Below are positions 1 through 64,000 of a stretch of 64,000 nucleotides of DNA, one piece after another. Both the position numbers and the translations under genes were made by a program. Location: positions 32,001 through 96,000 of the IMG/VR virus record IMGVR_UViG_3300044971_002537. One strand, written 5' to 3'. The notes below the pieces were generated by a model. That model was not told the origin of the DNA. It did not search any database and saw only the letters and a program-made list of their open reading frames with translations. The first letter of the stretch is position 1; each line of letters opens with the position of its first letter. This DNA is from a virus.

Positions 1-232
1 ACTCCATATGTAGAATTCTGATGCCTTCTGCGAATTTTACATTGAATTCTTCTGGAGTCATCGCCCAATCCCATCCATCACATTCCGAAAAATGCTCATA
101 CTTCCAAAAGGTGGAGAGAGCATTTGCTGGGTCTACATAGCTGCTACTATTCTTGTTATATGAATCAGTACCACCATCATACTTGGTGATTTTTCCATCG
201 TTGTCGATATGGTATACGGTTATGTAGTACAT
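1..232 (-). CDS. hypothetical protein, runs off the window edge
   Basis: ATG at 232 preceded by the GGCGAAGCC motif; open frame MYYITVYHIDNDGKITKY... to base 1. Confidence 0.6.
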   Translation of the reverse strand, partial: MYYITVYHIDNDGKITKYDGGTDSYNKNSSSYVDPANALSTFWKYEHFSECDGWDWAMTPEEFNVKFAEGIRILHME

Positions 233-705
233 GGCTTCGCCTCTAGGTATATGGGCTCTGTAGTAAAATAGATATCGAATTCATCTATAGAACATTGTTC
301 CCCGTCGAAATAAGCTTCGCCAATTTTGACACTCTTAGACTCAGATTCGTTCTCCTTAATCCTAGTTCCACGAAGAAGTAAGGTGTCACTCTTAAGAGCT
401 TCTAGATATTCCGACAAGGTAATTCTTCTCATGCCTTCATATTCGAGGGCTTCGGTTCCGACCTTATACCAACCATCCTCTCGGGCCACTAGGCCCACAT
501 AGATAGTGATACTAGCAATGCTCTGAATCTCTAGCATAAGGTGTAGGATAGCATCTTCAAGAGATCCGCCTATTGCTTCAGAGCTAAAGAACTGGTTTTC
601 TGCCTTCCACCACGTCTCACCCCTAGGCCCCTTCTCCCAAAACTGGCAGAGTTCAGGAGACGGGGTTACTTCGAACAATTCTCTTTTACTGATCTGAAAC
701 TTCAT
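220..705 (-). CDS. hypothetical phage protein
   Basis: 161-aa ORF in a tightly packed operon; GGCGAAGCC before ATG. Confidence 0.7.
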   Translation of the reverse strand: MKFQISKRELFEVTPSPELCQFWEKGPRGETWWKAENQFFSSEAIGGSLEDAILHLMLEIQSIASITIYVGLVAREDGWYKVGTEALEYEGMRRITLSEYLEALKSDTLLLRGTRIKENESESKSVKIGEAYFDGEQCSIDEFDIYFTTEPIYLEAKPCTT

Positions 706-735
706 GGGCTTCGCCTTGCTGCGGGGCGTCAGCCC

Positions 736-1233
736 CTAGTTGCTTACTATGCTGGATTTCTCGCCAATCTTATGATCCACAATACCCGCCACCCCTTCAA
801 AAACAGGTAGGACATCCCTAGTGGCCGGGAAGACTGGTGGGAATAGGAAATATTCACCCTTATTAAAATCCTGCAGATCCTTTACCTCTCTAAGGAGGGA
901 TATCCCAATACTCCATATTTCCTCTGGAGGTATGGTGAAGTAGGCACTCCCGTATCCCTCCCACAATTTGAAGCTTTCCTCGATAGAGGATGGAACTCCA
1001 GTTCCAATGAGTCTTGCAGACTCCACGAACTCTTCCATGACTGACGTATGGATTGGTACGAAGGGAAACTGGGCAACCACACCAGCTACAATCTTTTGGA
1101 GAGCGACTATATAGATATCCCTGATCCTATTGATAACTAGGATAGAGAGGTCCTCAAGTTGATATGCATTGCCAATCATGTTCTCGTGCTTTTCAAAATT
1201 TTCCCATTGATTTCTGGGTAATTGGTAGCCCAA
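736..1233 (-). CDS. hypothetical protein (start uncertain)
   Basis: 165-aa ORF collinear with neighbours. Confidence 0.55.
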   Translation of the reverse strand: MGYQLPRNQWENFEKHENMIGNAYQLEDLSILVINRIRDIYIVALQKIVAGVVAQFPFVPIHTSVMEEFVESARLIGTGVPSSIEESFKLWEGYGSAYFTIPPEEIWSIGISLLREVKDLQDFNKGEYFLFPPVFPATRDVLPVFEGVAGIVDHKIGEKSSIVSN

Positions 1234-1427
1234 ATTACAAACCGAGTGTATTCTCTTTTACCGGATTTCTCCAAAGTAAGAGCCAATAGCTCAGCGTCTA
1301 TAATGGTTGGAGACCCAATATCTGTGCCATCTTCGCAGCCACTGTAGTGCTCATAACCGATTTCAACTACAACGTCAGGATCGATTCCTTCTAGGAATTC
1401 GATCATGTCTTTCACTTTGAGTTGCAT
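1176..1427 (-). CDS. hypothetical protein
   Basis: 83-aa ORF overlapping neighbours in the operon. Confidence 0.55.
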   Translation of the reverse strand: MQLKVKDMIEFLEGIDPDVVVEIGYEHYSGCEDGTDIGSPTIIDAELLALTLEKSGKREYTRFVIWATNYPEINGKILKSTRT

Positions 1428-1627
1428 GTGGCACCTAATAGATGTAGGAATAAGGCTTCTGCTTTATCGTCATCGTAAAAACAGTCTAGCTCCGTGAGAT
1501 TTACAGCATCATAGATTGATGGGTAGGCTTTATGAAGCACTATCATTATAGATTGCCCCCATCTTAGGTGCTGATTCTTGATGGCACTTACCATTGTAGT
1601 AAATTTTATGAATTGTTCTAGGTTCAT
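1412..1627 (-). CDS. hypothetical protein
   Basis: 71-aa ORF; ATGA overlap with the upstream HD gene. Confidence 0.6.
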   Translation of the reverse strand: MNLEQFIKFTTMVSAIKNQHLRWGQSIMIVLHKAYPSIYDAVNLTELDCFYDDDKAEALFLHLLGATCNSK

Positions 1628-2214
1628 TTGACGCTCCCATAAGGGTCCCAGCTATCGCAATCATTCATACGGGCCGAAATTCCGTCACACAAGTGTAACA
1701 TCCAAGCCGCACCAGTCTTGGGTGCTACAGGACTACCCCAAGCTCGCTGCCCATGATGGGCTAAGATATTATGGGTGACGGCATTCAGCAGATATTCGCT
1801 TATATAATCATAACGCTCGCATGTCTCTTTGGAGTACGATGCTAGATTCCACTCTATGGCAGACCGACTAATATGATGGATTGTCCGCTTATGCGGGGTA
1901 GAGCCCCAAACTTCATAATCGGAGCCGACAGGTTCATAGTCCCACATCTTGCCGCAGTCGTGGAATAGTGCGGAAAGAAATAGCTCAGTATTATTTAACT
2001 TGTTTCCTAGGTATTCATTGTTCGATATGCAGAGTCGTGCAACCTCGGCAGTGTGTACGACCAACCCATGCTTGCCGTAATGGTGCTGATCTATACGTGA
2101 TGATCCGGACCATAGATAGAATCTATCGTCGTCCAATACGTGACTAGCAATACCTCCAACACACAGCGAGTCTGCTACTCGTTCTAGGTATTTGAGCGAT
2201 TCTTTTGGTGTCAT
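1624..2214 (-). CDS. HD-domain phosphohydrolase (YhaM-like exoribonuclease type)
   Basis: HHYGKHGLVVHTAEV...ALFHDCGK...ILAHHG...LHLCD motif set. Confidence 0.8.
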   Translation of the reverse strand: MTPKESLKYLERVADSLCVGGIASHVLDDDRFYLWSGSSRIDQHHYGKHGLVVHTAEVARLCISNNEYLGNKLNNTELFLSALFHDCGKMWDYEPVGSDYEVWGSTPHKRTIHHISRSAIEWNLASYSKETCERYDYISEYLLNAVTHNILAHHGQRAWGSPVAPKTGAAWMLHLCDGISARMNDCDSWDPYGSVK

Positions 2215-2379
2215 TTTAGTCCCTTGTACGAAACAGATCCACAGGATCAATTGGTTTTATTACTGGAATATCATTATTGCCAGTCTCTATCCAGTGGACA
2301 GTGTACAGGCCGATCTTGGGATGGTAGTAAACTTTCTGGCTCTCGTCGTGGAGTTGTCTGAGTTCAGTCTGTGAGAGGC

Positions 2380-2805
2380 TCATTCGAATAGTCCGTAGCC
2401 GGGAGTTTTTAGATGTCTGCCCTTATCATCAAACCCATAGAAGTTGATGTCCTCATAGTCGGACACCATTGGTGTAAGCTCTAGTGCTGGATTGATCTCG
2501 TTAAGCAGAGAGATCCAGAGGAAGAAAAGACTTTCTGGTGGAGACAAATCTTCCTCTCGCCAGTCATATTTGAACCCAGAAGTATCTGGCAATATTTCTG
2601 AAATCTTATTTTCAATCTCTTGGGATAGAGATCCTTCTCGATACTTCGCATATAGACAGCCTATGTCAAAGCCTATTACTGATGGTGCGGCAAAGTGTGC
2701 CTCTCTTACATCCTGAGCCGATAGAGGCGTAGTGGCAAAGAAATAATCACATTTGCCATGGCCATCATCTGACCAATCACCGACTGGAAATCTAATCTTG
2801 TTCAT
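2380..2805 (-). CDS. hypothetical protein
   Basis: ORF with likely start MNKIRF coupled to the upstream stop. Confidence 0.6.
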   Translation of the reverse strand: MNKIRFPVGDWSDDGHGKCDYFFATTPLSAQDVREAHFAAPSVIGFDIGCLYAKYREGSLSQEIENKISEILPDTSGFKYDWREEDLSPPESLFFLWISLLNEINPALELTPMVSDYEDINFYGFDDKGRHLKTPGYGLFE

Positions 2806-3125
2806 CTTATCTCCGGTCCATCGGGACCCATAAAGGTAGAGCTTCGTTCGTTGACCATGATAAAGTTCGGCACCATTTTGGGCTTTACAAGCCCACAAAA
2901 AATCTCCCAGTCGGCTGGTGCTGATGTATTGTACTCGATGAATTTGTCGTGTCTAGCGACAAACTCTGTTTTGCTGGGTTTTTCTGGAGGAAGCTCGCAG
3001 GTGTAAACCACATCAAAGCCACTCAGTTTTACTGGGCGGATGCCACAAGCATCAACTTTTTCTGTGAAATCCTTACGGATCTGGTTGATATGCTTTTCAT
3101 TGTCTGGATGTGTTAGGATTTTCAT
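2802..3125 (-). CDS. hypothetical protein
   Basis: 107-aa ORF; GGCGAAGCC-ATG start overlapping the DnaE stop. Confidence 0.65.
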   Translation of the reverse strand: MKILTHPDNEKHINQIRKDFTEKVDACGIRPVKLSGFDVVYTCELPPEKPSKTEFVARHDKFIEYNTSAPADWEIFCGLVKPKMVPNFIMVNERSSTFMGPDGPEIR

Positions 3126-4108
3126 GGCTTCGCCTTAATCGCTTCTAGCTCTTTCAGATAGATAGCTTCGAAGTCCCTGAATTCGTCAATGAAGGGATAC
3201 TCATCAAAGCTTAAATGCTTAGGATAGGCTCGGGCCGCGTTGAAGAAGCGACTGAATAGAAGTCCATAAGGCATTGGATCGACTAGGTTGATCCCAATCA
3301 GGTCGGAGACCAAACAGCCTGCGGAACTTCCTCTTCCGATACTGCACAACTGTCCATCGCTTCTCCCCTTATTGACAAAGTCTGATACAATAAGGAAATA
3401 ACCAGATAGATTGGCCAACTCAATAACCTTCATCTCGTATCTGACGCGAGCGTCATACTCGGCTTTCTTGATAGGATCGAAGTTCTTCGTATGCTCTGCG
3501 AATCCCTCTTTTACTTTAGTCCAGAGTAGCTCAACTTCCCCGTCAGAGAATTTGGGGAGTTTTGGGGGAGCAGCAATTTCGAAATCTTCGAATTCATCGA
3601 TGAACGCATCATAGTCTATGTTTAGTTTAAGGCTAGGAGGGATCTCATCATACCCCATCATATGGAGACCTGCGGTCTCCTCTGTAAGCTCTGAGAGCTT
3701 GATTTTCAGTCCTAAGCACCGCATGATTCGATAGAACTCTTCATCAGACTTCTCTACATAGCGGCAGTCGGGGAGCTTTCCGGTAAAAGAATAGAGATGG
3801 GGTGAATTGGCTAAGGTGTCCCGATTGAGCCGGGCATGAATAGAGAACTCGTTCACGACAGACAATAGATCCTTCCATCCCTGAAGATTCTTGCAGAATG
3901 TGTAAGTCTCGCCAAAGTCGCACCCAATAATAGGTTTGATTTTGGCAGACTTACACTCTTCAATAAACTCCAGAGCGGCAGAGACATTGCCAAAGTCGCA
4001 GAGGCCCACTGCCTCATAACCTAAAGCTTTAGCCTTCTGTGCTATTTCCTTAGGCTTTGAGAAGGCTCGGTGAATGCTGTAATGGGTTCTATTGATCAGT
4101 GGTAACAT
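3122..4108 (-). CDS. dnaE: DNA polymerase III alpha subunit, N-terminal part only (PHP domain plus start of palm)
   Basis: THYS...GYEAVGLCD..G PHP motifs; YFLIVSDFV, GRGSSAGCLVS..IGI..VDP..YGLLFSRFFN; ends before the PDIDxD catalytic motif. Confidence 0.85.
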   Translation of the reverse strand: MLPLINRTHYSIHRAFSKPKEIAQKAKALGYEAVGLCDFGNVSAALEFIEECKSAKIKPIIGCDFGETYTFCKNLQGWKDLLSVVNEFSIHARLNRDTLANSPHLYSFTGKLPDCRYVEKSDEEFYRIMRCLGLKIKLSELTEETAGLHMMGYDEIPPSLKLNIDYDAFIDEFEDFEIAAPPKLPKFSDGEVELLWTKVKEGFAEHTKNFDPIKKAEYDARVRYEMKVIELANLSGYFLIVSDFVNKGRSDGQLCSIGRGSSAGCLVSDLIGINLVDPMPYGLLFSRFFNAARAYPKHLSFDEYPFIDEFRDFEAIYLKELEAIKAKP

Positions 4109-4116
4109 GGTTTTGC

Positions 4117-4686
4117 CTATACTGTTCTGGTGGTGCAGGTTTTATGACCGATGTCGTGAAAGGATTTGAATTTTGGTACTCCTCCATCAGGTAGCCAAAG
4201 TTCTTCCCATGTCCCGGTGGTGTAGTACTTAACCATCCATAGAGTTTGCTTAACTAGCTTTTTGGGTTGGGCGATCTGAGGAATCGGGCCTAGATAACAC
4301 CTCCAAACGTTTAACCTCGCTCTTGTTGGAGAATAATCTAGGACCGTATCGATACCACTGAGTACTGGAGTGGTATTATCTCTATCGCCTCCATAGGCCC
4401 ATAGCCCATTTTTATCTGGTTGGCACCAAGCCCACTGAAGATCTGGCATTTTGTATTCAGAGATTAGATCATGACTATCTGATTCCCCGAGATGAGAGCC
4501 GAATCTATCTACCTGATAAGATGTCTCCCTCTTCTCTCTACCATCTTCGAGCGGGAAGTATGAGTAGTAGGTATCAAATCCTACATGAATTGCTGGAATA
4601 GCTTGAGAGAATGGATCGGTACGTGATAGTACCTTACAGATATTTCCCGCCCGATTCACATAGGTTTTTCCGACTTCAACTAGCAT
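4117..4686 (-). CDS. hypothetical protein
   Basis: 189-aa ORF in operon. Confidence 0.65.
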   Translation of the reverse strand: MLVEVGKTYVNRAGNICKVLSRTDPFSQAIPAIHVGFDTYYSYFPLEDGREKRETSYQVDRFGSHLGESDSHDLISEYKMPDLQWAWCQPDKNGLWAYGGDRDNTTPVLSGIDTVLDYSPTRARLNVWRCYLGPIPQIAQPKKLVKQTLWMVKYYTTGTWEELWLPDGGVPKFKSFHDIGHKTCTTRTV

Positions 4687-5152
4687 ATGGTATCTCCAGA
4701 AGGTCTTCGACCTTCAAATTCCAGCAATCTTCAGTAAAAGTGAATCTTCCATCAGGGTCGCCCTTTTTAGCAAAGAAGCCCCTCTCTAGCAAGTCAGCTT
4801 TAGCTATATATCCTAAGAGCCAGCCAACCCCTGAGGCTAGATTAACCCGAGCAAAGATATACCCATCACACTCGTTCTTGAGTTGATAGCTCATGACAGA
4901 ACAGAGATAGTGGGCCTTCGGCTCTGAGGAACAAGACTTGGTTTTCACATCAACTCTGAGATCCCCGATTAGGATATCGAAGTCGAAGCTTTCCACAAGT
5001 CTACCAGAGGTGTGCCTTTCTGTCAAGGCCTCTCCGACAAATCCTGCCAAATTCCCTTTCCCTTGGGTCCGGGAACTGGCAAGGACTCCCATCAGGTCGC
5101 TGCGAGACTTCGCAGTCATCATGTCAATATCCGAGATCTTCATCTCAATCAT
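4676..5152 (-). CDS. PD-(D/E)XK-fold nuclease-like protein
   Basis: GFVGE...FDFDILIGDLRVDVKT motif. Confidence 0.55.
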   Translation of the reverse strand: MIEMKISDIDMMTAKSRSDLMGVLASSRTQGKGNLAGFVGEALTERHTSGRLVESFDFDILIGDLRVDVKTKSCSSEPKAHYLCSVMSYQLKNECDGYIFARVNLASGVGWLLGYIAKADLLERGFFAKKGDPDGRFTFTEDCWNLKVEDLLEIPYAS

Positions 5153-5340
5153 CGTGCTCTCGCAATGGTGACTCTTTGGATGGCCTCAGATACCTGCTCA
5201 AGCTGAGTGGCCGTTAAGCCGCCCCTGTAGTAACTGAAGACCATAGGCGAGTCTTGGCTGAACTTCCCGTCGCGGATAACTCCCACGACCTCCTTACTCG
5301 CATCCAATACCAACTGTCTTTTTTTGTCCAGATAAAACAT
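5149..5340 (-). CDS. hypothetical protein
   Basis: 63-aa ORF coupled to neighbours. Confidence 0.5.
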   Translation of the reverse strand: MFYLDKKRQLVLDASKEVVGVIRDGKFSQDSPMVFSYYRGGLTATQLEQVSEAIQRVTIARAR

Positions 5341-6577
5341 TTCTGTCTCCTAAGAAAGATTCAACCAGAGAGTAGTCCTCTGATGTGTAACCCTTATTAT
5401 AGCGACAGTTGAGCTGTTGTATTCGGAACTTTTTGCCAACTGGAGTCAGAGATAGGTTATAGACTAGGTCGCCATCTTTGAATAGGCCACACATAACAAC
5501 CCGACCAGCGATGATTTCGCTTCGATATGAGCTTACACAATTGCCCATATAGGTTGACCATTCTATTAATTCGTGGGAGTCCTTACATGTGCGGATTGTG
5601 AACTCTCCGAGTTCTTCTCCGTCGAACTCTAGTGGTTTGAATGGGACATTCTGATAGCGTAGCTTAGCATGATAATTGGCCAATTGATCATGGTACTCAT
5701 TGAGCTTCTTAGCTTTGGAGAGGGCTAAGGGAGTAGCCTCTATGTCTATGGTGTTGGCGATCTCTGTATACATCTTAATGGTATCGTCAACCCGCCAAGG
5801 AGAGAAGCTCAGAGCAAATGTTGTTTTATCTTGGGCATTGTCCGTATCTTTCCCAATGAAGATATTCTTGAAGAAGGCAGGGTTAACGCCAATCAGGGGT
5901 TTCAACTTAGTCTTAAGTCCCACCCCCATTATTGGATGAATCGTGGTATGGATTTCTCCGAAGGTCAAGTGTCGCCTGAACATCCGTATAGTGTCCAGTA
6001 CCTCCATCTGCCTATGCTCACTTAGCTGAAACAGCTTCGCCAAGAACTTCTTACCAGAGAATCCGCAGTATGACCTGATACTTTCTTTTACCGATGGTTT
6101 CTTGAAGACCTTAACCATGTCGAAGGTTGGGGCCTTGTATAGAGAGCTATATAGAGGGTATCTTTGGTTAAGTAAGTTCACATAGAAAGGTTGGCCTATC
6201 TTGAATTTCAGGCCAAACTCTTTGTTCAAGACACGATTAATTTTGGCGTTAACACCCTTCTTCAGTTCTTTGAAGATGGATAACTGAGAGTAGGAACAAT
6301 GGTAGGCACCGGCTCCCACTGGAATACCCGAATTCTTACTAGCCACGAGTGCTATCTTGCCATTCTTGATTGAGAATGACATAACGTGCTTCGCAGATAC
6401 GGTGGCTCCGATGTTCGACCACTTGAACCAGAAGCGATTCTCGGCTATGTGGAGGTGCAGTACTTTGGAAACGAATCTGAATCCGGCTCCATGCTTGATG
6501 CGGCAAAGCCGCTTAGAGATCCGCCAGATCCTTCCTTTTTCGTTGTCGCAGACAACATATTCTTTTCGGTTCTTCAA
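5294..6577 (-). CDS. PcfJ-like domain protein
   Basis: C-terminal EL..WS..MGNCVSSY motif. Confidence 0.65.
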   Translation of the reverse strand: MKNRKEYVVCDNEKGRIWRISKRLCRIKHGAGFRFVSKVLHLHIAENRFWFKWSNIGATVSAKHVMSFSIKNGKIALVASKNSGIPVGAGAYHCSYSQLSIFKELKKGVNAKINRVLNKEFGLKFKIGQPFYVNLLNQRYPLYSSLYKAPTFDMVKVFKKPSVKESIRSYCGFSGKKFLAKLFQLSEHRQMEVLDTIRMFRRHLTFGEIHTTIHPIMGVGLKTKLKPLIGVNPAFFKNIFIGKDTDNAQDKTTFALSFSPWRVDDTIKMYTEIANTIDIEATPLALSKAKKLNEYHDQLANYHAKLRYQNVPFKPLEFDGEELGEFTIRTCKDSHELIEWSTYMGNCVSSYRSEIIAGRVVMCGLFKDGDLVYNLSLTPVGKKFRIQQLNCRYNKGYTSEDYSLVESFLGDRNVLSGQKKTVGIGCE

Positions 6578-6603
6578 GAAATCTCTCCGAGCTTTTGAAT
6601 AAG

Positions 6604-6624
6604 AAAGGGGCCTTTCGGCCCCTT
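6604..6624 (-). terminator. GC hairpin after rIIB
   Basis: AAGGGGCC-GAAA-GGCCCCTT followed by a pyrimidine-rich tail. Confidence 0.55.
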
Positions 6625-6627
6625 AGA

Positions 6628-7509
6628 TTAGCAGTTACAGTCGAACTCGCTAGAGCCACAGCCCCCGCATTCGTATTCTTCTTCGTCTTCGCTCCAGTAC
6701 TCGTCAAGATCTTCGATATCTTCTGGGTCGATAGCATATGCTGGAGCCTGACGCTCGACGATAGCCAGATTCTTGAACTCGGAGACAACTTCGTAGTAGC
6801 AACAACGAATCTTCTGGCAGTCACAATCAAGAGGCACACTCACGACGTCAGCAGGGTCAACCTTGCAGATGATCTGCTTATTTGAAGTGTATACGCTTGT
6901 CACATACTTCAAGCTGCCAACGTGATAGCCTTCACTACAACCGACTTGAAAGTCATCATTGACCTTACGGCGAGGCATCTCGTTGACATCTCCCACGTTG
7001 TTGCGGATCTTACCAGTGTACTTATCCACGTAGTCACCAGCCTTAACTTCACGACCGTAGCAGTCCACGAAGTTAGGACCGTTATAAACTGACACAGACT
7101 TGTAAGCTAGAAAGCACCCATCCTCACAAATTGCCAAGCTCTTATGGGCCAACCAAGAGTAAAGCTCTTTAACGGCTCGGCTGCTTGGATTGTAGAACAA
7201 TCGCTTCATGAAGTTGAGCATGGGGACTTCATCGAACCCCTCCTCAATCATTGAGAGAATGATAGAAGAGATTGATGGGTCAATTTGTTCGTCCTGATAG
7301 TAAAGAGCCCCCTCCCGAAGAACGAATCCATCCTTCGACCAAGTCTGGACGTTTTTGCCAATATTGATGAGGGAGAGAAAGCCCGCTTCGTCTTTTGTCT
7401 TTACTGACTCAATCAGAGCGGCATAGTTTGGATGGCTGCTATCAAATGTGTGGACCTCGTTAGAGGTCACAACTGTCCAGCAACCATTGTGATCTTTAAT
7501 GTAGTTCAT
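6628..7509 (-). CDS. rIIB: rIIB-like protein
   Basis: GCFLAYKSV, MPRRKV.D...CSEGYHVGSLKY, KVDPADVVSVP.D; adjacent to rIIA. Confidence 0.85.
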   Translation of the reverse strand: MNYIKDHNGCWTVVTSNEVHTFDSSHPNYAALIESVKTKDEAGFLSLINIGKNVQTWSKDGFVLREGALYYQDEQIDPSISSIILSMIEEGFDEVPMLNFMKRLFYNPSSRAVKELYSWLAHKSLAICEDGCFLAYKSVSVYNGPNFVDCYGREVKAGDYVDKYTGKIRNNVGDVNEMPRRKVNDDFQVGCSEGYHVGSLKYVTSVYTSNKQIICKVDPADVVSVPLDCDCQKIRCCYYEVVSEFKNLAIVERQAPAYAIDPEDIEDLDEYWSEDEEEYECGGCGSSEFDCNC

Positions 7510-9278
7510 TTCAGCTCCTTGAGGTAGGTGAGAAGTTCTGCGTCGGTCGGTTTTGAGTAATAGTGGTACGAGATAAATTTCAAAAGGGGGAACTCTGTTG
7601 AGTATCTCTCAGAAAGTTTATCAAGCGTGTCGTCGTGGGCCACATCGAACAGATTGTACAACGAGATGATATCGCTGTCAAGATCCTTTTTGGCGAATCT
7701 TTTGTCAACCTTTGACAGGATCGCCTGATTGGTCGGTTTATCTAAGATCGCCTTTTCCGGCAGGACAAGGTTCTCTTTCAGGAATTCGCGAAGCTCAACT
7801 CCCTGCCCCTTGTTCTTTACAGAGGGGGATAACCCATAGATCACATCAATATCAGCACCTAACTTCTTAGCGGCAGAGACCAAGCTATTCACTGCGTGAT
7901 ACCCAGAATACGCAGATGGTTTTCCATGCATAGTCTCAATATACACGTAATGCTCAGAAGTATCTAGCTGGGCCTCGTTCCAGCAGCCATTAACGCAGGA
8001 TCTAACCTTAATACTCTTCGACTTGGGTCCACGAGCATATACAATCTTCGGCAGCGTGTCAAGATCCTTGATCACATCCAAGTCAATCTTACACTCTGAG
8101 ATTTGAGCATCAGTCAGGACTACGATCTTCCCACCATGATCTTTCAGATAACTCTTGATTCGAGCCGTAAACTTTGGCTTGAATCGGTAGTAATCGGCAG
8201 AAAGTGGCAAGGCTTTCATATGGCTGATATTCACAGACTTATATGTCTTAGAATAAACAGACATCTCCGTAGAGGTGTGCGGAAGCACATAATCGAACTT
8301 CTTCTTATTACATTCGATGATGTTGCCCAAAACTCCACAGTTCACCTTATCAAACATCTTTGCACGTTTGAATTCGGTATCTTCAGCTTCAATTAGGCCG
8401 ATGATATGATCCGCCATACCCTCCTTAACTTGATTGACCCTTGCTTTTAGATTGGCAATGGTCTTGTTGTCTAACGAGAGTGACTCACGCCCAAGGTCGA
8501 AGTCCAAATCCCCAATCTCAAATCGGATGTACCCATCAATATCGAGCCCATACCCATGTGGGATGTCGTAGGCTACATTCCCCATGACGGCTTTACATTG
8601 ACCATAGCCAGTATTGAAAGCGAACCCGTCACCCTTGACTTTGAATTCACGGGCAGCTACGATCTTCTCTTTTACTGAGGAGATATTAATCTCGGGGATT
8701 ACGTCAAAGTACTTAAATACTTCGACAGCTTCGTCTTGGAATTCATAGTCTCGACCCATTACGTTGACAATAACTTCAACACCGGATGGTTCATCAGTTG
8801 GGGAAGACGACAAGAGTGCCATCTGAGGAAGGTCATCCTCATCCTTATAGGCAGAGTAGGTATATTTAACTCCATCATTAACTGACTTAACAATAAAGCT
8901 ATCTACAATAGAATAAGCAACTTTTGCCCCGATGCCTAGTGCCCCAATTAATTTATTGCTATTAGTCTTAGTGGAGCAGAAATAAACGGTATAGACATCC
9001 CGTACATCATCTGGGGATAGGCCCTTACCATTATCTGCTACAGAGAACCAAGGTTCGAGTTTAGTAGGGAGATGCACTCGTGGGACGGCTGAGACTTCAG
9101 CATCAGTGTTCGCGTCAAGAGCATTGCAAGTAAGCTCTCGGATTACGGCTCGGACCTTGAATTTGTATGGATTCGATGAGAGGAGCTTGAATGCCTTAGC
9201 ACTCGCATCAATGCGGAATCCCGAGGTCTGAAACGAGCCTGAGGTTTGAGTACTTTTCTTTACGCCTTCGATGATCAT
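7506..9278 (-). CDS. rIIA: rIIA-like protein (N-terminal GHKL ATPase)
   Basis: AVIRELTCNALDA, DNGKGLS, STK..SN..IGALGIGAK; paired with rIIB. Confidence 0.85.
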   Translation of the reverse strand: MIIEGVKKSTQTSGSFQTSGFRIDASAKAFKLLSSNPYKFKVRAVIRELTCNALDANTDAEVSAVPRVHLPTKLEPWFSVADNGKGLSPDDVRDVYTVYFCSTKTNSNKLIGALGIGAKVAYSIVDSFIVKSVNDGVKYTYSAYKDEDDLPQMALLSSSPTDEPSGVEVIVNVMGRDYEFQDEAVEVFKYFDVIPEINISSVKEKIVAAREFKVKGDGFAFNTGYGQCKAVMGNVAYDIPHGYGLDIDGYIRFEIGDLDFDLGRESLSLDNKTIANLKARVNQVKEGMADHIIGLIEAEDTEFKRAKMFDKVNCGVLGNIIECNKKKFDYVLPHTSTEMSVYSKTYKSVNISHMKALPLSADYYRFKPKFTARIKSYLKDHGGKIVVLTDAQISECKIDLDVIKDLDTLPKIVYARGPKSKSIKVRSCVNGCWNEAQLDTSEHYVYIETMHGKPSAYSGYHAVNSLVSAAKKLGADIDVIYGLSPSVKNKGQGVELREFLKENLVLPEKAILDKPTNQAILSKVDKRFAKKDLDSDIISLYNLFDVAHDDTLDKLSERYSTEFPLLKFISYHYYSKPTDAELLTYLKELK

Positions 9279-9322
9279 GACTACGTCCTTCGCTTGTGTT
9301 TTTCGTCGTTCGTTCTTCGTAT

Positions 9323-9350
9323 ATCATAACGGGCGAAATCGCCCTGTCAA
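9323..9350 (-). promoter_or_regulatory. sigma70-type promoter with palindromic spacer
   Basis: TTGACA-GGGCGATTTCGCCCGT-TATGAT upstream of rIIA. Confidence 0.65.
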
Positions 9351-9619
9351 GAGCCTTTTATTGTTTTATCCTCGATTACACCGTTGTTCACAACCAGATA
9401 GAAACTGCGGGAAAGGTGGCTGATTCGGATCGTGTCGCCAGACTCGGTGTACAAATTCACACGAAACTTGTCCTTGTCCACTTCTCTTATTGTAAACCTA
9501 TCGCAGGCATGATCCTCGGCCCATTGTCTGACTAGGCTTAGACTATCACCAATTTGAATTGTGGTATTGATCTCGACTGGAAAATCAATTTTTGGACTCT
9601 TCTGTGCTTTTTTGGCCAT
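9347..9619 (-). CDS. hypothetical protein
   Basis: 90-aa ORF, TAATG coupling. Confidence 0.6.
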   Translation of the reverse strand: MAKKAQKSPKIDFPVEINTTIQIGDSLSLVRQWAEDHACDRFTIREVDKDKFRVNLYTESGDTIRISHLSRSFYLVVNNGVIEDKTIKGS

Positions 9620-10074
9620 TATTTCCCTAGCGTGTAAATTGTCCAGCTACCTTCGGTAGCATAATCTTCGAGGATATCGTGGACCAGACTTTTGTCGGCC
9701 TTACCGAGGCCACAGCCGATCTCCGGAAGACCTATAGTCTTCCCAGTAAAAGAGAAGTCTCTACAGATTTCGTCCAAGGCTCTCTTGAAGGCTCCATACT
9801 CAAACTTACGACAGGATGTCCCATAGTCATATTGAGCATATAGATTAATAATAGTCAACCCACTCAGGAAGACTGAAGAATATGAGCCGATCCTCTCAAT
9901 CGGGGATCTATAATCGGCCTGATCTACTAAGAAGGCTTTTGGGAATTCTTCCTTGATAAGTTTGGCCACTCCTGAACCCATCGTGGAGAAGCAATTCGCA
10001 CAATGAATCAAGTAGTCGATCTCTTTATTCTTGGCCGCTTCTATTAGGCAACCATTCTTAAAGGATAGGGTCAT
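9619..10074 (-). CDS. macrodomain (ADP-ribose hydrolase/binding) protein
   Basis: IHCANCFSTMGSGVAK...NLYAQ...PEIGCGLG. Confidence 0.85.
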   Translation of the reverse strand: MTLSFKNGCLIEAAKNKEIDYLIHCANCFSTMGSGVAKLIKEEFPKAFLVDQADYRSPIERIGSYSSVFLSGLTIINLYAQYDYGTSCRKFEYGAFKRALDEICRDFSFTGKTIGLPEIGCGLGKADKSLVHDILEDYATEGSWTIYTLGK

Positions 10075-10580
10075 GCGACCTCCAAATCTAGCATTCTGCG
10101 AGTTTCTTCGAAGGACTGACAACCAACATCAACATTGAAGACGCTTTTGCCGAAAGTTGGCAGGTAGGAGTTCTGCTCATCTGTAAGGATGTAAAGCCTT
10201 TCAGGCTTGACATGGTAGTGGCTGACATGCTTAACAGCTTTTTCTAGGAAGATCCCACCACCACCAAAATCATAACAGGCTCTTCTTAGGGCCAACCATA
10301 GATTAAACCCATCGTAGTTGAGCTGTTCGGTCATGTGAGACTGGTCGGAGTCAAGGCCTGAACTGGCGTATAGGGGGGCGTCAGCCCGAAGCTTGATCTC
10401 TGCGGCAAGGGCAGCGGCGATTTGGAGGCGGGAATAATTCCCATTAGGCAACTCCATGCTTCCACTAACGTCCACAATGATAATGGATTTTGGAAGAGGA
10501 GGAAGCTCACGAGCCAGACGAGTGACTTTGTCATCGTTGGCGGGGGAATAGGGTGAATCGAATAGGTCTAGGAAGGTCAT
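10071..10580 (-). CDS. vWA domain resembling the C-terminal domain of Ro60/TROVE proteins
   Basis: MIDAS IIIVDVSGSM, GGGGIFL, ILTDEQ; no TROVE HEAT ring. Confidence 0.6.
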   Translation of the reverse strand: MTFLDLFDSPYSPANDDKVTRLARELPPLPKSIIIVDVSGSMELPNGNYSRLQIAAALAAEIKLRADAPLYASSGLDSDQSHMTEQLNYDGFNLWLALRRACYDFGGGGIFLEKAVKHVSHYHVKPERLYILTDEQNSYLPTFGKSVFNVDVGCQSFEETRRMLDLEVA

Positions 10581-10623
10581 AAGGCTACGCCCTTAAGAGT
10601 AGGTACTTTTCTTTTACCGAAAG

Positions 10624-10697
10624 TACATCCGAGTAGATTTGCACTACTGACCTGCCGCTTAGAAGGCGGCTGCTCTATCTGACTGAGCTACGGATGC
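10624..10697 (-). tRNA. tRNA-Arg(UCU)
   Basis: Acceptor GCATCCG/CGGATGT; anticodon arm GCCGC-CTTCTAA-GCGGC; T-loop TGCAAAT; no encoded CCA. Confidence 0.85.
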
Positions 10698-10763
10698 GTA
10701 AAATTGGCGAAGCCAATAAAATGTCCCGGCCCAATAGTGCATGGACCGGGACCTCGTTTTCCG

Positions 10764-10792
10764 ATTATAGCTGACCTTGGTCAGCTTGTCAA
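10764..10792 (-). promoter_or_regulatory. consensus sigma70 promoter with palindromic spacer
   Basis: TTGACA-17 bp-TATAAT; AGCTGACC-AA-GGTCAGCT inverted repeat. Confidence 0.8.
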
Positions 10793-11102
10793 CTGGATTC
10801 TGGAGAATCACCAATTCTTCAGAATATACTGTTCAACGATCCAGAGAATCCTCATCCCAAACACAGATCCGGTCACAATAAGCCAGAATCCTAGCCAAAA
10901 TTTCTGATTACCGTCCAAGGTTTCGCTCCTTATAGGGGTTTATTCTTCATCATCCATCATAGACATTATTGCTGCGAATAGATAAGCTGGTAACATTAAC
11001 GGTAGAATCAAAATATTCAACCATCCTGAGCGATTGCCAACTAGCAAGAAGGTTTTAGCCAGCATAAAGATGGCTGCGAATCCAAAGATTACTGTTAGTG
11101 CT

Positions 11103-11567
11103 TCAATCATTGGTTAGTCCGGAAAAATCAATGGGGAGATCCACTGGCTCATGCCGATTTTTCGGCAGTTTATCCCAAGCTCGCCTATGAAGAGTTATAG
11201 TGTAGTGCGACAGCATACACCAGAAGACTTCACGATGTAGTACGTGAGTACGTTGTACATCCATAGTAGCTTCATAAAATGCATCGATATGAACAGGAGG
11301 GAAGACTGGGTAATCTATATTCTTAGGGTCAGGATCGGTAAAAAGGAAGTAGTGCTTCCCAGCATGGGGCGTTTTGAATACGCCACTATACCGAAGAACC
11401 CTTTGATAAGAGGCATCAGAACAGCATGGGATACAATGAACCACTCCACTACCGGGTAGATGACATGGGCACTTACATGGGTAGTATGGGCTTTTATACT
11501 CCACGAAGTAGAGGGCCTTGTATACAAGGCCAAATTGGGCGGCTAAAGCCTCTTGAATATCTTTCAT
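11103..11567 (-). CDS. hypothetical protein with Cys/His cluster
   Basis: CKCPCH...HCIPCC; TAATG coupling. Confidence 0.6.
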   Translation of the reverse strand: MKDIQEALAAQFGLVYKALYFVEYKSPYYPCKCPCHLPGSGVVHCIPCCSDASYQRVLRYSGVFKTPHAGKHYFLFTDPDPKNIDYPVFPPVHIDAFYEATMDVQRTHVLHREVFWCMLSHYTITLHRRAWDKLPKNRHEPVDLPIDFSGLTND

Positions 11568-12007
11568 TAGCCAGCACTACTTAAAAAGTGAAGAGAGATA
11601 TCTCCGGGGAGTTTATCCTTAAGCTCCGTCATTAACTTTACGAGATAGCTGATCTCGACTGAGCCTTCGAGTAGGTCAACCCTGCCCATATCACGTTCGT
11701 TACCGATGAATGTGCCGATACAGAAGTAGGCTTCGCCATCAGAGTCGTCTTCTTGGACATAAGAATCAAGATCAAGCTCAGCAGCGATGTTCTCAATCAT
11801 ACAACACCAGTCGTCGCTCTCTTCTCCCATGAAGACATACTTAAGTTCGGATTCCCGAACTAGAACTCTTTCAGTCCCAGTAATTTTGCCGGTTTTGGGA
11901 TTGTAGCGGTTTTGATCTTCATAGGTCGCTTCCGCTACCATTACTGTGATATCAGAGAGAGGAACCTCGATTCCTACCATGCACTTCTGCTGAAAATTAA
12001 CGCCCAT
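11567..12007 (-). CDS. hypothetical protein
   Basis: 146-aa ORF, GGAG RBS. Confidence 0.65.
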   Translation of the reverse strand: MGVNFQQKCMVGIEVPLSDITVMVAEATYEDQNRYNPKTGKITGTERVLVRESELKYVFMGEESDDWCCMIENIAAELDLDSYVQEDDSDGEAYFCIGTFIGNERDMGRVDLLEGSVEISYLVKLMTELKDKLPGDISLHFLSSAG

Positions 12008-12060
12008 TTCAACTCCAATTAACTAGGCTCACTACCAATTGTGCTAGAGCTATGCTCAAG

Positions 12061-12134
12061 TGGTCCCGGTCAGATTCCAACTGACAACTTTTTCCTCTTA
12101 AGGGAAACGCCTCTGGCAATTGGGCTACGAGACC
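12061..12134 (-). tRNA. tRNA-Leu(UAA) with short variable loop
   Basis: Acceptor GGTCTCG/CGGGACC-A; TTTCC-CTTAAGA-GGAAA; T-arm GTCAG-TTGGAAT-CTGAC. Confidence 0.75.
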
Positions 12135-12136
12135 AA

Positions 12137-12206
12137 GCACGAGAATAAGGAATCGGACCTTAAAAGTAGATTTTGGAGATCCACCTGCCGCCACGGCATC
12201 CTCGTG
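12137..12206 (-). tRNA. degenerate tRNA-Trp(CCA)
   Basis: Acceptor CACGAGG/TCTCGTG; loop CTCCAAA; T-arm TAAGG-TCCGATT-CCTTA; D-loop only 3 nt. Confidence 0.5.
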
Positions 12207-12317
12207 AATGTTGGTCTCGAAACCAACCGGACAGCCGTTAGCCTGCCTTTGTCTATTGCCGCCGACGAATTTGGCAGACTGCTACAAGAGGCCATGTTAG
12301 TGGCCTCATTGTACTAC

Positions 12318-12551
12318 TTACTTCTCGTTTGTCGAGTGGAAATGAATGAGTTTCCTCAAAAATTCCCAGAGGGGACGAGACGGTCTTCCCTCGTATCCGC
12401 TGCCACCGGCAGCATCCACACTGAACACCTGTACATCAAGCTGTAGATCTGAGACTACCTCTTCGACCCGACCATCCTTGAGACAGATGACTACGGTCCC
12501 ATCCACCTTGGTGGTTCCATCTAGGTTTCTGGCTGGAGTTGTTTGGATCAT
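12318..12551 (-). CDS. hypothetical protein
   Basis: Start MIQTTP preceded by GGCGAAGCC. Confidence 0.5.
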   Translation of the reverse strand: MIQTTPARNLDGTTKVDGTVVICLKDGRVEEVVSDLQLDVQVFSVDAAGGSGYEGRPSRPLWEFLRKLIHFHSTNEK

Positions 12552-12595
12552 GGCTTCGCCTATTTGTACGGTGGGTAAGTGAGCTTTGCTCACTT

Positions 12596-12949
12596 TTAGT
12601 CGACGACTACCTCAACTTCCAACATTCTACATCGCTCGACGGCAAAGTCAAGAGCGTCTTGGAACATTTTGCTCATATTGGACAGCAGGAGATCGTGCCC
12701 ACTATTGATAGCTTTGATCACGCCCTTGTGTTGGCGAGCGGCAGCGTCTTTTGGATCGCCGAGCTTCTCATATTGGAGCCAATTTGGCCACAAGTGGCTC
12801 TCCCAAACACAATAGAAGAGCATCATCTCTGCTGGGGTTCCACGGACTGAGACGACTTCGTTGTCGGAACTTTTGCTTACTTTGATCATGATTAATTCTC
12901 GATATCTAGTAATGTGATCTTGTGACGATCCAAAACCCCAATAGCACAA
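12596..12949 (-). CDS. hypothetical protein (true start probably near 12889)
   Basis: ORF directly downstream of the capsid paralogue. Confidence 0.55.
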   Translation of the reverse strand: MCYWGFGSSQDHITRYRELIMIKVSKSSDNEVVSVRGTPAEMMLFYCVWESHLWPNWLQYEKLGDPKDAAARQHKGVIKAINSGHDLLLSNMSKMFQDALDFAVERCRMLEVEVVVD

Positions 12950-13713
12950 AAATATGCTATAGAAACAACCTCAACACCTTCTCTTTTATCTGGAATCTGT
13001 GTGACCTTGTGAGTCTTAGCGTCAAACTTAAAGGCAGTATTAAAGCCCATAAGTGGCGGCAAGTGCGGTAACTGCGTAAGTACCATAGTATCTGGTCTGT
13101 CGCACCTAACCATTAGGCCAACATCTTCTTTGAACTTAAGCATGGCACAATTGGCCATGTGGTCTTGGAATGGTTGGCCCTTCCCGAGAAGGTGACTACA
13201 GATGACGTTTTCTGCGAGAAAAGGAGGAGAAGGAAACGCAAATCTTGCGTCAAGAGTTTCAGGACTGATGACGAACTTATGTCGTGGGGAATTGGTAGAA
13301 AGGATATGGGATTTTTCATACCCGAAAATCGCACGAGATTCGGCTCCTGCCGCAAATAAGGTATGCAGCATGTCGGACTCTATGCGTCTTTCTAGACCTC
13401 TAGCAAGTACTTCGTAAACTCTCTTAACGAGAGCTGGTCTGTCTTTATGCTCAGTTTTATATGTGACGTTCTGCTGGATCATATAGGGGATAATGCGAAT
13501 AGTGTGTTTACCATCCCCAAAAAAGTCGATAGGGAACTCAAGCTCTTCAGTTCTTGTAAAGAGCCGTGCAATATCAGGCAGCTTAAAATCACAAAAGGTG
13601 GCAAAGCGATCAGCGGCAAGGACGTTCGTGTTAGGAGTCGCAATAGCCGAGCCAGTGAACAAAGGCATAGCAGACAGGCCACAGAACTTAGCGAATGATC
13701 TTCTTGATAGCAT
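12892..13713 (-). CDS. Tat-signal-bearing divergent paralogue of the major capsid protein
   Basis: N-terminus SRRSFAK, hydrophobic stretch, then AIA; collinear blocks match the 54144-55151 MCP (EFPIDFF/EFPLDLL, VL..G....I..D..H.L.AAG, ISPETL/LSPEAL, LG..Q..Q, LD...I.L). Confidence 0.75.
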   Translation of the reverse strand: MLSRRSFAKFCGLSAMPLFTGSAIATPNTNVLAADRFATFCDFKLPDIARLFTRTEELEFPIDFFGDGKHTIRIIPYMIQQNVTYKTEHKDRPALVKRVYEVLARGLERRIESDMLHTLFAAGAESRAIFGYEKSHILSTNSPRHKFVISPETLDARFAFPSPPFLAENVICSHLLGKGQPFQDHMANCAMLKFKEDVGLMVRCDRPDTMVLTQLPHLPPLMGFNTAFKFDAKTHKVTQIPDKREGVEVVSIAYFCAIGVLDRHKITLLDIEN

Positions 13714-13728
13714 AATGTCTCCGATATT

Positions 13729-13757
13729 TAAAAAAACCTATGGTGCCGAAAGCACCA
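13729..13757 (-). terminator. intrinsic terminator
   Basis: TGGTGC-TTTCG-GCACCA-TAGG followed by a T-run. Confidence 0.6.
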
Positions 13758-13759
13758 AA

Positions 13760-13844
13760 TTCCAGATGCTGGTAATGCACCAGTTGCCACTTCCTACTAT
13801 ATTGATGGCATGCGGGTTACAGCCGCACAGCAGGATCATCTGGA
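13760..13844 (-). ncRNA. D-armless tRNA-Tyr(GUA)-like element
   Basis: TCCAGATG/CATCTGGA closing stem; TGCGG-CTGTAAC-CCGCA; long variable arm; T-like hairpin. Confidence 0.5.
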
Positions 13845-14014
13845 GATTACGGTCTGTGATAGCTCTCCTATTAGACGTAGGATTACTCAGACCGGCGATT
13901 CTTTTGAGTGAACGCCCGTGGTCCCAAGAATCTGCTAAAGAAAACACCCTACCGGAATAAGCTTATCAACCCTTGTCTAAGGGGTTGCATCACCTATTCT
14001 GTCTCGCCTGAAAA

Positions 14015-14242
14015 TTATAGAAGGCCAAGGGCCTTCCCACAAACCGCACAAGATCTTGCCCAATAGGGCCACATATCCGTATCGTGAACTAAGCTGTGGT
14101 CACACACCCTATGATGATGCCAATTCTTCTTAGCCTCAGTGATCTCTTCAGGAGTCACGTCCTCAAGGCGGGACCGCCCATTCTCTTTGACTTCTCTAAC
14201 AATAGGACCGAACTCACTCATTAGCTTCCTCCAAAATGGCAA
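14015..14242 (-). CDS. small Zn-ribbon-like hypothetical protein
   Basis: CDH...CAVCG; probable start MSEFGP. Confidence 0.5.
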   Translation of the reverse strand: MPFWRKLMSEFGPIVREVKENGRSRLEDVTPEEITEAKKNWHHHRVCDHSLVHDTDMWPYWARSCAVCGKALGLL

Positions 14243-14651
14243 GTGCTAACTCGTACTTGTCAATTCGCTGCTTCTGCTTTGGTGATAAATCGCTCAGGTT
14301 ATCATTGAGATCTGCGATCTTAACCACTGAAGCCGTAGGATTAGTGCGAAGCCTCATGATGTATTCTGCGTATGACTCGTCTTCGTCGTGGGTCAGACAC
14401 TGAACTACCTTCTTTACCTCGGGACCGAATTTATCTTGAATCTCTTCATAGAGCAATCCAGTATCCTCGACCGTATCATGCAGCCAGCCCACGATTTGGT
14501 AAATCTTTGGATATCCTTGGTCCCTAAGCCATTTTGCCACTCTGGCAGGATGAGCAATATAGGGAGTACCATCCCATCTAGTCTGGCCTTCGTGGGCCTT
14601 AGTGGCTACCTGTTCAGCTAATAAAAGTTGTTGACTCATAGATTCGTCCAT
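14214..14651 (-). CDS. small alarmone hydrolase-like HD protein (Mesh1/SpoT-HD type)
   Basis: AHEGQTR.DGTPYIAHP..VA, LHDTVEDT, VKIAD..DN. Confidence 0.85.
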   Translation of the reverse strand: MDESMSQQLLLAEQVATKAHEGQTRWDGTPYIAHPARVAKWLRDQGYPKIYQIVGWLHDTVEDTGLLYEEIQDKFGPEVKKVVQCLTHDEDESYAEYIMRLRTNPTASVVKIADLNDNLSDLSPKQKQRIDKYELALAILEEANE

Positions 14652-14730
14652 TTTAGTTGTTCTCCGAACTCCATATGGCTCCTGTAATGGCTCAACACCT
14701 TTTGACACTTCCATAGTTCTTATCTCTTAA

Positions 14731-14852
14731 AAGTCCTCAGAACTCTGACGCTGGCAGATTCGAACTGCCTCGGTGGTAGCTAACCGTGTTCCCACAACTT
14801 TTCATCGGAGTCGAACCGAATGCCTTCCTTTTCGTCAGAGTCCGGAGGACTC
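14731..14852 (-). ncRNA. structured RNA with two T-arms in a long closing stem
   Basis: AGTCCTCCGGACTCTGACG pairs with CGTCAGAGTTCTGAGGACT; internal TCGG-TTCGACT-CCGA and GGCAG-TTCGAAT-CTGCC. Confidence 0.55.
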
Positions 14853-15401
14853 ATCAATTCGATTAGCAGCAACTAATCTGCAAAATTCTATGACTTGCTC
14901 GTCTGAATATTTGTTTCTAGCCATGTTCGCCATATGACAGACAAACCTTATGTTTCCGCGAACATATCCTATCGAGTTATCTATTCTGTCTACTGAAGCA
15001 CAATAGGCAGTAATCCTAGATTTTAAACTATCCTTCATTGTTCTTAGGGACATTTTTATTCCAGCGAATGGGCAAATACCATCCTGACTATCCCAAACCT
15101 CTTTTAAGTAGCCGATATCAAAATCAATCGAACTATTCTTTTTCTTCCTATCCGGGTTCTTAATGCACTTCATATGAAGCCGAAATGGAGAAAGATCATC
15201 TCCCTCTCGCACACCTTTGATGTGGAGAGCTTGGCCATTTGTGTATGGAGCAAGTCTCTCTACATTTTCTGCTACTTTGCTACCGCACTTGTTATTGCAA
15301 TAGAATTTACATTTTCCCAGCCTAATCCTACGGTTATACTCACCAACTGGTTTTAGTACGATCCCGCCGCAATAATCACAATTTACTTCTATTTTTCTCA
15401 T
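14835..15401 (-). CDS. HNH/His-Me homing-endonuclease-like protein
   Basis: CDYCG..FYCNNKC zinc motif; QDGICP...SVDRIDNSIGY..GNIRFVC..AN. Confidence 0.7.
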   Translation of the reverse strand: MRKIEVNCDYCGGIVLKPVGEYNRRIRLGKCKFYCNNKCGSKVAENVERLAPYTNGQALHIKGVREGDDLSPFRLHMKCIKNPDRKKKNSSIDFDIGYLKEVWDSQDGICPFAGIKMSLRTMKDSLKSRITAYCASVDRIDNSIGYVRGNIRFVCHMANMARNKYSDEQVIEFCRLVAANRIDESSGL

Positions 15402-15455
15402 AATGGCCCTCCTTAATAGAATACGCTATTAAAGTGGATCATGAGAGAAAATTAA

Positions 15456-15729
15456 TGGACCGTGGCGGTTTCGCTCCGCCGTCATGGACTAATCTCATCA
15501 ATAACATCTACGGGTGTATGGGGCTAAAGCCCCCGGTTCGTGTGGTCAGCCAAGCTGACGTTGCGTATCGTTGCTCTCATGCTTTTGTAAGGAGGGGCAT
15601 GAGGCCCTCCAGCCTACGCGGCTACAGCAAAGGATTTTGCAGTTATTGTTCGGTCAATTTTTAAGGAGCCGTTGACCAACTCCTACCCGCAGTTATTGCC
15701 TTAATTGCCATTCAAATCAATTACGGCCC
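15456..15729 (-). ncRNA. ssrA: tmRNA; tag (A)AKSFAVAA*
   Basis: Acceptor GGGCCGT/ACGGTCC-A with G3:U70; pk1 GGAGTTG-GTCAA-CGGCTCC..TTGAC; resume context ATAACT-GCA; tag at 15640-15614 ends in AA-stop; T-arm GGCGG-AGCGAAA-CCGCC. Confidence 0.9.
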
Positions 15730-15742
15730 GTTTGGCTTCGCC

Positions 15743-15952
15743 TTAGTAGGGAGTCTCACTGAAAGTGAGGTTCCTTAGAATATGATCGGCCACTTCAATC
15801 CCGGAATAGGTCTCCCAATTCCCCGAGATTGCATTGTAATAGCCAATCTTCTTGTCGTCCCGGAAGTACTGGACTGAGACGATCATCTCATTCACTACGT
15901 ATTCGCCAATCTTATCAAAGAGGATGGTATCCTCAAAGTCTTCTCTGGTCAT
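15743..15952 (-). CDS. hypothetical protein
   Basis: 69-aa ORF after the RNA ligase. Confidence 0.55.
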   Translation of the reverse strand: MTREDFEDTILFDKIGEYVVNEMIVSVQYFRDDKKIGYYNAISGNWETYSGIEVADHILRNLTFSETPY

Positions 15953-15955
15953 GGC

Positions 15956-17236
15956 CTAGCCTTTCAAGGACTCTTCGTCTTCAATAGAAACAACGCCATC
16001 GTCAAGCTGCTTAGTCTCATGACCAAGGAATACAGGAGACTTAGCTTTATATAGAGAAGGAGTAAGCCCATTGTCAATACGGATTACTACGCCTTCGTCT
16101 ACCGTCTTAGGATCAGACAGAGGAAGGCACTGTGAGTATCCACGATCAACATATCGCATGTCCATAAAGTCTTCGTAGTTGAAGTCTTTCTTATGCCCAC
16201 GCCACATTTCTGGGCAAATCTTTACTCCATTTTCAGTACACCACTTCTTCATACCATCATATGGCAGGTCTACACAGATACCGTCTTCGTTAACCACGGC
16301 AATTCGGTAAACATAGATGTCAAAACATCCTGCCTTCTGATCATATGTATAACCCTTCTGAATTGGCGAGTTGTTAGACCAACCAATAAGTTCGCCATAG
16401 ATCACCCAGTTCTTCGGAATAAGGTGGCCAATTTTATCTAGGGCCTGATTCCAAAGGTCTGAGCAGTAGAAGCCTACTTGATCTGTGTCCCTGATTTTAA
16501 CAACAGTTCGAGATCCTGCAATGAGTTGATAGTCAGATTTTCGAAAAAGCTTTTCGAGAAACTTTACGATCTTCCAATTGCCAAATCCCTTGTTGTACAG
16601 ACGAACTAGCCACTTTGGAAACTTGATCATCTTCTGGTGAGTCAGACGAAAACTCGTCCCGTGTAATTTTTGGCTGACAATGATGTATGCATCGTCATTT
16701 ACGGAAGAACGATTTCGTCCCCAGTTTGACGTATCGATATGCTCTGGGAACAGCTTTGAATTGAATAGCTGTCGAGTCTTGATCTTTGTAGATTTAGGCC
16801 CAGAAGACTGCTGTGTAAGAATAATGTACTTCTTACAAACTTCCTCGTCCGCAAGGACATTAAACATATCCCCTTCCTTTAGGTGGGAGATATCGCCCAA
16901 ATACCCAAGAGAAGAAATCGGCATGATCAAAGCAGAAGATACATTGCCACGAAGCTTGACAGCCCGCACACGTCTCTTGTTATTGATATAGCCCTTCTGA
17001 GTCTTATCCTTGTTTAGGTCTGACTTATCAAAAAGATTGTTCTCAAAACAATACTTATCAGAAAGCTGAGACTCTGCGGTAAAGAAGACATACAGTTGAT
17101 CTAGGTCATAGTCCTTAGGAACCAAGGCATTAAACCCGAACAATGGTACTCCGACCAGATTGTCCAGACCGTCCAGCTTGACTGTGGACTTGATCCGGAT
17201 GATAGTCGCACAATAGTTTTCATTATTCAGAATCAT
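15956..17236 (-). CDS. ATP-dependent RNA ligase (Rnl2/DRB0094-like)
   Basis: Motif I KLHGTS, YGELIG, EGVVIR, YKAKS; N-terminal OB-like domain. Confidence 0.85.
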   Translation of the reverse strand: MILNNENYCATIIRIKSTVKLDGLDNLVGVPLFGFNALVPKDYDLDQLYVFFTAESQLSDKYCFENNLFDKSDLNKDKTQKGYINNKRRVRAVKLRGNVSSALIMPISSLGYLGDISHLKEGDMFNVLADEEVCKKYIILTQQSSGPKSTKIKTRQLFNSKLFPEHIDTSNWGRNRSSVNDDAYIIVSQKLHGTSFRLTHQKMIKFPKWLVRLYNKGFGNWKIVKFLEKLFRKSDYQLIAGSRTVVKIRDTDQVGFYCSDLWNQALDKIGHLIPKNWVIYGELIGWSNNSPIQKGYTYDQKAGCFDIYVYRIAVVNEDGICVDLPYDGMKKWCTENGVKICPEMWRGHKKDFNYEDFMDMRYVDRGYSQCLPLSDPKTVDEGVVIRIDNGLTPSLYKAKSPVFLGHETKQLDDGVVSIEDEESLKG

Positions 17237-17338
17237 CTTGGTCTCCCCTGAGGCCGAGCCTCCTGATTTCTCTTTTACTGAGTTGTCTTTTCTTCCAACT
17301 GGTCAGACCACCGTATAGTATCATGGATTCACGGTGTG

Positions 17339-17611
17339 TCAAGATCTAAGTTGTTCATGGCTACGCCTTTTTAGTCGGAGTTTTCTAACAAGAATAAACG
17401 GCGATACCAATATCCAGCATACAGCAAAAAATACAAGGGAGGTCAAGACAAGCGGCCAAAACACAATACTTAAACAGACTGATTCGTCATTACTGAATGG
17501 CTCAGACGTAAGGAGTTGATCACTTTCCTGACTAAAGAATACCCACCAAATAGTTCGGGCTGCAATAGCTATAAATATTGGTGTGATATAGACAGGAATG
17601 ATCCAGTTCAC
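17339..17611 (-). CDS. small membrane protein
   Basis: Two hydrophobic segments; GACGAAGTC-GTG start. Confidence 0.55.
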   Translation of the reverse strand: MNWIIPVYITPIFIAIAARTIWWVFFSQESDQLLTSEPFSNDESVCLSIVFWPLVLTSLVFFAVCWILVSPFILVRKLRLKRRSHEQLRS

Positions 17612-17636
17612 GACTTCGTCCTTATAAATAGATAAA

Positions 17637-17803
17637 TCTCCTCAAGAGAAAGAGTACAGCCACAACTCAAGCGATCAACATGAGTTGCCTAAAACATACG
17701 TCGTGTTTTTATCCCCCAGCCTAGACTTGTCTCTGGGTGTTTATTTCACGAGAACCACGGTCAAATAGTCGCCTTATACGTTACCTGTATTCTCTTGAGG
17801 AGA
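17637..17803 (-). ncRNA. multibranched structured RNA candidate
   Basis: Perfect 14-bp closing stem TCTCCTCAAGAGAA/TTCTCTTGAGGAGA enclosing 4 hairpins; no ORF. Confidence 0.45.
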
Positions 17804-17804
17804 A

Positions 17805-17962
17805 TGCCGCATCATAGGATTTGCACCTACCTTAGGCATCTTCTGCGTAAACAGAAGTTTATAGCCAGCAACTTTACGGGTTGCTTTGCTCCCTTCCCCC
17901 CATCCACCATTCGTAAAGCCCCTTGAGGCACTACGAGCGGTGGACAGGTTTGCGGATACGGC
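17805..17962 (-). ncRNA. tRNA-capped ~158-nt RNA
   Basis: 8-bp acceptor GCCGTATC/GATGCGGC-A stacked on T-arm GTAGG-TGCAAAT-CCTAT, with a large structured insert. Confidence 0.5.
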
Positions 17963-18069
17963 GATTAGCCAGATTCCGGCTTACTTCTCATACCTTTGGA
18001 GGTTGGTCGGCTGACTTCTGCTCACGCCCAGTATAAGATCTCGGGGTCTGGTGGACCCTAGAGTCCTAT

Positions 18070-18141
18070 CTGGCCAGCTAGGACTCGAACCTAGAACCGT
18101 CGCTTTAACAGAGCGAAGCAAAACCTTTATGCTTCTGGCCA
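18070..18141 (-). tRNA. tRNA-Asn(GUU)
   Basis: TGGCCAG/CTGGCCA-G; TCGCT-CTGTTAA-AGCGA; CTAGG-TTCGAGT-CCTAG. Confidence 0.85.
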
Positions 18142-18222
18142 ATGTGGGGCAAAGCCCCTCTTATAATAAGTTGTAAAAGATCCGCTAAGATCTTATACGC
18201 CCGTACTCTCCCGTTTGATACT

Positions 18223-18483
18223 TTATTTTGGGGATTTTCTCAGAGATCCGGAGGATCTCACGATAGTCCCACGACCAAACGGCTGACTGAGGTGGACAGC
18301 TTGCTTTCCACCTCTGAAGGTTTCTCGCGAAATTGTTCCTCGTCCGAAGGGCTGTGTGATGATTGTACTCCCGTCGGAACGACGTGTCAAGGTCCCATTT
18401 CCGAACTTTGTGGTGACGCTGGTTTCACCAGCCTCAACCGAGACGCAGATGGCAAAAGCCATCAGTGCTTCAAGCACTCTCAT
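18223..18483 (-). CDS. small secreted protein with FG.GT repeats
   Basis: Signal-peptide-like N-terminus ending VEA; 3x (K/P)FG(N/R)GT. Confidence 0.6.
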   Translation of the reverse strand: MRVLEALMAFAICVSVEAGETSVTTKFGNGTLTRRSDGSTIITQPFGRGTISRETFRGGKQAVHLSQPFGRGTIVRSSGSLRKSPK

Positions 18484-18538
18484 GATTCTCCCCTAGATTA
18501 AGACTGTAATCATATCGAGGATCTCGAATTTTTCATCT

Positions 18539-18979
18539 TTAGTCATGGATTTCCTCAAAACATTCTGCAAGATGCCACTCGCCCGAGATTACGAGCATCA
18601 AGCCAAATTTGGAATCTTCCAGATGATCAATCTCATAGATGTTACCTACGGTACATCGGCAGAGATCTGAGATTCCATCCTTATGATAGTCTGGAGATTC
18701 CTTGATGCATTTGAACTTGGGGACCTTCCCCAGCTTATCCAGAATAGCTAGACAGCCAAGAGACAAACACCTCATTCGTTCTTCAGAATCAAAGATGCCG
18801 TCGCCGTCAGTGTACATACCGAGAACTGTCTCATCTCCACAGTCTGGATGTTCTACCCGAAAGTAACCATGTCGGAGACGGAAGTATCCGACATATTGGC
18901 CATCAATGAAGGCATCATACTGCTCAGGGCAAGCACCGCAAGTGCAAACAAGCTCAATTCCGAGGATATTCTGGTTCAT
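18539..18979 (-). CDS. hypothetical phage protein
   Basis: TCGACPEQYD..GYFRLRHG; GGCGAAGCC-ATG. Confidence 0.65.
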   Translation of the reverse strand: MNQNILGIELVCTCGACPEQYDAFIDGQYVGYFRLRHGYFRVEHPDCGDETVLGMYTDGDGIFDSEERMRCLSLGCLAILDKLGKVPKFKCIKESPDYHKDGISDLCRCTVGNIYEIDHLEDSKFGLMLVISGEWHLAECFEEIHD

Positions 18980-19305
18980 GGCTTCGCCTCAGCACTAGTA
19001 AGAGGTTCCTCTGGAACCTCAAACAACTGGGATACGCCCAAATGATATCCCGCCATATATTCATGACTCTTAGCATTGTGGATACCATCCATGACACCTT
19101 CCTCATAAGTTCTCTTATTAGAGAACTGGTAGGTCATATCCGCCATCTGATCACGCAAGACCTGAGCTTCAGTCTTATGAAGCTCAATCTCATGATTCAG
19201 GAGTGTAACTTCCCTACTCCGAGACTCAAGCTTATGAGCACTTGAGAAGGTCATCCCCATCATAAACAGGCCAAATCCGGCAAACGCAAAATCTCTTGGG
19301 TTCAT
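18976..19305 (-). CDS. membrane-anchored coiled-coil hypothetical protein
   Basis: N-terminal hydrophobic helix. Confidence 0.55.
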   Translation of the reverse strand: MNPRDFAFAGFGLFMMGMTFSSAHKLESRSREVTLLNHEIELHKTEAQVLRDQMADMTYQFSNKRTYEEGVMDGIHNAKSHEYMAGYHLGVSQLFEVPEEPLTSAEAKP

Positions 19306-19334
19306 AATAGTTCCTTTATGGGTGGAATTTGATA

Positions 19335-19634
19335 TTACTGAGCCACTTCAGTAAACTCAGGATCATGGCTCATTTCCTTTACGGCTCGGCCCAGAGCAAT
19401 GGCCAAACCACGCTTCTTGTTGTAGCAGTCGCTCTTGCTGCACTTGGCAATACCAGTGTACTGCTTTCCTTCTGAGTGAATCTCCACGATTGTAGATCCG
19501 CCCTTCGGAGACAGCATCGGAGTAAGAACCTTGGTCAGTGCGTTTTGGTAAACCCACTGATTCTTTACGATTCGATCGTGGTTGATGTAGACCCGGAAAC
19601 CAGCCTGTCGAAGCTCACTGATTAATTTGTGCAT
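19335..19634 (-). CDS. conserved phage hypothetical protein
   Basis: PKGG.T...G.AKCS..D.YNKK.G..IALGRA. Confidence 0.65.
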   Translation of the reverse strand: MHKLISELRQAGFRVYINHDRIVKNQWVYQNALTKVLTPMLSPKGGSTIVEIHSEGKQYTGIAKCSKSDCYNKKRGLAIALGRAVKEMSHDPEFTEVAQ

Positions 19635-20005
19635 TACTTTACCCCTAAAACAAAACCTTTGGAAGTGATCCTTTCGAGGATCAATAAACGATCACGGTGC
19701 GTGGGGACATAATCTTGCATGAGTTCCTTCGGAACTCCGTCCCATGCAGAAATATAGTTCTGCACATTGAAACCCCTTTTGCAACATTCCCCATAAATTG
19801 CTTCATATCTCTTACGGAGATAGAGGAGGCGAGAATATAGGAACTTCACATGTCCTGTGCCAAGTGTAAACGACTTTGGCTGATTTGCAAGAGAAAACTT
19901 GCCAGATTTCACAACATTGGGGATTCTTTTAATCTCCCTATGTTCGGCTATAAGTAGCTTATTCGGGAGTTCTTCCGGCAGAATGCCGACGTTGATTCGG
20001 GTCAT
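19634..20005 (-). CDS. denV: pyrimidine-dimer DNA glycosylase (T4 endonuclease V family)
   Basis: MTRIN, L.AEHREIKRI, FTLGTGHVKF. Confidence 0.9.
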   Translation of the reverse strand: MTRINVGILPEELPNKLLIAEHREIKRIPNVVKSGKFSLANQPKSFTLGTGHVKFLYSRLLYLRKRYEAIYGECCKRGFNVQNYISAWDGVPKELMQDYVPTHRDRLLILERITSKGFVLGVK

Positions 20006-20053
20006 GAGGACATCCGGTAAAAGAGAAAGGGGGGGGCGACAGGCCCAAGGTCT

Positions 20054-20257
20054 TCAGTTCAGCCCATGTTCTTTGATCAGCCGCCTCGTTAACATCTTAC
20101 TCAGTCTCCTCTCATGAGGAACCGCCACATGCTTTTCCCCATTAGAAAAAATCTCATGCTTTCCATGCCTGCATGATTCAAATCCATTAGTCCGGAGGAC
20201 TTGAATAAACTCTATTCTGGAATACTCACGAAAGACTGCTGCCATAACACGCTCCAT
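20054..20257 (-). CDS. HicA-family mRNA interferase-like protein
   Basis: L..NGF...R.GKHEIF.......VPH...L.....R.I.K. Confidence 0.7.
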   Translation of the reverse strand: MERVMAAVFREYSRIEFIQVLRTNGFESCRHGKHEIFSNGEKHVAVPHERRLSKMLTRRLIKEHGLN

Positions 20258-20276
20258 GCTTTTGTAACGGAAGAGT

Positions 20277-20552
20277 TTAGCCCTTTCGGCCCATCCCAGA
20301 TACTGGACTCGTCATCGGATACTTCAAATAGGAAGAATCCTTGTGTAAGTACAGGAATGCACTAGCGGCAAATTCATCTCTCGCATCCTGTAGGGCACTT
20401 TCTCTTTTACTGATGCTCTGTTCGATTTGCCACTCGGTATCACAAGAGAAGAGATACTTGCCTTCGGCATAGACGTTGTAGACATCGTAATTGTCTCCAT
20501 CGATATCGCTACGGGTGCCTACTTCAATTCTGTATTTCTGATTTAGCTGCAT
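20277..20552 (-). CDS. hypothetical protein
   Basis: 91-aa ORF in operon. Confidence 0.55.
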   Translation of the reverse strand: MQLNQKYRIEVGTRSDIDGDNYDVYNVYAEGKYLFSCDTEWQIEQSISKRESALQDARDEFAASAFLYLHKDSSYLKYPMTSPVSGMGRKG

Positions 20553-20811
20553 TTTTTGCTTTCTTTTTATAGAGAGTGTCTACTCTCTTAACCAAGGCTT
20601 TGAGCTTTTTAAGCTCTCTTTGAACGGCTAACGCCATCGAGTCCTGCCACAAAAAGGAAGACTTGTCTTCCTCCATCTCGGCAACCACACGACCATAGTT
20701 CTTGAGCATTTCTGCCACCTTGAACTCGCACCGCTCCAGTTCGACAAAGTCTTCCAGATCGATCCAACCCTCAAGCTGCTCAAGGAAAGGCTTGCTCATG
20801 CTTCCTCCCAA
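20524..20811 (-). CDS. hypothetical protein
   Basis: 95-aa ORF; probable start MSKPFL. Confidence 0.55.
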   Translation of the reverse strand: MGGSMSKPFLEQLEGWIDLEDFVELERCEFKVAEMLKNYGRVVAEMEEDKSSFLWQDSMALAVQRELKKLKALVKRVDTLYKKKAKNAAKSEIQN

Positions 20812-21275
20812 TATTTGGCGTCAGCACAGTGTTCCCGAACCTTATTAAAGGCCACTCTTTTGATCTGTTCAAGTCTTTGTCTGTTGTTAAGGCCCATTTT
20901 ATCCATGATTTGCCGAGAGTCAAGGCCCGATGCTCGAAGTTTTAGAAAATCCTGCTCTTGTCGTGTGAGTTTCTCGATGCCCACTATCTTTTTTACCGAC
21001 TCCTTAGCGTAGATATGCTCATGAGAGAGGGTGATGCTACCTCCCTCGGTGGGGTAATGTTGTCTAGACATAGCATCTTTCCAGATTCGTACTCTCGACC
21101 AGATAGTATGTCTGATGATATCCCCAGCGGTGATCTCATGTGGGACCCTTAATAGGCCTATAGCTACTTCCTGTTCAAGATCCTCCCTCAACATATCATC
21201 TGGAAAATTGAGCCTATATCTCTTAATGGCATATCCAATAATCCTAGTCATGTCTTTGGAGTAGATCCCGATCAT
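20796..21275 (-). CDS. sigma70/ECF-like RNA polymerase sigma factor
   Basis: Region-2-like EDLEQEVAIGLL; region-4 HTH LTRQEQDFLKLR..GL....I...MG...QR..QI...A..K.R. Confidence 0.65.
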   Translation of the reverse strand: MIGIYSKDMTRIIGYAIKRYRLNFPDDMLREDLEQEVAIGLLRVPHEITAGDIIRHTIWSRVRIWKDAMSRQHYPTEGGSITLSHEHIYAKESVKKIVGIEKLTRQEQDFLKLRASGLDSRQIMDKMGLNNRQRLEQIKRVAFNKVREHCADAKYWEEA

Positions 21276-21287
21276 AAGCTTCGCCCT

Positions 21288-22121
21288 TTAGATGCCGTCA
21301 GGCCTGAAATCAATTAAAACTGGAAAGCGAGGGATGCCATCGGCAGTATACTCGAAGAATCTCACAGTTGCAAGAGTTCCAATATAAGATTCTGCATCTC
21401 GAAGATAATCCTCTCGGAGACTCTGATCGCCCTTTGGCACAGCTTCAAACTCGCCACCATCGCACCTTAAAAGAAAAATCGGCACATTCTCAAATTTTCC
21501 TTTACCAGCTTTGTATCCTATTACTTCAAACTCGTTGTCAGTGAACTCCTTGAACTTCAGGAGATCATAAGACCTCTTATTTTTCTGGTAGGCGGAGCCT
21601 ATATTTCTAATCATTGTTCCTTCCCAACCTTCGGATAGGAACTGCTTATGCCTAGTCTCAATCTCCTCATGGGAATTTACCAAGTACCACGGGACTACTT
21701 CAGTATGAGTAAGCCCACTCACGAGAGTGTCTAGATAGATGACTCGTTGGTGGTAGGTATCCTCATTGATAATATCAAAGGCATAGAAGAAGATGCTCCC
21801 CATCCGTGGGTCGCTTGAGTCGCCTTTACGAACTACCGAGGAAATCTGTTCAAAGGTGAGTGTACGGCTGTACAGTTCCCCATCTAGGACGATATCGTCA
21901 AATCCAGCATACTCACTGGTGATATGGTCTAGTCCAGTAAAAGTAGTGCCGGTTCTACTTGTTGTAGTCACCTGTCCGTCTTGAACGGACAAGATCATAC
22001 GACAGTTGTGAACAAGTATATTGTTAGCGAAATAGTTGTGGTTGTCCGCAACCTCTAGGTCGTACCTATCTGAGTCATTAGAGATTCTGACTATCTTTGA
22101 TATTTTTACAGATTTCATCAT
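21288..22121 (-). CDS. ATP-dependent DNA ligase C-part preceded by split-intein IntC (aa 1-39)
   Basis: YDLEVADNHNYFANNILVHN|C; then R of KxDGxR, LDGELY, FYAFD, EGTMIR, LLKFK, PRFP. Confidence 0.9.
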   Translation of the reverse strand: MMKSVKISKIVRISNDSDRYDLEVADNHNYFANNILVHNCRMILSVQDGQVTTTSRTGTTFTGLDHITSEYAGFDDIVLDGELYSRTLTFEQISSVVRKGDSSDPRMGSIFFYAFDIINEDTYHQRVIYLDTLVSGLTHTEVVPWYLVNSHEEIETRHKQFLSEGWEGTMIRNIGSAYQKNKRSYDLLKFKEFTDNEFEVIGYKAGKGKFENVPIFLLRCDGGEFEAVPKGDQSLREDYLRDAESYIGTLATVRFFEYTADGIPRFPVLIDFRPDGI

Positions 22122-23154
22122 ACAGCCTAGAAAGTGTTTCAGATTTATTAGTATTGAGATCTAATTCCCAAACATACAGAATTACATACCCAAAAGACTC
22201 TATATGCGATCTCTTTATTGAATCTTTGAGCCAAATATCTTCGGCAGATATGTCGCCACGCCACGTATTTATTAGGTCAGTAGGCTTATATAGACTGGGG
22301 TTAGCATGCCATTTATCTCCATTCACCTCAACACAGATCTTATGATCAATGAGTCTTATATCAGCTATAGGAGAATAAATTCTCTGCTTAGTCTCACAAT
22401 ATTTAGAGAATATGGCTGATTCATTTTCATGCAATAGTTTTTTCTCAAACAAAAAAGTAGACACGGCTCTATGAATCTTAGAGGTTTTACCATCCCCTTT
22501 CCTGCCTCCCGGTCTCTGACACGCATGCTCGAAACCATACTTATCTAAGTTGGTCTGTCTAGCCTTTTCTTTGATCTCTTCGGACTGAAAAACATTGACG
22601 CATCCGTATTTAGCTAAAGCACTATTAACCTTCTTATCCTTAACCTCTTTTGACTGAGAGACATTCTCGCATCCGAATCTTTCTATAACGGTCCTTTTGT
22701 ATTGATCACTGACCGTCTTTAGCTTTTTAGAGTCACTAATCGAGTGAGTTTGTATGCCAAATTTTTTAGCATATCTTATTACCTCGCTAGCATGAGTGAT
22801 GAACTCTGGAGAGAAAAGTTTCTTAGCTATATAGTTGGCTGAGTATAAGGGAAGGTACTTCTCTAGGTTCTCTTTTGTTAGGTATTGTTTTGCCCTCAAA
22901 GTACTAGAAGTTTTCTTGCCCTTTTTGGGCTTACCCTTTGCTGAACAACTTCTACATAATGGCAATCTGGTTTTAAATAACGAGGTAGAGGTTATCTCAT
23001 ATTCGTGCCCGCAATCACATTTTACCAGAAGTATATCATATTGAGAGGCATATCCTTTAGCAACCCTAGTTTTTTCCCCAACCTTGTCGATCACGACAAA
23101 ATTTAAGAATCTCTGATTGACCCACTCTTGTCTGCTTCTGTGATCTTGACTCAT
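22078..23154 (-). CDS. free-standing Vsr-like homing endonuclease between the intein halves
   Basis: KYG..N..QS..(I/V)K.K repeats; ADI...EVNGDKWH...D..K...GY.ILYVWE.D. Confidence 0.75.
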   Translation of the reverse strand: MSQDHRSRQEWVNQRFLNFVVIDKVGEKTRVAKGYASQYDILLVKCDCGHEYEITSTSLFKTRLPLCRSCSAKGKPKKGKKTSSTLRAKQYLTKENLEKYLPLYSANYIAKKLFSPEFITHASEVIRYAKKFGIQTHSISDSKKLKTVSDQYKRTVIERFGCENVSQSKEVKDKKVNSALAKYGCVNVFQSEEIKEKARQTNLDKYGFEHACQRPGGRKGDGKTSKIHRAVSTFLFEKKLLHENESAIFSKYCETKQRIYSPIADIRLIDHKICVEVNGDKWHANPSLYKPTDLINTWRGDISAEDIWLKDSIKRSHIESFGYVILYVWELDLNTNKSETLSRLYDEICKNIKDSQNL

Positions 23155-23229
23155 GTCTGGCTCCACTAATAGAAAGAAATAATATTCCATCTATTAATAC
23201 GCCCAAGATAGACGTGAGTTAATAAAAAA

Positions 23230-23904
23230 TCAATATTCCATCAACTTTTCGTCACCAGACAACTGGTCTACTCTCCTCCAACATTGCAAATCTGGCAGAA
23301 ACACCTTGTGATTCCCGGTCAGTCGCAGCTTCGCCCCGGTCTCTGTCTCTATTTCATACCAGACGACATCAGAACTGCTCACTTCGGGCGTGTCACCGCC
23401 TTTATTCTTAAAGAAGTTCAATACCTTCTTGTATTCCACCCGATTGGTAATTACATTCAGTGATGCGACAGAACAATCTAATTTTCCATCTACTATTGAC
23501 TTTATTGGGATATATCCTAGCTCTTTTGTCTTAATTAAAGAGTCTCCAGATAAACACCCGTCAATCTTTGGGGATACCACACAAGGAAACTTCACCTTTT
23601 TACTGTGGTCCTTATATTTATGGGCGAGCATTGGCAGATTGGGAGCCTCTGTAGGAAGCTCCACCGTGTACCCCTTCCGGTCCTTCTGCTTATTCCAGAG
23701 GCCTTGGGCCTCTGAAATAGCCTGAGACTCCGCAGTCGTCTCATTGGAGCGACCGACGTTCTTGGCCTCGCAAGTCACCAGAGTCTCTTGTAGTGCTCCG
23801 TTCAGGAGCCCATGAGATACTGAGTAGGTGCCACCTTCGGTAGAGACAGACCAAACTCGAACTTTGCCTTTAGAGTCAAGTTTATGTAGTGTTGGCAAAC
23901 TCAT
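23230..23904 (-). CDS. ATP-dependent DNA ligase N-part followed by split-intein IntN (from C117)
   Basis: PMLAH...SPKIDG|CLSGDS; block B LRLTGNHKV. Confidence 0.9.
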   Translation of the reverse strand: MSLPTLHKLDSKGKVRVWSVSTEGGTYSVSHGLLNGALQETLVTCEAKNVGRSNETTAESQAISEAQGLWNKQKDRKGYTVELPTEAPNLPMLAHKYKDHSKKVKFPCVVSPKIDGCLSGDSLIKTKELGYIPIKSIVDGKLDCSVASLNVITNRVEYKKVLNFFKNKGGDTPEVSSSDVVWYEIETETGAKLRLTGNHKVFLPDLQCWRRVDQLSGDEKLMEY

Positions 23905-24125
23905 AGCGTATCTCCATCAAGGGACCACATCGGGTGATGATATATAATCTTTAATGTTGTCATTGTTTCCACTTACTGAATCCGCAATAGCCAGCCTTAT
24001 TCTTATCTAGCCTACACCCAGCTTGCCAGACTTCAAACTCTGTTACTGAGGGAGAGTCTTCCAGTATGATAGCTATCCATACCAAATGTTCTATTTTACA
24101 GACTATTTCCCACTTCCCAGAAACT

Positions 24126-24344
24126 TTAATTGTCACCATTCCGCTTATTCCATCTCTCGATCATCCTCACTACATCATGCTTTGTGTCAGGATACATAGG
24201 GCCAAACATAATGGGGCACTTGGTGCATTCAATCGTGGCGGTTGTAGACTCACAATCGATATCGAATCCCTCATAGATTTTAGCTTCCGCCCCACAAAGC
24301 GGGCATCCACACAGGAGAATCGAAGATATGTCTATATCACTCAT
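24126..24344 (-). CDS. Lar-like (restriction alleviation) zinc-finger protein
   Basis: CPLCG.EA...I.C.KC...WNKR. Confidence 0.55.
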   Translation of the reverse strand: MSDIDISSILLCGCPLCGAEAKIYEGFDIDCESTTATIECTKCPIMFGPMYPDTKHDVVRMIERWNKRNGDN

Positions 24345-24356
24345 TAGCTTCGCCTC

Positions 24357-24590
24357 CTATATTAATTGATAAATTGACCATGCGGCCAATCCAAGACCAG
24401 ACAAATAAAGTATTACCCAGAGAGCACAGTTGTTTGTAGGCTTATCTATCTTCAATAGACACTCGTGACATATAATAATGCCGTCAGGCCCATGATAATC
24501 TACTCCGCACCTGTAGCATCGACAGACATAATCGCCGAAGGCATAGTCGTTGTCGGGTGTCCCAGACATTGGGACTTCGTAGAGCTTCAT
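24357..24590 (-). CDS. small zinc-finger membrane protein
   Basis: C.RCG...C.EC plus C-terminal TM. Confidence 0.5.
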   Translation of the reverse strand: MKLYEVPMSGTPDNDYAFGDYVCRCYRCGVDYHGPDGIIICHECLLKIDKPTNNCALWVILYLSGLGLAAWSIYQLI

Positions 24591-25044
24591 GGCTTCGCCT
24601 TGTAAAACTTCAGATCTTTTTAAGATCCTTCATCGCCTGAAAAAATATCTCAGTAGCTCTCATTACTTCTGGCGAAGGAGGATTCTGTTCCCTATAATCG
24701 CGAGCAGTAAGCTCGAACAGATAGGCAAAACCGGGATTCCTCTCACACTTACGCCGCATCGTATTACAAGCGTGTCTGTAGATGAAATCATCCCATTTTT
24801 CAATCAGCCACTGCATACAACTCTCCGAAGCGTCATAACATTGAAGAAGACACCAATCAGGTTGATCAACACAAGAACAAAACCAAGCGAAGAGGTTGTT
24901 CGGTCTGGAGATCCAATATCTCCAAGAGTATCGAAGATCAAAACAAACTGCATGATCAAAAGAGCAAAAGCTGCGGTTCCAAGAAAATATCTCATATGTT
25001 TTCCAGTAAAAGAAGAATGGGCTGAAAGAGCCAAGGTCATCCGT

Positions 25045-25413
25045 TCAAGTGTTCTCGTTCATCAATCCATCTGGACCGCAAGTCAATGCATACACCCTAA
25101 TTGGTCCATCATATGGATTTGATTTGGTAGGACCATCGTCCCCAACGATCATGTCATAGAAGGCTTCCATCTCTTCTTCTGTATCAAAGATACTGAACCC
25201 TTCACCATCCATCCTGATCTGGTGGTAGTTATCGCTCTCAGGATCTAAGAAGATGAAAGCTTTCTTCTGCTCTTCCAGATATCTGCCCCACGCTTCTGGA
25301 TCTGAAGATCTTGGCTCCTCTGTGCGTAATCCAGAAAAGAAAACAGCATACTGATTAGTAGCTAAGCAATATAGCTCCATCAGTCTAATAGAAGTGGCGT
25401 AATCTTTACTCAT
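25045..25413 (-). CDS. hypothetical protein
   Basis: 122-aa ORF, ATGA coupling. Confidence 0.6.
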   Translation of the reverse strand: MSKDYATSIRLMELYCLATNQYAVFFSGLRTEEPRSSDPEAWGRYLEEQKKAFIFLDPESDNYHQIRMDGEGFSIFDTEEEMEAFYDMIVGDDGPTKSNPYDGPIRVYALTCGPDGLMNENT

Positions 25414-25679
25414 TCGATCTCATCCCTTCTTTCTTTCAACTTCTTTGCCAGTTCGGCCAACTGAGGAGCACATCTCACTATGGCATTATCAATGGCCTTC
25501 GGCCCACGATATGTTTCCTTACCAGTACCATTACATGCCCCACACTTGGGAGACCTATGACTGTCATACCTACCGCTACCACTACAGGCAGTACAATCCT
25601 TCTGTCTCCATCCATAGACATAAGAAAAGTAGTAGGTGGCCCTAGAGAGCTTGGCTTTTAGCCAGTCAGAGATGTTCAT
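25410..25679 (-). CDS. DnaJ-type CxxCxGxG zinc-finger protein
   Basis: CTACSGSG...CGACNGTG. Confidence 0.65.
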   Translation of the reverse strand: MNISDWLKAKLSRATYYFSYVYGWRQKDCTACSGSGRYDSHRSPKCGACNGTGKETYRGPKAIDNAIVRCAPQLAELAKKLKERRDEIE

Positions 25680-25686
25680 GAGTGCC

Positions 25687-26172
25687 TCATACTTTTCTAA
25701 GAAAAGCAAGACGGGTGAAATAAGCTTTACCACTATCTACCCAGACAATTGTGTCATTATGCTGCTTCTTGTCGAAGTTCCCGTATGAGTACAGAGCTGG
25801 TAGGCTACATCCTGTAGCAATGATAGTCCCAGTCTCCTCCCTCCCCGGCATAGCTGGATGATCGTTCTTAAAACCTCCCTTCGTGGGATAACAGGAGTAG
25901 CTTCCATCAGAAAAAGTAACTCTGTCCCCGACCTTGAGTGGTCCAACTTCTCCGATATTTGAAACTCCAGTATGGGTCAAAAATTCCATGTTGCACTCCT
26001 TAACTTCTTCAATTAAATCATAGGGATGAGGTGCTCTGTTGCACAAAGCGTATCCGCCCTCATACCACATTGCAGACACACTGGCATACCCATACGTAGA
26101 ACCATTAAAAGTAGTAATGGTGTACACTATGCCGGATCGTGACTTGTATCTTTTGCCGATTTCAAGTTTCAT
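25687..26172 (-). CDS. hypothetical protein
   Basis: 161-aa ORF; N-terminus resembles the 4117-4686 product (LE.GK.Y..R.G ... DLI.E). Confidence 0.6.
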   Translation of the reverse strand: MKLEIGKRYKSRSGIVYTITTFNGSTYGYASVSAMWYEGGYALCNRAPHPYDLIEEVKECNMEFLTHTGVSNIGEVGPLKVGDRVTFSDGSYSCYPTKGGFKNDHPAMPGREETGTIIATGCSLPALYSYGNFDKKQHNDTIVWVDSGKAYFTRLAFLRKV

Positions 26173-26503
26173 GGCTACGCCCTATTTGGAGGTATCGATA
26201 GTAACACACAGACCAGAACTACGTCCAGTAACCTTCAGGATAGGGCCTTCGGCCTTCAGGCCCAAAAACTCCTGAGTCGAGAAGCCATATAGGACATTGC
26301 TGAACTCAGTCCAATCTCCAGTCTTCGGGACCAGACGAAGGAAGTTAGCCAACTGGCAGGGGACCTTATCTGACCCGAAGGGTCTGAACTTCTTACCCTT
26401 TTCCCGCCATCCTAGCAGACGAATTCCATTGATTGAAGGACGCAAGCGAATCGTTCCGACGAACATGGGCTTTTCTCCAAGAAGGTTGTGTTCTGATGGA
26501 GTC

Positions 26504-26531
26504 ATTATATGATGGCTTCGCCATCTGTCAA
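26504..26531 (-). promoter_or_regulatory. sigma70 promoter with GAA-triloop hairpin in the spacer
   Basis: TTGACA-GATGGC-GAA-GCCATC-A-TATAAT. Confidence 0.7.
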
Positions 26532-26539
26532 GTGGAATT

Positions 26540-26974
26540 TCATAATCCGTCTAGTGAACTAATGTTCAGCTCGCCCCATTTACGTCCACCATCCTGCTCG
26601 GTTTGGATGTCCCAACATTTATCGCTGAATCGTTTATCAATCCCAGCATCAATGAGAAGAGATCCGATGTTACTTCCCTCGTGAGAGATATCGGCTCCAA
26701 GAGTGGCTATGGCCCGACCGAATAAACACCCTTTGTCCTGCTCTTCAGTGTTATCAACGAAGGGGCTATATGTTGCCGCTCCAGAAATGTCAGTACCAGT
26801 CAGAATCTGCGGACCACTAGCATATGAGCATTTGGGACTACCACACTCACGAATTTGGGCCGAAGTTACATAGGAGAAGTCCTTGTGAGTCTCTGTGAGA
26901 CTCTTAAGCTGGGCAATAAGTGCCCTCTTAAATCCAAGAGGCCCAAAGGCCTGAACGGTTTCTGATAGGGTCAT
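26540..26974 (-). CDS. hypothetical protein
   Basis: Start MTLSET after AGCGAAGCT. Confidence 0.6.
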   Translation of the reverse strand: MTLSETVQAFGPLGFKRALIAQLKSLTETHKDFSYVTSAQIRECGSPKCSYASGPQILTGTDISGAATYSPFVDNTEEQDKGCLFGRAIATLGADISHEGSNIGSLLIDAGIDKRFSDKCWDIQTEQDGGRKWGELNISSLDGL

Positions 26975-27639
26975 TAGCTTCGCTCCCAAGAGATTGTAAT
27001 AGTTTTCCGCTTCCACCACCGCGTCTCACATTCTACCACGAATCCATCCTTTGTCAAGTCTTCGAGGAAAGCTTTCCTCGCAGACTCCGGTAAAAGGAAA
27101 GGTCCGTCACATTGGAGGATTCGAAGGAACAATTGGGTAGACGTACTCCCCATTCTTCCAAGGCCAATGTCTGCTTACAGAGAAGCAGATATCTTCAATC
27201 CTAACACCATACTTCTCGGCCAATTGACCGAAGGTGACAGCACCATCCTGATTAGCATCAACTGCCATCTTATTGGCTAATTCCCAGAGGCCGACTTTGT
27301 CATAACGAAGCATAGGGCACCTATACATTTGTTCAGCGACACCACGTAACCGCTCTCCTAAACATCGGTGAAGCTTCTACTCTCAATTTTAGTTCTTCAA
27401 TTATCCACAACGCATCTTCAGCACTGATCGATATGCGAAGCCCATTAGTACCTTCGCGAATCATCCTGAAGTCGGCTCCGTGCTGATGAACCTTTGTGTC
27501 GCCGAACCACTCGATGATGTTCTCCCGGATCACTGGAACTGGGCCACTCATGGGGATTGGTTCAGAGAATAGCTCAAGTTTTCTCGGCTTGGACTCAGTT
27601 GGCCTTTGTTTTCTCATTCGTTTTCTCTTCGTTTTCTGC

Positions 27640-27668
27640 ATTTTAACAGATGCTAATCTGTTTGTCAA
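27640..27668 (-). promoter_or_regulatory. sigma70 promoter with palindromic spacer
   Basis: TTGACA-17 bp-TAAAAT; AACAGAT-TAGC-ATCTGTT. Confidence 0.65.
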
Positions 27669-27889
27669 GTGGTGTTTCTCTAGAATTCGTGGGGAGGAAT
27701 GGTGGAGAATAGAAAGGAATAGGTCACTGATCGTGGCTTTAAACAAGGCCTAAAAAGCAGGCTTTATTCCTTGTATTCCTAATAGAACAATAAGAAGGAC
27801 TAATAGGACAAACAAGAACAGGAGGAATGAGGGGTTGAAATGTGGTGGTATGGAACTGGAAGGGCTCATAGCATGCCATATTTTCCAAT

Positions 27890-28252
27890 AACCCCAATGT
27901 TTTCCGCAATTTCGCGTCCTACATACTGGAATCTTCGTCCACTATCTTGTACTTGAAAGTCCCGGTTTGGTCGTCAAAGTGCCCGACTCCAGCCTCTATA
28001 GCTTGGTTCTGATAGACTTCTTCAGTCATCAGGTAGCCCAAAATCAGTCCGATCACGAAAAACAGGCCCATGAGGCCAGTAACAGTTGCTTTTTGATTGT
28101 CGCTCATATTAAAAACCCCAATGTTTTTGAGCAGTGGACACTGCTCGAAATGCCAAAAATGAGACAAGGGGCACGCCACAAAATGTTTGTGTTTACCCCG
28201 GTCTAAAAAGTCATTCATAACTGTGTCAAGATGAAAACTCCAATGTTTTTGA
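27890..28252. repeat. three copies of AAC(C/T)CCAATGTTTT
   Basis: At ~27890, ~28111, ~28234; quasi-palindromic AAAAC-N6-GTTTT. Confidence 0.55.
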
Positions 28253-28309
28253 AGTTTCTCGAAACTTGGTCCGCCCCTACAAACCGTTCGAACACACTGG
28301 GCTTTAGCC

Positions 28310-28513
28310 CTATGGTTGCAGATCCGGCCACGGACATGATATCTCCACTATATTGGACATGGTGTGAGTTATGTTTCGTTCTGGCAATTTCTCAATGACC
28401 CAGTTCCAAGCAGACTCTTCCGTATTGAATGGGCCGAACGTCTTAAACGGCACTAGGGTATCTTCGCCCCAGTCTTCTTCTCTGTAATCAGAGAGAACTA
28501 CAATGTATTCCAT
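28310..28513 (-). CDS. small hypothetical protein
   Basis: Downstream of the duplicated 45-bp leader. Confidence 0.6.
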   Translation of the reverse strand: MEYIVVLSDYREEDWGEDTLVPFKTFGPFNTEESAWNWVIEKLPERNITHTMSNIVEISCPWPDLQP

Positions 28514-28827
28514 GGCTTCGCCTCAATCGCATTCAGTAAAAAGGAAATGGGCCGACTTGCCCGAGGTCATCCGTTAAGATCTTCTTCGAAGAAAGTATCT
28601 TCTTCCTCTCTGTCCGGTCCAACCAATGGATAGATGAGTCTCGTGATCTCCATCTTTTTCATCCATTGTATCTTGTCTGCCGCAGCTTGGGACTTCTTTA
28701 TATCAAGATACGCTGCTCCTTGGCTAATATAAGGACCCTCGATTTGGATTACCTTATCCCCGACACTTGTAACCACACAGTACATGGCTTCGCCTCAATC
28801 GCATTCAGTAAAAAGGAAGTGGGCCGA
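28511..28827 (-). repeat. 45-bp direct repeat (28511-28555 and 28783-28827, one mismatch) forming gene leaders
   Basis: catggcttcgcctcaatcgcattcagtaaaaaggaa(a/g)tgggccga. Confidence 0.9.
28567..28785 (-). CDS. small hypothetical protein
   Basis: Downstream of the duplicated 45-bp leader. Confidence 0.6.
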   Translation of the reverse strand: MYCVVTSVGDKVIQIEGPYISQGAAYLDIKKSQAAADKIQWMKKMEITRLIYPLVGPDREEEDTFFEEDLNG

Positions 28828-29920
28828 TTTTCCCCTTGTCTTCCGTTACTTCACGATGCTCTTCACGACCACGTCTGTGATACTCGAAGTCATCAGCCCC
28901 AAACAGAATCCAATAGACAACCAATTGGTCCAAGCTGCTGGATTGTTTGCATCCATAGCTGAAGGTAACTGAATAATAGCACAGAAGGCACAGATGATAA
29001 TAGTCATTGCAAGTCCTAACCATGGATAGATAAGTGGTCACAAGGGCCGAACGGGAAGGTAGGGCTACGTCAGCCCTTCTTCATCGCTTTAACTCGGGAC
29101 AGCAACGCCTCAGCCAAATTTGCTAGCTTAGCAGCCTCATCGCTGATGATCGCTAAATTGGCCCATACGTCATCGAGTCTATCACTTTCCTCAAGGCAAT
29201 CAAAACTACACTTGATGTTAGTAATCTCAGTAGAGATATCATCAATATCATCTTGGAGGGATTCTTTATCAAACATGATTGTACCAATCAATAAGGAGGT
29301 AGAGGGAGTACTATTAAGCATGACGTTTTTTGATCGGCCTGTTGTTAGCGGTTTGCCCTTAACTGAGGACAAGAGCCGCGTCACCGCACTCCTCCATTAT
29401 ACATCATCTTCCACTGTTGTCAATACAATCCTAGAACATAATTCAGAACACAGGTGGCTTCTTGAAACCCACCCCTCCGATTCTAGAGCACTGGTCGATC
29501 CCTGACTCTTTCTTTTACTGATGCGATTCTTGTTCCTATCTCCATGTCGGGGAGAAGCCCAATCTTCGTTCACTCGGAGCCCTGCCCTAATCGGGTCAGT
29601 CCTCGTTTCTCTGCGATTCAAATATGACTAAACACACTGAGAATCAAGAACATTCGTGCAAGAATTTCAAATTCAGAAAGATTCTGGAAAGTTACTAAAT
29701 GTAGGCACATATCTATTTACTCCGACAAAAAGTAACTGCAGGTCCTGACCACCGTCAACCCGTGGTACAAGGCGAACTGAGAAGCTGGGCGGTGTCAAGG
29801 TGGATGTTGGATTTTCTCGTGGATGGGGAGGGGCTCCTAGTTCCGGGAAAAATTGGAGTAAACGCATTCCGCCCCTTTCGGGCGGAATGAACTGCATAGT
29901 ACAGCTCAGTCACCCCAGAA

Positions 29921-29951
29921 CAAAAAAGGGGGAGAGCAATCGCCCTCCCCT
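29921..29951 (-). terminator. intrinsic terminator
   Basis: GGGGAGGGC-GATT-GCTCTCCCC followed by a T-run. Confidence 0.7.
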
Positions 29952-30274
29952 AGGATTTAGTCTTCTTCCGAGCGTTTACGCTTTGTGTGTTTTGCACGCG
30001 AAATGTACTCCATTTCACGCTCCAATTCACTAATATCATCACGAAGTGAGGCATTTTCAGCCTCAAGAGTGGAAATCCGGGCCTTTAAGGCCTGAATATC
30101 GTCCAAGTTCACGTTAACGACCGTCATTGTAACTCGAAATCCCTTTAAACATCGACAAAATGATCAAAAGTGCCACAAACTTTAATACACGCATAATGCT
30201 CCCCCGGTCACATTGTAGCCGAACAATTGCAAAAAGCAAGAGGGGACGGAAACAATCCGCCCCCTCGGATCGGA

Positions 30275-30643
30275 CTATACCGGAGCAGTCAATGCTTCCA
30301 GCTCGGAATCGGTGAGGACTCCGTCCTCGGATTCGGGGAAGGCTTCGCCTTCGGGAGGAGCCTCATCTTGAGGAGGTGCGATAGTTCTGGCAGCATCACG
30401 CAACGCGATCAAAGCTTCTGCTCGCTTTGAAGTGCGGGGGCCGGTTCGACGCTTGAGAGGAGGGAAGATAAGCTTGAGTTCATCCTCAGTGGTGCCAATC
30501 TCCCGCAGATCTTTTCGGGCCGCTGTGATGTTCTGTTGGAGCGAAGCTAGCTTGATTCCAAGTGTTGCGGCCAACTGTTCGTTGGTCTCACCATTGGCGG
30601 CGGCGAGTGCGTAAGCTGAACGAAGTTCTGTAACTGTGACCAT
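30275..30643 (-). CDS. putative HTH DNA-binding protein with acidic tail
   Basis: T.EQLAATLGIK.ASL. Confidence 0.55.
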   Translation of the reverse strand: MVTVTELRSAYALAAANGETNEQLAATLGIKLASLQQNITAARKDLREIGTTEDELKLIFPPLKRRTGPRTSKRAEALIALRDAARTIAPPQDEAPPEGEAFPESEDGVLTDSELEALTAPV

Positions 30644-30706
30644 GATGAATTATCCTTTTTGTCCGGCTTTGCCGGTCTTTGAAATTCGATCCCAGAACAT
30701 CTGGGA

Positions 30707-31189
30707 TCATAACATGTGAACTGGAACTGACTGAATCATAGCAGGCGATGTAGCCTCTGTCAATATACCACTTGCGAAAACTTTCATTTTGAAGGCTTCG
30801 CCTTCTTCTTGTTTGATCAGACAACACATTGTTGCTGATCTGACTTTTCCATCCTTGCAGACGAATGTCTCATTCTTGTAAGGGTTGTAGGTCACTTCCT
30901 GATTATCCTTGCAGTAATCGCTGAAGAGCGGGGCGTCTCCAGCTTCCATGAGGAATCCCATTACAAAAGCATGAACCTCTTTCCTCTTGTTCGCAATCAC
31001 ACGTTGGCGGACTTTCTCATTAACTGGAAAGGTCACGTTTTTGAGGAAAATACATTGCGTGTGAAACCGTACCACACCCTGCTTGACGGACCAAAGACCC
31101 GTGTGCAAATTTCGGTAGACTCGGCAGGGTTTCTCAGGATCGAGGAGGGTCAGTTGTTTACAGTAGGAGTTTGCAATTGGTTTACTCAT
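30707..31189 (-). CDS. conserved phage early protein
   Basis: VYRNLH..LWSV...RQRV...KRK.VHAFV.G...VTYNPYK. Confidence 0.7.
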   Translation of the reverse strand: MSKPIANSYCKQLTLLDPEKPCRVYRNLHTGLWSVKQGVVRFHTQCIFLKNVTFPVNEKVRQRVIANKRKEVHAFVMGFLMEAGDAPLFSDYCKDNQEVTYNPYKNETFVCKDGKVRSATMCCLIKQEEGEAFKMKVFASGILTEATSPAMIQSVPVHML

Positions 31190-31415
31190 GACGATTAGAC
31201 TCCAAAGCCTTGCTCATGTCGATGATGTGTGTGGGATCTTGATCGTTGATGTCAGCCCAGATGATGATACGAGGAACCCCATCGTACCACTCGATAACGA
31301 TAGGAGAATAATCCCCATCATAGCAGGCAGTCCCCGCGTGTCGAATTGTGATCCCATCAAGGATCACTTTGGCGGAAATTTCTGATTTTGAATTCTCTGG
31401 CCAATTGATTTCCAC
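31182..31415 (-). CDS. hypothetical protein
   Basis: AAGGAG RBS; promoter at 31452-31479. Confidence 0.6.
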   Translation of the reverse strand: MEINWPENSKSEISAKVILDGITIRHAGTACYDGDYSPIVIEWYDGVPRIIIWADINDQDPTHIIDMSKALESNRHE

Positions 31416-31676
31416 TGTTGACTCCTTTGGTTTGTTATTTCTTATACACCCATTGTATCAGACATGTTTCTTATGTCAATAGCAATTAGTAAGAAAGACT
31501 AGCATGAAAGAGACGCGAAGTGTGTTCCGCCATGACAGGCGGAACAAACAGGAAGGCTCAGGCCCGGCGGGCCGAGGGGAGGTATTCCCTCCCCCTTACT
31601 CACCGCCCGTCCTTATACCCTAGGATTCCCTTGAGCATTCCCGCAAGCAGGACCATCATGAGCCAGAAAAGCAGCC

Positions 31677-32363
31677 TCATTCTTGGCTTTCTAGCTTATG
31701 GGAAAGTCGCTTCTTCGCGGTCCCATGTGCGAGAAATCCAACAATACTTTTCCGGTCCCTGACTTGGCACAGTTTGCACTGGTCGCAAGTCATAGATTCC
31801 TGCGTTTGAGCAGGACATACCACAATCGGCAACCCTAGGGGTGTCTTATTCCCCCGCGTAGGTGCATCTTGCGGAAGGATCACGACCACTGGACCGATGT
31901 TCAGTTGGGCATACTGGTCCGCTTCTGCCATACTATCAGCGGACAAATTGACAGTTAGTCCTCCGGATTCGTTGAGAGACTTGATAGCCTCTCGATTCTG
32001 AGAATCCGTAGGATTATAGTGGGTATAGGTCCAACCCCTAGTGTGAGCTGAAGCCCGCCCTAGTGCGGCAGTCTTTTCCGCATCAATTTTGCCGTTTTCA
32101 TCTTGAGGAAAGTCCCCGGCTTGATTGTGCCGCCACAATTGCCCCTTCGGGAATCTTTCGACTCGTTTGCAAAACGAGTCCCAATTGTCCCCGCGACCAC
32201 CTTCCCCGATTTTCCGCCAGTGCATCCCTAGGGGACCGAAGCGGGCGTAACAATCCGTATCATTAAGAGGACACTCGATAGGGCACGATTTTTTCTCAGT
32301 AGTGGAAACAGGGATTTTGCCAACTTTTATATTGTCAGATTGCATATTAAGAGAAACCCACAT
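31677..32363 (-). CDS. Cys-rich conserved phage protein
   Basis: SCP..CPL...CYA, WRHNQAGD, WTYTH, CPAQ...TC..C.LC, GF.AHG. Confidence 0.7.
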   Translation of the reverse strand: MWVSLNMQSDNIKVGKIPVSTTEKKSCPIECPLNDTDCYARFGPLGMHWRKIGEGGRGDNWDSFCKRVERFPKGQLWRHNQAGDFPQDENGKIDAEKTAALGRASAHTRGWTYTHYNPTDSQNREAIKSLNESGGLTVNLSADSMAEADQYAQLNIGPVVVILPQDAPTRGNKTPLGLPIVVCPAQTQESMTCDQCKLCQVRDRKSIVGFLAHGTAKKRLSHKLESQE

Positions 32364-32530
32364 AACTCGCTCCAAATAGGGGTGATTGACTTGACTGGTG
32401 CATTGTAACACACTATCAATAATTGTCAAGCGAAAAACTCACGATTTGAGTCGCTTGGAAGTTACTGAAGTGACACCCGCCACAAGTGGCCGGGTGTAAC
32501 AGGAAGGAAGGCGTCTTTCAGCCCACCAAT

Positions 32531-32560
32531 AAAAAAAGCCCAGCATATAGCCGGGCTTTT
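32531..32560. terminator. bidirectional intrinsic terminator
   Basis: A7-GCCCAGC-ATATA-GCCGGGC-T4. Confidence 0.55.
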
Positions 32561-32653
32561 CAAATCTCATATACTCTCCAGCCTTTCGGCCTTGTAGGCG
32601 TAGTAACATACGTTGACGCCTCGTTATTCGGTGTTGCCACCTACAGTATATGC

Positions 32654-32914
32654 TGAGCATTCACGGTTTCGAACCGCGTTTTCAAGATTGATTTGCTGAC
32701 AGGTAATTACTCTGTTGCCTTCTGCACGTATCGATCCGTGCTTCCGAGTTCTCTCTTGTGTTTTAGCCAGATTAAACTAAATGCCCGTGGTGTTTCGGTG
32801 TGGTTTATGAAATAAGCCACACAGGGTATTTAAGCTTTTCAAGCTTGTGTTAGGTACTTCGCACGTTGGGACGTTTGAAGATTAGCCGATAGGCCCCTAG
32901 GCTATTTAATGCCC
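32654..32914 (-). ncRNA. tmRNA-sized tRNA-capped structured RNA
   Basis: Acceptor GGGCATT/AATGCTC-A; T-arm CGCGG-TTCGAAA-CCGTG; many internal hairpins; no G3:U70, no recognisable tag. Confidence 0.55.
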
Positions 32915-32943
32915 CCTGTGTGTCACCCGACTGACGCCGGGAA

Positions 32944-33147
32944 TTATAGTGGTCGAAGTGGAACCGGATCAATGACCAAATCGTCAATTGATATCTTCAT
33001 CATTTCCAAATTTGACTCGAAACAATCATCATCTTCCAACATGATGGAATATATGTCGTCGAAGACAAATTGCTGAAGTTGTTCGAGTGTCATTGACTCG
33101 ACCACCAAGTTTGCTAGTGATTCTACTTGTTCTGGTGTTGGTTTCAT
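32944..33147 (-). CDS. small acidic hypothetical protein
   Basis: ATG immediately after a TATAAT promoter (near-leaderless). Confidence 0.6.
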   Translation of the reverse strand: MKPTPEQVESLANLVVESMTLEQLQQFVFDDIYSIMLEDDDCFESNLEMMKISIDDLVIDPVPLRPL

Positions 33148-33474
33148 GGGGTTATTATACCATCAGTAAAAGGAAAGTCAATCTAGAAACTCAACCTTTG
33201 TGGCAATTGCCATCAGATCATGCTCGCCATTCCCGAGATTGAATTCTTTCCCGATGTAGTAAGCGAGTATGCGATCATCAGTACCATTGATGTTGGTGAA
33301 CAGATGATCGCCGTTAGAGAAGTAGACTTTGATTGATCTCATGGTGGTCTCAGTTGGGTGTTATGTGCTAGCCGCCACAAGTGGACGGCTAGAACAGAAA
33401 GAAAGGGGCCTTTCAGCCCCTTCGGATCAGACTTCTTCCAGAGAATACTCCGAACAATAGGCTGGCTTCTTAAA

Positions 33475-33572
33475 GATCTCTGGAGGGACTTCGAAACCCT
33501 CATTCCCCTGCTTTTCTTCGTTTTCTCAGGACGAATACTGAGTGCGGGTTGTTAGCCTTACATTACAGAGAT
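33475..33572 (-). ncRNA. tRNA-like RNA with a pseudoknot in place of the anticodon loop
   Basis: ATCTCTG/CAGAGAT acceptor; D-like arm; CTCAG-TATTCGTC-CTGAG-AAA-ACGAA; T-arm GAGGG-TTTCGAAGT-CCCTC. Confidence 0.5.
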
Positions 33573-33686
33573 GACAGACCTAATCAATTGAGGATTGATC
33601 TGATCAGTATTGATGTTTTCTTCAGATTTCAGCGTATTCATATATGGGACTCACTACATATGCCCATTTTGAATACGAGGTTTTTC

Positions 33687-34328
33687 ATGATCACTTGTTT
33701 GACTTGTTTAGTAGAAAAAGATGATGACGATTTCTACCTCAGAAATAAGGCTACCGGCAACAGGTTCCGTAGGTGTAAATCTTGTAATGCAAAAGTCGCT
33801 AGAAAAAGATATGGAGCCGACGAGCTAGCCTATCAAGCTGGTAAGGTAGTCAGGCTTGAGAAAATAGCCAAATTGTCTGATGGGAAGAAGTGTTGTGTCT
33901 CATGCTCGGTCGAGAAAGAACTTTCAGACTTTTACTTTCGTAGTAAGGCTAAAGGAATTTTACAATCGAGATGTAAAGAGTGCCAGAACAATAGCAAGTA
34001 TGAGTACTACTTAGATAACAAAGACAAAATAAAGCAGAGAAAGAAGGATAGAAAGGCTATCGCGACTGAATTTGTCCGGAATATAAAGCTAGCTTCTGGC
34101 TGTTTTTTATGCGAAGAGAATGAGCCGATAGCTTTAGATTTTCATCATTTGGATCCACAAGAAAAGGGCGATAGGATCTCTAATATGACAAAAGAGAGGA
34201 GGACTCTTGAAGACATAGAGGCTGAGATTAAAAAATGTATCCTCTTATGCTCTAATTGTCATAGGAAAGTCCACGCTGGAATAATCAAATTGAAGCATGA
34301 GGGATTCGAACCCTCTTCCAAGGGTTGA
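33687..34328 (+). CDS. HNH homing endonuclease, antisense to the flanking RNA genes
   Basis: Two CxxC..F...CKxC repeats; GCFLC...ALDFHH.DP..K...EIKKC.LLC.NCHR..H. Confidence 0.85.
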   Translation: MITCLTCLVEKDDDDFYLRNKATGNRFRRCKSCNAKVARKRYGADELAYQAGKVVRLEKIAKLSDGKKCCVSCSVEKELSDFYFRSKAKGILQSRCKECQNNSKYEYYLDNKDKIKQRKKDRKAIATEFVRNIKLASGCFLCEENEPIALDFHHLDPQEKGDRISNMTKERRTLEDIEAEIKKCILLCSNCHRKVHAGIIKLKHEGFEPSSKG

Positions 34329-34362
34329 AAACCCTCGTGTCCTTCCAGTAGACGAATGCTCC
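34291..34362 (-). tRNA. tRNA-Glu(UUC)
   Basis: GGAGCAT/ATGCTTC-A; GAGGG-TTTTCAA-CCCTT; GAGGG-TTCGAAT-CCCTC. Confidence 0.9.
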
Positions 34363-34464
34363 GAATCCCGCACTCCTAGTGAGTGAACACTTGTGTGCTT
34401 ATTTACACCACCTGATAAATCAGGGCGGGATTTGAATTATAGCAGCAAATATGCTGCTGTCAAG

Positions 34465-34537
34465 TGGGCAGTCATGGAATCGAACCATGTGTGCGGCCTT
34501 ATAAGGACCGTCCTCAAAACCGTCGAGGACACTGCCC
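34465..34537 (-). tRNA. tRNA-Ile(UAU)
   Basis: GGGCAGT/ACTGCCC-A; CGGTC-CTTATAA-GGCCG; CATGG-TTCGATT-CCATG. Confidence 0.8.
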
Positions 34538-34550
34538 AAGCTCTACGAGC

Positions 34551-34844
34551 TTATTTTGCCACCAATTCCTTGACTTCGTAGACTTCCCCGCCGATCTGGG
34601 CCTGAATGATGCCCTCAAAAGCGAGACTACGATAGTTCTTCACGACCAAATCATACACAGTGATAACCTTAGCAGACTCTGGAGCGGCCTTGCCAGTGCC
34701 TACGAGGTGTTTTTTCACGTTCGTCTGGCAGTTCAAACGACGGACGTGATTATCACCACGGGCCGCACGGTAGAGAATGCTCATGATCTGGCCATTCGTG
34801 GATCTAACTTTCTGGATCATCTGGTCGCGTGTAACGTATTTCAT
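34551..34844 (-). CDS. conserved phage hypothetical (SH3-like)
   Basis: R.LNC...VKKHL.G.G....VYD....YRS. Confidence 0.65.
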   Translation of the reverse strand: MKYVTRDQMIQKVRSTNGQIMSILYRAARGDNHVRRLNCQTNVKKHLVGTGKAAPESAKVITVYDLVVKNYRSLAFEGIIQAQIGGEVYEVKELVAK

Positions 34845-35522
34845 AACTAAAGTCCTTTTGGGGGTTAAAAAACTGGTGAACTTGTTAGCCCATTATACTT
34901 CAACAGTACTGGAATGCAAGGTGGTTGTGATAAATTGTTTGTCTTCTGGATCGTTTTTCATCACATCAAACGCCCCATCAATCAGGGCTTTCGATAGCAT
35001 CACTGCCATTTCTGGTGAGATATACATAGTGTCCTTGCCACCGTCAATAGCAATCATGTTTCTGAACCGTCGAACTGTTAGTTGTTTGCTGTCCACGTTC
35101 GTATTCCTCGTTAAGTTTTAGCATTTTTGGGTAAGCATCGAAATACGTCAATCCCGATTCAATGAATTTGTAGCGTTTGTATCCGGGATGTTCCGGATTT
35201 GGTTCGAACTGATGTTTATCCATAATGGAACAATTACCCCGAGACATCTCGCTGCGTGGATCTCCATCGAAAGATGGTGGCTTTTGTTTTGCTTGATAGA
35301 TTGCATATCGTTTTGTCATAGCTAATTCTACCATACTAGAGACATAAGTCAAGTGGAAAAGTGCCGATTTGGTTAGCGGCTCAGGGTGTCGTCTACTGCG
35401 TCCCGCCACAAGTGGCCGGGACGAGCGGGAAGAAAGGGGAGGGGCAGGGCCTTTCGACCCCACCCCTCAGGGCGGCTAGGGGACACCCCTGAACCCTAGC
35501 CACCATATTCGAGGCTTTAGCC

Positions 35523-36800
35523 TCACATCAGTTGGTTGACAATCGCAGCAACCAGATCATGTCCAAACTTGGCAAACTCTGAAGTGTAGTCATCTGCCCC
35601 ACGAGTGTAGTGGTGAGCAAGTTCATGCACCATAGTTCTGCTCAGGTCTTTGTTCTTTTCCCAGAGCATAACTTCACTTTTACCGGAATTGTGCAATCCG
35701 AGGAACCCCGGATGGTGTCCATCCTTAGTATTGTACATGATCAGCTTTGGCCGAGGCAACCCATCCGAAAGACCAACGGTCTCGATCAATTCACAGATAT
35801 CGTTGTAGTGCTTAAGGACAGCTTCGCTCGGAGGAGAGATAAGGAATCCCCTGATCTCTGCTTCACAAACCCCATCAATCCCATTCAATTCTGGGATTTC
35901 GGCAATGATAGACTTGTGCCAGCGTGGATCAATCGCAGTTGCATTCGCGATGGTGAAGTTGGTAGGACATAATCCCACCTTACCAATAAGCTCTCGCCAA
36001 ACCTCAAGGAATTCTTCGCTGAATCCAGAATAGGTCTTCTCAGTTTCAACGAGTTGCATTTGGATAAGAACTGCGTCTCTGATCTTCGCGAGTCGCTCTT
36101 TCGCTTTCTCGTAATAGGTCGTATGGTACTGGATACTGTTGACCAGAGAATCCGAACTGCCAGTACGACACTCGTTGATCGTAAAGTCCATGTTGTAGTC
36201 AAACAGGGAATCATCCGTCAATTCCCGAATGAAAACTCCCTTTCGATAGATTCGACACCTTGAGACTGTGGCCTTATCAATGACCTTTTCGCCTTTCTTG
36301 TCAACGAAGTGCAGGAAGTACTTTCCAATGTTGTCGAAGTATTCCTTCGCCAGATCGGTGTATGGAACAAAAACCGCAACTTCATCGTCAGACGCCTCAA
36401 TCTTGTTCGTGAGAACCAGAAGTTCGCCCGGAATAGCGCCAGCATCCAGAGCGTTTGAGATCCATTCTCGCAATCCAAGGCAGGCAGTCGGCCAGTCTAG
36501 TGTCCCATACTCCAACGCGACGTTGAGCGGGGACTTTTTGCGACTGTGACACATGAGAACCTGCTGGAATGGAATCCCATCGCCCTTCAGGATATCTTTG
36601 GTCTCGAACGTGACTTTCTTCCCATTGATCATGAACACTGGCGATGTGCCATAGGCACGCATCCATGCCAGTGTTCCGAGGAGCGTTCCGCTCCCAAACT
36701 GGCCGATCTTGTCGTCCTTGCCACGAGAAGTGCTAACACCCAGCGTGAACATATCTTCCGGTGTGGTCACGGACTTGCTAACAATCTTAACGTACTTCAT
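35523..36800 (-). CDS. permuted GHKL-type ATPase fused to an HExxH metallopeptidase-like domain
   Basis: N-terminal LGVST.R...IGQFGSG precedes LREWISNALDA; C-terminal HELAHH. Confidence 0.6.
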   Translation of the reverse strand: MKYVKIVSKSVTTPEDMFTLGVSTSRGKDDKIGQFGSGTLLGTLAWMRAYGTSPVFMINGKKVTFETKDILKGDGIPFQQVLMCHSRKKSPLNVALEYGTLDWPTACLGLREWISNALDAGAIPGELLVLTNKIEASDDEVAVFVPYTDLAKEYFDNIGKYFLHFVDKKGEKVIDKATVSRCRIYRKGVFIRELTDDSLFDYNMDFTINECRTGSSDSLVNSIQYHTTYYEKAKERLAKIRDAVLIQMQLVETEKTYSGFSEEFLEVWRELIGKVGLCPTNFTIANATAIDPRWHKSIIAEIPELNGIDGVCEAEIRGFLISPPSEAVLKHYNDICELIETVGLSDGLPRPKLIMYNTKDGHHPGFLGLHNSGKSEVMLWEKNKDLSRTMVHELAHHYTRGADDYTSEFAKFGHDLVAAIVNQLM

Positions 36801-36985
36801 GACTGTCTCTCAACTAGGGGTTTTAAACTGACACACGAATTATACCACACATTAATGTGATGTCAAGCACATTTCTTCAGTTGGCTCAGGTGTTTGGCTT
36901 GATTGCCCACCGCCACGCCTGCCGGTGGGAACAGGAAGGAGGGGGCCTTTCGGCCCCACTCCTTCGGGTCTCTCACCACTCACCC

Positions 36986-37861
36986 CTAGGCGGCAATCGC
37001 CAGTGCCTCAGCACGGTCGACCGCGACGTCCTCAAGGGCCATCAAAGTCTGGTCCATACGGGACATTCGATCGCCACCCTTACCCGCACGCTGAACGTGC
37101 TGAACATACCCCTGCACTGAATTGTAGGCCATCCAGCGAGAAACCATGAAGTCCCCGCCGAAAGTTCGGCCCGTCCGATAGCATTCGGACATTACACGCT
37201 TAACAATCGCCTCGGTACGATTCTTGTGAATCGTGACCGATCGCGGAGTCGCGTCACTCGCGAGCGGGTAGACCGCATCGAGGAAACTCACAAGCGAGAC
37301 TTGTCTCGCTTCCATTTCCGCGACGGTCTCAGTGACCGACTTCCAGCCCTCTTTCAGGCCAGAGAACACGTCGATCAACTCATTCAGGCGAGGACGCAGG
37401 GACTGAGTGTGACGAATCGACACGCTGGTTCCAGACACTTGCTTCAGGCGAGCAAGGTTCAGGCAGGCATCTCGGAACATCCCGAGAGACGCACGGAACG
37501 GACGGTCATCATACCCCGCTGAGACGATCATGCGAGGGAAGATATTGTCAGCGGTCCCGTAAACCGCCTTGCGGTGCTCGCGGGTAGGCTCAACAACCAC
37601 GTAGTGGCCGTTTCGCCAGTGACATTGGACGTTGACACCGTCGTCAAACGCGGCCTGAGCAGCCTCAACCAAAACGACCACGTCGTCGGTGGTGTGCGGC
37701 GAATATTTCGCCGTGACCGCGTTCAGGCAGGAATTGTCGTCGGACTTGAAAAGCCCGAAGTACGGGGTTGTAAACCCGTCAGGACCGGACAAACGCAGTT
37801 TGTCAACAGTAAAGTTAAAAGTGGATCGAACAACGTCAGCAGCAGAAATCAAAGTCGTCAT
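36986..37861 (-). CDS. DUF932-like phage/plasmid protein
   Basis: F.V.K..L, R.AC.N, IRHT..L, W.AYN.VQGY.QH. Confidence 0.6.
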   Translation of the reverse strand: MTTLISAADVVRSTFNFTVDKLRLSGPDGFTTPYFGLFKSDDNSCLNAVTAKYSPHTTDDVVVLVEAAQAAFDDGVNVQCHWRNGHYVVVEPTREHRKAVYGTADNIFPRMIVSAGYDDRPFRASLGMFRDACLNLARLKQVSGTSVSIRHTQSLRPRLNELIDVFSGLKEGWKSVTETVAEMEARQVSLVSFLDAVYPLASDATPRSVTIHKNRTEAIVKRVMSECYRTGRTFGGDFMVSRWMAYNSVQGYVQHVQRAGKGGDRMSRMDQTLMALEDVAVDRAEALAIAA

Positions 37862-38063
37862 ACCAATTCTCCAGAACAGGGGTTTAAGATGGCGATTAGC
37901 CAGACAGGTACATTGTACCAGACAACGTTCCGTTGTCAAGCACAAAACAGAACTTTCCGAGGAGGACCAGAGCAACACTAAGTGTCACCCGCCACGCCTG
38001 CCGGGTGAAACAGCAAGGAAGGGGCCTTTCAGCCCCTCCCCCTAGTGGATAACCGAACTCAGC

Positions 38064-38432
38064 CTAATCCTCGAATTCCAGCCCGATTAGGTTGGCGAAA
38101 GTGATCTGATTACGATACAGTCGTTCCTCATCCTCATGAAACTTGATTTCTCGTTGTGCGTCAGTGTCCGCACAATATGCTTCCAACCGAAGTTCCTTTT
38201 CAATCTCGCGATCCTCAGCTTCCTGCTTTTTGATCTCAGCGGCAGTTTTCTCGGGATGGAGAATCTGCTTGGCCGTTCGGCCAGTGCGACCATGCAAGCG
38301 GGCCGGTAAAAGAGAATTGGGGATTTCGATAGCTTCGCTCCAAGCGTCATAGAGACCTTTCAGCAGATCTCGGGCCGGAGTCTTCAGGGAATCAATTTGC
38401 TCAATCAAAGTCATAGTCATAGTCTGGCTCAT
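38064..38432 (-). CDS. hypothetical early protein
   Basis: 122-aa ORF between repeat copies. Confidence 0.6.
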   Translation of the reverse strand: MSQTMTMTLIEQIDSLKTPARDLLKGLYDAWSEAIEIPNSLLPARLHGRTGRTAKQILHPEKTAAEIKKQEAEDREIEKELRLEAYCADTDAQREIKFHEDEERLYRNQITFANLIGLEFED

Positions 38433-38822
38433 CAGGGGTTTCCGATTCTAAGTCAAGGATTGCGAGAATAATTTCATCACGACTTGTGATGCGTATTCTA
38501 GGGAATTCACCATGCTTTGCAAGATACTTCCGGCAATAATATTGCCAGAGTTCTTTAATTGTTGCCTCTCTCATTTGGTCGTCACATAGTGAGAGGCAAT
38601 ACTGATCAGCTTTGCGGTTTCCTTGGCATTGTCAAGATCACCTTCCTTGATCTGATCTTCCAAGTACAAGGCCAATGAGCGAATCAGAATGATGTACTGT
38701 TGCTGAGTGAATGTGTTCATAGTCCCTCGTGTGTTGAATGTGTCGCTTAAGTGCTCACCGCCACGCCTGCCGGTGAGAACAGGAAGACAGGGGCCTTTCA
38801 GCCCCGTGTTTCAGCTTCTCTT

Positions 38823-39032
38823 TTACTGCTCGATTCTCACGTTTTTATTATTCGCGAAATCGAACATATAGTTAACTGAGTCTGTTGACTCGGCTGCTCT
38901 TGAGTCGGTAGGCACATACCACCGAGACATCAGTTCCTTACCTGACGCTTCTGCTTCTGCCTGTGTAGCAAATCGCAGGGCATTAGATGACCACTCACCA
39001 GCACACTTCATTTCAGGTTTCCACGACATCAT
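38823..39032 (-). CDS. hypothetical early protein
   Basis: AAGGAG RBS and promoter at ~39050. Confidence 0.65.
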   Translation of the reverse strand: MMSWKPEMKCAGEWSSNALRFATQAEAEASGKELMSRWYVPTDSRAAESTDSVNYMFDFANNKNVRIEQ

Positions 39033-39651
39033 GATTCTCCTTATGAGGAATTATACCAGAGGGATTCTAGCCTGTCAATCCTGCCACGCTTTTAAGGCTT
39101 TGATTTGTTTGATGATGGCACTCATCTGATCGCAAGCAATTGCTTTTTGTGATTTGCTGAGACCAACTCCGATTTGGGTATATCTCCGCCAGATCGGAAC
39201 TTTTGGGACGCACGCCCGATCAACATCCGACATTGATGTCTGAAGCTGTGTGTATAGTTCATCAGGGATAAGACCCTTAAGGGCGTGGATCATTTCCCAT
39301 AGAGTATTTCTTTCGGACTGGGCTACTGTCGAATCTGATTTGTATACTGTGGCCGTCATGTCTATCCCTTTGTTGTATTGTTTGCTACCCGCCACGCCTG
39401 CCGGGTAGAACGGAAAGAAAGGGGCCTGTCACCCCACCCCCTATTCCTCTTTTACCGGCCCCACGTCCTGTTGCTTGCCACACTACCCTCTAGGGCACCC
39501 TCGGCGATTACAGCTAGGGCGGTCTCTCTACCCCCCACTACGTTCCTCGCAAGCCTACGAGCCTCTAAAGCATTCTCCGCGTCGATGTAAAACGCTGGGA
39601 GGAAAACCTGTTCCCCGTCTCGTTCCGTTGTTGCCATAATCTCAAAACGTC

Positions 39652-40197
39652 TCATGATTGTCCTCTTTTTACTGCGACTAAATCAACTCCGATGATTTTT
39701 GCTACTGCAATACACATATCAAATTGACAGGTCGGTTTTCCGGTTTCGAATTCAGAGATAAATCTGAGTCCTACGCCACACATATCTGCTAGTTCACTTT
39801 GTTTAATTCCTGCCTTTTTTCTCCAAGATCTACAATATCTCCCTAGATCGGCAAGATTATCAATATTTGCTTTGTCTGATATACCTAGGGATTCTAGTAT
39901 ACCAATTGATTCAAATTTCTCTAAGCAGATTTGGAATTGCTCTATTACTAATCTTGGAGGACAGGAAAACCAATCCCTCGAACTCCTAATAGAGAATTTC
40001 TTCAGGACATCTCTGACTTGACTTTCTGCTTCAAAGTGGTCTTTAGTTTGTGTCGACCACTCTAATGTTGACCTTCCCGGCAGCACCGAGGACAGATTAG
40101 AAAATCTAGTTTCGACGTCTGTAGTGGCCCCCAGTTTAGTTAGACCGGGGGACCACTCGTTTGTTAGAACATACACATATCCGATTTCGTTCGCCAT
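39652..40197 (-). CDS. T5orf172/GIY-YIG-like domain fused to an XRE (HipB-like) HTH
   Basis: GYVYVLTN...TKLGAT...R...L; Q.ELA..CGVG.RFISE.E.GK.T. Confidence 0.75.
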   Translation of the reverse strand: MANEIGYVYVLTNEWSPGLTKLGATTDVETRFSNLSSVLPGRSTLEWSTQTKDHFEAESQVRDVLKKFSIRSSRDWFSCPPRLVIEQFQICLEKFESIGILESLGISDKANIDNLADLGRYCRSWRKKAGIKQSELADMCGVGLRFISEFETGKPTCQFDMCIAVAKIIGVDLVAVKRGQS

Positions 40198-43100
40198 AAT
40201 CTCTTTTCTATGTAGGAAGTGGCTCGTGGTCCATCACAACCCCGTCAGGGATTTTCACGAAAATCCGATTTCCACAGATCCGAGCCTTGACCTTCCCGTG
40301 CATTGTAGGGAACTCGACAGCATTGTCAAGGCTCTTGAAGATTTCGCTGGAAACTTCCTGATTTCCAGTCATCCGAATCCCGAGGATCGAGTCTCCAGAT
40401 GAGAATGTGCTCCCTGACACCCAGATCCCCCGCAGGTTGCCCTGTTCGTCGCGTGTCCAGAACGTGAGTGAGCAGTGACGCTGGCCTGAAGTGCTCTTGG
40501 TCTTGACCATGGTCTTGATTGAAGTTCTCATAATTGACAATCCAATAGGGGTGAAGCGGGCTGACCATCCCTTGATGGCCTGTGTTGTTTGTTTTGCTAC
40601 CCGCCACGCCTGCCGGGTAGAACCGCAAGGTAGAGGCCTGTCACCCCACCCTTAGTACTGGCCGCTCGTGTCCAATTAAGCTAGTGGCCAGACTTTGACC
40701 ATAATGATTGTCTCGAAGACGTATGTGGACACTTTGTCTACAACAGTGTTGATTGCATCGGTGAAGCCCAATGCTCTGACTTCCTGTTGGATTTTCCAAG
40801 CAGAAGCAAAAGTGATTTCAACACAGTATGATTGCATGATTTTAATTCCTGTAAGGTTTAGGGGCCGTTAGGCCCCATTGTAATAAATCCGCATTTCCCG
40901 TCAAGCCCTAGCCCCGAGAAATTGTTTCTTTATCAGAAATCCAATTGAGGATATGTAGAGGTTTCTCAGTAACGGTAAGATCACCTATTCCCACTACTGA
41001 GAGAAGCGAGCCATTCCCATCAGCCTTGACGCTTGTGATACTGGTCGTGCGTACATGGATCTCAGACTTGGTTGGTGACAGTGACTTGATCGTGAGGGTA
41101 ATGAACATGCTTCGCTCCATTGTTTATGTATATGGCCGGTTTTGCCGGAGGTCGTCCGACTGTGTCAGAAGTATACCACAGTGTGTATGATCAGTGCAAG
41201 CCAAATGGCAACAATTGGCCCAATTGAGTAATAAAAAACAACACAGGCCCAGTCGGTCTTCGACATTTTGAGTTCCTCCTCTTGTATTATCGACTACCCC
41301 GGCTCCGGACTTTACTCTTTTCGCTCAGTACAGGCGATTGAAACGGCTTCAGACAGATTTACCGTTTCTGAGAGTTTCGCGTGGGCGTTTCTCACGGCTA
41401 GCATTGCAGTGATCGCATCAACCTGAATCTCGTGGGTGAAGCCATTAGAGAAAATGAAAGAAACAAGGAATTTTCTCATGATCAGGTATCCGTCTGAGAG
41501 TTGTATGATGTGTCACCCGCCACGCCTGCCGGGTGAAACGGGAAGAAGGGGGCCTTTCAGCCCCCTCCCTAGCGGAACCAATCAGGCCACCCTACGAGAG
41601 GGAATCCTGAATGGCATAGAGCCGCTCGATGGGTGCCCACTCGGCCTCCAGCATCGCCTCATATCGGGCGGATTCATACAGGTCATCTAGGCGTGCCGCC
41701 TCACACTCCCACAGGGCCTTCTCAGCGTCCCACTGACGCTCTAGCTCGTCGTAGGCCTCGTATACCGGCATGGCCCATGGGTGAGTGCTATCGCACTCTA
41801 TGACGGTGTCCCCGTCCTTGAGTCGCCATTCTGGTGCGTCCCCGTGGAAGTAGGGGTTTCCGATGAAGCCGTATCCAGTAGCGTAGCCAGCCATGCCGGG
41901 GGTAACGATCATAGTACAAGTCCTGTTGAGGAAGTGAGGAGTTGGCGTCAACTGCCAGCCGCCACACCGGGTCGGCTGGAGCGGGGAGGGAGGGGTCAGT
42001 CACCCCACCCTAGGGTGGCTTACTGCTGAGCCTTACGTGCGTTGTCCTGATCTGCCTTAAGGGCGGCCATGGGCTGGACATTAGGGGGTAGCGGCACTGG
42101 TACGTAGGTGGGGCGAGGTGCCTTACCAGTAAGCATACCACGCTGAATAGCCTTGAGGGAATAGAACTTGATGTACTGCATGGGGTGTGTCCTGAGTAGA
42201 GTGAGGGATAATGACATAGCCACCCTAGGGTGACCTACTAGCCTACCCATTTGGGCATGCTCTTGACTACCTTACAGGTCACTTCGGCAATCTCCACGGG
42301 GGTAGTTTGTGCATCATGCAGGTAGGCGATTGCTTCAGCTACCGCTACGGTGGCATTGACCGCCTCAACTGTGCGAGTCAAGTAACCACCCTCAGTGCAT
42401 ACTAACTTAACTTCGTAGTACTTCATCAGAGAACTCCATTAGGGGTGGGGCTTTCGCCCCCTTAGGGAAAAGGTCAGATAGTCTTAGGCCTCAATACTAT
42501 CCCACCCTACTGGCGAGGCCTTAGCTGCCCGCATCTTCTCAGCGATAGCCACTAGTTGTTTGTCGGCCTCACTCCTTAGGTGCATTGGCATCTCCCACTT
42601 AGGGGGGGAGTAGTTGGTACTATGCCATGCACAGAATTCATCAGTAGTAGGGTTGCCGCCCCGGACAAGGGCAGACATCGTTACATCGAAGTCGAAGCCA
42701 GACTTTTCTTTGATTTCGCAGAATTCGATCATCAGGTCAGACAATTTGCCCATTTTAACTCTCCTCAGGGGGTGAATGATAGGGGGATTTTAGAGGATTC
42801 CCCCGAACCTGTCAAGCCTAGTAATTCCCCTTGTCCAACCATTCCTGATCGAGATATTCAGGAGCCGGATCATAGACGGCTGACGCGGTCTCAATCACGT
42901 CTGCGATCCAATTTTCCATTTTGGCATCTTCTTCGTTCAGAAGGGCCAACAATTCGTTGGTGTTGTTCAATTCAACGCTGGTGATTCGGTCGTCGTATCG
43001 CATCGTGGTATCTTTCGTCAGGGGTGAAACACTTGTCAGACAGTATACTATCGTCATTTTGTTTTGATTGCAACAGTAGATGTTCCATAATTTTTTACTT

Positions 43101-43439
43101 TTCGAATCAAATAACTCATTTCTTTCGAGGTGAAAACTACGTCACCACGTTTGGCGACGTGATAGCAGGCTGATGTTCCCATGAGGCGTGAACTGAAAGT
43201 GAATCCGTTGATTTCCATGACTGTTGTCCTTAGAGTGTTTTGAATTGACACGCGGATCATACCATAGTTATCGGCCATGCGTCAATACTCGCATCAATGA
43301 TTCGGCCAAAATAAAAAAACTTTTCTGGAATTGGTCGATGGCGTAGGGGGGTGGGGTTTTATCTCCTTAGGGGGAGGGGTCTGTACAGGTATGTTAAGAC
43401 GCCGGGGCCTGCTCAAAAGTAATGTCCCATCAAACCCAA

Positions 43440-44357
43440 TTAAACCCCACCCACGCAACGCCCCAGAAACCTCGACAGCGTAGCCGCATGGACATCGCAC
43501 GGTAAAGCCATAGCTATCTCTTTGAGAGTCTTCCCATCTTTCTTCATCTCTAATATCTTATCTTTGAACTCATCTAGTTTGCTCCCACGGTAGCTCATAT
43601 TAGATAATCTCTTCGAACTCAATTCACGACTTTCTCTACATGAGACACTCACCAAATGATCTGGATTACAGCACTTAAAGTTCTTGCAGTTCCTCTGTAC
43701 CATATAAGAGAAGTTTCCACAATGGTGCATATACGACACTCTATGTGGAATATACTTTTCTCCTCGCAATGAAACATTTGGTTTCTCATATTCCCAGCAG
43801 CCGGAATCCAGTATGACCAAATCGGGCTGCATTTTTTGCCAGATCTCTGAGTAGTCAACGCCTTTATCAGAGATGACTGTACGATTGTACAGGCACCATG
43901 AATCTAGACTTGACATGATTTCATTCTCTCTCCTCAGTAGATCTTTCTCATCACAGTCCTCGATATAGGCCATATAAAAACCATACTTGCCCCAGTCATT
44001 TTGCAGGTCTGTATTTTTGTGTAGTCCTCTATCAAGCTGCGATATATGTTTTTGGAATCTTGAGTATACATCAGCACTCGATCCTATGTAGACTTTTGTA
44101 CAGTCAGTTCTGACTATTGCATAAACTCCGCATTTGCCCTTGAAGAAATCTAGATCCTTCTTGCCAGATATAAATTTGCCAAAATGCTTAGTCTTCAGCT
44201 TATAGTGTTTCACTATCGACTTGAACTGAGTCTTAGAAATATTGTATTTCTTTATCAAGTCGTTATTAGTCATAGTGGAATACTCAGCCACTAAAGACCT
44301 AGTCTCTGCTGCCGTCAGCGGGTTATTGTTACTCAATTTGCCAATTGGTCTAGCCAT
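43440..44357 (-). CDS. GIY-YIG endonuclease with an additional HNH-like domain
   Basis: GVYAI...VYIGSS...R...H; GCWE...HRVSY...C.N..CCNPDHL. Confidence 0.75.
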   Translation of the reverse strand: MARPIGKLSNNNPLTAAETRSLVAEYSTMTNNDLIKKYNISKTQFKSIVKHYKLKTKHFGKFISGKKDLDFFKGKCGVYAIVRTDCTKVYIGSSADVYSRFQKHISQLDRGLHKNTDLQNDWGKYGFYMAYIEDCDEKDLLRRENEIMSSLDSWCLYNRTVISDKGVDYSEIWQKMQPDLVILDSGCWEYEKPNVSLRGEKYIPHRVSYMHHCGNFSYMVQRNCKNFKCCNPDHLVSVSCRESRELSSKRLSNMSYRGSKLDEFKDKILEMKKDGKTLKEIAMALPCDVHAATLSRFLGRCVGGV

Positions 44358-44776
44358 TATTCTTCCTTTGCTAAGATCGCTACTTCGGCTGGATATCCAC
44401 GATAGATACGCTTATGAAGCGTATCGTAAGACACCCCACATCTTGGATCTCTAGCCCATTCTGCGAGAGTGAGTTCTTCGCCAAAGGCTAGAACTCTCAC
44501 ATTATCGACACGATTATTTGCGTTTTCGATGGGTGACATCCTACGTAAGTTGCTTACGCGGTTGTCGAGCCGATCCCTATTAATATGGTCAATGACGATC
44601 CTAGGATCATCCTCGTTCATAACAACTCGGTGCATGCGGACTGTACAGCCGTCCACTACGGCCACCGCATATGTGTTCCTCAAAAACCACTTGTATCGGT
44701 TGAGCCGCACATAATCTTCAGGATCAACCTCAGCATACTTGCCAGCACCAGCAACACCAGACAACCAAAGTTTCAT
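44357..44776 (-). CDS. HNH endonuclease
   Basis: MHR.VM...IDHINRDRLDNR..NLR....EN..N. Confidence 0.85.
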   Translation of the reverse strand: MKLWLSGVAGAGKYAEVDPEDYVRLNRYKWFLRNTYAVAVVDGCTVRMHRVVMNEDDPRIVIDHINRDRLDNRVSNLRRMSPIENANNRVDNVRVLAFGEELTLAEWARDPRCGVSYDTLHKRIYRGYPAEVAILAKEE

Positions 44777-45056
44777 GGCCACGCCTTATAAGAACCACAT
44801 AATAGAAGAGTACGGGCACACCGCCCGTACTCTTATACGTTATTTCCACTAATGACAGCCATATTTAGATAAAAGCGTATATAATAGGGAGACTTCTCTT
44901 TTTACTGATGACTTGAGGTCATGATGAAACTCGTAATTAATGGTGATACTCGCTATGTGGCTATGGCCACAGCAGAACTAAAGAAGCGAATTGAAGATGA
45001 GCTTCTTATGCCCGATCCCCCAAAGGAGATGGCGAAAGCTATCCTAGGTAAAATCC

Positions 45057-45506
45057 GTGAAAAAGCTGACAGAGATTCCCAAGGAACACCTTGATATTAT
45101 CTACTTCGTCGTAGATAAAGTCAAGAAGAAACCTTTCTCATTCATGACCGAGGAAGATATTTCCCAAGAGGCCATGATTATAGCATGCCAAGTTTATGAG
45201 AAATGGGATGGGGTGAGATCTCTAGAGTTCTTCCTCATGTACTCCGTTTCAAAGCGACTAATTTCCTTATCACGAAGTTACTACAAAAATCATGAGAAGA
45301 GGTCTGTGTTAGATTTCTCAGAGATTCTGGAACACCCAACTGAAGAATATGATCAGGTTACACCAGATCTCGTTGATTATATTCTAAACAATCTGTCGGT
45401 AAGTATGCGAGCCGACTATTTAAGATGGGCAAATGGGGTGTCTCTACCTTCGGCGAGACGAGCAGCCCTCATAAAAGTAGTTAAGGATCTAGTCGATGGC
45501 CAGTAA
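45057..45506 (+). CDS. sigma-factor-like protein (late transcription?)
   Basis: EDI.QEA..I....EKWD...LE.FL...V..RL. Confidence 0.5.
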   Translation: MKKLTEIPKEHLDIIYFVVDKVKKKPFSFMTEEDISQEAMIIACQVYEKWDGVRSLEFFLMYSVSKRLISLSRSYYKNHEKRSVLDFSEILEHPTEEYDQVTPDLVDYILNNLSVSMRADYLRWANGVSLPSARRAALIKVVKDLVDGQ

Positions 45507-46311
45507 TATAGCTAAGGCTAAGGGTAGACTCAGTAAAGCTGAGTGGGACTATATCGAGAAACACTGCGATAAGATGACGGCTGACCAGATGGCCAAAAAT
45601 CTTGGGCGGGATATCGAGCCCGTTAGGCTCTATCTGCAAAAAATCGGCAAGACCAAGAACAAGAAAGAGGCCTTTGAGGTTCAGGCCGAATATGACATCA
45701 AGACTCGCCCATTCTGGAAAGAGCTACAAGGACAGTTCAGTAAAGAGGAACTAGAGATGTTCCTTTATCACTGGAAGCAAATTATTGCCCAGTTCCGCAG
45801 AGACGTACTCGCAACTGAGGAACTTCAGATCATTGATACGATCAAACTAGAAGTCCTAATGAATAGGGCTCTTCGTGAGCAGCAGCAGACGATCGAGACC
45901 GTCAGAGATCTAGAAGAGCAGATTGCTGTAGAAGACGCCAAAGCAGTTGCCGATCGCGACAAGGAGCATCATTTCTCTTTACAGAGGCAGGTGGCTTCGC
46001 TGCGTTCCGCCAAAGAGGCTTTGGGTAGGGACTATAAGGAGCTACAAACTAAAAAATCGGCCATGTTCAAGGATCTTAAGGCCACTAGAGAGCAGCGAGT
46101 CCAAAAACTTGAAAGTAATAAGACTACCTTTGCTGGGTTAATGAGCAAGCTCCTACAGGACCCAGACTTCTTTGAAGAGCAAGGTAGATTGATGGAGATG
46201 ATGAGGCTTGCCGCACAGGGAGCCAAAGAAGAGCTTGGTTCTTATCACACCTTTGCTGATTCTAAGGTGGATCGTATCATTCTCTCGCATGAAACGGTTG
46301 GCGATGAATGA
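45496..46311 (+). CDS. HTH/coiled-coil protein, possible terminase small subunit
   Basis: N-terminal HTH-like MA..LGR, long coiled coil, position upstream of TerL. Confidence 0.4.
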   Translation: MASNIAKAKGRLSKAEWDYIEKHCDKMTADQMAKNLGRDIEPVRLYLQKIGKTKNKKEAFEVQAEYDIKTRPFWKELQGQFSKEELEMFLYHWKQIIAQFRRDVLATEELQIIDTIKLEVLMNRALREQQQTIETVRDLEEQIAVEDAKAVADRDKEHHFSLQRQVASLRSAKEALGRDYKELQTKKSAMFKDLKATREQRVQKLESNKTTFAGLMSKLLQDPDFFEEQGRLMEMMRLAAQGAKEELGSYHTFADSKVDRIILSHETVGDE

Positions 46312-46571
46312 AAAGAGATTATGACTGCCCATTTTATAAGGAAGCCAGACTTGCTTGTATCAAGCGAGACAAGAAGAGATGCCAAATGCCGGGGTGTAAG
46401 GCAAAGAAGAAGTTAGTGGTCCATCACATAGAAAGGTGGAGCGATGCCCCATCTCTTCGGTTCGAACTGTTCAACTTAGTAACTTTGTGTAAAACCTGCC
46501 ATGACTCCATAAAGGACAAGGAGCTTCATTATGCCCCTTTATTTAGGAGTATCATAAATGGATACAATTAA
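46308..46571 (+). CDS. small HNH endonuclease (packaging-associated type)
   Basis: RD...CQ..GC...L.VHHI.......N..TLC..CH. Confidence 0.85.
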   Translation: MKRDYDCPFYKEARLACIKRDKKRCQMPGCKAKKKLVVHHIERWSDAPSLRFELFNLVTLCKTCHDSIKDKELHYAPLFRSIINGYN

Positions 46572-47205
46572 GTCAATCATAGAAAACTACGGGACGATAT
46601 CGTTTGTCGTCGTTGGAGCTTTCGCCTTTATCGCACGCTGTAGGAGGTATATCAAAAATGCAATTAGATCCTTTGTACTCGGTGACCGCTTTCATGTCGT
46701 TTTTGGTGACAGCCCCGCAGAGGCTATTAAGGCGATTTATGACGCAATTCAGACCTCCTATGAGGTCTGTGAACTTCGGCAGCAGATTACAGAAAGGCAT
46801 ATCGAAATTGGAATATTCATCTGCGATACCAAAGGTAGATGCACATGGAGTAACTCATACCTCAATGAGTTATTTTGTCTTGACTCGAAAGATATGATGG
46901 GATTTGGATGGCTGCAAGCCGTTAGGCCGGGGGACAGGAAAAGAGTAAATGATCATTGGCTCTATTCTATACAAAACGACATCGCGTACGATTGTGACTA
47001 TACTCTAGTTAACAAGAAGAACAATTTGTTAACTGATATAACATCTACAGCTATGGCTGTAAAGGATGATACTGGCACTGTTCAGTGCTATCTAGGATAC
47101 GTCAAGGTAAATGCAATAAGGGGAACAAATGGAGATCTATTACGACACGAGGGAGAAAACTCCGTGGACATTCTTCACAGAGAAAACAACAAAGAAAACT
47201 CTTAA
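46558..47205 (+). CDS. membrane-anchored PAS-domain protein
   Basis: N-terminal TM; GIF.CD..G...W.N......G.GW..AV.P.D...V...W. Confidence 0.75.
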   Translation: MDTIKSIIENYGTISFVVVGAFAFIARCRRYIKNAIRSFVLGDRFHVVFGDSPAEAIKAIYDAIQTSYEVCELRQQITERHIEIGIFICDTKGRCTWSNSYLNELFCLDSKDMMGFGWLQAVRPGDRKRVNDHWLYSIQNDIAYDCDYTLVNKKNNLLTDITSTAMAVKDDTGTVQCYLGYVKVNAIRGTNGDLLRHEGENSVDILHRENNKENS

Positions 47206-47632
47206 GTGTGGAGATTACACCACATCTATCCTTATTGGCAAATATGCTGTAGAGAGAAAAGCATCTACTGGCGAAATCTATATGAATCTTGGCAGAACCA
47301 AGAATATGGAGCGATTCCATAGAGAAGTTGACAAGCTTCTTCTTTTAGAAAAGGCAGAATGCGTCTTTGAGTTTTCAGAGTCTGACATCTACTGCTTCCC
47401 TGAGAATTCTGGCATACCAAAGCTCAGAAGACCATCAGTAAAAGAGATAGCCAGTGGCAAATATTCTAGGGGAGAGAGAGTTGATGCTTGGTCGGAGCTT
47501 CGTATAAATGGGCGACATCTTAAAACCTTGATAGATAGAGTGGCGGCTAAAATGCCGGTAGTATTCTGCGGAAATCGGCGTAGTGCTGAAGATTATGTCC
47601 TTGGGCGATTTAAAGAGCTAGAGCAATGTTAG
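47129..47632 (+). CDS. ERCC4/XPF-type nuclease
   Basis: DTREK.PW, GDY, VERK. Confidence 0.75.
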   Translation: MEIYYDTREKTPWTFFTEKTTKKTLKCGDYTTSILIGKYAVERKASTGEIYMNLGRTKNMERFHREVDKLLLLEKAECVFEFSESDIYCFPENSGIPKLRRPSVKEIASGKYSRGERVDAWSELRINGRHLKTLIDRVAAKMPVVFCGNRRSAEDYVLGRFKELEQC

Positions 47633-48159
47633 ACCTACTAACTCAGATCATCCAGTTTATTTGGGAACTTCTTCCAAGGCCCACAATTGTTGGCCCAATG
47701 GAGGAGGCAGTTTGTTTTTGGTTTGGCCGATGGGGGCGACGAAAAGGTCCGGGCCTCTATCTGATATGGCCACTTATCCAGTACTGGCGAGTTCACACAA
47801 TAGCAAGCCAAATCTGTGAGACTGCAATTATTGCTGTAACTTCCGCCGACGATAAAGACTGGCAGTGGAGGCTTGGGATCGAATATGAGATTCATGATGT
47901 CTTGAAGTATGAAACGGCACAGTTTAGCGGTCAGAACCATTTAGAAATGCTGGGTGGTGCTGCCCTAGTCCGAATTATCAGCCAATTGTCAGGTGATCAA
48001 ATTAAAGAAGCTGGTGTTTGGCGGATATGCAACAAGATCAAAACTAGAATTGCTGATTCGGCAGACCAGCGTGGAATGAGAGTACTAGGAGTTAGGCCCA
48101 TTATGGCGTCTCGCTGTCGGCCATTCTTTGTGTCTCAGGCAGAACGGCTAGTTGACTAG
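47626..48159 (+). CDS. SPFH/band-7 family membrane protein
   Basis: V.P.E.AV..W.G.....GPGL...WP; T.AD.K.......I.YEI.D. Confidence 0.7.
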   Translation: MLDLLTQIIQFIWELLPRPTIVGPMEEAVCFWFGRWGRRKGPGLYLIWPLIQYWRVHTIASQICETAIIAVTSADDKDWQWRLGIEYEIHDVLKYETAQFSGQNHLEMLGGAALVRIISQLSGDQIKEAGVWRICNKIKTRIADSADQRGMRVLGVRPIMASRCRPFFVSQAERLVD

Positions 48160-48252
48160 GGCGTAACGGCATACAAGGGGTAGGTCGGCCCATTTTTTCT
48201 TTTACTGTGGGCTTCTTTCGCCCAATTCAAATTTAGTGGAACAACGTGCAGC

Positions 48253-50241
48253 TTGGAAAAATTAACCAAACAAGTCTTACGCGAACTCAACGAAGCATAT
48301 TTGACCAAGTATGTAAAGGAAGAGCCAGCATATAACCCATTAGATATCTTGAGAACAGACGATAACTTAGACTTCGAGAAAAAGGTAGCGTGGTTATTAT
48401 CTCAGCCTGAGTATTTTGCTTTTCTGTGTCATCACATTCTAAACGTAGACATACTACCATTCCAGAATGTGGTTCTTCAAGAATTGTGGGTAAGAAAATA
48501 CCCTATGCTAATCGGCAGTCGAGGAAGCTCTAAGAGCTTTATGCTTGCATTGTATTCCCTGATGCGTGCGTTGATTATGCCCAACAGGAGAATACTTGTT
48601 GCGGGAGCGGCCTTTAGACAGTCTAAGTTTATTCATGAATATATGGAAACCATATGGAAGGGGGCTCCTCTTTTAAGGGACTTAGTAGATCAAGATAGTG
48701 GTCCTACCAGATCTCCAGACATGTGTAGGTTTGGCATTAATGGGTCTACCATAACATGTATTCCAATTGGTACTGGTGAGAAGATAAGAGGGTATCGCTG
48801 CCAAGACCTATTGATCGAAGAATTCAGCTCTCACTCTAGGGAAATCTTTGAAACCGTTATCGCGGGCTTCGGTAACGTATCAGCCGCTCCTGCTGATGTG
48901 GTTAGAAGACGAGCCGCTGAAGAGATGGCCGCTGAAAGAGGAATTGACCCATTGTTGCTAGGAGCCAACGACCTAGCTATGGGAAATCAAATTATTTTGT
49001 GCGGAACTGCGTTCTATGATTTTAACCATTTCGCTGATTATTGGAAGAAGTATAAGCAGATTATTGCCTCAAAGGGTGATCCAAGGAGAGTCAGAGAGCT
49101 ATTTCCAGAGGGAGTCCCAGAGGGGTTCAATTGGAAAGATTATTCAGTAATTAGAATACCATACGAGGTTCTACCCAAGGGCTTTATGGATGAGGGAAAC
49201 GTGGCTAGATCTAAGGCGTCTGTTCATAGTGGTATCTTCAATATGGAATGGGGAGCGGTATTTGTCACTGATAGTAATGGGTTTTTCAAACGAAGCCTGA
49301 TCGAGTCTTGTGTTACTAATGAACATAATGAGGTTATTCTCCCATCTGGCCCAGTTGTATTCGATGCTGCGATAAAGGGCAACCCAGCCGCCAGATACAT
49401 CATAGGGGTCGACCCGGCTTCCGAAATCGACAACTTCTCCATAGTGGTCTTGGAACTCTATCAAGACCATAGAAGAATAGTACACTGCTGGACTACTACT
49501 CGTCAGTCTCACACGGAAAGAGTTAAGCTTGGTCTAACTACTGAGGATAACTTTTACAGTTACGCTGCTAGAAAGATTCGTGAGCTTATGCGTGTATTCC
49601 CTACTGAGCGTATCATGCTGGACTCTCAGGGGGGCGGTGTCGCGGTTAACGAAGCCCTACACGAAACCTCTAATTTGCATCCCGGCGAAGTCCCCTTCTG
49701 GCCCGTAATTGACGAAGACAAAGAGAAGCCGACAGATGATGAAGCTGGGCTCCATATCATTGAGTTGGTCAATTTCGCCAAGGCTGAATGGACCTCTGAG
49801 GCTAATCATGGTTTAAGAAAGGACCTAGAGGATAAGACCTTGTTGTTCCCTAAGTTCGATCCTATCGTCCTCGGTCTAGCCGCTGAACAAGATAAGATCA
49901 ATAATAAGCTCTATGACACACTAGAAGACTGTGTTATGGAAATTGAGGAGATGAAGAACGAGCTTGTCCTAATCGAGATAACCAAGACCCCGAATGGGCG
50001 AGATAGATGGGATACTCCGGACATCAAGGTTGGGGCTAACAAGAAAAAGAAGATGAGGAAGGATAGGTATTCTGCTTTACTGATGGCGAATATGGGGGCT
50101 AGAAACTTCTCGTTAGTTGGTCAGGCGGCATACGAAAGCTACGGAGGGTTCTCTAGTGGAGTAGTCGGTAAAAAGGCTAAGTTGGCCTACATTGCTCCGC
50201 AGTGGTTTAAGGATGCTCAAAATGCATATGATGGATATTGA
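48253..50241 (+). CDS. terL: terminase large subunit
   Basis: Walker A GSRGSSKS, Walker B LLIEE, RNase-H IIGVDPA...D.F, KDRYSA. Confidence 0.9.
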   Translation: MEKLTKQVLRELNEAYLTKYVKEEPAYNPLDILRTDDNLDFEKKVAWLLSQPEYFAFLCHHILNVDILPFQNVVLQELWVRKYPMLIGSRGSSKSFMLALYSLMRALIMPNRRILVAGAAFRQSKFIHEYMETIWKGAPLLRDLVDQDSGPTRSPDMCRFGINGSTITCIPIGTGEKIRGYRCQDLLIEEFSSHSREIFETVIAGFGNVSAAPADVVRRRAAEEMAAERGIDPLLLGANDLAMGNQIILCGTAFYDFNHFADYWKKYKQIIASKGDPRRVRELFPEGVPEGFNWKDYSVIRIPYEVLPKGFMDEGNVARSKASVHSGIFNMEWGAVFVTDSNGFFKRSLIESCVTNEHNEVILPSGPVVFDAAIKGNPAARYIIGVDPASEIDNFSIVVLELYQDHRRIVHCWTTTRQSHTERVKLGLTTEDNFYSYAARKIRELMRVFPTERIMLDSQGGGVAVNEALHETSNLHPGEVPFWPVIDEDKEKPTDDEAGLHIIELVNFAKAEWTSEANHGLRKDLEDKTLLFPKFDPIVLGLAAEQDKINNKLYDTLEDCVMEIEEMKNELVLIEITKTPNGRDRWDTPDIKVGANKKKKMRKDRYSALLMANMGARNFSLVGQAAYESYGGFSSGVVGKKAKLAYIAPQWFKDAQNAYDGY

Positions 50242-50308
50242 GCTTCCTACGTCAGCTCGATCGTATTAAATTGTGCAAGCACAATTCAATTACAATCGGA
50301 ATAAGCAA

Positions 50309-52303
50309 ATGGCAGTAAAAAAGAGTGTTCCACAGACAACTAACGCGATTCTCCAAGATGAGGCTTTAGCCTCATACACCGGGTTGATGAGCACTTCTGC
50401 TAGTAATCGTAGATACCTATCGCTAGAGCCCAACATATCGGTTCGCGATGAGTACAATCGGGAAGACTATTATGGGTTCCGCCCTTCAGAGTCTCCAGAG
50501 GGTGATGCTAAGGGCATCATGCGAAAGTGCGTTAAGGCTTACAATAATGTTGGCCTTATCAAGCAGGTTATTGATTTGATGGGGGATTTTGCCTCTCAAG
50601 GTATTAGGATCTCCCATACTAACAAGAACATAGAGCGATTCTATCGTAGATGGTGGCAGAAGGTCAATGGAGCTGAACGTTCTGAACGTTTCCTCAACTA
50701 CCTATACAGACTTGGCAACGTCGTTGTCTATAAAGCCAACGGTAAAATTACTAAATCTGACCAGAAGGATATGTCGAGGGCTGAAAAGAGAGTTATCCCA
50801 TTCAGGTATGACTTTCTCAATCCACTAGTTGTTGAGGCAGATGGGGACTATTCTGACATCTTCGGCGGGGAGAAGAGCTACAAGATTAGGATTTCTTCCA
50901 AGACCAAGAATGCTATCGCCAATAAGAAGGCTGACCCATCTTTCCTAAAGGACGTAGACCCTAAGACTAGAAAGATGATTCTAGATGGTGCCGAGTTTAT
51001 CCCCTTAGACTCAGAGCGTCTATCACTCTATCATTACAAGAAGGATGATTGGGACGTATGGGCCAACCCAATGATTCATGCCATCTTAGATGATATTACT
51101 ATGATGGAGAAGATGAAGCTGGCAGATATGTCGGCTTTAGATGGGGCCATCTCTAATATACGACTATGGCGATTGGGTAGCCTAGAGCATAAAATCGCCC
51201 CAACTAGAGCAGCCGTAGATAAGCTCAGAGATGTACTAGCTAGTAATGTTGGTGGCGGAACTATGGACCTAGTCTGGGGTCCAGAGCTTGATTTCAAAGA
51301 ATCTACTAGCCAAATTTACCACTTCTTAGGTAGCGAGAAGTACGGCCCAGTACTTAACGCTGTATATGGGGGACTAGGAGTCCCACAAACCATGACCGGG
51401 ACCTCCTCTGGTGGGGGTTTCACTAATAATTACCTGAGCCTTAAGACCCTCATTGAGAAGCTTGAGTATGGCCGAGGCCTCCTAGAGAACTTCTGGAGGC
51501 TAGAGTTTGAGTCTATCGCTACTGCTATGGGCTTCCCATCTCCAGCGGAACTCCGCTTTGACAATATGATCCTGTCAGATGAGGCGGCTGAAAAGAACCT
51601 CTGGATTCAATTGTCAGATCGGCACATCATCTCGGCTGAAACCCTTCGAGAGAGATTCGGCGAGTCTAACGACATTGAAGAGTCACGAATCGCCAAAGAA
51701 GAAAAAGACAGAAAGAAGCGTAAATTGCCACCTAAATCTGATCCATTCCATAACGGCAACGTCGAGTCTGAGTTTGTGAAATTGGCCCTCACCAAAGACA
51801 CACTCAGCATTGAAGATGTGACAGATTATAAGGCAAGAAAGCCTCCTGTCCAGCCCGGAGTTGGAAATCCTGCCGGAAAGAAGCCGGTAAAAGATAATGG
51901 CCGACCTTTGTTCAAAAAGGATGCTGGTCCTAGGAAGCAGAGGAGAGTCCTCCCTAAGAGCAAGGCAGATTTGGCTAGTACTATCTTGTGGACCACAGAG
52001 GCCCAGAAGAAGATTTCGGCCATACTTAATCCAGTTATGCTTTCTCAGTATGGGTGTAGTTCTCTACGAGAACTGACAACGGCCCAGCAGGCCGAATTAG
52101 AGGAGATTAAGTTCGTGACCCTTTGTGGACTAGAACCATTCTCTCTAGTAGATACTGAGTCCGTGGCCGAGGCCATGGAGAAAAAGAAGAAAATAGACGC
52201 CCATCCTTTTTACCGAAACTTTTTGGCGACTCATAATAGACAGCCGACTATTGATGAGGCACGTCAAATAAACTGCTTAGCATATGCTTACGAAGAATTT
52301 TAA
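50309..52303 (+). CDS. portal protein
   Basis: Position after TerL, size, G.V...G.V.VY and LGVP motifs. Confidence 0.75.
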   Translation: MAVKKSVPQTTNAILQDEALASYTGLMSTSASNRRYLSLEPNISVRDEYNREDYYGFRPSESPEGDAKGIMRKCVKAYNNVGLIKQVIDLMGDFASQGIRISHTNKNIERFYRRWWQKVNGAERSERFLNYLYRLGNVVVYKANGKITKSDQKDMSRAEKRVIPFRYDFLNPLVVEADGDYSDIFGGEKSYKIRISSKTKNAIANKKADPSFLKDVDPKTRKMILDGAEFIPLDSERLSLYHYKKDDWDVWANPMIHAILDDITMMEKMKLADMSALDGAISNIRLWRLGSLEHKIAPTRAAVDKLRDVLASNVGGGTMDLVWGPELDFKESTSQIYHFLGSEKYGPVLNAVYGGLGVPQTMTGTSSGGGFTNNYLSLKTLIEKLEYGRGLLENFWRLEFESIATAMGFPSPAELRFDNMILSDEAAEKNLWIQLSDRHIISAETLRERFGESNDIEESRIAKEEKDRKKRKLPPKSDPFHNGNVESEFVKLALTKDTLSIEDVTDYKARKPPVQPGVGNPAGKKPVKDNGRPLFKKDAGPRKQRRVLPKSKADLASTILWTTEAQKKISAILNPVMLSQYGCSSLRELTTAQQAELEEIKFVTLCGLEPFSLVDTESVAEAMEKKKKIDAHPFYRNFLATHNRQPTIDEARQINCLAYAYEEF

Positions 52304-52355
52304 GAAAAAAGCAGAAAACTTACAATAGCTGCGTATTTAAATTATGAGGTAACCA

Positions 52356-53675
52356 ATGCAAGTATATGAAGCTGAAAAATTAGACAACTTATCTGACGCT
52401 CTTAAGAGCGTTAGTGTTGCTATGGTCTGCCCAATTACTAGCACGCAGTTACTTAGTGGAGATTCTGAGATAGCTGGAATAACACTAGCTTCAATTAGTG
52501 ATAGACCAGTTCAAGCAGATCTTTACTATCTAAATTCCATTCTAGTATCGGCGGGATGGAATAAAAACGACGATGTCTTTGACGTAGCAGACCTATGGGC
52601 GGCACGCGAAACACCAGTCGACAAGCCATTCAATTATATGCACGATGAGACAGACATCATTGGACATATGATTTCTTCAGCCGCAATGGGTGAGGATGGT
52701 GCCATTATTAACGAAGTTCCTCTTCCAGATAAGATGGACCTAGTTACTTCCGCCGTTATTTATAAGACTTGGGGCGACCCCGACCAGTCCATTCGAGTCA
52801 ATGACTTGATTGCTAAAATCGATGAGGGTCAATTAGCTGTATCTATGGAATGCGTATTTCGAAACTTCGATTATGCAGTTGTTGAACCTGATGGTTCACA
52901 AAAAGTTATAGCTAGAGACGAAAACTCTGCGTTCCTCACCAAGCATTTGCGGGCTTATGGTGGCACTGGATCGTATGAGGGCTACAAAATTGGCCGCTTG
53001 TTGAGAGACCTATATTTTTCTGGTAAGGGTCTTGTAGATAAGCCAGCAAATCCAAGAAGTGTTATCCTCCCGAAGGAAGTTAACCCATTCAAGCCCGTAG
53101 ATACTTTTTCCACATTGGCTATGGAGGTAGTGATGCCTGAAGATAATTCAGTGCAACTAGCAGAAGTCAACGCCTTGAAAGAGGCTCTCTCCACAGAGAA
53201 GGCTACTGCGAGCACTCTAGCGACAGAAGTCAGTGGTCATAAGGCCACTATCACTTCGCTTGAGACGAAAGTAAATGAACTAGAAGCCACTATCGCGACT
53301 ATTTCTCAGGAGAAACTGACCCTAAGTCAGGAGATCCAGAAGATGGTTTCTGAAGTGAAAGCTGCTGCAAGAAAGAACGCTCTTGTCACTGCTGGTGCAA
53401 CCGAAGATAAAGCAACAGAGTTGCTCTCTAAATTTGCAGATGCTACTGACGAGATGTTCGATGTAGTAGTAGCTCTAATTGTTAAGCCGACCCCTGTTAC
53501 GGACACTGAGTCGGTTGAAGTCGAAGTCGAGACAGAAACTGAAGCTCTAGAAACTGTAACCGAGGTTGATGAACCAGCAGTTGTAGTAGTTGAAGATTCT
53601 GTTGCTGACAAGATAAGCGTTGCCTCACAATGGCTGCGTGCTAGTGTCCTTCAGTCCACAAAAAATTCGAAATAA
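52356..53675 (+). CDS. prohead protease / scaffold protein
   Basis: N.NDD.F, H....IIGH, VSMEC, G.GLV..PANP; acidic coiled-coil C-terminus. Confidence 0.75.
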   Translation: MQVYEAEKLDNLSDALKSVSVAMVCPITSTQLLSGDSEIAGITLASISDRPVQADLYYLNSILVSAGWNKNDDVFDVADLWAARETPVDKPFNYMHDETDIIGHMISSAAMGEDGAIINEVPLPDKMDLVTSAVIYKTWGDPDQSIRVNDLIAKIDEGQLAVSMECVFRNFDYAVVEPDGSQKVIARDENSAFLTKHLRAYGGTGSYEGYKIGRLLRDLYFSGKGLVDKPANPRSVILPKEVNPFKPVDTFSTLAMEVVMPEDNSVQLAEVNALKEALSTEKATASTLATEVSGHKATITSLETKVNELEATIATISQEKLTLSQEIQKMVSEVKAAARKNALVTAGATEDKATELLSKFADATDEMFDVVVALIVKPTPVTDTESVEVEVETETEALETVTEVDEPAVVVVEDSVADKISVASQWLRASVLQSTKNSK

Positions 53676-53685
53676 GGGGTAAGGC

Positions 53686-54135
53686 ATGTCACTAAAGGGT
53701 GATCGTTACGAGCTAGACACAGACATTTCATTTTTCATGAATGAAACTGCTACTCGTGGTTTGGTTGTTTCTGTAAGTACGGCGGGCTCAGGTGCCGCTA
53801 TGGATAGTGCTGTAGCTTTGGCGACAGTAAAAGCGAATCCATCTGGAGCATATCCTCTCGGGGTTCTGCTGAATGATATGGTCAACCTTGACCTGACTCG
53901 TCAGCACTTGAACCAGCACAAGGATGAAGTCCAGAAGGGTGGCAAGATTACTATCTTGCGTAAGGGATTCGTCACTACTGACGCTATCTCTGGTACACCA
54001 GCCGGTGGTCAAGATGCTTATCTTGCTGGTACTGGTCTTATTAGTGCCACTCAGGCCGCTGGGGCTCTGAAGGTCGGTCAGTTCCTTAGTTCTAAGGACG
54101 CTGATGGTTTCGCCAAGGTTTCAATCAATCTATAA
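53686..54135 (+). CDS. capsid decoration/cement protein
   Basis: Small Gly-rich beta protein between scaffold and MCP. Confidence 0.6.
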   Translation: MSLKGDRYELDTDISFFMNETATRGLVVSVSTAGSGAAMDSAVALATVKANPSGAYPLGVLLNDMVNLDLTRQHLNQHKDEVQKGGKITILRKGFVTTDAISGTPAGGQDAYLAGTGLISATQAAGALKVGQFLSSKDADGFAKVSINL

Positions 54136-54143
54136 GGGGTAAT

Positions 54144-55151
54144 TTGATGTCGTTCACTAAGCCGAATCCAGAGTTCATTGAAATGCTTAAGCAGTCTGGC
54201 GATACGTCGCCATCTGTAGCATATGCTGGTCAGGAGCAGATGGCGAAAGCTCTTCAGACTCCTCTCCGCGAAGCTATCTTGGTGGGAGACGTTACTGCTC
54301 CTATCTTTGAGAAGCTTACACTTGATGGCAATTCTACAGCCGAGTTCCCACTCGACCTGTTGAATCCCGGCGACGAAGTTGACTTCGTAGCCTATACGAA
54401 TCCCGGCCATGGTCGGATTCCAGAACGAGCAGTTGAAGGCGACTACATTCAGGTTCCGACCTATGGTATCGCTAACTCAATTGACTTCTTGGCACGATAT
54501 GCCCGTGACGCCCGCTGGGATGTTGCTGGTCGTGCTATGAAGGTGCTGGAAGCTGGCTTCGTTAAGAAGATTAACGACGATGCTTGGCACGTTCTGCTTG
54601 CCGCTGGCGTAGACCGAAACATCATGGTATATGATGCTGACGCTGCTGCTGGTCAGTTCACTAAGAGATTGGTTTCTCTTATGAAGTCGGTTATGCGAAG
54701 AAATGCTGGGGGTAACTCTGGCTCTATCTCTCGCGGTCGATTGACCGATATCTATCTTAGCCCAGAAGCTCTGGAAGATATTCGAAACTGGGGCGTGGAC
54801 ATTGTTGACGAAACGACTCGTAGAGAAATCTACGTCGCTAGCGACGATGGTGCTATTACCCGAATTTTCGGTATCAACCTCCATGCTATGGACGAGCTTG
54901 GTGAGTCACAGGAGTATCAGTCCTACTTTACTAGTCAGCTTTCTGGTGCCCTTGGCCCATCAAGCGACGTAGAGTTGGTTGTTGGTCTTGATATGACTAG
55001 CCGAGACTCCTTCATCATGCCTGTTCGGCAGGAAGTTATGATCTACCCAGATCCTAGCTACTTCCGTCAGGGAAGAGTTTCGTTCTTCGGAAATTGCGAG
55101 CTTGGCTTCGCAGCATTAGACAACCGTCGCATTTTGCTGGGTTCTCTCTAA
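54144..55151 (+). CDS. major capsid protein (HK97 fold inferred)
   Basis: Synteny, size, biased codon use, strong downstream terminator. Confidence 0.8.
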   Translation: MMSFTKPNPEFIEMLKQSGDTSPSVAYAGQEQMAKALQTPLREAILVGDVTAPIFEKLTLDGNSTAEFPLDLLNPGDEVDFVAYTNPGHGRIPERAVEGDYIQVPTYGIANSIDFLARYARDARWDVAGRAMKVLEAGFVKKINDDAWHVLLAAGVDRNIMVYDADAAAGQFTKRLVSLMKSVMRRNAGGNSGSISRGRLTDIYLSPEALEDIRNWGVDIVDETTRREIYVASDDGAITRIFGINLHAMDELGESQEYQSYFTSQLSGALGPSSDVELVVGLDMTSRDSFIMPVRQEVMIYPDPSYFRQGRVSFFGNCELGFAALDNRRILLGSL

Positions 55152-55174
55152 GAGAATTTTGGCCTAATCAAACT

Positions 55175-55211
55175 AAAGTCGCAGAAGTTAATCGCTTCTG
55201 CGATTTTTTTT
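55175..55211 (+). terminator. intrinsic terminator after MCP
   Basis: GTCGCAGAAG-TTAATCG-CTTCTGCGAT followed by a T-run. Confidence 0.8.
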
Positions 55212-55264
55212 GGCTATAATGGATTTGCTGGCATCTCCGAATTTGGCGTAGAAAAAGGAAAATC

Positions 55265-56860
55265 ATGCTGCTCGATGACAAAACAATTAAAGAATTTGGC
55301 TATTCACAAACTTCACTTAGCAAGCACTCAAAAAATATGCTCTGGCTTAAGTGTGATTACTGTAGTAATGAGTATACCAATGCACACTGCCGAAGAGTAA
55401 AGTCAAATGCAATGCTGGATAAAGACGCATGTAGAAGCTGTAGGATGATAAAAATAGGCGATATTAACTTTATCAAACTTGGGGTAAGAAATGTTTTTGA
55501 GCTAAAGTCTACCAAGGATAAATTAACTAAGACAAATCTGGATAGGTATGGAGTTGAAAGACCATCACAATCTCAGGCCATTAAGGATAAAGTTAAAGAC
55601 ACCATGATGGAGAGATATGGTGTCGATAAGATAATGGATATAGACGGGGTAAGAGACAAGATTAAAGAGACTAACTTAAAGAAGTATGGTGTTGAGAATG
55701 CTTCTTCGGTTGAGGAGTTCAAGGAGAAAAGGAAGAATACGTGCAAAGAGAGATTTGGTAAAGAGACATATCTCGGGTCTGAAGATTGTATCAAGAAAAC
55801 AAAGGAGGTCACTGGGGTCGACAATGTGTTCCAGCTAGAATCGGTAAAAGAGAAGTCTAGACAAACTATGCTAGAGAAGTATGGCGTAGATAATCTAATG
55901 AAGTTGCCAGAGGTGAGAAAGGATAGGATCAAGAAATGCAGACAGACCAAGATAGATAAAGGAATATTAGCTATTCATAAGGGCAGAACCAAAAGAGAAT
56001 GGGCAGAAGAAACTGGCTTTTCTAGGTCCCGATTTAGCGTTCTAGTAAAAGAGAACGGGTGGGAATTGGCTGTTAAGATGACCCCACGAATTAGTTCCCT
56101 AGAAGCAATAGTCGAGGATTGGCTGAAGCAAGCTGGGATAGAGTATAGCAAGCAGGTAAAAATTGGCAGATATTATGCCGATTTCACAATAGGTAATTTG
56201 GCCATCGAACTCAATGGTACTTATTGGCATAGTGAACTACACAAAAAGGACGACTATCACGTTAAGAAGAGAGAGTTCTATATTGAGCAAGGATTCGTAC
56301 CGCTATTCTTTGGTGAAGATGAAGTCACTCAAAAGTTCCATATAATTAAATCTATCATCCTCAACAAACTTGGCAAGAGTACCCGCCTATTCGCTCGCAA
56401 GCTCAAAATTGGCCAAGTCGGTAAAAAAGAAGGTGCCAAATTTTTAGAGGACAACCATCTCATGGGACAGGGGCGGGGCGAATGCATCGGCCTTTATGAT
56501 GGTACTGAGTTAGTAAGCCTAATGAGGCTTCGTCGAGTCAAGGGAAACGATTGGGAGATTTCCAGATTTTGTAACAAGGTTGGCCATTCGATTGTGGGCG
56601 GTTTGAGTAAGATCCTCTCCTTTTTTACTGAGGTGTTTAAGCCCGAAGGGCTTATTTCCTTTGTGGATTTGAGATATGGGACTGGAGACTATATGGAAGG
56701 GCTTGGCTTCGTAAGGGGCAAGGCTTTTAAGAGCTTTAAATGGACAGATGGTAAGAATTTGTTTAATCGCATGAAATTCCCATCTAATACTGGCTATGAT
56801 CATAAGCTCTATAAGTTGTGGGATTGTGGTCAGCTCAAGTTTTCCAAGAAATTTATGTAA
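55265..56860 (+). CDS. homing-endonuclease-like protein (KYG repeats plus Vsr-like domain)
   Basis: Repeated T...KYGV.N; ADF..LAIE.NG.YWHS; FL..NHL.G; WDCG. Confidence 0.75.
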   Translation: MLLDDKTIKEFGYSQTSLSKHSKNMLWLKCDYCSNEYTNAHCRRVKSNAMLDKDACRSCRMIKIGDINFIKLGVRNVFELKSTKDKLTKTNLDRYGVERPSQSQAIKDKVKDTMMERYGVDKIMDIDGVRDKIKETNLKKYGVENASSVEEFKEKRKNTCKERFGKETYLGSEDCIKKTKEVTGVDNVFQLESVKEKSRQTMLEKYGVDNLMKLPEVRKDRIKKCRQTKIDKGILAIHKGRTKREWAEETGFSRSRFSVLVKENGWELAVKMTPRISSLEAIVEDWLKQAGIEYSKQVKIGRYYADFTIGNLAIELNGTYWHSELHKKDDYHVKKREFYIEQGFVPLFFGEDEVTQKFHIIKSIILNKLGKSTRLFARKLKIGQVGKKEGAKFLEDNHLMGQGRGECIGLYDGTELVSLMRLRRVKGNDWEISRFCNKVGHSIVGGLSKILSFFTEVFKPEGLISFVDLRYGTGDYMEGLGFVRGKAFKSFKWTDGKNLFNRMKFPSNTGYDHKLYKLWDCGQLKFSKKFM

Positions 56861-56901
56861 GCAGGAGAACTGGGGTAAGTCAATCTTAAGTAATCAGGAC
56901 A

Positions 56902-57582
56902 ATGAAGGTCGCAGAAGTAACTCTCTGCGACCTTTTTGCGTATTTACTTATGGAGAACAAATACGGATCTGTTGATCCGCTGTTGGTCGAATTTGGGGGA
57001 TTTATGAACGGTTACGAAAAAGCTCAGTCGTTGAATTTGACCGGAACTGACGCGGAAATCGTGGCCGTTCTGCATACTTTGACTGTGTCAAACATCGCTG
57101 TAGATGCTGTTCGCGTGTGGCTCCGGGAGAATCTACTGTGGTTCCGATCGAGCCCAACAACAATGGGTGGGGCGATTCAGCAGGTGATAGAATCACCATC
57201 GACTCCGGATGAGACGAAACAGCAGCTCGGAATCTTCTGGAGTGCTGTTTTTGGTGATGGTGCTCAGAACCTGCTGACGACGGTCCCTACATGGGCTGGT
57301 CTTGTGTGGCAAATCATTCAGGGGCTTACTCAGGCCGCTCCGGATGCCGCCGCTTTGGTTGATTCGTTCTATGCTCTGGATGGTGGCAGGCCGTACAAGG
57401 AACTGACTGTTGAGCAATTTGCAGCACAAAGACAGGCTGCGGAAACCGAGGCAGCACTGACAGCAGCGCGAAACGAACGCCGGTCACTTTACGACGCATT
57501 TGAAAACGCTGTCGGCACATCAGAGCAACCTGAAAAGATCAACGAAATGCGGACAATGCTTGATGCGTTGGAGGCTGTTTGA
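56902..57582 (+). CDS. hypothetical late protein (true start probably downstream, 56950 or 57004)
   Basis: Long ORF in the structural module. Confidence 0.6.
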   Translation: MKVAEVTLCDLFAYLLMENKYGSVDPLLVEFGGFMNGYEKAQSLNLTGTDAEIVAVLHTLTVSNIAVDAVRVWLRENLLWFRSSPTTMGGAIQQVIESPSTPDETKQQLGIFWSAVFGDGAQNLLTTVPTWAGLVWQIIQGLTQAAPDAAALVDSFYALDGGRPYKELTVEQFAAQRQAAETEAALTAARNERRSLYDAFENAVGTSEQPEKINEMRTMLDALEAV

Positions 57583-57583
57583 A

Positions 57584-58372
57584 ATGACAGTCTACTCCGA
57601 GTTAACACGATACTCCGCATCGATCTTTTTCGACTTTTCGGCGGCCGGAACAAAATATCAGAACACCGGAAAAACTGTCAGTGTTGCTGACGGCGATCCT
57701 GTGGCGGTGCTGGTCGGGACAGGATATGGTAGCAGCACTGCAGATGCTGTGAGGTCGACTGCCGACGCTAATCGGCCAGTGTATCGGGCCAACTTCTCCG
57801 CAAGTGGTTATCCGGCTTTGCAGTTTGACGGAACTGATGACTTGATGCTGATGAGTGCGACTGGGGCACCATCTGGGACATCATCACTTCGGTTTTTGCT
57901 TGCAGCAGTACACGCTACATCAACATCAGGTGCCAGAACGATATTTTCGCGAGCGTCTGACATTCCATCACAGGTATATCTTTCAAGCGCCAATCTTGAG
58001 TGCCAGAATCCGACGTTCACTGCCACTAACGCATCAGCAACAGGAAGGTTCGTGTTAGGGTTATTGATCGACGGATCAGCTACAAAACCGACATCAATGG
58101 TAACGACGGGCTGCGGAGGCGCTGCCAGAAAGATCAGTGCAACATCAGGAGGCAGCGGGAGTTTTTCGTTTGGTGGATACGTATCAGGAGTTAACCTGTT
58201 CGCAGGCGGAATCTCGCAGGTGATATATGGCACGATGCCGTCCACGGCTACGCTGTTGGAATTCCACCAAATTGCAAATGCACTGAGTCAGGACTGGGGC
58301 ATGGGTGATGTGCCATTATCCATCGGATCAAACAAGCCACAACACCCAATGAGTCAGCAGGTGATCGGATGA
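57584..58372 (+). CDS. virion protein, lectin/ConA-like
   Basis: DGDPV...P.LQFDGTDD motif; Ser/Thr/Gly rich. Confidence 0.55.
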   Translation: MTVYSELTRYSASIFFDFSAAGTKYQNTGKTVSVADGDPVAVLVGTGYGSSTADAVRSTADANRPVYRANFSASGYPALQFDGTDDLMLMSATGAPSGTSSLRFLLAAVHATSTSGARTIFSRASDIPSQVYLSSANLECQNPTFTATNASATGRFVLGLLIDGSATKPTSMVTTGCGGAARKISATSGGSGSFSFGGYVSGVNLFAGGISQVIYGTMPSTATLLEFHQIANALSQDWGMGDVPLSIGSNKPQHPMSQQVIG

Positions 58373-59229
58373 GACCAACGATTCTTCACATCGGTGGGGT
58401 TTTGTATTGGACAATTCAAACGCGAAATCCAGACACGCAAGTGCTCAAGGATGCTGATTCCACGCCGTCCGTTGCTGTGCGGAAAAACGGATCTTCAGTC
58501 GCGGATTCCGTTACGATCACAAAGCGATCAGCCACATCTGGGCTTTACGATTGCTCGTATAATCCTGCTGGTGAAGTCGAGGGGGACACATATCAGTTCG
58601 AAGAGTCTGCGGCTGTCACTGGAACGACGACAAGTTCCGCGACTTACGTCAATCAATTTTCAGTTCGTGCTGTCCATGCAGGAGCAGTGGAACTGGACTC
58701 CGCTAGTCGTCTCGCGATCTGGAATACACTGACCACAGAAACATTCACAGCAGACTCATTCGGTGATCTGCTGATAATCAGCGATGGAACTAACGGGCGT
58801 GAGGTAAAAGTGACTGGGGCCAATCACATCGCTGCAGACGTACATGATGTGCAACCTGATGGACTGACTGCCAGTACAGACATTATCGCGATCAAGGCAA
58901 AGACTACTAACTTGCCTACTGATCCCGCCGATCAGTCACTCGTTGAGGCAGCAATCACAGCGGCGACTTCCCCACTGGCGACTCCTGCTCAAGTGAACGC
59001 TCAAGTTCTTGATGTCCTCTCAGTGGATACATTTGGCGAGCTTTCCTCCCCACCAGCAGCGACATCGTCACTTAAAGATAAGCTTGTTTGGTTATTTATG
59101 TGGGCACGCAATAAGGCCACAGCCACTTCATCCCAGCGTAAGCTTTACGCAGATGATACTACGACGGTGGTTTCTACCGAAACCGTGGGAGATGACGGAG
59201 TCACCTTCACGAAGGGAGAAGCCTCGTGA
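58369..59229 (+). CDS. putative virion structural protein
   Basis: Thr/Ala-rich, coupled in the late operon. Confidence 0.6.
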   Translation: MRPTILHIGGVLYWTIQTRNPDTQVLKDADSTPSVAVRKNGSSVADSVTITKRSATSGLYDCSYNPAGEVEGDTYQFEESAAVTGTTTSSATYVNQFSVRAVHAGAVELDSASRLAIWNTLTTETFTADSFGDLLIISDGTNGREVKVTGANHIAADVHDVQPDGLTASTDIIAIKAKTTNLPTDPADQSLVEAAITAATSPLATPAQVNAQVLDVLSVDTFGELSSPPAATSSLKDKLVWLFMWARNKATATSSQRKLYADDTTTVVSTETVGDDGVTFTKGEAS

Positions 59230-59435
59230 TCGACAGTAAAAGGGAGCGGTCTGCCGTTCTTTCATTCGCTAGCCCCAATGGACTCCGGGAGCCCAAAGCT
59301 AGTCCAGACATATTGGACAGGGCCACATTGCTGGGTCACTACATATTTGTGTCTGGCCAAACTGGTCAAAGCGTTGTCACGATAAGGGCCAGTTTAGTGA
59401 TCAACCGTACACTAGACATAGAATTGATCAGATAA
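59226..59435 (+). CDS. small late protein
   Basis: GTGA coupling. Confidence 0.5.
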   Translation: MIDSKRERSAVLSFASPNGLREPKASPDILDRATLLGHYIFVSGQTGQSVVTIRASLVINRTLDIELIR

Positions 59436-59437
59436 GC

Positions 59438-61453
59438 ATGTCACACATAATAGCAGATAGAGTAAAAGAAAGAGTCCAGAGTCCAGCAGGTACTGGTATT
59501 TTGTCTTTACTGAATACCACTTCTGGCTATCGAAGATTTTCTTCGGTCATGTCTTCTGGTGATACTTGTTATTATTGCTTAGAATGTCCATCAAATGGGG
59601 ATTGGGAGTGTGGACTAGGCACATATTCTTCCAATAATGCACTATCTAGGACCACTGTTTATAGCTCATCCAACAGCGGAGCTATTGTAAATTTTGCCAA
59701 TCGTGTTTCGTATGCATTTATATCTTATGTAGCTTCTAGAGCCATATACCTCGACCCATCCGGGGAATTGAATTTAGCTCTCAGTGCCCTAAATGATGTG
59801 AGCCTAACGGCTCCTTCCAGCGGCCAGATCTTATCTTTTACTGGATCTGAGTGGGTGAATGGCCCAGTTCCGGGCTCGTATTCTGATGAAGAGGCCCAAG
59901 ATGCAGTAGGAGGAATCTTAACTGATACTTCAAGCATTAGCTTTAGCTACAACGATGGAACCCCATCGATATCCGCTTCTGTAAAGAATAGCGGAGTGAC
60001 CAACGATATGTTGGCCACTGGAATCGACGCGACCAAGCTCGGAAGTGGGAGCGTTAGCTCCACAGAGCTTGGCTACCTAGATGGGGTCACTTCTTCTTTA
60101 CAGGTGCAGCTAGACTCTAAGTATGCTTCTGCGAACCCGAGTGGATATCTGACTGCGTCAGTGGCGTCAGCCACTTATCAACCTCTAGATGCAGACTTAA
60201 CCTCACTGGCTTCAGCCAGCGGCTCTGGCATTTATGAGCGGTCTGGTGGTAGTTGGACCCCAGTAGTGATTGGGACTGGGTTGTCATTGGGGAGTGGCAC
60301 TCTCTCTAATACGCTGGATTTATCCAGCTATCTGACTAGTTCGGTGGCGACAGCCACCTACCTGCCTTTGACTGGCGGTACGCTAACCGGCGATCTAAAA
60401 TTTACTGATGCTACTTATGACATAGGCAAGAGCGGTGCGACTAGACCGAGGGATGGGTTCTTTAGTAGGAACTTGACTGTAGGAGCGTCGATATACGTCC
60501 CAGCCTATGGATCATCGGGAACGCCTATACTCAGTTGGGGTGGAGGTGATTTCGGCTTGTATGCGGCTACTTTCGGAGTTGCATTCAAGGCATATGGTGC
60601 TGCTGCCGCTGTTGCGGCTTTGAATAGTGGATTGATTGTAACAAGCGGATCTACTATCTGTTGGTCATCTACGTCTAGCGTAGACGGTACTAGAGATGTG
60701 TGTTTATGGCGAGGTGGAGCTGACATACTTGACCTCCAAAGAGGCACCAATGCCCAGACGTTTCGCCTCGCAGAGACATGGACTTCATCCACCTCATTCG
60801 GTGCTTTGCAAGTCAAAGCCAACACCGGAGCGGCCTATCAAATCGGTAGTGCTATTGGAAGTGCTGGCGGAACGAATAGAGCGATTACATTTGGTCACTG
60901 GAATGCTGCTGGCACATTTACAGCATCATTATCTGCTGCAGCGGACGGTTCTTTGACTTTTCTTGGTTCGTATTCGCTGGTTTCAAATAATTATAATCTG
61001 CAGTTGACTAATTCTCCTTCAGCGGCATTTGCTGGAACAGCATTTGGATTTTCTGCTTCTGCGGGACATTCAAATACCGTAGCGATTGGCACGAACTCAA
61101 CTACAACAGCCGCAGGTCAGTGCGTTATCGGTGGAAATGCTGCTGGTATTACGTCTGTGTTCATCGGTAATGGTGTCACACACGGAACGCCCAACAATAT
61201 TGTTTACAATGCAACGGGCGGGTCTGGGGCGAACACAGCAGGAGCATCACTTGCCTTGGCTGGTGGAAAAAGTACAGGATCAGCAAATGGAGGGTCAGTT
61301 AAAGTACAAGTTTCTCCTGCTGGATCTAGCGGTTCTACACTAAATACGTTAGTAGATGCGGTTGTAATAGATTCTAATAAAAATTCAACATTTTATGGAA
61401 CTATTTCTTCACCAAGTCTTACTCCTCTTCTACTATTGCAAATTTGGGGCTAA
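59438..61453 (+). CDS. fibre/spike-like virion protein
   Basis: ADRVKE N-terminus; YLPLTGGTLTG; Gly/Ser/Thr rich. Confidence 0.7.
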   Translation: MSHIIADRVKERVQSPAGTGILSLLNTTSGYRRFSSVMSSGDTCYYCLECPSNGDWECGLGTYSSNNALSRTTVYSSSNSGAIVNFANRVSYAFISYVASRAIYLDPSGELNLALSALNDVSLTAPSSGQILSFTGSEWVNGPVPGSYSDEEAQDAVGGILTDTSSISFSYNDGTPSISASVKNSGVTNDMLATGIDATKLGSGSVSSTELGYLDGVTSSLQVQLDSKYASANPSGYLTASVASATYQPLDADLTSLASASGSGIYERSGGSWTPVVIGTGLSLGSGTLSNTLDLSSYLTSSVATATYLPLTGGTLTGDLKFTDATYDIGKSGATRPRDGFFSRNLTVGASIYVPAYGSSGTPILSWGGGDFGLYAATFGVAFKAYGAAAAVAALNSGLIVTSGSTICWSSTSSVDGTRDVCLWRGGADILDLQRGTNAQTFRLAETWTSSTSFGALQVKANTGAAYQIGSAIGSAGGTNRAITFGHWNAAGTFTASLSAAADGSLTFLGSYSLVSNNYNLQLTNSPSAAFAGTAFGFSASAGHSNTVAIGTNSTTTAAGQCVIGGNAAGITSVFIGNGVTHGTPNNIVYNATGGSGANTAGASLALAGGKSTGSANGGSVKVQVSPAGSSGSTLNTLVDAVVIDSNKNSTFYGTISSPSLTPLLLLQIWG

Positions 61454-61456
61454 ATA

Positions 61457-61915
61457 ATGGCTAAAACATATACAATTCCTGTAACTCAAAACATCCAATC
61501 GGCCTTCGGCACTTTGCTGAACGCTGACTCATTCAGTGCAGCCAACGGTGGAACCGCACCAACTAATACCAAGCTCCTATGCACAGCAGGTGCTGACGGT
61601 AGTATTTTGAAGTCTTTAGTAATTTCTTCAGACGACTCATCTTCGAGAACGATCCAGTTCTGGGTAAGTACAGACGCTGGAACTACAAAGTATTTAATTG
61701 GATCTATTACTGTTGCAGCTAGTAGCGGGACCAATGGAACAAATGCGAATGTGGACTTTTTAGGAAGCCAAATTCTTTTAGGAATGTGTACCGATGCAAG
61801 CGGCAAGTATGTTATTCCTTTAGCAGCCAATGCTCGAGTCTACTACTGTGTGACTACTGCCGCTGTTACAGCAGGTAGAACAGTCTACATTGCAGCAACG
61901 TTGGAGGACTTTTAA
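61457..61915 (+). CDS. putative virion protein
   Basis: 152-aa beta-rich ORF. Confidence 0.6.
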   Translation: MAKTYTIPVTQNIQSAFGTLLNADSFSAANGGTAPTNTKLLCTAGADGSILKSLVISSDDSSSRTIQFWVSTDAGTTKYLIGSITVAASSGTNGTNANVDFLGSQILLGMCTDASGKYVIPLAANARVYYCVTTAAVTAGRTVYIAATLEDF

Positions 61916-64000
61916 TGCAAAGTGGTATGTCTAACGGGGGAATGAGTTCTCCCTTAAATAGCGTACTGAGAAAGACTATTAGTCCTTCGTACGATGATAA
62001 TCCTAACCCTATCGCAGGAGCGAGCTGGCCACAGTATCTGAAAAATGCTATGGTTATTACCCCTCCACGTAGTCATATAACGCCCAATACTTTTGGTGGC
62101 TATCCAATTCTGATTATGCCTAAGCAGGGTGGACAGGTATTTATGCCTTCCGCCTTGATGGTTGGATCTCCATCACAGTCAGTTTCTAACCCAGCTATTA
62201 GATTAGGGTACGCTAGTAATCAGTGTTTTGAATTGAGTCAAGCTGGATCACACATAGCCTATTTCGGGAATGGAACAGCGGCTGGTACAAAATTGGGATA
62301 TGCGTGTAAATATCATATTAGGTCAGATGGATTCTATGGATTTTCATCTACTTCTAGTGGTACTACCTTAGCAGATGCTGACACCGCCTTGTTTCGCGTT
62401 GGGTCTGGCACCGTTGGCATTTATAATCCGACAACTCCAGCAACCGCCCAAACATTTGAGTTATATAACACTTGGACTTCTACTACAAGCTTTGAAAATC
62501 TTAGATTTAGGTCTGTGGCTGGAGCGGCCTATCAAATAGGTAGTGCTATTGGGAGTGCTGGGGGTACGACACGACCAATAGAAATTGGGCACACAAATTC
62601 AGCCGGAGCATTCACTTCAAGAATTCATATCACTGCTGCTGGCAACGTCGGAATAAGTCACGGGACTGCTGGGTATCTGAGAGATATTTTTCAGGTAAAC
62701 ACAACAAGCACGTCTACGTCGTTTGGTTCAGGAAGTATTGCTCCTCAAGGTATCACGATCACAAATTCGACCAACACGGTGAACCGACCTATCGGATTGC
62801 AGTTCTCGGGGTACGAAGGCTGGGGATTCGGCGGCATTTATGGAACTATGACGAGCGGTGGTGGCAACACTTATGGCCGAATATCAATCGTACTACGATC
62901 GGCATCAGGAGGATCTTATTCCGAAGTTTGTCGCTGGGATGAAAACGCCTGTATGTTGGTTACACCGTGGTTGAGTACGTCAGGTTCGCCATCGGCGTTT
63001 GTACTTACAGATGCTGCCCACACTACGATGACTGCTTCAACTGAGGCAACATCTGTCAACTTTAATCTATCGTCTACAAAGCAGTTCGCGACAGGAGCAC
63101 TAACGACTCAGCGAGCAATGCGGATTCAGGCACCTACCTATTCGTTCGTAGGTGCGAGTACGATCACGACAGCATCTACGCTTTCTATTAGTGGGCCTCC
63201 GATTGCTGGAACAAATGCGAGTATCACGAATAAGTGGGCACTGAATGTTGAAAGTGGTCACATACGAGCAAACAATGGAATTAGCATCGGTACTAATTAT
63301 ACGAATTCCGCAATAAATCTTGCTTCCTTTCAATGGATTAGCTGGAATAACGTGCAGTTGATTACTGCAGGAAATACGTACGATGGAGTTGCTTCGGTAT
63401 CTTTTGGTAATTGTGGGATTGATTCAATATCTCAAATTAGGCCAGTATCGAACTCGCTTACAATAAGAGCTGGAACCAACGCCCAAACTTTTAGTGTCAA
63501 TGGAACGTGGACATCATCCTCCGCTTATGAACTCATTAACATAAAAGGAAAAGCTTCTGCTAACTTCGAAATCGGCCCAGAAAGTGGGAGTGCTGGAGGC
63601 ACTCTGAGGGGCCTAACGATTGGGGGATACCCAGCCGGTGCGTCTACAATTGTTGGATGGGCACAATTCCGACCTAATACTTCGACGGGGGTACTAGAGG
63701 CGTTCTATCTTGGACCTATCGCTGACAGTACGGTGACTGGCGGAAATGCGAGAGGGACTAACTCGGTTGATTTGCAAACAGTCAGGACTTCAGCTTCGCA
63801 AGTGTGTGTGGCACAAAGGTCCGTGATTGGTGGTGGAGAGAGAAATACTATTGAAGTGTTTTCTTCCGTAAGCGTTATCGGAGGAGGGTATCAAAACTCA
63901 ATCACAGGTTTTGGTTATTATTCCGTGATAGCTGGAGGATACCTAAACACGCTCAGTGGATCTCCGTACTCAGTGATAGGTGGAGGGCGAGAAAATACAG
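61915..64000 (+). CDS. large fibre-like virion protein, truncated by the window end
   Basis: ATG overlaps the previous TAA; reading frame appears open to base 64000; shares the WTS..SF...IG...GSAGGT.R module with 59438-61453. Confidence 0.75.
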   Translation, partial: MQSGMSNGGMSSPLNSVLRKTISPSYDDNPNPIAGASWPQYLKNAMVITPPRSHITPNTFGGYPILIMPKQGGQVFMPSALMVGSPSQSVSNPAIRLGYASNQCFELSQAGSHIAYFGNGTAAGTKLGYACKYHIRSDGFYGFSSTSSGTTLADADTALFRVGSGTVGIYNPTTPATAQTFELYNTWTSTTSFENLRFRSVAGAAYQIGSAIGSAGGTTRPIEIGHTNSAGAFTSRIHITAAGNVGISHGTAGYLRDIFQVNTTSTSTSFGSGSIAPQGITITNSTNTVNRPIGLQFSGYEGWGFGGIYGTMTSGGGNTYGRISIVLRSASGGSYSEVCRWDENACMLVTPWLSTSGSPSAFVLTDAAHTTMTASTEATSVNFNLSSTKQFATGALTTQRAMRIQAPTYSFVGASTITTASTLSISGPPIAGTNASITNKWALNVESGHIRANNGISIGTNYTNSAINLASFQWISWNNVQLITAGNTYDGVASVSFGNCGIDSISQIRPVSNSLTIRAGTNAQTFSVNGTWTSSSAYELINIKGKASANFEIGPESGSAGGTLRGLTIGGYPAGASTIVGWAQFRPNTSTGVLEAFYLGPIADSTVTGGNARGTNSVDLQTVRTSASQVCVAQRSVIGGGERNTIEVFSSVSVIGGGYQNSITGFGYYSVIAGGYLNTLSGSPYSVIGGGRENT

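Follow-up and report, generated by a model that had tools for sequence, protein, structure and literature searches.

The stretch analysed here, called the window, comprises 64,000 nucleotides (positions 32001-96000) of the record IMGVR_UViG_3300044971_002537, which derives from an uncultured, aquatic, 140-kb phage; the record is 139.8 kb long and is estimated to be 72% complete. In the ORF list of the window, 12892-13713(-) is an intact open reading frame of 273 codons plus stop, and encodes a leader-bearing, capsid-like protein. The gene adjoins tRNA-Leu, tRNA-Trp and genes for an HD_4 hydrolase, an RNA ligase and a macro domain, with small ORFs of unknown family nearby, and it is located about 40 kb from the head module on the opposite strand; a first-pass annotation of this DNA had placed it at this distance among tRNA and RNA-repair genes, and the gene map bears this out. 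The ATG at 13713 is the first start after the upstream stop and is preceded by a Shine-Dalgarno-like GGAG (13719-13722(-), 5 nt 5' of the ATG), read directly from the sequence. The public gene call (P0001, 258 aa) opens instead at Met16 and therefore lacks the leader, as does the ESM Atlas entry, which starts at the same codon region (13663-13668). In the homologues the position of Met16 is occupied by Thr/Ala-Ile/Leu, and all homologues begin with M-L/I-S/N-R-R or M-K-R-R. Since Met16 is not kept in these proteins, all of which open with the twin-arginine (RR) leader, ATG 13713 is the true start. The absence of the leader from database entries hides the export signal, and such proteins are easily overlooked.

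Upstream of the gene, about 270 nt without an ORF (13729-14005(-)) end in a terminator-like hairpin with a T run (13757-13741, about 25 nt upstream of the ATG), a weak feature from a consensus scan whose count was not above that of shuffled sequences. No Rfam match was obtained for this stretch at the gathering score. Compared with L004, a near-identical phage, it is 41-90% identical and has an extra gene inserted in L004. A Cys-rich ORF of 150-155 aa, located between the upstream small gene and the leader-bearing gene in L004 (4721-5173(+)) and in L003 (4728-5195(+)), is not present in the window and represents an indel in the variable island. Downstream lies an ORF of 97 aa (12596-12889(-)), 58% identical in L001 and 51% in L003, which diverges in step with the leader-bearing gene and is deleted in the otherwise near-identical L004. 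It is common to close family members only and is not recognisable beside the distant ones; as a conserved partner gene it was rejected for its restriction to close members and its loss in L004. It may be a partner, or the second cassette of one variable island. A further hypervariable spot is the 154-aa ORF at 11103-11567(-), which is 43% identical in L001 and has 34-46% nucleotide identity to L004, where the adjacent genes are 99-100% identical.

The phage's real major capsid protein (MCP), used here as the comparator, is encoded at 54144-55151(+), and its profile matches PDB 6wkk_A, 'Gp27 major capsid protein' (E 4.9e-12). The MCP gene is preceded by the large terminase, a 676-aa ORF where the portal gene would be expected, a 439-aa ORF whose only matches are of the coiled-coil type, and a cement protein of the XM1 gp53 / E217 gp24 type. 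More than 4,600 relatives of the MCP occur in aquatic metagenomes. Directly after the MCP gene follows a 531-aa ORF (55265-56860(+)) with DUF7487 repeats and a DUF559/restriction-endonuclease-like domain, which looks like a homing-endonuclease-type insertion in the head module.

A BLASTP comparison of the leader-bearing protein with the MCP is marginal (E 1e-4, 64 aa). Aligned by hhalign, five family members against 17 MCPs gave a probability of 91.8% and E 7e-7. Six distant members joined the family alignment through an exhaustive profile search over 1.84 billion representatives, and with 11 members against the 17 MCPs the probability is 99.2% (E 7.7e-20, 222 columns), residues 33-272 pairing with MCP residues 36-333. 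One distant bridging member (P0131), in which the RR leader is present, matches the window's MCP with E 1e-12 and 34% identity over 121 aa. In a six-frame search over four genomes with related phages, the family profile matched only MCP genes (E 1e-13 to 1e-6). Pfam Phage_capsid_4 (PF25209) scores the leader-bearing protein at 13.4 bits against a cut-off of 27 (E 0.094), below threshold, and the window's real MCP likewise stays below the threshold of this model. PHROGs returned no match for either protein, NCBIfam returned nothing relevant for the leader-bearing one, and the family profile alone found nothing among the PDB sequences. A weak family-profile match to a protein of 1350 aa (P0133) was set aside as spurious, this being an ankyrin-repeat protein. 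On these alignments, the leader-bearing protein is homologous to the phage's HK97-fold MCP over nearly its full length. The collinear relation described in the first-pass annotation is recovered at profile level, and its blocks (DIARLF, EFPIDFF, IRIIPYMIQQ, the spine-helix block, SPETLD, LGKGQPFQ and GVLDRHKITL) show the same pairing in hhalign and MAFFT.

The predicted mature body (residues 26-273, 12895-13638(-)) has, in the model, the HK97 fold with spine helix, P-domain sheet and A-domain. The confident AF2 model (pLDDT 82.9, pTM 0.79) was obtained with MCPs in the alignment, an addition justified by the homology, so that the modelled fold is no separate evidence for that homology; with the five closest family members alone, AF2 gave an unusable model (pLDDT 46). 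Among the top matches listed by Foldseek are only HK97-fold capsids and encapsulins (probability 1.00). VIA-align gave Z 13.1 and an rmsd of 3.3 Å over 196 residues to HK97 prohead I, and 50 of the 50 entries listed are HK97-fold shells. In the ESM Atlas, which uses no alignment, both the sequence and the single-sequence model fall among MCP clusters (TM 0.55-0.58). An HK97 fold had been anticipated at first pass, and the AF2 model compared by Foldseek and VIA-align agrees with it.

In hhalign, MAFFT and the model, the leader and a short linker stand in place of the first ~35 residues of the MCP (the N-arm), in keeping with the earlier proposal that a SRRSFAK-type leader had taken the place of the N-arm. 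Residues 59-73 (13495-13539(-)) form the stub of a hairpin that is 22 residues shorter than in the MCP. Both hhalign and MAFFT place the gap between H70 and T71 (GDGKH/TIR), at the tip of the hairpin before a strand and the long helix 93-130, and in the model short strands (59-61 and 71-73) flank a loop just ahead of that strand and helix. Judged by HK97 topology, the shortened hairpin would be the E-loop; P0131 retains about half of this segment. The spine helix itself (residues 93-130, 13324-13437(-)) is a helix in the model, makes up the core of the BLASTP and hhalign matches, and is the best-conserved block in common with the MCP. The first-pass annotation had held that the deleted segment was the E-loop and counted 27 residues. 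The position of the gap agrees with this; the length does not, hhalign giving 22 columns, and the E-loop is not the sole deletion, since hhalign and MAFFT also show two shortened A-domain segments (gaps against the MCP at about 163-195 and 212-232) and an inserted, conserved hairpin. The A-domain segment shortened at these two places (residues 131-213, 13075-13323(-)) is hypervariable and has the lowest conservation. The hairpin is a family-specific insert (residues 214-235, 13009-13074(-)) with the pattern LPxLPPLMGFNTxFxF, an insertion relative to all 21 MCPs in the alignment. It is 18-22 residues long across the family, with P220, G223 and N225 nearly invariant, and in the model it forms the strands 221-224 and 226-231.

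The signal peptide (residues 1-25, 13639-13713(-)) consists of the n-region MLSRRSFAK, the h-region FCGLSAMPLFTGS and the c-region AIA, followed by TP; cleavage would occur after AIA. The twin-arginine codons, R4 and R5 (13699-13704(-)), are invariant columns of the family alignment and, together with M1, account for three of the eight invariant columns in the 11-member alignment. All 13 members have RR at residues 3-5 and 11 have SRRxF; the motif SRRSFAK is found in most of them, with the variants SRRNFAR, SRRMFSA, NRRSLLE and KRRTLLQ in others. The uncharged stretch that follows RR is 12-25 residues long in the 13 members, and an A/V/L-x-A site is present at residues 24-28 in each. As far as the sequence can tell, this is the anatomy of a cleavable Tat signal, and the RR leader first noticed in this one protein extends to all 13 family members. 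Of the findings that the first-pass annotation named as refuting, a lack of significant similarity to the MCP and a loss of the RR motif in homologues were both looked for, and neither was observed. No TatA or TatC is encoded in the record at its estimated completeness, so the host Tat system would be used. Curated Tat-signal models returned no match in Pfam (E up to 1) or NCBIfam (E up to 10), searches in which the HMMER filters drop most weak matches to short models. Neither a strict nor a relaxed scan of the 139.8-kb record returned another Tat-type N-terminus. The only other clear candidate for an exported protein in the record is a 209-aa ORF outside the window (G000:C1:3049-3678(-)), which has a classical, strongly hydrophobic Sec-type leader (MKRALILAIILLIMF...).

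Because the leader is short, the main rival to Tat is an ordinary Sec signal peptide with two chance arginines, by which the protein would be exported unfolded and would fold outside the cytoplasm. The leader has 25 aa with RR at residues 4-5 and an AxA site, and short leaders with basic residues that near to the N-terminus are common for Sec signals; the lack of a Tat-signal HMM match in the searches above counts in the same direction. Some known Tat signals are equally short, however. In SufI and CueO of E. coli, RR lies within the first five or six residues and is followed by a G/A/S-rich h-region and AxA, in a leader of about 25-28 residues. The phage leader shares these features, whereas SufI and CueO differ from the phage protein as cofactor-binding host enzymes. 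A Pfam scan detected no cofactor-binding family in the phage protein, and the reason for its use of Tat would therefore be a fold that forms in the cytoplasm. Against the Sec reading, RR is never changed to K in 13 members down to ~22% identity, F or L stands at +2 in all of them, and the h-region is only mildly hydrophobic (mean Kyte-Doolittle 1.0-1.9 across the family) and has many G, S, T and P residues, as in Tat but not in Sec signals. Sec export is thus considered improbable.

The first-pass annotation had described the protein as a copy of the phage's own MCP, a view that phylogeny does not sustain. In a maximum-likelihood tree, 25 MCPs form one clade, separated by a long branch (support 99) from all 13 leader-bearing proteins, which are not nested among the MCPs and whose terminal branches are ~5 times longer. 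Because the leader-bearing proteins lie outside the whole sampled MCP clade, the family is, on this tree, an old sister lineage of that clade and not a recent duplicate. The gene also varies over short distances. Between the window and L004, with flanking DNA 96-100% identical, the leader-bearing gene is only 47-76% identical; the 90 nt that encode the leader are exempt from this drop (97%), and the lowest values, 47-59% nucleotide identity, are found in the A-domain segment (residues 131-213). Proteins encoded by neighbouring genes are 88-100% identical to those of L004, versus 60% for the leader-bearing protein, and the ranking is the same for L001 and L003. In the L001 phage the MCP is 90% identical to that of the window and the leader-bearing protein only 48-52%. 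Within the protein, identity among close members is 75% for the insert, the best-conserved part of the body, and lowest (47%) for residues 131-213. With dN/dS of 0.08-0.32 and every copy intact (13 of 13, 269-295 aa), the gene is under selection. A diversity-generating retroelement was considered as the source of variation and rejected, since a search of the whole genome showed no repeat of the gene that could serve as a template; the mosaic pattern is more likely due to allele exchange.

The family is rare, with 13 sequences from about 5.8 billion clusters and the contig scans; the search for similar leader-bearing paralogues in related phages, suggested at first pass, thus yielded 12 intact members in addition to that of the window. 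Scans of IMG/VR, metagenomes and GTDB added only three loci, and the GTDB scan found the family to be absent from prokaryote genomes. A tblastn search with the leader-bearing protein and the MCP against 50,697 phage records found nothing. The terminase has relatives at only ~23% identity among the phage records, and so the phage has no cultured relative and no host assignment. MCPs of this phage's MCP family (50-70% identity) sit in metagenome-assembled genomes (MAGs) at the loci L008-L020, two of them on contigs of about 140 kb, with assignments to SAR202, Gammaproteobacteria, Flavobacteriales, Alphaproteobacteria, Bacteriovoracaceae, Thermoplasmatales and others. Most probably the contigs come from phages and were mis-binned, and the bins give no host call since the MCP relatives are spread over many unrelated phyla. 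Where genomic context is available, the family's genes are located among small non-structural genes of large phages. The gene is absent from relatives with 50-63% identical MCPs, and as these related phages have the same capsid family, the capsid does not need the leader-bearing protein.

This distribution bears on a second alternative, in which there is no export signal and the protein is a cytoplasmic capsid-related factor, i.e. a paralogue for the vertices of the kind of T4 gp24, a modulator of assembly or a decoy for host defences that sense capsids. The protein is an MCP homologue, its neighbours (macro domain, HD_4, RNA ligase, tRNAs) look like counter-defence genes, and vertex-building MCP paralogues are known in T4, where gp24 is the vertex paralogue of the MCP gp23 and thus a second, diverged capsid-protein copy in one phage genome. 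However, gp24 is part of the virion, its gene adjoins that of gp23, and it is not known to carry an export signal, whereas the present gene is distant from the MCP gene, on the other strand, tagged with a leader and absent from relatives that have the same capsid family. The tripartite anatomy of the signal peptide is kept in 13 of 13 members, and the protein evolves far faster than the MCP. A cytoplasmic factor is therefore distinctly improbable, and a sensor decoy or capsid poison in particular fits poorly with a protein that would leave the cytoplasm.

In secreted proteins, conservation is usually lowest in the signal peptide. In the present family it is highest there, with a mean pairwise identity among close members of 86% for the leader and 47-60% for the body. 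This is unusual for a tag that serves targeting only and suggests that the N-terminus may do more than target. One possibility is that the leader engages the host TatBC without the body being passed, and that the protein acts on the Tat machinery (for example by blocking host Tat substrates) or stays anchored in the membrane. A stable anchor would require a longer and more strongly hydrophobic h-region, however, and the conserved A/V/L-x-A site suggests cleavage, so that such an action is held to be highly improbable. That the gene is a decaying, functionless relic of a duplicated capsid gene, as its fast divergence, several deletions and patchy distribution could suggest, can practically be dismissed, given 13 intact copies of similar length, the low dN/dS and the strong conservation of the leader, several motifs and the family-specific insert.

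Among known systems, the MCPs of the phage G gp27 type (PDB 6wkk_A) have the same fold and are homologous over nearly the full length. They differ from the leader-bearing protein, which has a leader for the N-arm, deletions in the E-loop and A-domain and a new hairpin, and whose gene is located outside the head module, evolves about 5 times faster and is dispensable in related phages. Encapsulins, whose HK97 fold is likewise compact at about 250-270 residues, rank with the best structural matches of the body (Z 12-13). With 8-14% identity they have no sequence relation to it beyond the fold; no encapsulin Pfam match was obtained for the protein, so the similarity is structural only, and the neighbouring genes scanned gave no Pfam match to cargo-type families. 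The encapsulin cEnc of the anammox bacterium Kuenenia stuttgartiensis was reported to carry a cleavable N-terminal signal 'reminiscent of twin-arginine peptides', and its leader as printed has no RR pair (bioRxiv 10.1101/085266). It is the nearest precedent, from which the present protein differs in being phage-encoded and hypervariable and in having RR. Searches of full-text papers turned up no account of a phage capsid homologue with a Tat tag.

The reading preferred here is that of an HK97-fold protein of MCP descent which, as its sequence suggests, is probably made to leave the cytoplasm, most likely by Tat; the explanation as a whole, a Tat-exported HK97-fold body with a more tentative accessory role at the envelope, is also rated as fairly probable. 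The pre-protein would consist of two parts, a cleavable Tat signal (residues 1-25) and a compact HK97-fold body (residues 26-273), the latter from the same lineage as the phage-G-gp27-type MCP, with its N-arm, distal E-loop and some of the A-domain lost and a conserved beta-hairpin gained. It would be synthesised from the non-structural, leftward-transcribed region, fold in the cytoplasm and be exported by the host TatABC, with signal peptidase I cutting the leader after AIA. Outside the cytoplasm (in the periplasm if the host is diderm) the body would be a soluble monomer or small oligomer. It would form no shell, since the parts by which capsomers are locked to one another have been lost; without N-arm and distal E-loop a closed shell is probably not built. 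We infer Tat dependence, cleavage site, location and oligomeric state from sequence features.

The pattern of selection, the patchy distribution and the position among non-structural genes agree with an accessory conflict gene whose product acts at the envelope, and it is the fast, mosaic evolution together with the patchy distribution that would place it in this class. For its role, superinfection exclusion or the masking of an envelope component is preferred as a tentative guess, by analogy with the superinfection-exclusion proteins Imm and Sp of T4, Llp of T5 and Ltp of TP-J34, which are phage-encoded away from structural genes, sent to the envelope, accessory and variable. To our knowledge, none of these has a capsid fold or a Tat leader. 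A bolder and still more doubtful idea is that large phages have, on repeated occasions, made an envelope protein with Tat export out of their own capsid fold. In the present family the conserved leader and insert would then serve delivery and docking, and the hypervariable A-domain would be the specificity surface that recognises incoming phages or an envelope component, amounting to capsid-derived superinfection exclusion or receptor masking. If true, this would be the first case of a viral HK97-fold protein at work outside the cytoplasm. The fold is familiar from shells built in the cytoplasm, those of capsids, encapsulins, gene transfer agents and satellite capsids; export of the present protein, if true, would mean that a phage reuses it outside the cytoplasm in a member that lacks lattice arms, keeps an export leader under selection and evolves in the manner of a conflict gene, and would point to an unstudied class of phage envelope effectors. 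The protein is directly testable, with the leader in Tat reporters and the 248-residue body for structure and assembly state.

Outside the window, a 197-codon frame at G000:C1:28890-29483(-), the same locus as L033:1891-2484(-), contains a stretch of 39 residues that is 41% identical to MCP residues 150-188 (hhalign 80.6%, E 1.3e-5; tblastn E 2e-5). The frame has no leader and no similarity to the leader-bearing family. Its matching stretch is exactly the A-domain segment that this family lost, and by its sequence the frame may be a third capsid-derived fragment.

What the first reader, a model, noticed from the sequence alone, without database searches (positions are those of the whole stretch)
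31522..42010. About 11 copies of a covarying two-hairpin element separating early genes like cassettes
Seen on the - strand: a GC hairpin with a GAAA/GACAG-type loop, a pyrimidine tract (e.g. TTCCTG), then G-(TT or CT bulge)-stem-loop-stem-CA. The 7-bp stem changes but stays paired: TCACCCG/CGGGTGA, CCCACCG/CGGTGGG, CTCACCG/CGGTGAG, CTACCCG/CGGGTAG, CTAGCCG/CGGCTAG, CGTCCCG/CGGGACG, CCAGCCG/CGGCTGG, ACACCCG/CGGGTGT. The loop ends in a conserved GTGG (GCAGGCGTGG in 6 copies). Copies sit just after a stop codon and before the next gene or promoter, every ~0.4-2 kb. Inference: a structure-recognised signal, such as an mRNA processing site (cf. T7 early RNase III sites), a boxB/put-like antitermination site, or a ssDNA recombination site that shuffles accessory genes (cf. 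T4-type PeSL cassettes and integron attC).
Basis: partly seen in the sequence, partly recalled or inferred. Interest (0 to 1): 0.8.

Follow-up and report, generated by a model that had tools for sequence, protein, structure and literature searches.

The report
Two-hairpin boundary marks between early phage genes
An uncultured lake phage separates its small early genes with 11-12 copies of a 65-base two-hairpin signal. Related phages have swapped, lost and reordered genes at these signals, much like the known promoter/stem-loop cassettes of T4-type phages, but what the second hairpin does is untested.

Summary
A covariance model finds exactly 11 strong copies (53-82 bits), all on the minus strand between window 31.5 and 42.0 kb, plus a decayed 12th at 29861-29925. 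No Rfam family matches, and none of 185,579 bacterial species genomes carries the element.

Two corrections:
- The "pyrimidine tract" is mostly the 3' arm of hairpin 1. That hairpin is 10-16 bp long, GNRA-capped, has 19% G.U pairs and is more stable on the transcribed strand. So it is an RNA hairpin, not a U-tract terminator.
- Hairpin 2 is always 7 bp (NNNNCCG/CGGNNNN). It is paired in 99% of cells across 83 distinct copies from about 30 related lake contigs, with about 20 stem versions and essentially no G.U. It is also the most conserved part between orthologues (96% identity against 75-81% in the flanks).

Related phages differ by cassette insertion, loss, replacement and one order swap at the elements. 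The crossover points are scattered across the element, and no recombinase was found. This fits homologous exchange, as at PeSLs, not attC-type site-specific recombination.

Best reading: a PeSL-like cassette boundary. It is transcribed as a tandem-hairpin punctuation mark for the mRNA (processing, stabilising or attenuating) and also serves as portable homology for gene shuffling. The RNA step is inferred, because no RNA data exist. I rate it a new variant of a known kind, of moderate interest. This scan has already noted analogous early-gene hairpin cassettes in other phage genomes.

The parts
41951..42015 (-). Element copy 1 (stem CCAGCCG/CGGCTGG, loop ACCCGGTGTGG); gene follows with no strong promoter
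   Evidence: R1 61.2 bits, E 1.9e-12; sequence
41509..41572 (-). Element copy 2 (TCACCCG/CGGGTGA); hairpin 1 is 12 bp with a GAAA loop; start codon 33 nt after hairpin 2
   Evidence: R1 80.5 bits; fold
40593..40656 (-). Element copy 3 (CTACCCG/CGGGTAG); hairpin 1 has three G.U pairs (-12.6 kcal/mol on the minus strand, -3.6 on the plus strand)
   Evidence: R1 70.2 bits
39381..39444 (-). Element copy 4 (CTACCCG/CGGGTAG); start codon 25 nt after hairpin 2
   Evidence: R1 77.8 bits
38750..38813 (-). Element copy 5 (CTCACCG/CGGTGAG); the relative L046 has two elements and an extra 1-kb cassette at this place
   Evidence: R1 75.8 bits
37981..38044 (-). Element copy 6 (TCACCCG/CGGGTGA); sigma-70 promoter 45 nt downstream, then the DUF932 gene
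   Evidence: R1 82.1 bits; promoter 37939-37912; Pfam
36902..36965 (-). Element copy 7 (CCCACCG/CGGTGGG); consensus promoter 39 nt downstream, then a 425-aa gene
   Evidence: R1 79.0 bits; promoter 36866-36839
35395..35459 (-). Element copy 8 (CGTCCCG/CGGGACG, loop GCCACTTGTGG); long hairpin 1; promoter 46 nt downstream
   Evidence: R1 53.2 bits
33364..33428 (-). Element copy 9 (CTAGCCG/CGGCTAG, loop TCCACTTGTGG); start codon 25 nt after hairpin 2
   Evidence: R1 68.4 bits
32469..32533 (-). Element copy 10 (ACACCCG/CGGGTGT); sits directly after a canonical U-tract terminator (32561-32533) and 43 nt before a promoter
   Evidence: R1 65.3 bits; terminator and promoter
31519..31582 (-). Element copy 11 (TGTTCCG/CGGAACA, loop CCTGTCATGG); orthologues carry CGTT/AACG, CATC/GATG and CATT/AATG; promoter 43 nt downstream
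   Evidence: R1 56.3 bits
29861..29925 (-). Decayed 12th copy: hairpin-1 5' half kept (GGGGTGACTGAG), hairpin 2 replaced by CATTCCGCCCC-GAAA-GGGGCGGAATG; lies after a canonical terminator (29950-29929)
   Evidence: R1 29.6 bits, E 5e-5
31452..37939 (-). Span holding the five sigma-70 promoters that follow copies 6, 7, 8, 10 and 11, each 39-46 nt after hairpin 2 (37939-37912, 36866-36839, 35352-35325, 32429-32402, 31479-31452)

Best explanation
The element is a lineage-specific cassette boundary, analogous to the PeSL (promoter-early stem-loop) modules of T4-type phages. It works at two levels.

RNA level (inferred). The early region is read leftward from strong sigma-70 promoters as polycistronic RNA. 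Each boundary folds into two adjacent hairpins: H1 (10-16 bp, G-rich 5' arm, C/U-rich 3' arm, GNRA-type loop) and, after a linker that is 0-4 nt in most copies, H2 (a 7-bp strictly Watson-Crick stem capped by the conserved CCG-G-CA...TG-G-CGG top). I think this pair punctuates the message. An endonuclease cuts at or near the conserved C-N-G-Y-T linker. The most likely enzyme is the host RNase III acting on the roughly two helical turns made by the stacked stems; a structure-guided RNase acting next to H2 is the alternative. The upstream mRNA would then end in H1, protected at its 3' end, and the downstream mRNA would begin with H2 followed by a CA-rich leader and the ribosome site. The stable pair probably also damps read-through into the next unit or promoter.

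DNA level (shown by comparison). The conserved 65-90 bp act as portable homology. Related phages have inserted, deleted, replaced and reordered the small accessory genes at these elements by ordinary homologous recombination or gene conversion.
For: - Real, strand-specific, intergenic family: 11 copies at 53-82 bits, none elsewhere in the record and none on the other strand. No Rfam match.
- H1 behaves as an RNA on the sense strand. It has 155 G.U among 807 predicted pairs. Mean folding energy is -15.2 kcal/mol on the minus strand against -12.0 on the plus strand, and 66 of 83 copies are more stable on the minus strand. Loops are GAAA, GAGA or GCAA type.
- H1 is not a U-tract terminator. Only 3 of 11 copies pass a terminator scan, and the tract is paired. 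Copies 10 and 12 sit directly behind separate canonical terminators.
- H2 pairing is under strong constraint. It is 99% paired in 83 distinct copies with about 20 stem versions. Clean compensatory changes occur between orthologues: TCAC to TTAC, TGTT to CGTT, CATC or CATT, and CCAG to CCAC. H2 is 96% identical between orthologous pairs, against 75% and 81% in the flanks.
- Geometry: H1 is typically 10-16 bp (commonly 12-13), H2 with its extensions is about 11-12 bp, and the linker is 0-4 nt in most copies. E. coli RNase III substrates typically span two helical turns and can be built from coaxially stacked short helices; single cuts leave protective 3' hairpins (PMC1540722).
- Six of 11 copies are followed by a ribosome site and start codon 25-65 nt on, with no promoter, so they must be transcribed through.
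- Shuffling: the relative L046 has an extra 1-kb cassette between two elements where the window has one. Cassettes A and B1 are in reverse order in L107 and L124. H2 is exchanged as a unit between identical flanks (REL_16350 against L119_2123). L124:791 is a chimeric H2.
- H2 is inherited more with the downstream unit: the conditional entropy of the stem is 0.27 bits given the 12 nt after H2, 0.41 given the downstream flank and 0.65 given the upstream flank.
- PeSLs are defined as poly-G/poly-C stem-loops plus sigma-70 early promoters that flank ORFans and mediate such exchanges (PMC2839356; PMC4122927).
- A more distant 173-kb relative (L152) has a different multi-hairpin repeat in the same niche.
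Against: - No RNA ends, cleavage or expression data exist for this phage, so the processing step is inference only.
- Each stem alone is shorter than a classical RNase III site.
- The near absence of G.U in H2 (none among about 80 variable pairs of about 20 stem versions, against 19% in H1) is unusual for an RNA that only needs to fold. It fits a DNA hairpin equally well, or a reader that needs a regular helix.
- In 5 of 11 copies a promoter lies between H2 and the next gene, so H2 is absent from that promoter's own transcript. Even so, it shows compensatory evolution there (site 11).
- Copy 10 lies behind a strong terminator, where little read-through RNA is expected.
- The conserved loop end GTGG-CGG implies a sequence-specific reader that I could not identify.
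- Breakpoints in this mosaic region also occur at gene ends and promoters away from the element.
Confidence: 0.45

Rival explanations
1. H2 is the binding hairpin of a dedicated, still unidentified phage (or host) protein acting on nascent RNA. This could be an N/nut-, put- or Nun-like system that changes RNA polymerase's response to downstream stops, or a translational or decay regulator that switches the whole early set together.
For: - The pattern of a conserved hairpin top (CCG-G-CA...TG-G-CGG, loop end GTGG) with a free-varying but always paired base is typical of protein-bound hairpins.
- H1 loops are GNRA or boxB-like.
- H2 is the most conserved part between orthologues.
- Every copy has the orientation of transcription.
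Against: - There is no boxA-like box.
- No NusG/RfaH-type or Q-type protein is found in the 140 kb held, and no arginine-rich small protein stands out among the early ORFs.
- Lambda and HK022 need two sites, not 11, from my own knowledge.
- The apical geometry differs between copies (G.G mismatch, 5' bulge, or a continuous 9-bp stem at site 11), which argues against one rigid protein-RNA fit.
Confidence: 0.15
2. H2 acts as a folded single-stranded DNA site (integron attC-like, or an IS200/REP-like hairpin) at which a recombinase excises and inserts gene cassettes.
For: - Cassette gain, loss and reordering occur at the elements.
- H2 pairing is strictly Watson-Crick with almost no G.U.
- An invariant G and T lie just 5' of the stem, all copies have one orientation, and unpaired bases occur in the stem top.
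- The record is only about 72% complete, so a recombinase could lie outside it.
Against: - No tyrosine or serine recombinase and no Y1 (IS200-type) transposase is found in 140 kb.
- Crossover points are scattered: inside H1, between the tract and H2, inside the H2 loop (L124:791), and 10-20 nt past H2.
- There is no RYYYAAC/GTTRRRY pair of boxes.
- H1, with its many G.U pairs and sense-strand bias, points to RNA.
Confidence: 0.1
3. The element is simply a tandem-hairpin transcription stop or attenuator that insulates each cassette, as proposed for the PeSL stem-loop. H2 would be a second stop hairpin with no further role.
For: - The element lies after stop codons, and in 5 of 11 cases just before a promoter.
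- Both stems are very stable, at -15 and -17 kcal/mol.
- A PeSL stem-loop of poly-G/poly-C type cut reporter expression about as much as a strong terminator (PMC2839356).
Against: - Eight of 11 copies lack a U tract, and the tract is paired into H1.
- No U run follows H2.
- Six downstream genes have no promoter of their own and depend on read-through.
- The phage uses canonical U-tract terminators elsewhere, twice directly in front of an element.
- A plain stop hairpin would not need the conserved H2 top or strict Watson-Crick pairs.
Confidence: 0.15
4. The copies are a recently spread, functionless repeat. On this view the palindrome is kept perfect by replication template-switching or gene conversion, not by selection.
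For: - H2 is exchanged as a whole unit between copies.
- Only Watson-Crick pairs are seen, as templated correction would give.
Against: - About 20 different stems, with clean compensatory changes in orthologues, persist across phages only 65-95% identical.
- H2 is more conserved than the neighbouring coding sequence.
- H1, although equally stable, is not kept perfect.
- Orientation and intergenic placement are strict.
Confidence: 0.05

Closest known systems
PeSL (promoter-early stem-loop) cassettes of T4-type phages (Arbiol et al. 2010, PMC2839356; Comeau et al. 2014, PMC4122927)
   Same: - Repeated composite intergenic motif in a hyperplastic early region full of small genes of unknown function.
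- G-run/C-run stem-loop.
- Consensus sigma-70 early promoters.
- Insertions, deletions and replacements between close relatives bounded by the motif.
- Crossovers at varying points within the motif, with no dedicated recombinase.
   Different: - Not homologous, and the host phage is a long-tailed, siphovirus-like lake phage, not a T4-type myovirus.
- There are two hairpins. The second has a fixed 7-bp length, a conserved top and strict Watson-Crick covariation, which has no PeSL counterpart.
- The promoter is present in only 5 of 11 copies and lies about 40 nt after the hairpins, not overlapping them.
- Mini-circles have not been tested.
RNase III processing sites of the phage T7 early region (R0.3-R1.3) and of Bacillus phage SP82 early RNA (from my own knowledge; substrate rules from PMC1540722)
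   Same: - Conserved structured sites between early cistrons of a polycistronic RNA, spaced 0.4-2 kb apart.
- Covarying stems.
- Cutting would leave a protective 3' hairpin.
   Different: - T7 sites are one long irregular hairpin of about two turns with an internal loop. Here two separate hairpins would have to stack to reach that length.
- Cleavage has not been tested.
- No phage RNase III gene was found, and the host is unknown.
Integron attC sites and gene cassettes
   Same: - Array of same-orientation structured sites separating mostly promoter-less accessory genes.
- Structure is more conserved than sequence in part of the stem.
- Cassettes differ between relatives.
   Different: - No integrase found.
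- No R/L box pairs.
- Crossover points are not fixed.
- The site is shorter.
- The partner hairpin H1 shows RNA-type G.U pairing.
Lambdoid nut (boxA-boxB) and HK022 put antitermination RNAs (from my own knowledge)
   Same: - H1 is a GC hairpin with a GNRA or boxB-like loop.
- put is also a two-hairpin RNA of about 65-70 nt whose stems covary between its copies.
   Different: - No boxA.
- There are 11-13 copies per genome, not two.
- No N, Q or NusG-like gene was found.
- The elements lie after genes, not just downstream of the operon promoter.

Membership tests
PeSL cassettes (T4-type phages) | Stable intergenic stem-loop, often a poly-G run followed by a poly-C run | tested here: met
   H1 has a G-rich 5' arm and a C/U-rich 3' arm, mean -15.2 kcal/mol
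PeSL cassettes (T4-type phages) | Sigma-70 consensus early promoter as part of the motif | tested here: inconclusive
   5 of 11 copies have TTGACA-N16/17-TAnAAT 39-46 nt after H2; 6 have none before the next start codon
PeSL cassettes (T4-type phages) | Indels and replacements between related phages bounded by the motif, with variable crossover points | tested here: met
   Extra cassette in L046; A/B1 order swap in L107 and L124; H2 unit swap; chimeric H2
PeSL cassettes (T4-type phages) | Sequence homology to RB49/phi1 PeSLs and a T4-type genome | tested here: not met
   No near match in 50,697 phage records. The 2090-aa tape-measure protein and the remote terminase hits point to a non-T4 long-tailed phage
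PeSL cassettes (T4-type phages) | Excised mini-circles formed by exchange between neighbouring motifs | not testable with these tools
   Only assembled contigs were available
Intrinsic (Rho-independent) terminator | GC-rich hairpin followed directly by a U tract | tested here: not met
   Only 3 of 11 H1 pass the scan; the tract pairs within H1; no U run follows H2
Integron attC | Inverted R''/L''-L'/R' boxes with RYYYAAC...GTTRRRY | tested here: not met
   GTT precedes the stem, but no AAC partner follows it; the conserved core is CCG/CGG
Integron attC | Tyrosine recombinase (IntI) in the element | tested here: not met
   PF00589 gives no match in the 139,854-bp record, although the record is about 72% complete
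Integron attC | One fixed crossover point | tested here: not met
   Exchange points lie in H1, at the tract/H2 boundary, in the H2 loop and in the leader
T7-type RNase III processing site | About two helical turns of double-stranded RNA, possibly through coaxial stacking | tested here: inconclusive
   H1 is typically 10-16 bp (commonly 12-13), H2 about 11-12 bp, linker 0-4 nt in most copies; rule taken from PMC1540722
T7-type RNase III processing site | Cleavage by RNase III in vivo or in vitro | not testable with these tools
   No RNA run holds the region; the 'RNA?' runs are probably DNA
Lambdoid nut site | boxA (CGCUCUUA-like) next to a boxB hairpin | tested here: not met
   No boxA-like word lies at any element
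Any Rfam family | Covariance-model match | tested here: not met
   Only tRNAs reach gathering scores; nothing on the elements at E <= 5

The most novel reading that the evidence does not exclude
Hairpin 2 is the address tag of a dedicated, undescribed system. One form would be a phage protein that reads the conserved CCG-G-CA...TG-G-CGG cap on nascent RNA to cut or re-programme every early message at once. The other would be a recombinase that reads the same hairpin in single-stranded DNA and moves cassettes, an integron-like system in a virulent phage. The strict Watson-Crick rule, the fixed 7-bp length and the fact that H2 is better conserved than the genes around it are not explained by a generic stem-loop.
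Probability: 0.2. Interest if true: 0.8.

Novelty: new variant of a known kind. Interest (0 to 1): 0.5.

Why it matters
Large virulent phages keep their host-takeover and anti-defence genes in fast-changing arrays of tiny genes. How those arrays are expressed evenly, and how they gain and lose genes without wrecking their neighbours, is only partly understood, with PeSLs the main model.

This lake-phage clade gives a clean natural data set for that question: about 30 contigs, about 20 stem versions, and cassette insertions, losses and an order swap. It shows a standard two-hairpin junction acting as the unit of exchange.

The second hairpin's unusual constraints make a specific reader testable with simple reporter, RNase and pull-down assays.

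A distant relative uses an unrelated hairpin repeat in the same position. This suggests that the niche, not the sequence, is what is conserved.

Tried and rejected
- Rfam at gathering scores and at E <= 5 on the region: nothing on the elements.
- Megablast of the region against 50,697 phage records: no match.
- Exact core 16-mer in IMG/VR: one true relative, and the other roughly 95 stretches are single chance hits in GC-rich contigs.
- Extended pattern in 185,579 bacterial species genomes: 4 single matches with no hairpin and no homology to the phage. So this is not a host repeat.
- RNA evidence: no RNA holder is listed. The two 'RNA?' wastewater runs cover about 10% of the words and are probably DNA. 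Contigs cannot show ends.
- Relatives found through the terminase gene: the diverged ones (45-56% identity) have only about 3 kb upstream of the terminase gene, so they stop short of the array.
- The 425-aa protein gave no related locus in IMG/VR.
- Pseudoknot between the tract (CCUG) and the H2 loop (CAGG): fits only some copies, so rejected by eye.
- Enclosing stem around both hairpins: 165-nt folds show no shared long-range pairing.
- Fixed-column count of the H1 extension: only 61% paired and close to the slid controls, because purine and pyrimidine arms pair in several registers. Per-sequence folds are the better evidence.
- Tile-based breakpoint profile: breaks are enriched at elements (0.52 against 0.28), but the method is noisy because tiles that contain the repeat hit several places.
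- ops/RfaH, sigma-54, Chi, CRISPR-repeat mimic and tRNA-minihelix resemblances: considered from memory, and none fits the invariant positions.
- Family searches in the record for integrase, resolvase, Y1 transposase, RNase III, RecA, RecT, NusG and two Q families: all empty. The record is incomplete, so absence is not proof.
- Host: not identified. The HIP1 word is not enriched.

Full report
**Setting**

The window is bases 32001-96000 of a single 139,854-bp IMG/VR virus record (linear, about 72% complete by CheckV). The record has a 2090-aa tape-measure protein, a remote large terminase (best phage hits 23-28% identity), an rIIA-like gene, an RNA ligase, many homing-endonuclease genes and six tRNAs in the window. 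It is held by many lake-water metagenomes. The host is unknown. Minus-strand genes from about 43 kb down to 3 kb are preceded by about 30 near-consensus TTGACA-N16/17-TATAAT promoters. The finding therefore lies in the promoter-proximal 12 kb of a leftward early region.

**Observation**

All are paired 7/7 and all are on the minus strand.

I collected relatives in two ways. An exact search for the 16-base core in IMG/VR gave one 29.7-kb relative, which the tools returned as L068 and L046 (contiguous; 80-97% identical). A longer pattern in JGI metagenomes gave 27 contigs, most with several copies. One further relative, L150, came from a DUF7227 homologue.

From 83 distinct elements (alignment A2) I built covariance model R1. 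In the full record it finds the 11 copies at 53-82 bits, a decayed 12th at 29861-29925 (29.6 bits), and nothing else of note. Rfam has no match. Four matches in 185,579 bacterial species genomes are chance.

**Anatomy**

Hairpin 2 (H2) has the form NNNNCCG - 10 or 11 nt - CGGNNNN.
- Across 83 distinct copies the stem is 99% paired.
- The four outer pairs each show 3-4 Watson-Crick types: CG 56 / UA 21 / AU 5; UA 37 / CG 32 / GC 9 / AU 4; AU 44 / CG 21 / UA 10 / GC 7; CG 48 / AU 22 / GC 7 / UA 6.
- There is a single G.U, and it sits in a chimeric copy.
- 0/500 column shuffles reach the observed covariation, and slid partners give only 39-51% pairing.

The loop is not free. C45-G53 is invariant and A46-U52 is common, which gives 2-3 further pairs above a G.G mismatch or a one-base 5' bulge. 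At site 11 the stem is a continuous 9 bp. Invariant positions are C, G and T in the C-N-G-Y-T linker, CCG/CGG, and the loop end (G)TGG.

The "pyrimidine tract" pairs with a purine-rich stretch 5' of the GC core. This gives 10-16 bp in most copies and leaves a linker of 0-4 nt in most copies. H1 has 155 G.U among 807 predicted pairs, against 13 of 895 for H2. It is on average 3.2 kcal/mol more stable on the minus strand, with 66 of 83 copies favouring that strand. So H1 is an RNA-type hairpin on the sense strand. Only 3 of 11 copies pass a hairpin-plus-U-tract scan.

Past H2 there is a conserved CA, a G-poor leader (A 33%, C 27%, G 17%) and often a CTGAGAC-like box, even in copies that are followed by a promoter.

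**Context**

In six copies a ribosome site and start codon follow 25-65 nt after H2 with no promoter. In five copies a sigma-70 promoter starts 39-46 nt after H2. Copies 10 and 12 lie directly behind canonical U-tract terminators.

The genes between the elements are mostly small and without Pfam matches. The exceptions are DUF932, DUF7227 and a T5orf172+HTH protein.

**Evolution**

I clustered the 250-nt flanks of 113 element instances. The results:
- The same upstream gene is joined to different downstream genes. For example, U3 is joined to D14 or D2; U2 to D5, D19, D4 or D2; and U7 to D11, D1 or D14.
- L046 has two elements and a 1-kb extra cassette where the window has copy 5.
- Cassettes A (window 41510-41129) and B1 (41132-40898) lie in the order B1-A, each bounded by an element, in L107 and L124. 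These come from different samples.
- H2 can be replaced as a unit between identical flanks (REL_16350 against L119_2123).
- L124:791 joins the 5' arm of one H2 to the 3' arm of another.

Exchange points occur within H1, between the tract and H2, within the loop, and 10-20 nt into the leader. Allele-graph cycles are found for the S1/S2, S2/S3 and S5/S6 segment pairs and none inside H2.

H2 is best predicted by what lies downstream. Its conditional entropy is 0.27 bits given the next 12 nt, 0.41 given the downstream flank, and 0.65 given the upstream flank.

Orthologous copies show clean compensatory double changes: TCAC to TTAC, TGTT to CGTT, CATC or CATT, and CCAG to CCAC. In 84 orthologous pairs the identities are: H2 96%, tract 89%, H1 79%, upstream flank 75%, downstream flank 81%.

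Contigs laid from two lake DNA runs also show joints at or in elements. One example is 38764/39399 in the H2 loops of copies 5 and 4, at low depth. The same runs show indels unrelated to the element.

No integrase, resolvase, Y1 transposase, RecA or RecT is found in the held 140 kb.

**Interpretation**

The DNA-level role matches PeSLs: portable homology at which cassettes are exchanged, with scattered crossovers and no recombinase (PMC2839356; PMC4122927).

The RNA-level role is inferred. H1 is clearly an RNA hairpin, the elements are co-oriented with transcription, and six of them must be read through. Two stems of about 12 bp with a 0-4-nt linker would stack into about two helical turns. 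That is the length typical of RNase III sites, which can be built from stacked short helices and whose single cuts leave protective 3' hairpins (PMC1540722). I therefore favour a punctuation mark that cuts, stabilises or attenuates the message.

Three points weigh against this:
- H2 almost lacks G.U pairs.
- H2 is conserved upstream of promoters and behind a terminator.
- The conserved loop end has no identified reader.

These points keep a protein-binding hairpin and a DNA hairpin alive as rivals. Known antitermination parts were sought and not found: no boxA and no NusG-type or Q-type protein.

**Wider pattern**

L152 is a 173-kb contig that shares the DUF7227, DUF932 and GHKL-type early genes. 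It has no R1 hit. It carries at least 9 copies of an unrelated ~90-nt multi-hairpin repeat in the same intergenic niche, and I read TTGACA...TATAAT promoters shortly after most copies.

The scan's own notes list about a hundred 'early-gene hairpin cassette' findings in other phage genomes. I did not check those notes.

**Verdict**

This is a real, well-supported repeat family. It is a new variant of the PeSL kind of cassette boundary, with an unexplained and strongly constrained second hairpin. The biochemical function is untested.

Noticed in passing
L152:5354-13892: A 173-kb metagenomic relative shares the DUF7227, DUF932 and GHKL-type early genes. It has its own unrelated ~90-nt intergenic repeat in at least 9 copies: hairpin AAGTCnTTG-5 nt-CAAnGACTT, a GC-rich middle, then a second similar hairpin. 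I read a TTGACA..TATAAT promoter shortly after most copies. Same niche, different sequence.
   Followed up: partly
whole record (window and L132-L136): CCWGG is absent (0 found, about 187 expected from base composition) and GGATCC occurs once (about 26 expected). This suggests strong avoidance of EcoRII/Dcm-type and BamHI-type sites.
   Followed up: no
window 39652-40197 (-): A T5orf172 + helix-turn-helix gene is replaced by about 109 nt in the IMG/VR relative and in two lake runs. This presence/absence difference is not bounded by the element, as expected for a selfish gene.
   Followed up: partly
window 35523-36800 (-): The 425-aa early protein (no Pfam match; another first-stage note reads it as a permuted GHKL ATPase) is missing from several relatives (L103, L105, L106, L127), which go from the DUF932 gene to about 35095.
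   Followed up: no
window 33549-34362: A 259-aa plus-strand ORF (no Pfam match; endonuclease role not shown), antisense to the early operon, and tRNA-Glu lie in a 945-nt stretch that is replaced by 511 unrelated nt in the relative. The breakpoint sits exactly at the 5' edge of element 9.
   Followed up: no
window 32545-32950 (-): About 400 nt without a credible ORF lie between a promoter-driven small gene and a strong terminator (32561-32533). Other first-stage notes call this tRNA-like structured RNA. Rfam gives only weak sub-threshold hits here.
   Followed up: no
L124:755-818: A chimeric hairpin 2 (5' arm CTACCCG, 3' arm CGGGTGA) points to a crossover inside the 16-base conserved loop core. 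It is the only clearly mismatched stem of this kind among 113 instances. An assembly chimera cannot be excluded.
   Followed up: partly
window 42444-42816: 371 nt just upstream of the first element are replaced by 50 nt in two lake runs. One end coincides with the -35 box of the promoter at 42815.
   Followed up: no
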